Source of the DNA: Candidatus Bathyarchaeia archaeon | Lineage (GTDB): Archaea; Thermoproteota; Bathyarchaeia; TCS64 | NCBI GenBank assembly: GCA_050014495.1 | Contig: JBEKDF010000053.1 | Span: forward strand, 1-12,880 | Length of the DNA stretch: 12,880 nucleotides | Direction of reading: 5' to 3' | Shown here: piece by piece, positions 1-12,880 of the stretch | How the letters are laid out: every line of letters begins with the position of its first letter | Numbering within the stretch: the first letter of the stretch is position 1 | Translations under genes and position numbers: made by a program | Notes under the pieces: generated by a model | What the model was told of the DNA's origin: nothing | What the model saw: only the letters and a program-made list of their open reading frames with translations | The model's database searches: none

Positions 1-132
1 TATGCTGAGGAAAAGCTCATGTGTCAACATATTACAGTTGACGAATTAAACATTTTGGGTAGACTTCAGAGATATTAATTACCATGTCACATGCACGGCG
101 CACGCCACAGAGATCTTGTGCTCGTGTGGTGT

Positions 133-163
133 TTGGGATTGGGTTTGGCCATAGTCTTATCCC
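133..163 (+). repeat. Array repeat, G-rich variant B copy 1 (TTGGGATTGGGTTTGGCC-ATAGTCTTATCCC)
   Basis: Matches 1248-1280 and shares the ATAGYCTTATCC core (151-162) with the main repeat family. Confidence 0.7.
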
Positions 164-233
164 CTAAATATGTGCTCACCAATTAATTGAATCACTAACG
201 AGACGAATCAAACATTCAGGCTAGATAAATAAC

Positions 234-1124
234 CTATCCTGACAACGGAATCACCGGTGAATCTTTACCAATGATCAGCACACCCGGAGGAACATCACCA
301 CGGATAGTCTCCAGCAGGATATTCACATTTTCATTAGAAACGGTAGCCATACCTACGCGAATCCTTCCATCACCCGCGTAGCCAACTGAATACAGGATAA
401 GACCCTTGCCTCGCAGTTCTTCGAGACGCATTGAAATTTTGCATCCCCAAGTCTCGATCAACCATTCCGGAATATTATACACCGACTTGGCGCGATAAGA
501 CCAGATCGTCTCGTTTGTGATCTCAGGCTTACCCTCCCACAGAGCCTTATAAGTGGACTTTACGCCCATTGCATTATCGATCTCGTTAAGAAATTGATCG
601 AGTTTCATGCCTTTATACTGCGGCCAGTAAGGAGCACTAGGTGCAACTGTCCCCGCAACAACTTTGAATCTGCCCCAAGGTCCACTTGACGTGCCATAAG
701 GGGTAGATAATCCGCTGCCCTCACCACCAGTTAGAAATAGAACGAATTCCTCGCCTACTTTCATGAGGGGGTCACCATCGGCCTCCACTCTTGTGCCATA
801 TTCGTCTTTACCAATCTGCTGTACAATCACGTTGAGAATCAGCATTCCATCCCCTGACCCTTTAGCTATTTTGAGGGTTTTGAAACGGAAGTTTTTGTAT
901 GGGATCCCGGTGTTATTACCAAATGATTGGATGGACTCGACTCTGCCATAGATTATTACTTTTGAGGAGTTCACGAGTTCCGGGAAGTTGGAGTAGCCAA
1001 CCCAATCAACTTGAATTTTATCGACTCTTGGTGAGGGGGTAAAAGAGTAGGCTAGGGATGCAAGCAGAGTGATGGCGATTATGATGGTGGTGGTTATCGT
1101 TATTAATTGGGTTAGTTTGGGCAT
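234..1124 (-). CDS. Hypothetical secreted or membrane-anchored protein
   Basis: 296-aa ORF with an N-terminal hydrophobic segment (ITITTTIIIAITLLASLAY) followed by a soluble domain. It lies between the two variant-B repeats. Confidence 0.8.
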   Translation of the reverse strand: MPKLTQLITITTTIIIAITLLASLAYSFTPSPRVDKIQVDWVGYSNFPELVNSSKVIIYGRVESIQSFGNNTGIPYKNFRFKTLKIAKGSGDGMLILNVIVQQIGKDEYGTRVEADGDPLMKVGEEFVLFLTGGEGSGLSTPYGTSSGPWGRFKVVAGTVAPSAPYWPQYKGMKLDQFLNEIDNAMGVKSTYKALWEGKPEITNETIWSYRAKSVYNIPEWLIETWGCKISMRLEELRGKGLILYSVGYAGDGRIRVGMATVSNENVNILLETIRGDVPPGVLIIGKDSPVIPLSG

Positions 1125-1247
1125 AGGCTTTCTCTTCTAGTCATCAAACTAGTGAAGCGAGTGATTAGATTTTTCCTACCGTGTACACGTGCTTTCTATT
1201 ATCGAATATTCTATGCATGCATTCAGAGAGAGTAGGAGGAGATGTAA

Positions 1248-1280
1248 TTGGGTTTGGGTTTGGGGCCATAGCCTTATCCC
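1248..1280 (+). repeat. Array repeat, G-rich variant B copy 2 (TTGGGTTTGGGTTTGGGGCC-ATAGCCTTATCCC)
   Basis: Matches 133-163; core ATAGCCTTATCC at 1268-1279. Confidence 0.7.
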
Positions 1281-1334
1281 ACACACACACTTTCCCTAAC
1301 GAACTCATTTTTTCTATATCTGCACGCATCTTAA

Positions 1335-1384
1335 CTCAATAGCCTTATCCTCCGTTCCACCCCGATTCTTCTCCAGTGATTCTA
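1335..1384 (+). repeat. Main array repeat A copy 1
   Basis: CTCAATAGCCTTATCCTCCGTTCCACCCCGATTCTTCTCCAGTGATTCTA, directly upstream of the TTG-GTC-GAT-GCA-CAG start. Confidence 0.9.
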
Positions 1385-1978
1385 TTGGTCGATGCACAGA
1401 CAGTTGGCGTATTGGTGACTGCGACCAGCGTGACGATAGCAGCGATATACTACGTTCTGAACATCAGGATAAGCCAGAGGAACCAGGAACTCATGCTCAA
1501 GTCTCAGGAGACAAGCGTCAAGACGCAGGAGCTCGCTCTGAAGTCGCAGCAGCAAAACCTTGAGACCCGGCAGGTGCAGCTCTTCATGAGCGTCTACCAG
1601 AGATTCGAGGAACCCGACTTCCAGAACGCGTTCTGGGAACAAATGTCATGGCAGATAAAGGACTACGATGACTACGTCGCCAAATACGGTGAGAAGGCGA
1701 ACCCTGAGGCTTGGAGGAAGTATGCGATGGTGAGTACTTTCTTCGAGGGCTTAGGGGTCCTTGTGAAGAGGGGCTTCATAGATGCTGCGATCGTGGACGA
1801 CCTGATGTCGATGTATATAATTGGCTATTGGCAGAAGTATGAATCCATCAACATTGGGTTGCGGAAGTCGATGAACACCCCCACCGCTGCGGAGTACTTT
1901 GAGTATCTCTATGGTGTGGTTTATGGGATTTGGAGGCAGCAGCATCCGGGGTATGAGAATGTGACCTTGTCTCAATAG
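1385..1978 (+). CDS. Single-TM 'MVDAQT' family protein, paralog 1 (DUF4760-like)
   Basis: Paralog of 10828 and 12050, sharing VDAQTxGVLVTAxSVTxAAxYY, D(Y/F)xD(Y/F)xxKY, G-x4-G-x-I and FEYL. The ORF track starts at GTG 1376, but TTG 1385 aligns with the paralogs' ATG. The stop TAG lies inside the next repeat. Family name is from recall. Confidence 0.85.
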   Translation: MVDAQTVGVLVTATSVTIAAIYYVLNIRISQRNQELMLKSQETSVKTQELALKSQQQNLETRQVQLFMSVYQRFEEPDFQNAFWEQMSWQIKDYDDYVAKYGEKANPEAWRKYAMVSTFFEGLGVLVKRGFIDAAIVDDLMSMYIIGYWQKYESINIGLRKSMNTPTAAEYFEYLYGVVYGIWRQQHPGYENVTLSQ

Positions 1979-2045
1979 CCTTATCCTCACTTCCACCTGA
2001 CTCTTACCAGTGAGATTGTAATGGTTGATTCACAGACGATTGGAG
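1971..2045 (+). repeat. Main array repeat A copy 2, extending into a truncated MVDSQTIG stub
   Basis: CTCAATAGCCTTATCCTCACTTCCACCTGACTCTTACCAGTGAGATTGTA-ATGGTTGATTCACAGACGATTGGAG, then unrelated sequence. Confidence 0.9.
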
Positions 2046-2122
2046 CGCTTTCGTGGTATCAGGTAAGCATATTTTTAATCATTCCTACGAACATCATTGA
2101 AGAGAGTAGATGTCTGGCATAA
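2021..2122 (+). pseudogene. Truncated 5' stub of an MVDAQT-family gene fused to unrelated sequence (MVDSQTIGALSWYQVSIFLIIPTNIIEESRCLA*)
   Basis: The first 8 codons match the paralog N-terminus, and similarity ends abruptly at about 2045. Confidence 0.7.
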
Positions 2123-2525
2123 ATAGAAAGATCAAAGGCTGCGGTTTTCACCACGTCTCCATTAGTATAAAAAACTTGGATAAGACAAGAAAGTTCTACT
2201 CTGAGGGACTTGGCTTTGTTGAGAGATTCTCAGGGGCAAGGAACCAAAGAGGACCATCCTTATAGACACTGGTGATGAAAATTACTTCGAAATCTCTCAA
2301 GGAGATCCCAGTCATTCGTATGGGGAGGGCATTTTTCGTCACATAGCCTTGAGGGTAGATGACTGCAAGATGGCTGTTGAATTAGCGAGGAGTGCAGGGG
2401 CTGAGGTTACTGTGGAGCCTAGGGATGTTACACTATCCAGTGATCCGCTTATTCGGATCCGTATCGCATTCTTTAAGGGTCCTGATGATGAGTTAATCGA
2501 ACTTTTTGAAAACGATCAAACTTGA
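2110..2525 (+). pseudogene. VOC/glyoxalase family protein with a 1-nt frameshift
   Basis: The ATG 2110 frame reads MSGINRKIKGCGFHHVSISIKNLDKTRKFYSEGLGF. A shifted frame from about 2235 reads GKEPKRTILIDTGDENYFEI...HIALRVDD...RIAFFKGPDDELIELFENDQT* (TGA 2523-2525). Inserting one T after 2232 restores F-S-W-G-K. Absent from the ORF track. Confidence 0.85.
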
Positions 2526-2620
2526 TACGCTCTGTCACAATAAGATCCTATGGTATAAACTTCATCTAAAGTAAACATACGCAGAAGGATTGAAGAAGGC
2601 TTCATCAACACAGTTTAACC

Positions 2621-3061
2621 ATGAAGACCATCGAATCGAGAGAACAACCGACACTTATCGCCATAGGCCTCGGACCAGGGGAGAAGCTCCTGGAGTCGAT
2701 AAACGAGGCTATAAAATCCAACGAAATTAGGGACGGGGTCGTCATTTCAGGCATAGGGACGTTGAAGCGCTGCCGCATGCACTACGTTAATACAATGTCT
2801 TTCCCAGCAGAGAACTGCTTCTATGTCGTTGAGGAGCCTCTAGAGATAGGATCAATCAGCGGGATCATAGCTGATTACGCGGCCCACCTTCACATGACTG
2901 TGGGGTGTAGGGATCAGCGGACCTACGCTGGGCACCTCGAGGAGGGCTGTGAAGTTCTTTATCTGGCGGAGGTTCTCGTCATGAAGTTATGTGATATGGG
3001 GCTTGAGAGGCGGATTGATCCGCAGTACGGTGTCTCTCTTTTAAGAGAGCGCGTTCGGTGA
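2621..3061 (+). CDS. PPC/DUF296 domain putative DNA-binding protein
   Basis: Motifs LxPGEKLLESI, SGIGTL, LEIxSISG, HLH, AGHL and LAEV. Confidence 0.9.
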   Translation: MKTIESREQPTLIAIGLGPGEKLLESINEAIKSNEIRDGVVISGIGTLKRCRMHYVNTMSFPAENCFYVVEEPLEIGSISGIIADYAAHLHMTVGCRDQRTYAGHLEEGCEVLYLAEVLVMKLCDMGLERRIDPQYGVSLLRERVR

Positions 3062-3108
3062 ACAAGGGTCACTCTGATCTAATTTGCGTACACGGCGAAA
3101 AAGTCCCC

Positions 3109-3159
3109 TTCAATAGCCTTATCCTCACTTCCACCTGATACTTAACCTGAGAGGATTAT
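3109..3159 (+). repeat. Main array repeat A copy 3 (left boundary of the island)
   Basis: TTCAATAGCCTTATCCTCACTTCCACCTGATACTTAACCTGAGAGGATTAT; similarity stops before the ATG position. Confidence 0.9.
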
Positions 3160-3260
3160 ATAGGGCTGGAAACAGGAATTTCCGAGTGGATTTTTAGGAA
3201 AAAGTTTGAGAACGTGACTGGCAGTTCGTTGCCTCGTTGCATCATAGTTATTAAAATTGT

Positions 3261-4064
3261 ATGTATATGATAATCATGCTTCATGATACTCTCCGACCTC
3301 ACCTTCAAAAACCAAAACCAACAAAAGGGTATAAGACAACGAAACCCTGGAATCCTTTCGTTGGATGTGGGTTTGATTGCACCTACTGCAAGCCGAGTTT
3401 CGGGGCATTGTTAAAGTGGGTTGGGGGAATGCATCATTGTACAAGATGCCAGGAATATTTGCCTCACGAGCACCCAGAGAGGCTGAGCCGAATACCCTCA
3501 GATAAAGCCATTTTCGTCTGCGAGGATGGCGACATCTCATTCGCCAAGCCTGATTATATGGCGAAGGTGTTTCAGGCAATCTCTGATCCTAAATTTGCGG
3601 GTAGGACCTGGTTTGTGCAGAGTAAGAACCCCAAGTGTCTGGAGCAATATTTAGGCCTCATTCCTAGGAATACTTACCTAGTCACAACGCTTGAAACGAA
3701 TAGAGATCAAGGATACGGTGAAATTTCGAAAGCACCCCTACCTTCTGCTCGATTCAAGGACTTTTCCCATCTCGACTGGGAGAAGAAGATTGTAACTGTA
3801 GAACCAGTAATGGATTTTGATCTTGAAGTACTAAGGGATTGGATAGTCTCAATTAGTCCTGCAACTGTCTTCATTGGTTACAATAGTAAACCCGATAAGG
3901 TCTCTATCCCAGAGCCCGATAAAATGAAGCTCCTGTGCTTGATTGATGAGTTGGAGAAACGCGATATCCATGTTTTAACAAAGGAGATGCGGGATTGTAA
4001 ATTCGTTAAAAAGGCGTATAAAGATTTTTTAGAATTAAAAAACTATACTATCGGTAATCTTTAA
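3261..4064 (+). CDS. DUF5131 / phage Gp37-Gp68-like protein with radical-SAM-like CxxxCxxC
   Basis: WNPFVGCGFDCTYC motif, DGDISF, QSKNP, TLETN, VTVEP and FIGY. The true start may be a later ATG (for example 3276). Confidence 0.75.
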   Translation: MYMIIMLHDTLRPHLQKPKPTKGYKTTKPWNPFVGCGFDCTYCKPSFGALLKWVGGMHHCTRCQEYLPHEHPERLSRIPSDKAIFVCEDGDISFAKPDYMAKVFQAISDPKFAGRTWFVQSKNPKCLEQYLGLIPRNTYLVTTLETNRDQGYGEISKAPLPSARFKDFSHLDWEKKIVTVEPVMDFDLEVLRDWIVSISPATVFIGYNSKPDKVSIPEPDKMKLLCLIDELEKRDIHVLTKEMRDCKFVKKAYKDFLELKNYTIGNL

Positions 4065-4120
4065 TTTTTTCTCCAACCGTGCGGTTTATATATAGTTGAT
4101 AGGCAACCACTCCGAGATTT

Positions 4121-4537
4121 ATGATAAAAAAATCTTTAACTAAAAACAAGGCCGCAAGCCTTGAGGCACTATTCTGTGTAAAGGGCGTGGTTGAAACAGA
4201 AACGCTCAAGGACATGAATGATAAGGACATAGATACAATCGTTAATGCAATCAACAAATTTGGGTATGATACAGACGGATACACAATAATAGACGCATTA
4301 ATCTATCAAATGCTGGACAGACAACTGGGGCCGTATGTTTCAAGTCGAGAGCTATTGAAAGACATAACGCCACCACACATGCAGGTGAGACATAACCATA
4401 TACGTTCAGGTTTCACAGGCATGAATGATAGGGATTTACATGAAATAATATATGACACATATTCGTCCCTGTTGGAAAGTTACCATGAAAATCAAGCGAT
4501 CTTTGAAAAGAATAAGGAGTATCGAGTAGGTGATTAA
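4121..4537 (+). CDS. Hypothetical protein
   Basis: 138-aa ORF, first of a run of overlapping or abutting ORFs (4121-5489). Confidence 0.7.
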   Translation: MIKKSLTKNKAASLEALFCVKGVVETETLKDMNDKDIDTIVNAINKFGYDTDGYTIIDALIYQMLDRQLGPYVSSRELLKDITPPHMQVRHNHIRSGFTGMNDRDLHEIIYDTYSSLLESYHENQAIFEKNKEYRVGD

Positions 4538-4934
4538 AATGAAACATAACTTCGATAAAGCGCCGGAGCTAACACCCGATCCAATATTCGTGGCTGTGGG
4601 GAATACCGGATCTAATACAGCGGCGGTTATGAAAAAATATCAAATTCTCAAGAATGATACGAAGTTTGCAGATGAATGGCTCAAATCGTGTGAGATATTC
4701 AACGGCCTACCAAACCGTTGTGGTATTATACAAAATTCATTAGAACATATATCTCCACCCAACGTATTGGGCGCTATAATTGCTTCTATGCTAATATTTC
4801 ATTTGGTGCGATTGGACATATCTGTTGATAGCGTCGGAGAAAAAGATCTTAATAATATAATAAACGATCTACTCGCTAACTGCAAATATGTATACGAAGA
4901 CAGCGGTGATATTCTCTCAAAGGGGTTGGGTTGA
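4530..4934 (+). CDS. Hypothetical protein, paralog of 4931..5260
   Basis: Shares MKKYxILxND..DEW..S and IASxLIFHL with the next ORF; overlaps its neighbours. GGTGA just before ATG 4539 suggests that as an alternative start. Confidence 0.75.
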   Translation: MIKMKHNFDKAPELTPDPIFVAVGNTGSNTAAVMKKYQILKNDTKFADEWLKSCEIFNGLPNRCGIIQNSLEHISPPNVLGAIIASMLIFHLVRLDISVDSVGEKDLNNIINDLLANCKYVYEDSGDILSKGLG

Positions 4935-5260
4935 ATATGGTATTGCGGCCTATTCTGGTTTCACAGGCAGATATGGTGGTTCTAATGAAAAAATACAATA
5001 TTCTTGGTAATGATATGCGCCTAACAGACGAATGGTTCAACTCCAATCAAGAGTTGAATAGCTGTCCGGATTATAATGAAATATATTGCCGTGTTCAAAC
5101 TATCGGATTGGACGAGACACATACTCTGATAGCATCGACACTAATATTTCATTTGAATAAAATGGGTGTAAAAAAAATTCGACAGGCCCATCTTAGAGCA
5201 ATTATTGAAATGCTGATATACAATATGAATTGTAACAAAAAGTTGGACTATGTGACATGA
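4931..5260 (+). CDS. Hypothetical protein, paralog of 4530..4934
   Basis: 4-nt TTGA overlap with the upstream ORF and the shared motifs noted above. Confidence 0.75.
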   Translation: MNMVLRPILVSQADMVVLMKKYNILGNDMRLTDEWFNSNQELNSCPDYNEIYCRVQTIGLDETHTLIASTLIFHLNKMGVKKIRQAHLRAIIEMLIYNMNCNKKLDYVT

Positions 5261-5279
5261 AAATGAACAAGAAGAATTA

Positions 5280-5489
5280 TTGCGTGAAAAAAAACTAAAG
5301 AAAGCCATTATATGGTATGTAAAAGCCTATCCATTTGTGACATCCGAAGAAGAAGAAAACTACCAACATGACATAGATGAGTTGTACAAACTACACGAAA
5401 AAGAGAAAGAGATTGAACGCCTAAAGGTGAAAAGGCTAACACAAAAGAAAACCCGAAAAAGTAATTACCCCTTACCCTATGAGCTTTGA
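5280..5489 (+). CDS. Small basic coiled-coil hypothetical protein
   Basis: 69-aa ORF, co-oriented at the end of the operon-like run, Lys/Glu-rich. Confidence 0.55.
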   Translation: MREKKLKKAIIWYVKAYPFVTSEEEENYQHDIDELYKLHEKEKEIERLKVKRLTQKKTRKSNYPLPYEL

Positions 5490-5502
5490 AAAGTATGCTT
5501 CC

Positions 5503-5551
5503 AGAACCACCCTGCGGCACAGAAACACACAGGTCTATGTTGCAGGGTTCT
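5503..5551 (+). other. Imperfect inverted repeat / hairpin
   Basis: ACCCTGCGGCACAGA (5509-5523), a 10-nt loop and TCTATGTTGCAGGGT (5534-5548) form a 15-position stem with two G.T wobbles and one mismatch. Confidence 0.6.
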
Positions 5552-5782
5552 CTAGTAAAGGAGAAGTGGGAATATATCAGGAATTTAACAATATAAAGTG
5601 TAGTTTATGATAATTAAACAAGATTTCATAAATTGTGGCTTTTTCACGGAAACAAAGGACTATCATTATACTATTAATACCCTGTCATACAAACAATCGC
5701 ATACTCATAAACATAGGTTATATATCGATATATTTATGAGACTTACTATGAATCATAAATTTTGCGTAACATATATTAATTA

Positions 5783-6517
5783 TTGGTTGATATATACCGC
5801 ATAGCAGGTATTGTGTCTTTGAATCATAGAAGTGTAGAGACTTTTCGTTTGGATGTAGGCGGTTGGAATGGCTGGAAGTGGTTTGAAGGAATCTACAGCA
5901 AGTGTGAAAATGTAGAGCAGAAAATGATACTGGTTGGGCTTCTAAAGACAGGCAGCAGGTCAAATGAACTTAACAAATTGACCAGGGATATGGTAGATTT
6001 GGATACTTATAACAATGCCATTTTAATAAAGAACCAACCACTAGAGAAGCAGAAGAAGGCTATTCAGTTAGTGGATAATAATGGCAATTATATGTATGAT
6101 GATAACAGAAGGCTATACAGGTTTGAGCATGTAGATGGTTGGAGAACATACTTATTTCCAAAGAAGGAAAGATACTCCCACTTGTTCACAAGACTAGTTG
6201 AACTTTGTGATGACCCAAAGGAACTGGTGTTTCCCTTTAGTTACAGCCAAATTTATTACAGGATATGCACCATAGGGATGGAATTGCCCGAAGGTGTGCC
6301 CAAGAAGGATTGGGCTTACCATTTGGACAAGGGTTGTGGGCTTTTTCCCCATGAACTTAGGAGTATCCGCGCTTGCCAACTTCTGAGGGATTACCGTTAC
6401 AACAACCAGCAGCTACGCAAATTCTTCGGTTGGGCCGAAGATAGTCCCATGCCCGACCACTACATGGAACTTACACCAGATGACCTAATTCCTTCACCAG
6501 AGTTAATGCCTAAATAG
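5783..6517 (+). CDS. Tyrosine recombinase/integrase (catalytic domain only)
   Basis: Catalytic motifs in order: TGSRSNEL (R), candidate K in EKQKK, PHELR (HxxR), FFGW (W at the H/W position) and DHY (nucleophile Y). Confidence 0.88.
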   Translation: MVDIYRIAGIVSLNHRSVETFRLDVGGWNGWKWFEGIYSKCENVEQKMILVGLLKTGSRSNELNKLTRDMVDLDTYNNAILIKNQPLEKQKKAIQLVDNNGNYMYDDNRRLYRFEHVDGWRTYLFPKKERYSHLFTRLVELCDDPKELVFPFSYSQIYYRICTIGMELPEGVPKKDWAYHLDKGCGLFPHELRSIRACQLLRDYRYNNQQLRKFFGWAEDSPMPDHYMELTPDDLIPSPELMPK

Positions 6518-6643
6518 AGAGTGTGCGCAACAGGCTGAAATGAGTGCGCATGTAGCTAGAGCGTAGCGTGCAACCTTGAGAACCTCCAAATTATTAATTA
6601 AACTAATCAAATTTAACAGATCTATCCAATTGAGCATGAATTT

Positions 6644-6931
6644 CTAGTATTCCCTCCGGAAGTCGTGGTAGACCCCATCCCGAACCTGGCCGATGTAATC
6701 ACCATCCTCGATGACCCATAGAATCTTGTGGCCATCTTTAGCCATCTTCCCCCAGACGGAGTTCTTCTCAGGGTTCTGCTCCAGGAACGTGTAGCCTTCG
6801 ACTATTAGGAACCTCAGGCCCTGCCTGGAGGTGCGCCTCACCTTATGAGTTATGTTCTCAATATTGGCGGTCTTCTGTTCGCTGAAGGTTGCCTCGTATG
6901 CCTTGATCGCTACATCCTCCAGGTTCTTCAA
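6644..6931 (-). CDS. Hypothetical protein
   Basis: 95-aa ORF with a protein-like EQNPxKxSxWxxxAxxG segment and host-like GC-rich codons. Confidence 0.7.
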   Translation of the reverse strand: MKNLEDVAIKAYEATFSEQKTANIENITHKVRRTSRQGLRFLIVEGYTFLEQNPEKNSVWGKMAKDGHKILWVIEDGDYIGQVRDGVYHDFRREY

Positions 6932-7057
6932 AATGCTTCAATGAAAATGATTGATCTTATTTCATAAAACCTCTTGCTTACCCAGTAGTTTCATTCTCCC
7001 GCCCGTCCTCCCGATTTATGCGACTTCGTTTTTATGCGTGACTCGTAGGGCTACCCT

Positions 7058-7864
7058 GTGCTTACGCCAGAGCAGATCGGGAGGTTCTACCGTCAGTGGA
7101 GGCCCTCGGATGTTCATCGGAGCTGGCCCCAGCTCTGGAATAAGCATTATAGAATAAGGGTCCAGGATGACATTTTCATCAAGCTAAACAAGCATCGCAG
7201 CCGACTCGGTTTCGATTCCCTGCGTAGGCTCTGCCTGGAGTATGCTCCCGGGAACATCTACATGAGTGTCCTCAATTGGATGATGCCTGAGAGGGTAGGC
7301 GATAAGAGGGCCTCAGTGGGGGCCTATCCAATAGGCGGTGAATATGTTATCGACATCGATTCATATCTTAATTATAAGAAACACAATCACCACACTGAGG
7401 ATGGAGTCTGCGAGGGCTGTCTAGAGGGTTCCAAGCAGCTCACCGAGAGGTTTATTGACGAGGTTAAGCAGAATTACAGCGACTTAAGGATCGTATTCAG
7501 TGGCAAATCTGGCTTTCATATCCACGTCCTGGACTTCGAGGTTAGGGATTGGGTGAGATATGATGAGAGGTACCCGCTGAGAAGCCACGCTGCGGCCCGG
7601 TTCATGTACTCGACCATCCTGAATGATTCGGTGAAGGGCTTCGATAGGCACCACTTTATACTAAGCTCAGATGTACTAAGGGTCATTACCTTCCCCGAGT
7701 CGCTGAACGGTGAGACGGGGCTCGTCTGCTCCCACCTCGGCGGTGCCATAGAGTTCAACAGCCTGAAGGTCTACGAGATCCTAGAAGGCGCGAAGTCTGC
7801 AAAAGGTCTAACTTCAGGATTCAATTTTGTAAGTGCAGATAAAATACGAAAGATAATTATTTAA
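7058..7864 (+). CDS. Archaeo-eukaryotic primase (PriS-like primase/polymerase)
   Basis: AEP motif I EYVIDID, motif II FSGKSGFHIHV, SDVLRVITFPESLN resembling motif III (D..R...P.SL), and a putative Zn site H..H....C..C. Confidence 0.85.
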   Translation: MLTPEQIGRFYRQWRPSDVHRSWPQLWNKHYRIRVQDDIFIKLNKHRSRLGFDSLRRLCLEYAPGNIYMSVLNWMMPERVGDKRASVGAYPIGGEYVIDIDSYLNYKKHNHHTEDGVCEGCLEGSKQLTERFIDEVKQNYSDLRIVFSGKSGFHIHVLDFEVRDWVRYDERYPLRSHAAARFMYSTILNDSVKGFDRHHFILSSDVLRVITFPESLNGETGLVCSHLGGAIEFNSLKVYEILEGAKSAKGLTSGFNFVSADKIRKIII

Positions 7865-8393
7865 CTATAAAAAATGATAACTTTTTGATTATTAAGCCAA
7901 TAAGGATGGATCTAATTATTATCATATAAGGAAAATTCATAAAAAATATAGTTAATAGAATAATAGAATAGATGGAAGCTTCTAATAACTCTGATAATTT
8001 ATATGCGGTCTTATTGGCAAGTTGCATTTGTGAATAAGCAGTTCTCCAAGGCAACTCTTGTTCGAGTAAGGTTTTCATACTAATTGTTCTTGATTTAATA
8101 ATTACCTTAAGATTATCAGTTGCCACCAAACCTCTAATAATGAATAAAATTAAGCTGAAGAAAAATAAAGAATTAAAAAACCCAAGAGAATCAATTAAAC
8201 TAAAACCTAAAATTAATGCAACTTCAAGAATAATATCTTGCGTGTATTTTCCCTGTGCAAGCTGACTTCTAACTCTTGTATTCCGTTCTAGTTCGATCCC
8301 ACCCTCTCTTGTAAAAATGTAAGTAGTATAGAAATCTGCTAAAGCTCCTACACTTATAAGAATTAAACCTAAAGTAAAAATGGCTAAGTCCAA
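7857..8393 (-). CDS. Multi-pass membrane protein (DUF5658-like motif)
   Basis: Several hydrophobic helices and an ADFYTTY...GxExxxN motif; very AT-rich; converges on and overlaps the primase stop. Confidence 0.65.
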   Translation of the reverse strand: MDLAIFTLGLILISVGALADFYTTYIFTREGGIELERNTRVRSQLAQGKYTQDIILEVALILGFSLIDSLGFFNSLFFFSLILFIIRGLVATDNLKVIIKSRTISMKTLLEQELPWRTAYSQMQLANKTAYKLSELLEASIYSIILLTIFFMNFPYMIIIRSILIGLIIKKLSFFIVK

Positions 8394-8450
8394 CTAACCT
8401 TCATCGTCCATATTACCCTTTGCATTAGTTACCAGATATAATAATTAAGG

Positions 8451-8553
8451 CAACATTCACTCGTCTGCCTCCTACTCAGATGTGCTTAGGTTTATTAAAA
8501 ATTGAGAATGAATCCAATTGCTTGAGGTCCAATCATTGAATGTTTTAATCACC
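8451..8553 (+). repeat. Repeat family C copy 1 (degenerate upstream region plus 5' stub of the 9574 gene)
   Basis: 8451-8493 matches 9491-9533 at 37/43 positions. Weaker similarity continues through TGAGGTCC...CATTGA and TTG-AAT-GTT-TTA-ATC-ACC versus TTG-AGT-ATC-ATG-GTC-ACA. Confidence 0.8.
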
Positions 8554-8606
8554 TGCCTGCGCTGTATCCTTAGATGCTCTAATCTTGTTGGAACAAGAGC
8601 GAGAAA

Positions 8607-9419
8607 TCAAAAAATTTTAGTCGCGCCTTGGAAAGTTGGATCATACCTTGGTTCTGTATGTTGAACGATGTCACTTCCTCTTTTTTGAGTCCATCGATCT
8701 CCTTCTCTTTCAGTAATTATCCAAGTTTCACTTGAGCCCAAAAATTCAGCTTGAGTGACCCAGTTAAACTGATTTTTACTCAATATAGCCGTTTGAATTA
8801 AACCACCAACATATCTCGAGACTTGTGGTACTATTATGTCATTACTTAAAACTACAGAACAATAATTTAGCCAATCCAACGGGTTGTCATTTAACACTTT
8901 TCCAGATTTACAATATTCATCAAGTTTCTGATGGAATAAGTTTCTTGTGGATTCATTTGCCCCAATAGCATATAACCCATCAACTATTTCTGCATGAAAA
9001 GGAAAGGGTGAATCGTTTCTTAACAAATATAGGTCCGGACTATTTTCATAACGTCCCCATATCCCAATTAAAAAATATAAAGGGGAATTCTCGGTTCGTC
9101 CCTTCTGTAATTGTGAATATTTTTCTCGAGCAATATTTTGAAGATTATCTATTTTTTCAAATGTACTTTTATTAGAATTAACTTGCAGATAATTCTTAAA
9201 TGATTTAATACATTCTAGAGCCCCATGCACCCATCCAGCATATACTAGCCCTACGTCATTTGATAATGAAAATATTTTAGGTCCGACATCGTTTATTTCA
9301 TTTGTAACATTATCAGTAAATCGACTATCAGTCAAAAAAATTATACCTTGGGGTCCGGGTCCTCCAGGTGCTGTCTTAAAAATCCCCCAGGGATATTTTC
9401 CAGCAATAGATAATGTCAT
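8607..9419 (-). CDS. Proteasome beta-subunit-like Ntn hydrolase
   Basis: ATG 9419 gives Met-Thr (Thr1 nucleophile), followed by TDSR, PKI, YAG, YAIG and VGG in the order expected for the proteasome/HslV fold. The ORF track start is TTG 9431. Confidence 0.75.
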   Translation of the reverse strand: MTLSIAGKYPWGIFKTAPGGPGPQGIIFLTDSRFTDNVTNEINDVGPKIFSLSNDVGLVYAGWVHGALECIKSFKNYLQVNSNKSTFEKIDNLQNIAREKYSQLQKGRTENSPLYFLIGIWGRYENSPDLYLLRNDSPFPFHAEIVDGLYAIGANESTRNLFHQKLDEYCKSGKVLNDNPLDWLNYCSVVLSNDIIVPQVSRYVGGLIQTAILSKNQFNWVTQAEFLGSSETWIITEREGDRWTQKRGSDIVQHTEPRYDPTFQGATKIF

Positions 9420-9490
9420 TATTTTTGACAATGCTATTTTGAAATTTATTGTTTGTGAACTATTTTTACATTCTTAGAAGGTTATCTAGT

Positions 9491-9591
9491 CGACATTCAC
9501 TCTACTGTCTCCTACTCGGATGTGCCTAGGTTTTAAGAGGTTGAGCGAGCCGCCACTCGATGAGGTCCCTGCATTGAGTATCATGGTCACA
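9491..9591 (+). repeat. Repeat family C copy 2 (upstream region and start of the 9574 gene)
   Basis: Direct repeat of 8451-8553. Confidence 0.8.
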
Positions 9592-9951
9592 TTGAGCCAG
9601 AGTCAAGTAGAGAAGCTGCTTAGCATTATCGAAGAGAGTGAGAAGTGCCTACTAGAAGCCCGAAGCATCCTCAGCATGAATGCCTCAACCAGAACAGTCC
9701 AATCACCTACTAATCAAACGACTCCAAGTATAGAGTACATCAAGTGGAGGATCAAGGGCGGCAGCTCAGCGGGTCCCAATGATGACTTCGCGTTCGACTT
9801 CACACAGGACAGGGATGGGAATGTGTCGCGAGAGAAAGCACCGATTATCGATTACATCAAGCAGAAGGGCCCATTCCAAGTTGAGGGTTATGAAGTCAAT
9901 CTAAGCAAGGATGGCAAGTTCCTCCAGCGGAAGAAGGTGGGAACCACTTGA
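9574..9951 (+). CDS. Hypothetical protein (N-terminal helix, low-complexity linker, C-terminal small domain)
   Basis: In frame with ORF 9520..9951. A GAGGT RBS favours a start at TTG 9574 or ATG 9583. Confidence 0.75.
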   Translation: MSIMVTLSQSQVEKLLSIIEESEKCLLEARSILSMNASTRTVQSPTNQTTPSIEYIKWRIKGGSSAGPNDDFAFDFTQDRDGNVSREKAPIIDYIKQKGPFQVEGYEVNLSKDGKFLQRKKVGTT

Positions 9952-10229
9952 TTCAGGAACTTGAAGCCCTGGACTTCGTCGGCGAGATGAGTCAAGCGAC
10001 CGGCGTAAAAGTCGCAATCGGTGTGAATACCTACATCGAGGAATCGGACCCGTTCTCCGAGTATGTGATCCTCATAGACCCCTCCAGTTTTAGTGATGAG
10101 GATGAGTCGAAGCTGGAGGAGTACTCTACGAGGAGAGGAGTAAGAATAGTCGAATCTTGGAATGATTGGGGTAGGTTCCTGAAGATCATGAAGCTGAGGA
10201 CCGTGTTCGTCTCCGCATTCTCACCCTGA
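9948..10229 (+). CDS. Acidic hypothetical protein
   Basis: 93 aa, TTGA overlap with the upstream ORF; its stop is at the start of the 66-bp repeat. Confidence 0.7.
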   Translation: MIQELEALDFVGEMSQATGVKVAIGVNTYIEESDPFSEYVILIDPSSFSDEDESKLEEYSTRRGVRIVESWNDWGRFLKIMKLRTVFVSAFSP

Positions 10230-10291
10230 GCCCCTTAATGAAGGGACGGTGATATTGGCGCATAAGGACGTGGAGCGGAGCGGGGGTGAGG
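10226..10291 (+). repeat. Repeat family D copy 1 (66 bp)
   Basis: CTGAGCCCCTTAATGAAGGGACGGTGATATTGGCGCATAAGGACGTGGAGCGGAGCGGGGGTGAGG; 63/66 identical to 10618-10683; internal CCCTT-N4-AAGGG hairpin. Confidence 0.9.
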
Positions 10292-10324
10292 CAATGAGGC
10301 TCCCGACGTGATTCTTGGTGAAAA

Positions 10325-10621
10325 ATGATGAAAGACTTCGAGGAAGCATCTAGGAAGGTTTGGGAAGATAGTCTGTGGCGGTTTGAGGGTGAAGCGATGA
10401 AGGCATTATCGGACCCGGGGGACCGTCAAGCGCTCACGGATATGATAAACGAGTGGAAGCGATTGGGTGAGTCTACCCTGTTGAAGCTCTCCCAGAATCA
10501 GCCGTGGAATATGCCTCTATACTTCGCCCTCTCCGCTGCAATACTCAACAGGAGAGAGATAATCAGGCTCAGAAAGAGTCTGGTTACCAGCGGGGAAAAC
10601 ATGGCTTCACTCCTACACTGA
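10325..10621 (+). CDS. Hypothetical helical protein
   Basis: 98 aa with a GGTGA RBS upstream; its stop is at the start of the second 66-bp repeat. Confidence 0.75.
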   Translation: MMKDFEEASRKVWEDSLWRFEGEAMKALSDPGDRQALTDMINEWKRLGESTLLKLSQNQPWNMPLYFALSAAILNRREIIRLRKSLVTSGENMASLLH

Positions 10622-10683
10622 GCCCCTTGATGAAGGGACGGTGATATTGGCGCATAAGGACATGGGGCGGAGCGGGGGTGAGG
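10618..10683 (+). repeat. Repeat family D copy 2 (66 bp)
   Basis: Three mismatches to 10226-10291. Confidence 0.9.
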
Positions 10684-10779
10684 TGTCTAGGTATAGGGAT
10701 AGGTACCTGTCGAGAATGGGTATTAGGAAGTCCCTGGGTCTTGGGGCCTCGCCTTTTTATGACGGTGGCTTCAAGGCTT

Positions 10780-10827
10780 CTCAATAGTCTTATCCAAACT
10801 TCAACCTGACTCTAACCCAGTGATTCT
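10780..10827 (+). repeat. Main array repeat A copy 4
   Basis: CTCAATAGTCTTATCCAAACTTCAACCTGACTCTAACCCAGTGATTCT, then ATG 10828. Confidence 0.9.
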
Positions 10828-11349
10828 ATGGTTGATGCGCAGACCATTGGAGTATTAGTTACAGCAGCGAGTGTGACGGTAGCTGCTATCTATTACATAG
10901 TTAATCTGAGGGAGACCACCAAAAACAGGCGAGCCACCCTGACAAACAACATCATACAACCATTCACCACGAAGGAGTTCGCTAAGGACTGGCTAGCCCT
11001 CGTGAGCATGAGGTGGGATGGCTTCGAGGACTTCCAGAAAAAGTATGACTCAAGGGTCAACCCCGAGAACTTCGCCCTGAGAATATCCTTCTGGAACCTC
11101 TGCGACTCAATCGGATACCAGTATAGGAGTGGCTTAATCGACATAGGAACCGTATACAACGTCGCCGGCATCTGGATTGCTGACGCGTGGTTCATGTTTG
11201 GACCGGTAATTAGGGAGTATCGGAAATTGGATTACCCTAAGAACATATATGAGAACTTCGAGTATCTAGCTGATGTTCTCGGTAAGATGATTGGACAAAA
11301 GGATTCTGATTGGGATAAGAAGATGGAGCAGGTTGTCTTAACTCATTAG
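10828..11349 (+). CDS. Single-TM 'MVDAQT' family protein, paralog 2 (DUF4760-like)
   Basis: MVDAQTIGVLVTAASVTVAAIYY N-terminus, WDGFEDFQKKY, GLID and FEYL; ends 5 nt before the next repeat. Confidence 0.88.
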   Translation: MVDAQTIGVLVTAASVTVAAIYYIVNLRETTKNRRATLTNNIIQPFTTKEFAKDWLALVSMRWDGFEDFQKKYDSRVNPENFALRISFWNLCDSIGYQYRSGLIDIGTVYNVAGIWIADAWFMFGPVIREYRKLDYPKNIYENFEYLADVLGKMIGQKDSDWDKKMEQVVLTH

Positions 11350-11354
11350 GTAAC

Positions 11355-11392
11355 CTCAATAGCCTTATCCTCACTTCCACCTGACTCTAATC
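11355..11392 (+). repeat. Main array repeat A copy 5
   Basis: CTCAATAGCCTTATCCTCACTTCCACCTGACTCTAATC, truncated before CAGTGA and abutting the nitroreductase stop. Confidence 0.92.
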
Positions 11393-11396
11393 TCTT

Positions 11397-11954
11397 TCAT
11401 TTTATCCATTTTAATATGTTAGGCTTGTTCCTCTTACCCGATCCCTGCTTGTTCTTTGGGTAGCCAAGAATCAGAGACACCATCACATCGTACCCCTCGG
11501 GTACCCCGACCTTACTCATAACCTCCGGTTTACTCCCCACAAGCACGTCGATCCAACCCATGTAGCAGGTCCCCAGACCCAGCTCGTACGCCTTCAGGGA
11601 CATGTTCTGCTCGGCGAGCGCGCTGTCAATCAGATTAGAGTGACTGAATGACTTGTCAGTCTCCGCGCATATCAGGATCAGTACCGGAGCATCATAGCAA
11701 ATTATGTCTTCGCTGGTCTCAAACCGCTTAGCGAACAGGGGAAACGCCTCGCTCACGGCTTTCTTGGCTTCATCGGAGACGTATCTGATGGTGTCCCTGT
11801 TCTCAATTATGAAGAAGCGCCACGGTTGCCGACCCATCGCCGTCGCCGCCCAGACGCCGGCTTCGAGTATGGCTTCGATCTTCTCCTTCGGGACGGGTTC
11901 GGCTGTGTAGGCTCTTACGCTTCTCCTACCCTTGATGCATGTCTCAAGTTCCAT
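11397..11954 (-). CDS. Nitroreductase family protein
   Basis: IKGRRSVRAY, A-T-AMGRQPWRF, APVLI, D...A..N..LxAxELGLGTCY and LGYP. ATG 11954 is preferred over GTG 11972. Confidence 0.93.
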   Translation of the reverse strand: MELETCIKGRRSVRAYTAEPVPKEKIEAILEAGVWAATAMGRQPWRFFIIENRDTIRYVSDEAKKAVSEAFPLFAKRFETSEDIICYDAPVLILICAETDKSFSHSNLIDSALAEQNMSLKAYELGLGTCYMGWIDVLVGSKPEVMSKVGVPEGYDVMVSLILGYPKNKQGSGKRNKPNILKWIK

Positions 11955-12001
11955 GTGTAGATGTCGGTACACTACTTTTATTCAAAGTTTGAGTTGTGTT
12001 C

Positions 12002-12049
12002 CTCAATAGCCTTATCCTCACTCCTACCTGACTCTAACCCAGTGATTCT
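12002..12049 (+). repeat. Main array repeat A copy 6
   Basis: CTCAATAGCCTTATCCTCACTCCTACCTGACTCTAACCCAGTGATTCT, then ATG 12050. Confidence 0.92.
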
Positions 12050-12598
12050 ATGGTTGATGCGCAGACCATTGGAGTATTAGTTACAGCAACAAGCGTGACT
12101 GTGGCAGCGGTCTACTACATTATGACCCTGAGGACCCAGCGGATGAACATGAAGAACACCCTGGAAACGCGGAGAATAGGAGTAGTCCAGAACATGATGA
12201 CTGCCCTTAGCAGCTTTGAAGGGCAGAAAGCTGGAATAGAAACGGCTAACTTCGAGTGGAAGGACTACGAGGACTTCGAGAGGAAGTATGGAACAGACAA
12301 TGATGTGGACGCCGCTGCTAAGAGGTTCATGTTGTGGCAATCCTGGAATGGTATGGGCTTGATGCTCCGCAGGGGGATGATCGAAGCCGAGGATCTCTAT
12401 GACATAGGAGGGTCAATGGTGGTTATGCACTGGAAAAAGTGGGAGCCAATAGTTCAAGAGATTAGGAGGAGGTATTGGGGTTCGGATTATCTTAGAGACT
12501 TTGAGTACCTGAATGATGAGATGATGAAGATTAAGATAATGAGGGATTCCTCGTACAAGGTACCTGAGACCTTTTTCAAGTATGTACCAGATAAGTGA
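12050..12598 (+). CDS. Single-TM 'MVDAQT' family protein, paralog 3 (DUF4760-like)
   Basis: MVDAQTIGVLVTATSVTVAAVYY, WKDYEDFERKYG, GMI and DFEYL. Confidence 0.88.
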   Translation: MVDAQTIGVLVTATSVTVAAVYYIMTLRTQRMNMKNTLETRRIGVVQNMMTALSSFEGQKAGIETANFEWKDYEDFERKYGTDNDVDAAAKRFMLWQSWNGMGLMLRRGMIEAEDLYDIGGSMVVMHWKKWEPIVQEIRRRYWGSDYLRDFEYLNDEMMKIKIMRDSSYKVPETFFKYVPDK

Positions 12599-12606
12599 CC
12601 GCATCC

Positions 12607-12684
12607 TTACAAAGTCTTATCCTCACTTCCACCTGACTCTAATCAGTGATTCTATGGTCGATGCGCAGACGATTGGAGTGTTAG
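12607..12684 (+). repeat. Main array repeat A copy 7, extending into a truncated MVDAQTIGVL stub
   Basis: TTACAAAGTCTTATCCTCACTTCCACCTGACTCTAATCAGTGATTCT-ATGGTCGATGCGCAGACGATTGGAGTGTTAG. Confidence 0.9.
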
Positions 12685-12740
12685 CATTGCAATTCGTGAC
12701 AATTCGATATTTCAGTTTGGCAGCAGCACCAGGGCTATGA
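12654..12740 (+). pseudogene. Truncated MVDAQT-family stub (MVDAQTIGVLALQFVTIRYFSLAAAPGL*)
   Basis: The first 10 codons match the paralogs, then unrelated sequence and a stop at 12738-12740. Confidence 0.7.
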
Positions 12741-12754
12741 CAAGATGTTTTTAT

Positions 12755-12778
12755 CTCAATAGCCTTATCCTCAGTTCA
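12755..12778 (+). repeat. Main array repeat A copy 8 (shortest)
   Basis: CTCAATAGCCTTATCCTCAGTTCA, then diverges. Confidence 0.85.
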
Positions 12779-12803
12779 CTTTAATCCTTATGTGTGAAGA
12801 TAC

Positions 12804-12880
12804 TTGCCAAAAATTAAGTTAAATGGGGTAGAGTTCTACTACGAAGTCCATGGAGAGGGCTATCCGCTGATAATGATCCA
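12804..12880 (+). CDS. Alpha/beta hydrolase, partial 5' end running off the window
   Basis: TTG 12804 gives MPKIKLNGVEFYYEVHGEGYPLIMI(H), a typical alpha/beta-hydrolase N-terminus (YYExxGxGxPLxxIHG). Confidence 0.8.
   Translation, partial: MPKIKLNGVEFYYEVHGEGYPLIMI

Follow-up and report, generated by a model that had tools for sequence, protein, structure and literature searches.

A short direct repeat that punctuates rows of one-gene units in a Bathyarchaeia genome is probably the landing site at which a stand-alone Cas1 enzyme, or casposase, joins DNA. Because the repeat flanks Cas1-encoding casposons in this genome and in sister species, the window (the whole 12,880-nt stretch analysed) probably belongs to a gene array that a casposase built. 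The same 13–14 bases lie on both sides of a Cas1-encoding transposon, so the row of units is likely a gene-sized cousin of the CRISPR array made by a Cas1-type enzyme, not an integron. Two things are new: at the core sits a complete casposon with PolB, and the landing site is carried on cargo and lies outside tRNA genes. Our literature search, which covered mainly open papers, returned no description of casposons, or of gene cassettes or integrons, in Bathyarchaeia.

The repeat is abundant, directional and packed tightly against genes. All ten cores of the original prediction were found on the plus strand of the window, at about 151, 1268, 1339, 1975, 3113, 10784, 11359, 12006, 12611 and 12759, with the predicted intervals of about 1117, 71, 636, 1138, 7671, 575, 647, 605 and 148 bp. 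Seven are exact ATAGCCTTATCC, two (151 and 10784) are ATAGTCTTATCC and one (12611) is AAAGTCTTATCC. That prediction had missed that the repeat exceeds 12 bp, with a core of 13–14 bp, and that it carries two kinds of arms; TTAT/ATAA is the least variable part of the core. Genome-wide, exact ATAGYCTTATCC cores number 149 against about 1.2 expected under an order-4 Markov model, exact ATAGCCTTATCC occurs 111 times, and a reversed control pattern has no match. About 250 copies of the target are present in this one genome, in runs of up to 10 repeat-gene units, and 142 of 158 neighbouring site pairs less than 3 kb apart share an orientation (median gap 640 bp). Genes do end close to the next site: in 108 units the last open reading frame (ORF) lies on the site's strand, and of these 76 end no more than 25 nt from the next core and 25 use the core's own TAG, as the predicted stop at 1976–1978 does for a DUF4760 ORF.

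The site is neither attC nor a tRNA target. None of 11 folded stretches (ten sites, one also on the minus strand) beat shuffled sequences (z −0.4 to +1.2), and the repeat has no Rfam match, which agrees with the original reading that it is not attC. None of the 41 tRNA genes in this genome overlaps a site, the nearest lying 574 bp away, and the best match to a tRNA is only 10 of 12 nt; we rejected a tRNA target or tRNA-mimic landing pad for this genome. No native chromosomal copy of the target was found in the site-poor relatives G001, G003, G006 and G017, and no site in viral contigs; another site-poor relative, G010, holds two degenerate copies.

One link to casposons is a 5.4-kb element, L096, that encodes Cas1 and a protein-primed PolB between 147-bp inverted tips (a perfect 123 nt in L096, to which the ends of the host contigs add 24 nt). 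Contigs C6 and C57 of this genome end in inverted tips that match at 121 of 121 positions, each abutting CCATAGCCTTATC, and each contig overlaps L096 over 98 nt at 100%. These contig overlaps, rather than a spanning read, link C6, L096 and C57; from them we infer a target-site duplication, CCATAGCCTTATC(C), on both sides, the empty site not having been seen. L096 coverage approximates the depth of the window's unique DNA in all four sequencing runs; two of the four contain a collapsed 147-nt tip contig, and one contig extends 3.7 kb past the tip. The Cas1 (TIGR00287) is 80% identical to one on contig C80, stands outside any cas operon with PolB and small ORFs as neighbours, and has the E, H and D/E catalytic motifs when aligned to PDB 6OPM and 4N06. 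The polymerase matches PF03175 (E 6e-33). Between C6 and C57, L096 is thus a casposon, with a solo Cas1, a family B polymerase, terminal inverted repeats (TIRs) and a target-site duplication. From its motifs the organism's casposase is apparently intact, and by sequence the core is the predicted target-site duplication. PolB was found in this element only; a search of 18 genus genomes recovered none. We considered whether the core is instead the tip of a TIR and rejected this, because asymmetric cores at the ends of L092, L120 and L052 read direct and no outer duplication was seen.

Solo-Cas1 elements also lie between direct cores in sister genomes (L052, L053, L054, L057, L092, L094 and L120). 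In L052, L057 and L092 the two flanking cores agree over all 13–14 bp; those of L057 and L092 are rare variants. Most of these relatives lack PolB, carry ATPase-like, AEP-like and HTH genes, and have tips of only about 10–36 bp; L052, L053, L054, L092 and L120 contain no ORF of PolB size or with PolB motifs. As a lead only, these five carry an AEP-like gene in its place. PolB-less Cas1 elements and enzyme-less cargo units alike sit between direct cores with short C- and G-rich tips. Junctions fall into four types: the landing site when empty, the left end, the right end and the tandem form.

Sites and tips concentrate around Cas1 genes, and tips pair within units. Among 54 Cas1 loci, some of which duplicate one another or parts of the genome assemblies, 25 have sites (47 sites; 0–1 in shuffles), and tips mark 37 of these 47 against 72 of 249 genome-wide. 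Tips pair within units (OR 5.2, p 6e-5), and their subtypes match in 10 of 12 cases within units versus 10 of 23 across sites. A G-tip ends 16 of 37 C-start units versus 25 of 194 leader-start units, and a closing G-tip follows within 12 kb for just 23 of 67 C-tips. In tip-bounded units the flanking cores are alike no more often than chance (5/16, 3.5 expected), and the same holds for tip-less units (48/169, 44 expected); leader-start units with a G-tip end are the only class above chance (10/25, 6.2 expected).

The Cas1 family broadly follows the sites across the genus. It is present in 9 of 10 genomes with at least two leader-type sites and in 2 of 8 without, and in this genome 8 of 12 Cas1 matches lie within 2.5 kb of a site, against 14% of random positions. 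These solo Cas1 proteins are about 340–355 aa long without a C-terminal HTH. A distant Cas1 clade has its own core, TTAAATTTTAA; along the tree of Cas1 proteins, core type shows only weak clustering (8 of 200 shuffles). One genome with 13 cores, G005, has no Cas1-family match. Among kin that are not independent, and after exclusion of three CRISPR-type matches (26–30% identity), core number correlates with genome size (rho 0.74) no less than with Cas1 (rho 0.69).

The window itself contains no Cas1 gene and is built mostly of tip-less units (Table 1). A G-tip together with a degenerate C-tip bounds only the unit at 163–1265; the leader-start units have no tips. The original prediction had also missed that three window units are DUF4760 paralogues and that the 7.7-kb interval holds a mixed accessory block. 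The array continues beyond the window, whose end overlaps contig C75 over 122 nt at 100%, with 10 more sites following there.

Table 1. Features of the window, with related copies where found.
Position	Strand	Feature	Remarks
135..171	+	Tandem-type junction	G-rich tip of previous unit (..GGGATTGGGTTTGG), 13–14-bp core (149–162), degenerate C-tip
163..1265	.	Tip-bounded unit without enzyme, likely non-autonomous mini-casposon	Left degenerate C-tip, right GGGTTTGGGTTTGGGG tip
234..1124	-	Cargo ORF, 296 aa	Hydrophobic N-terminus; no Pfam, NCBIfam, PHROG or PADLOC family
1249..1310	+	Tandem-type junction: G-tip, core (1266–1279), CACACACAC-type tip	Truncated 71-bp remnant; ~25 nt after the CACACACAC-type tip match left end of L092 Cas1 element
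1337..1364	+	Landing site: core and degenerate leader arm B	
1376..1978	+	DUF4760 gene; stop is TAG within next core	Unit found with other neighbours in L013 (87%), L014 (twice) and contig C24 of this genome
1973..2000	+	Landing site: core and leader arm TCACTTCCACCTGA	Followed by DUF4760 5' stub
2110..2525	+	Glyoxalase/VOC gene	Frameshifted, two frames
2621..3061	+	PCC-domain gene	90% identical copy in L052, same end site, other neighbours
3111..3138	+	Landing site: core and leader arm B	
3139..10781	.	7.7-kb mixed accessory block between two sites; not a one-gene cassette	AT-rich ORFs, tyrosine recombinase, PriS-like, proteasome-like, small repeated genes
5783..6517	+	Divergent tyrosine recombinase, passenger	Weak PF00589/phrog_216
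10782..10809	+	Landing site: core and leader arm B	
10828..11349	+	DUF4760 gene	Unit 84% like contig C66 4520–3930 of this genome
11357..11384	+	Landing site: core and leader arm B	
11397..11972	-	Nitroreductase gene	Reversed within unit
12004..12031	+	Landing site: core and leader arm B	
12050..12598	+	DUF4760 gene	Model is all-helical, its N-terminal helix 50 residues long; no match to a PDB fold
12609..12636	+	Landing site (core variant AAAGTC..) and arm B	Followed by 148-bp deleted DUF4760 stub
12757..12880	+	Landing site and start of unit	Alpha/beta-hydrolase-like ORF (family named from sequence)

Enzyme-less and tip-less units far outnumber full elements. Most other units in the genome likewise lack inverted tips and bring their own 5' end, a leader arm, which with the core recreates the landing site. 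The leader arm also supplies a start codon and a ribosome site, in most cases to DUF4760 genes, and units end flush at the next core; runs of tip-less one-gene units reach 10. All 27 pairs of near-identical units differ in their neighbours (16 left-linked, 11 right-linked, none linked on both sides), a comparison that bears out the predicted shuffling. The platform is not of an undescribed kind, as had been proposed: since its core is the direct repeat flanking Cas1 elements with terminal inverted repeats, its origin lies in the casposons, a known superfamily. In near-identical pairs the leader arm shows linkage to neither side, and crossover-point mapping gives breakpoints in the pattern that repeated homologous recombination would give. 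These breakpoints do not single out the core, so that either Cas1 or host homologous recombination may move the tip-less units. The sequencing runs, which provide only unitigs that break at the repeat, showed neither an excised circle nor an excision junction.

The system would be closest to family 1 casposons, with a distinct target. As far as the accessible parts of the sources describe them, family 1 casposons (Ca. Nitrosopumilus koreensis AR1; PMC8464041, PMC4046053) share a solo Cas1 of similar length without a C-terminal HTH, a 13-bp direct repeat, ATAA in the duplicated segment and a leader-plus-duplication target, and, with L096, a protein-primed PolB and long TIRs; the polymerase, Cas1 length and 13-bp duplication here would fit that family by analogy. 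The host here is instead a member of Bathyarchaeia, the target is a site on cargo units in about 250 copies per genome rather than the 3' end of a core gene, and short-tipped PolB-less relatives and enzyme-less or tip-less units dominate. Family 2 casposons and tandem arrays (A. boonei, Methanosarcina; PMC5137440, PMC6614799, PMC4779613, PMC10359463), in the portions available, resemble ours in a 14–15-bp duplication, a leader-dependent target that survives insertion and tandem elements with one common duplication, and would share precise excision to one empty site. Unlike ours, they insert at tRNA genes or at one or two sites between genes, and their arrays consist of two full elements.

Array-forming systems outside the casposons share anatomy with this one. 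CRISPR arrays built by Cas1–Cas2 adaptation have same-orientation repeats, variable inserts, a Cas1-family integrase and a leader; here, by contrast, the inserts have the size of genes and vary in length, every tip-less unit brings its own leader-like arm, the repeat forms no hairpin, and cas2 was not noted among gene families common to solo-cas1 loci. Integrons, including archaeal ones, also line up short one-gene units mostly in one orientation, with stop codons inside the site, changing neighbours and similar cargo classes, to the extent covered by the accessible text (bioRxiv 10.1101/2022.02.06.479319), but here there is no attC fold, no IntI and no attI beside an integrase, and the site is a casposon duplication. 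The best TIGR02249 score among 11 tyrosine recombinases scanned in this genome was 75 against a cut-off of 265, the scan leaving out three of 13 PF00589 matches (a fragment, a broken gene and a false match). The rAID-1 arrays of Bacteroidales, in the part of bioRxiv 10.1101/471110 available, likewise separate accessory genes rich in paralogues by intergenic repeats that are not attC; a conserved XerD-like recombinase stands at their 5' end, and none heads the arrays here.

We propose that the casposase cuts the core with a 13–14-nt stagger and very probably inserts tip-bearing elements next to the leader arm. Whether it also excises and reinserts tip-less core-to-core segments is evenly poised; if it cuts these out and puts them back, each inserted DUF4760-type unit would bring a fresh landing site and arrays would feed themselves. 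Host homologous recombination in the shared head of about 100 bp would reshuffle units further. In the portions of the sources available, a family 1 casposase makes a 13-bp duplication with an ATAA ruler inside it and integrates TIR-less and ~4-kb DNA (PMC8464041), and excision of an M. mazei casposon yields one empty target, for which a staggered cut and a circle were proposed (PMC10359463). We advance only tentatively the further idea that the casposase has been co-opted as a self-propagating gene-cassette engine that captures and reshuffles genes without transposon ends, each unit with its own leader; the arrays would then represent a surviving stage between casposon and CRISPR array whose "spacers" are the size of genes, and among which some 90 variants of a single protein, DUF4760, predominate.

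It is rather unlikely, in our judgement, that the core, while a casposon target, is merely the 5' flank of an expanding DUF4760 family whose tip-less arrays grow and shuffle by unequal crossover and gene conversion in the shared head, the casposase only dropping in tip-bearing elements. A DUF4760-type head does occur in 80 of 124 leader-start units longer than 300 bp, DUF4760 number tracks core number (rho 0.69), in about 7 of 11 right-linked pairs identity sets in no earlier than close to the start codon, and the flanking cores of tip-less units are, as noted, no more identical than chance. Yet the other 44 of 124 lack this head, the first ORF is reversed in 19 of 122 leader-start units, and no site accompanies the DUF4760 loci retrieved from G001 and G010. 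Shared homology also begins abruptly at the core, leaving no room for an upstream promoter, and the 76 unrelated 3' ends stopping beside it would need many independent joins there.

Casposase action at the core is also preferred to two further accounts. An integron- or rAID-like platform in which a tyrosine recombinase, that at 5783 or a host Xer-type enzyme, recombines the repeats, casposons sharing the sequence by coincidence or later, is very improbable despite the cassette-like anatomy, the changing neighbours, the rAID-1 precedent (bioRxiv 10.1101/471110, as accessible) and the 13 PF00589 matches, a few of them 0.7–2.6 kb from arrays. The 5783 protein, suggested originally as the enzyme, was found in only one of 19 genomes searched, this one; G011, with 81 cores, and G015 have no PF00589 match, and PF00589 counts do not track cores (rho 0.36, p 0.14). 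With no IntI, attC fold or recombinase gene consistently heading arrays, the wider suggestion of tyrosine-recombinase service finds no support either, and we rejected these enzymes on their distribution among genomes. Equally remote is the view that the motif serves accessory genes as an upstream promoter or regulator site and that the apparent shuffling arises where a repeat exceeds the k-mer, through faulty assembly or a mixture of strains. Of 103 forward leader-start units, 59 do have their start codon at roughly +44 to +47, contamination of the assembly is 7.5%, a contig end comes within 1 kb for 67 of 241 sites, and unitigs break at sites. However, a casposon exactly flanked by sites largely refutes this account, and the motif is not confined to promoters of syntenic genes: some sites have no gene downstream, and others come with reversed genes. 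Single contigs of other genomes (L013, L014) also hold arrays as well as duplicated units whose neighbours differ, cross-genome unit pairs differ likewise, and the core is unlike the archaeal TATA box consensus.

The case for deriving CRISPR arrays from casposons has been built on homology of the enzymes, on in vitro work and on full elements found in tandem pairs. The present organism combines about 250 targets, an apparently intact casposase and PolB element, mini-elements and tip-less units, which makes it directly testable whether a lone Cas1-family enzyme builds repeat-insert arrays from tip-less DNA. If it does, archaea would have a gene-capture route invisible to integron-finding tools, and the enzyme would be a candidate site-specific integrase with a defined 13–14-bp target and kilobase cargo. 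The prevailing cargo, DUF4760, has no PADLOC or PHROG family, and its model finds no PDB fold at E<=0.001. The family reportedly figures in a study of Serratia genomic islands, and its predicted structure resembles putative abortive-infection proteins.

The repeat recurs far beyond the window, which comprises all of contig C53 in a genome of 3.1 Mb. All ten cores that the original prediction marked there lie where it placed them, and ATAGYCTTATCC has 149 exact copies in the source genome (G000) against about 1.2 expected; relaxed rules give 241–249 sites. Of 158 pairs of neighbouring sites in G000, 142 point the same way. Contig C75 overlaps the window's last unit (122 nt, 100% identity), and ten further sites follow on it. 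Across 301 genomes of the class, a leader-type site is present in 13, comprising 11 of the 18 genus members and two singletons elsewhere.

Sites are modular, with core arms interchangeable on both sides. Right of the core stands either arm B or a C-tip. Arm B reads TCACTTCCACCTGA or TGAGTTCCACCTGA and leads into GTGA, which resembles a ribosome site, with a start codon some 45 nt from the core; the C-tip reads CCCAAACCC or CACACAC. Left of the core stands a G-tip (GGGTTTGGGG or TGTGTGGG) or a gene end, often CTCA. By left and right arm, the 247 G000 junctions divide into 164 x-B, 23 x-C, 22 G-B, 17 G-C and 21 others, and the four named classes resemble, in that order, what is expected of an empty target, of the left and right ends of an element, and of a tandem junction. 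Tips are a property of units, not of sites: a G-tip ends 16 of 37 units that start with a C-tip versus 25 of 194 that start with arm B, and tip subtypes match within units (10/12) more than across sites (10/23). CA precedes the core at 5 of 36 x-C sites versus 134 of 240 x-B sites. No folding was found in B-type sites.

Units carry diverse cargo and change neighbours. DUF4760 has 92 matches in G000, and its head is carried by 80 of 124 B-start units; the others contain unrelated genes that may point either way. Genes stop tight against the following core: 76 of 108 do so within 25 nt, and 25 take their stop codon from its TAG. Among 398 sites in G000 and 43 loci, the left flank is near-identical in 16 pairs and the right flank in 11, with no pair alike on both sides. 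The window unit at 1339–1975 recurs in one relative locus (L013, 87%) and twice in another (L014). The window's PCC gene has a copy in L052 (90%), and L133 holds one of the last part (3' end) of the 12759 unit (98.6%), each time with different neighbours. In four non-DUF4760 ORFs the start lies at +45 to +49 relative to the core and the protein opens with MV(D/E)-like residues, as though the gene had been joined to the ribosome site and start codon that the leader supplies. An Atlas model of the DUF4760 protein at window 12050–12598 reaches TM 0.64 to a cluster made up to 72% of putAbiC (putative abortive infection), a score too low for naming; as a lead, this likeness hints at an anti-virus role for the roughly 90 paralogues.

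A Cas1 family accompanies the sites. Clustering of all G000 ORFs returned a six-member family near them, with 12 matches including fragments and one intact copy, on contig C80. Eight of the 12 tblastn hits in G000 have a site no more than 2.5 kb away, versus 14% of random positions. Nine of ten genus genomes with at least two leader-type sites encode the family versus two of eight others, an association that is weak alone because genome size correlates as well. Local anatomy is the stronger evidence. Seven Cas1 elements of 3.4–6.9 kb have direct cores outside and tips inside (L052, L053, L054, L057, L092, L094, L120), and in L092 and L057 the same rare core variant stands at both ends. Sites occur in 25 of 54 Cas1 loci, some of them duplicates, and 37 of the 47 sites there bear tips versus 72 of 249 genome-wide. 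This is a large family: for one member, the 120 best hits all show 63% identity or more. A clade at 58–60% identity has a related core, TTAAATTTTAA, and core type clusters weakly on the Cas1 tree. Most Cas1 elements lack PolB; common to them, as leads only, are genes of three kinds: ATPase-like, HTH and one modelled like AEP primases. The AEP-like, ATPase-like and small basic genes stand divergent from HTH-cas1 in these PolB-less elements and, as a lead only, could form a second replication module for casposons.

One complete casposon appears to sit at a core. Contig L096 (5,397 bp) has perfect terminal inverted repeats of 123 nt and encodes a protein-primed PolB together with a Cas1 that shares 80% identity with the one on C80. 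G000 contigs C6 and C57 both end in the same tip (121/121 nt complementary), and each shares a 98-nt overlap with L096 at 100% identity. On the outer side of both tips lies CCATAGCCTTATC, and a neighbouring unit's tip then follows or precedes it. Because these tips overlap L096 and CCATAGCCTTATC flanks both, we place the element at a core of which 13 bp are duplicated (14 with one ambiguous C), a join drawn from contig overlaps rather than from a read across it. L096 depth is similar in four runs that contain the window, one of which may be the source, and such depth gives no copy number. Two of the four runs contain a 147-nt collapsed tip, and in one a contig passes from other DNA into the tip. 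Judged by sequence, L096 carries all four features (Cas1, PolB, TIR, TSD) by which casposons are defined in the available part of PMC4046053, and it looks family-1-like. We found no description of such elements in Bathyarchaeia in the literature; supplements, outside that scope, may list them. The window's own units are likely not casposons, except for one probable mini-element.

We propose that casposase chemistry builds the arrays. Excerpts of PMC5137440, PMC4779613 and PMC6614799 describe casposases that recognise a leader plus TSD, duplicate 13–15 bp and leave the target usable, yielding tandem elements. In the accessible text of PMC8464041, the family 1 enzyme produces a TSD of 13 bp, uses ATAA as a ruler, and accepts DNA that lacks TIR sequence and DNA up to ~4 kb long; TTAT/ATAA is the least variable stretch of the core here. 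Excision of an M. mazei casposon left one empty target in the portion of PMC10359463 available, whose authors suggest that both TSDs are cut with a stagger and that a circle forms, which they did not detect; an excerpt of PMC6977970 calls the in vivo substrate unknown. Arm B would be the leader, and tip-bearing elements would insert adjoining it, favouring CC-type cores. Since a B-start unit recreates the core plus leader, a new target would arise with every insertion. The same chemistry would cut out tip-less core-to-core segments and insert them again, and tip-bounded blocks containing B-sites (three clear cases among 23 closed elements) would carry targets from locus to locus. The target appears to travel with its cargo, since a search of four site-poor relatives turned up no native copy and no site lies within any tRNA gene; nor is the landing site tRNA-like.

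Host homologous recombination alone, acting repeatedly in the shared head, might instead build the tip-less arrays. Neither a circle nor an empty site was observed. In tip-less units the two flanking cores resemble each other no more than chance predicts. Right linkage often starts no earlier than the region of the start codon, with arm B linked to neither side; of the 16 left-linked pairs, 15 have lost linkage by about +26. We consider this explanation unlikely on the whole, and it keeps that much weight because recombination in the shared head accounts for the linkage pattern equally well. Casposase chemistry remains our preferred reading for tip-less segments. The original prediction had seen an integron-like array possibly served by the tyrosine recombinase at 5783; its interpretation is supported in part, and its enzyme was wrong. 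That protein turned up only in G000, 1 of 19 genomes searched, and the relative G011 has 81 cores yet no PF00589 match, on which grounds we rejected it. No G000 recombinase scanned reached the IntI cut-off. Compared with the available text of bioRxiv 10.1101/2022.02.06.479319, the units are not integron cassettes, having neither attC nor IntI; rAID-1 was likewise rejected against the part of bioRxiv 10.1101/471110 at hand.

Positions of individual features in the window, other G000 contigs (C) and loci of relatives (L)
Feature	Location	Observation
Likely mini-casposon	window 151–1268	
Three tandem AT-rich ORFs	window 4121–5260	138, 134, 109 aa; directly upstream of 5783 recombinase; internal nucleotide repeats (4629 versus 4985); no family
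Tyrosine recombinase	window 5783–6517	
PriS-like primase gene	window 7058–7864	stand-alone; partial copies in C13, C22, C24, C32
Degenerate reverse-strand core	window ~9465	position equivalent to C40/C56 block end
Three-small-gene block	window 9478–10760	76-bp direct repeats (10216, 10608); recurs in part at C40, C56, C15, C21, C16
Block end adjoining core	C40:2142; C56:4456	
DUF4760 gene	window 12050–12598	protein model confident, all-helical; no match in PDB
Non-DUF4760 ORF, 484 aa	C50:9110	
Non-DUF4760 ORF, 850 aa	C24 unit 15745–13135	
Non-DUF4760 ORF, 102 aa	C72 unit 1147–776	
Non-DUF4760 ORF, 274 aa	L024:102	
AEP-like gene	L138:5857–6444	PolB-less Cas1 element
ATPase-like gene	L098:2789–3766	PolB-less Cas1 element
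Small basic gene	L138:6458–6952	PolB-less Cas1 element
CTTAWCCCAAA motif	C7:91940; C16:226; C75:3873	and 30 more
GCGCGC runs	C17:5280–5366; L066:3718	Cas1 fragment or arm B breaks off beside core

A further conserved inverted-repeat motif of ~50 bp, CTTAWCCCAAA-N5-TTTGGYATAAGCCT.., has 17 copies in G000 and 16 in nine loci of relatives. It often forms a gene-less 75–100-bp unit between two sites, or a unit's right end. Its sequence resembles a degenerate series of core, C-tip, G-tip and core, a putative spacer-sized micro-element.

Follow-up and report, generated by a model that had tools for sequence, protein, structure and literature searches.

A repeat heading DUF4760 genes in a Candidatus Bathyarchaeia genome is a likely promoter module, with a core that is a likely target of a PolB-less Cas1 transposon

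The window analysed here, a stretch of 12,880 nucleotides from a Candidatus Bathyarchaeia archaeon (assembly GCA_050014495.1, contig JBEKDF010000053.1), carries eight copies of repeat A that seem to begin at one point and to end at many, raising the question of whether a fixed left edge and a ragged right edge record the capture of foreign DNA at a defined site. A preliminary description of positions 1335..12778 had suggested that one junction is made at a defined site and the other illegitimately. All eight copies were found at the positions it gave, seven of them starting with (C/T)TCAATAG and the degenerate copy 12607 reading TTACAAAG. The end points were also reproduced: similarity ends after about 24 nt (copy 12755), 38 nt (11355), 8 codons (1971) and 10 codons (12607), and at 36–50 nt in copy 3109, where the final 14 nt match weakly. 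Copies 1335, 10780 and 12002 run into full genes, previously labelled MVDAQT, of the membrane-protein family DUF4760.

On the forward strand, the copy at 1335..1384 (core 1337-1350, promoter-proximal arm, leader with GTGA) heads DUF4760 gene 1 (1385..1978), whose stop codon TAG lies inside the next core (1973-1986), that of a stub with 8 codons (1971..2045); the junction of this stub is bridged by contigs from two other runs. A glyoxalase-like gene broken into two ORFs (2110..2525) and a PCC-domain gene unit (2580..3138, ORF 2621-3061) follow, then a stub without a start codon (3109..3158, core 3111-3124). Between two repeats lies a 7.4-kb island (3261..10621) that includes low-GC ORFs, a divergent tyrosine recombinase (5783-6517), a PriS-like primase (7058-7864) and a proteasome-like ORF (8607-9431). 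The copy at 10780..10827 (core 10782-10795, AAAC arm variant) heads DUF4760 gene 2 (10828..11349), and the 38-nt stub at 11355..11392 (core 11357-11370) is followed by a nitroreductase gene on the reverse strand (11397..11954), convergent cargo with its own upstream region, for which a donor search of 17 genus genomes found nothing at E 1e-40. The forward-strand copy at 12002..12049 (core 12004-12017) heads DUF4760 gene 3 (12050..12598), with a predicted N-terminal helix (4-54) and then six helices. Behind it stand a stub with 10 codons (12607..12718) ending in about 35 nt of foreign sequence that also occurs behind a stub on contig C24 and in the related genome G002, a 3′ remnant of a DUF4760 paralog (12719..12754, like 1935-1970) left of the "fixed" edge, and the 24-nt stub at 12755..12778. 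The contig overlaps contig C75 by 122 nt, and the array continues there.

Across this genome, which is 96% complete, repeat A occurs in about 200 co-oriented copies at the head of DUF4760 genes or stubs, and the family has more than 100 paralog matches. The suggestion that the repeat plus its gene is the ancestral unit is supported. The sequence AGCCTTATCC was counted 125 times, with 8.2 expected, and a 26-nt motif matched 193 sites (up to 6 mismatches allowed), across which information is near zero left of position -4, counting the A of ATAG as position 1. Neighbouring repeats within 3 kb are co-oriented in 125 of 131 cases, and the TAG inside the core serves as the stop codon of 23 of 71 upstream genes. 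The repeat had no Rfam or tRNA match. Among 84 DUF4760 proteins, median identity is 43% over the first 30 columns versus 24% over the remainder; the family had no PADLOC or PHROG match, and a structural search of PDB and BFVD with Foldseek gave nothing at E 0.001. The Atlas gave a putAbiC cluster at TM 0.64, which is below the Atlas bar and serves as a lead only.

Judged from its sequence, the repeat is likely the promoter and start module of the expanded family. A BRE-TATA-type motif, learned from 134 divergent intergenic sequences on contigs C1-C14, has its best match in register in 58 of 78 intact copies, 47–50 nt before the start codon, the modal motif-to-start bins of other genes in the genome being 35–49 nt. 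The score is modest, with a median of 4.4 bits, and 5.4 bits is reached by 12% of random 36-mers. The DUF4760 genes of another genome (G021) are headed by a related leader, and neither the core nor a match to the Cas1 of the present genome was found there.

The left edge itself did not behave as a uniform cut. About 36 nt to its left are common to copies 1971 and 12755 (81% over 59 nt), so that the edge at these two copies is not a fresh junction. Likewise, for 106 left flanks there is a homolog with the same site behind it, and these joins were thus inherited. In 56 cases with a site-less homolog of the left flank, a comparison that does not tell which lineage changed, the divergence lies 0–118 nt upstream (median about 41); 14 of these points fall within 6 nt, most of them at degenerate or shifted sites. 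At sites without an upstream gene, a DUF4760 3′ remnant is kept in 16 of 114, with a detection power of about 50%. The new left joins of arm-less copies are as dispersed as the right ends, the very pattern that the preliminary description had named as speaking against its reading, which is therefore not supported for these copies. A defined left cut is supported for the copies joined to the end of a Cas1 element at the core, 15 of 203 in this genome; a freshly made junction at every left edge is not, the edge of the remaining copies being inherited.

The 14-bp core is likely the insertion target of a PolB-less Cas1 transposon, and the promoter's upstream limit and the left boundary of the target duplication probably coincide at the sharp left edge. 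The core is also found with (CCCAAA)n or (CA)n arms, located exactly at -3 and +12/13, and such arms enclose cas1 genes in relatives. An arm-bearing core lies within 2.5 kb of 7 of the 10 Cas1-family matches in this genome, the background for such proximity being 6% over the whole genome and 28% around arrays. The related genome G016 holds three full cas1 genes, each between a C/A arm and a G/T arm, and one of these elements (L075) sits in repeat A, with the repeat-A arm as its outer flank. Under strict settings, perfect 13–14-bp direct repeats with inverted repeats were found at 5 of 19 cas1 metagenome loci versus 0 of 300 control windows. Terminal inverted repeats of at least 12 nt are present in L084, L087, L107, L122 and L123, and those of the present genome are short and often degenerate. 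Arms occur at 20 of 44 loci with a Cas1 of at least 68% identity versus 1 of 12 below 68% (p=0.02). A G/T arm is next after a C/A arm in 17 of 41 cases and after an A arm in 24 of 232, a pairing inflated by the clustering of arm sites. An intact cas1 gene is present on contig C80 (1669-2697, reverse strand). The Cas1 protein, of 342 aa, matches TIGR00287 at 162 bits with the E, H and E catalytic residues aligned, and by phmmer its best solved relative is 4n06 (87 bits), above the casposase structure 6opm (52 bits). No exact three-repeat CRISPR array was found in the genome, no cas2 among the ORFs read next to cas1, and no PolB in 35 ORFs from six elements, which gave weak AEP-like matches instead. 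Cas1 of this type, or pieces of it, is held by seven of nine genus genomes with at least four repeats and by two of nine with at most one, these genomes being related and fragmented.

Two further cores with different arms, at 149-162 and 1266-1279, lie in the window outside the span of the preliminary description and probably mark junctions with element ends, at 151 and 1268 (all on the forward strand unless stated). A G/T arm (131..148) would be the right end, a short terminal inverted repeat, of an upstream Cas1-type element; this arm type also ends Cas1 elements in relatives. The core at 149..162, one mismatch from that at 1266..1279 and with a degenerate left arm (CCTAAAT), may be the left target-duplication copy of a candidate non-autonomous element, with a GGGTTT-type arm (1250..1265) as its right terminal inverted repeat. 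Its cargo is a 296-aa ORF with a hydrophobic N-terminus (234..1124, reverse strand), which had no Pfam, PHROG, PADLOC or NCBIfam match. The core at 1266..1279, flanked by two element ends, would be a tandem-insertion junction, and the (CA)n arm at 1280..1290 the left end of the next element, whose right end was not found within the window. The layout of two ends around one core recurs in L093 beside a cas1 gene.

Some observations count against the core as a Cas1 target. Core similarity in 17 arm-to-arm pairs of the genus is not above random (2.06 versus 2.13 mismatches, p=0.45), identical cores occur in 3 of the 17 (p=0.10), and arm types mismatch in several pairs. Among the C/A arms, 24 of 41 are without an adjacent partner, and some elements (L080, L127) have inverted cores. 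Since the targets of the five clean elements score 0.1–8.2 for the promoter motif, promoter targeting amounts to an overlap in this genus. A left arm is absent from 188 of the 203 A-arm copies, which makes these DUF4760 units without inverted-repeat ends on both sides; bare cores without a right arm are rare. A spare landing site directly behind the C/A arm was seen within 120 nt in 2 of 17 cases, plus L093, and is not general. Reading the G/T and C/A tracts as terminators or as scars of untemplated repair was rejected, since these tracts end Cas1 elements and are inherited between genomes.

The exchange of units at the repeat is borne out, and the swaps are compatible with the homology-anchored recombination that the preliminary description had offered as one option. 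In all six copy pairs that share the right side the left flanks are unrelated; of 19 pairs that share the left side, 17 either have different right sides or are unreadable on that side. Rare variants of the arm stay with the left flank as far as +16/+26, and across 191 copies linkage exists only between positions at most 2 nt apart, a loss that could come from recurrent mutation instead. Gene units have different neighbours across copies and species, the switch falling inside the shared module, and PCC and DUF units common to several species end inside repeats. The PCC unit matches a G016 locus at 90% identity over a span that opens 40 nt upstream of the start codon and reaches into the following repeat, with different neighbours on either side, and the DUF4760 gene 1 unit recurs in G002 (87%) and G016 (80%), again among other neighbours. 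On the right, similarity stops within the first 75 nt in 87 of 102 truncated copies, a crowding not expected from uniform deletion. The ragged right ends resemble deletions, and GC-run motifs occur at 24 of 102 right junctions versus 27 of 304 background windows (p=4e-4). Cargo is co-oriented in 54 cases and convergent in 39. The core is kept equally in stubs and intact copies (0.12 versus 0.11 mismatches at positions 6-12), an equality partly forced by the search rule. Contigs of 8 of 23 public runs bridge several junctions, and the joints are all short-sided, which the repeat explains.

The best joint explanation, which we hold to be probable though far from assured, is a promoter and start module containing a Cas1-target core, with reshuffled arm-less units and stubs formed by deletion. 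As read from these sequences, Cas1 would insert elements and their non-autonomous derivatives at the core, creating the only truly defined junctions. Arm-less units would be multiplied and rearranged through homologous exchange or gene conversion at any point of the promoter-leader-transmembrane module of about 130 bp. Stubs would arise from deletions and illegitimate joins, some at GC-run scars, in events through which the gene may be lost and cargo that has a promoter of its own may enter in either orientation.

Cas1 might instead build the arrays, through half-site joining of arm-less DNA at the left edge of the core and illegitimate repair of the other end within the unit before it, of which a stub would remain. 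It would be one-ended capture as first suggested, with Cas1 as the enzyme. The coincidence of the left edge of conservation with that of the target duplication would fit, as would the core TAG ending upstream genes, the 98 of 114 sites without a detectable 3′ remnant and the excess of Cas1 in repeat-rich genomes, and a family 1 casposase is described as integrating oligonucleotides without a terminal motif (PMC8464041). The dispersed left divergence, the inherited joins, the rarity of bare cores and the presence in G021, a genome with no Cas1 of this type, of DUF4760 paralogs behind a related leader speak against it, and we regard it as unlikely. Equally unlikely is its fuller form, a domesticated casposase that cuts at the left border of the DUF4760 promoter box and attaches whatever DNA end arrives there, with illegitimate repair of the far end, giving a CRISPR-like array with the promoter as repeat and genes as spacers and diversifying a membrane-anchored, possibly antiviral family. 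Plain tandem duplication and decay of the promoter-gene unit, with a similar palindrome in the Cas1 elements by coincidence and without a role, would account for the promoter register and the dispersed left joins, and paralog-specific 3′ ends would give a sharp left edge without cutting. However, adjacent copies resemble each other hardly more than random ones do (mean percentile 0.49, 0.52 and 0.60), units are found again beside new neighbours on other contigs and in other species, and for the 15 copies and the full G016 element the join with the repeat lies exactly at the core, so that this reading is already weakened and rather improbable.

The mainly co-oriented, cassette-like swapped units and the several tyrosine recombinases near the arrays, one of them in the window, could suggest an integron-like system in which such an enzyme acts at one defined point of the repeat and shuffles gene cassettes. 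This is very improbable: attC-like folding was rejected, with no stable single-strand hairpin on either strand (5 folds, 3 copies; z +0.6 to +1.8), as was a defined crossover in the module, no block marking one being seen in the linkage test; the repeat gave no Rfam match, cargo lies in both orientations, and the window recombinase had no match at E 1e-15 in 17 genus genomes. The 13 tyrosine recombinases of the genome are of unrelated types. Just as remote is a fixed edge made by rolling-circle, retro-type or IS110 bridge-RNA capture. IS110 targets have a central CT, as the core does, and the TCAA and TTAT present here resemble IS200/IS605 cut sites. Nevertheless, no reverse transcriptase, Y1 transposase or resolvase match was found in the genome, and each of its three IS110 copies has ends of its own that show no relation to the repeat. 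The earlier suggestion of rolling-circle or retro capture thus lacks a candidate among the enzymes searched (Y1 and reverse transcriptase, with IS91-type Y2 outside the search). Stubs as variable-length target duplications of the next copy, which retro-type capture could leave, were rejected (mean percentile 0.49, n=58).

Among known systems, one close likeness is to the "Family 5" casposases, described in the parts consulted as a solo Cas1 close to subtype I-A Cas1, with catalytic residues kept, mostly no PolB, and terminal inverted repeats (Salgado et al. 2022, PMC9755687). Those parts mention no target duplication and do not name Bathyarchaeia; compared by description only, the elements here differ in that they end with simple tracts, (CCCAAA)n or (CA)n, and in a target overlapping the promoter of a gene family, which is present in about 200 copies. 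Casposons of families 1–2, as in Ca. Nitrosopumilus koreensis, Aciduliprofundum boonei and Methanosarcina mazei, share a Cas1 integrase, 13–15-bp target duplications (PMC6614799, PMC8464041), tandem insertions at one target and solo ends, but encode PolB and have longer repeats; their targets are tRNA genes, gene 3′ ends or intergenic, with no multi-copy promoter mentioned in the portions seen (also PMC4779613, PMC6977970). The arm-bounded elements have the solo Cas1 homolog with catalytic residues and the terminal inverted repeats of casposons; the 13–15-bp duplication appears in the five of 19 cas1 loci and not above random in the 17 genus pairs, and the family B DNA polymerase of families 1–4 is absent. 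Integron arrays and CALINs, including archaeal ones, similarly place co-oriented repeats between single genes of shuffled order, and that study does not name Bathyarchaeia (Ghaly et al. 2022, PMC9668308). In contrast, the present repeat has neither an attC bottom-strand hairpin nor one fixed crossover, heads genes as a likely promoter, and has cargo in both orientations. Vibrio T6SS immunity arrays and Rhs-type loci are likewise arrays of diverse paralogs with a conserved 5′ anchor module, exchanged without a specific site, and homology-facilitated illegitimate recombination is described at such constant-5′/variable-3′ loci (Kirchberger et al. 2017, PMC5361080, as far as seen); orphan 3′ parts pile up there, whereas short 5′ stubs do so here, and those loci involve no transposon target. 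Subscription papers aside, no paper was found linking DUF4760 promoter arrays with Cas1 transposons, and nothing on integron gene cassettes in Bathyarchaeia.

Arrays of this kind can show a fixed left edge without site-specific capture. An integron-like array without a known recombinase is here tied to a concrete enzyme and target, and the 342-aa Cas1, the 13–14-bp target and the very short simple-sequence ends form a testable substrate set from a scarcely described group of PolB-less casposons that is close to CRISPR Cas1. If the unlikely reading of array building by Cas1 were true, a domesticated casposase would write gene-sized arrays. A Cas1 target multiplied about 200-fold as the promoter of a variable family bears on the path from target duplications to CRISPR repeats and, as a multi-copy gene-family promoter, on how archaea shuffle accessory genes.

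The repeat array is a real feature of this genome. On re-examination of the sequence, all eight window copies of repeat A, the ~50-nt repeat heading DUF4760 genes or truncated stubs, had the left start and the right ends reported in the preliminary description. The window is the whole of contig C53, which belongs to a 3.1-Mb genome in 92 contigs (G000) and is joined to contig C75 by a 122-nt overlap; the joins at 1279-1339, 2045, 3140-8900, and 11673-12056 are bridged by contigs of other runs, and therefore they are not assembly artefacts. The MVDAQT gene is DUF4760, with 124 profile matches in the genome (fragments counted), 84 of them near full length. With the A of ATAG taken as position 1, the 193 genomic sites of the 26-nt motif (at most six mismatches) carry approximately zero information left of -4 and high information across -2 to +26. 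Non-redundant copies numbered 198, comprising 79 with an intact gene, 102 truncated in the interior of a contig, and 17 that reach a contig end, and 125 of 131 neighbouring pairs share the same orientation. Within the genus, 12 of 17 other genomes carry the 23-nt motif, which was absent from all 23 more distant genomes searched; in the family, DUF4760 is present in 14 of 24. In the DUF4760 model (pLDDT 87), six helices follow a long N-terminal one; conservation is concentrated in the first 30 columns (43%), and the remainder is variable (24%). No match was found in the defence library or among solved structures; the putAbiC cluster was reached at TM 0.64, a predicted likeness that may serve as a lead only.

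The motif YKRRNAANGYTTWWA, trained on 134 divergent intergenic sequences with the repeat excluded, lies mostly 35-49 nt ahead of start codons and is presumably a BRE-TATA element of the kind seen in archaeal promoters. Of 78 intact copies, 58 have its best match beginning at -4, 47-50 nt ahead of the start codon, so that the left edge of conservation is the left edge of the motif; scores are modest (median 4.4 bits, with 5.4 reached by 12% of random 36-mers). DUF4760 genes in a genome of another genus (G021) carry a related leader, with no exact core (the 14-bp centre of the repeat) and no match to the Cas1 family of G000, and the predicted promoter role is therefore independent of the transposon. 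Some cores carry arms, a G/T tract on the left or a C/A tract on the right. On contig C34, a 115-bp inverted repeat (96.5%) at 18066 (+) and 21548 (+) places the same arm, together with the promoter and start of a small-gene family, once right and once left of the core.

The fixed left edge had been proposed to be a junction made at a defined site. It is probably a fresh junction in 15 arm-joined copies, whereas sequence comparison indicates that it is not one in the plain copies, whose joins are dispersed. Among 280 plain copies from G000 and the retrieved loci, 106 had a left-flank homolog that also leads into the site, and 56 had a homolog without it. The supposed tightness of the left breakpoints was not borne out: in these 56 cases the two sequences begin to differ 0-118 nt upstream (median ~41), in a comparison that covered 120 nt upstream and does not distinguish which lineage changed. 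Fourteen diverge within 6 nt, most of which proved on reading to be degenerate or shifted sites. Of 114 sites that lack an upstream gene, 16 retain a DUF4760 3' remnant, at ~50% power and with two to three false calls expected; window copy 12755 is one such site, with the remnant to its left. Long fragments were about equally frequent on the two sides, with five 3' remnants and five partial genes.

Gene units could be exchanged by homology anywhere across the ~130-bp constant module. In six pairs a shared right flank is combined with unrelated left flanks; among 19 pairs with a common left flank, the right is partly shared in one, cut off by a contig edge in two, and different in the others. 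Genes 92-96% identical may have differing leaders and N-termini, rare arm variants follow the left flank as far as +16 or +26, and linkage in 191 copies was seen only at positions at most 2 nt apart, bar one weak -1/+29 value. A single crossover point as the exchange mode does not fit these flank, arm-variant, and linkage data, and by the tests run the array is unlikely to be an integron. Unit 1327-1998 recurs at 87% identity in G002 and 80% in G016, two other genomes, with other neighbours in each and, in G016, a C/A arm following at +13; the PCC unit at 2580-3138 is 90% identical in G016, where its neighbours differ. Homology exchange likewise anchored in a constant module has been proposed for Vibrio immunity arrays (PMC5361080).

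Truncated copies stop between +19 and +163, with 87 of 102 within 75 nt, versus one of 40 intact genes called that short by the same method in a control sampling every second intact gene. Sixty retain the core region only, 31 the leader and start, and 11 reach the conserved three-box module. The ORF after a stub is co-oriented in 54 cases and convergent in 39, and only ~12 begin at the stub's own start position. Stubs as copies of the next repeat were rejected by comparing each with the following copy. GC-run motifs occur at 24 of 102 right junctions versus 27 of 304 background windows. Because stub ends bunch close to the promoter, capture of DNA by Cas1 stays in play as a less likely reading.

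Other repeats were also observed. GCGCGCGC occurs 1024 times in G000 versus 60 expected, and truncates copies of IS110, cas1, and DUF4760. A 46-nt direct repeat (85%) at 8448-8493 and 9488-9533 lies on either side of a proteasome-like ORF; the latter copy begins ORF 9520-9951 and the former is its stub, which repeats the stub-cargo-intact layout for a different gene. A 76-nt direct repeat (91%) at 10216-10291 and 10608-10683 flanks ORF 10325-10621, and a related stretch lies near a tyrosine recombinase on contig C40. A gene-less conserved module of 80-100 nt, with promoter-like boxes ~26 nt apart, links two repeat copies in several species (full copies, for example, at L019 5981-5881 (-) and L011 9762-9681 (-); a remnant at window 2546-2580). 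The window also holds a 7.4-kb island with a PriS-like primase (7058-7864) and a divergent tyrosine recombinase (5783-6517) that had no match at E 1e-15 in the 17 genus genomes.

The core also appears beside Cas1 genes. All three full-length cas1 genes examined in G016 are enclosed by a C/A arm on one side and a G/T arm on the other, the cores being in direct orientation (3.4, 6.1, and 4.7 kb), and the outer flank of the 6.1-kb element is a repeat-A arm. Among 56 further loci (54 metagenome, two genome; short contigs counted as misses, some loci duplicates or from the same population as G000), arms were found in 20 of 44 with Cas1 of at least 68% identity versus one of 12 below. In a scan blind to the core motif, five of the 19 loci with enough flank (L084, L087, L107, L122, L123) showed cas1 surrounded by a perfect 13-bp direct repeat beside a 12-bp inverted repeat, as did none of 300 control windows. 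The L084 duplication, CCATAATTTTATCC, aligns to -2..+12 of the repeat. Common to these elements are a P-loop-like ORF, an HTH protein, and an AEP-like ORF, and no PolB was present among 35 ORFs scanned from Cas1 elements. The L084 element encloses a CAP12/Pycsar TIR-domain gene (7783-8919), which an ORF adjoining cas1 in G000 (C80, 670-1497) resembles by eye. Cas1 elements in L080 (cores at 124 and ~5940) and L127 have inverted cores, which may reflect recombination of one element with another or a pair of independent half-site joins.

G000 itself has ~57 arm-bearing core sites, in which a G/T tract runs up to -3, a C/A tract sets in at +12/13, or both; those in the window are at 151 and 1268. 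Its cores comprise 188 plain A, 15 G/T-plus-A, 19 G/T-plus-C/A, 18 C/A only, and five G/T only. Six Pfam Cas1 matches belong to one family, a single one being intact, and no exact CRISPR-like array was found in G000. Seven of ten tblastn matches to this family (six of nine contigs) are no more than 2.5 kb away from an arm-bearing core, compared with 6% for the genome at large and 28% for array neighbourhoods. Cores of the 17 arm-to-arm pairs of the genus are no more alike than random pairs (p=0.45) and 24 of 41 C/A arms have no adjacent partner; these results, together with the inverted cores, count against the core as a Cas1 target and indicate that most copies here are old or rearranged. The array end on C75, near 118 (-), carries a degenerate G/T arm and a core identical to window 1266-1279; if this arm pairs with the (CA)n arm at 1280, which is speculative, a single element would enclose ~18.6 kb of the array. 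On C18, an ORF (47139-48041) situated upstream of a truncated cas1 resembles by eye a virus major capsid protein.

The 13-bp duplication falls within the 13-15 bp given for characterised casposases (PMC6614799, PMC8464041, PMC6977970). Casposons pile up in tandem and leave solo ends (PMC4779613), and the proposed casposase 'family 5', near type I-A Cas1, is mostly PolB-less, like the elements here (PMC9755687). The literature searched held no link between DUF4760 promoter arrays and casposons, and the supplements of casposon papers may list these elements. The DUF4760 gene units as casposons themselves were rejected; the array works like a homology-shuffled gene array, the likely promoter of which probably doubles as the target of a casposon-like element.
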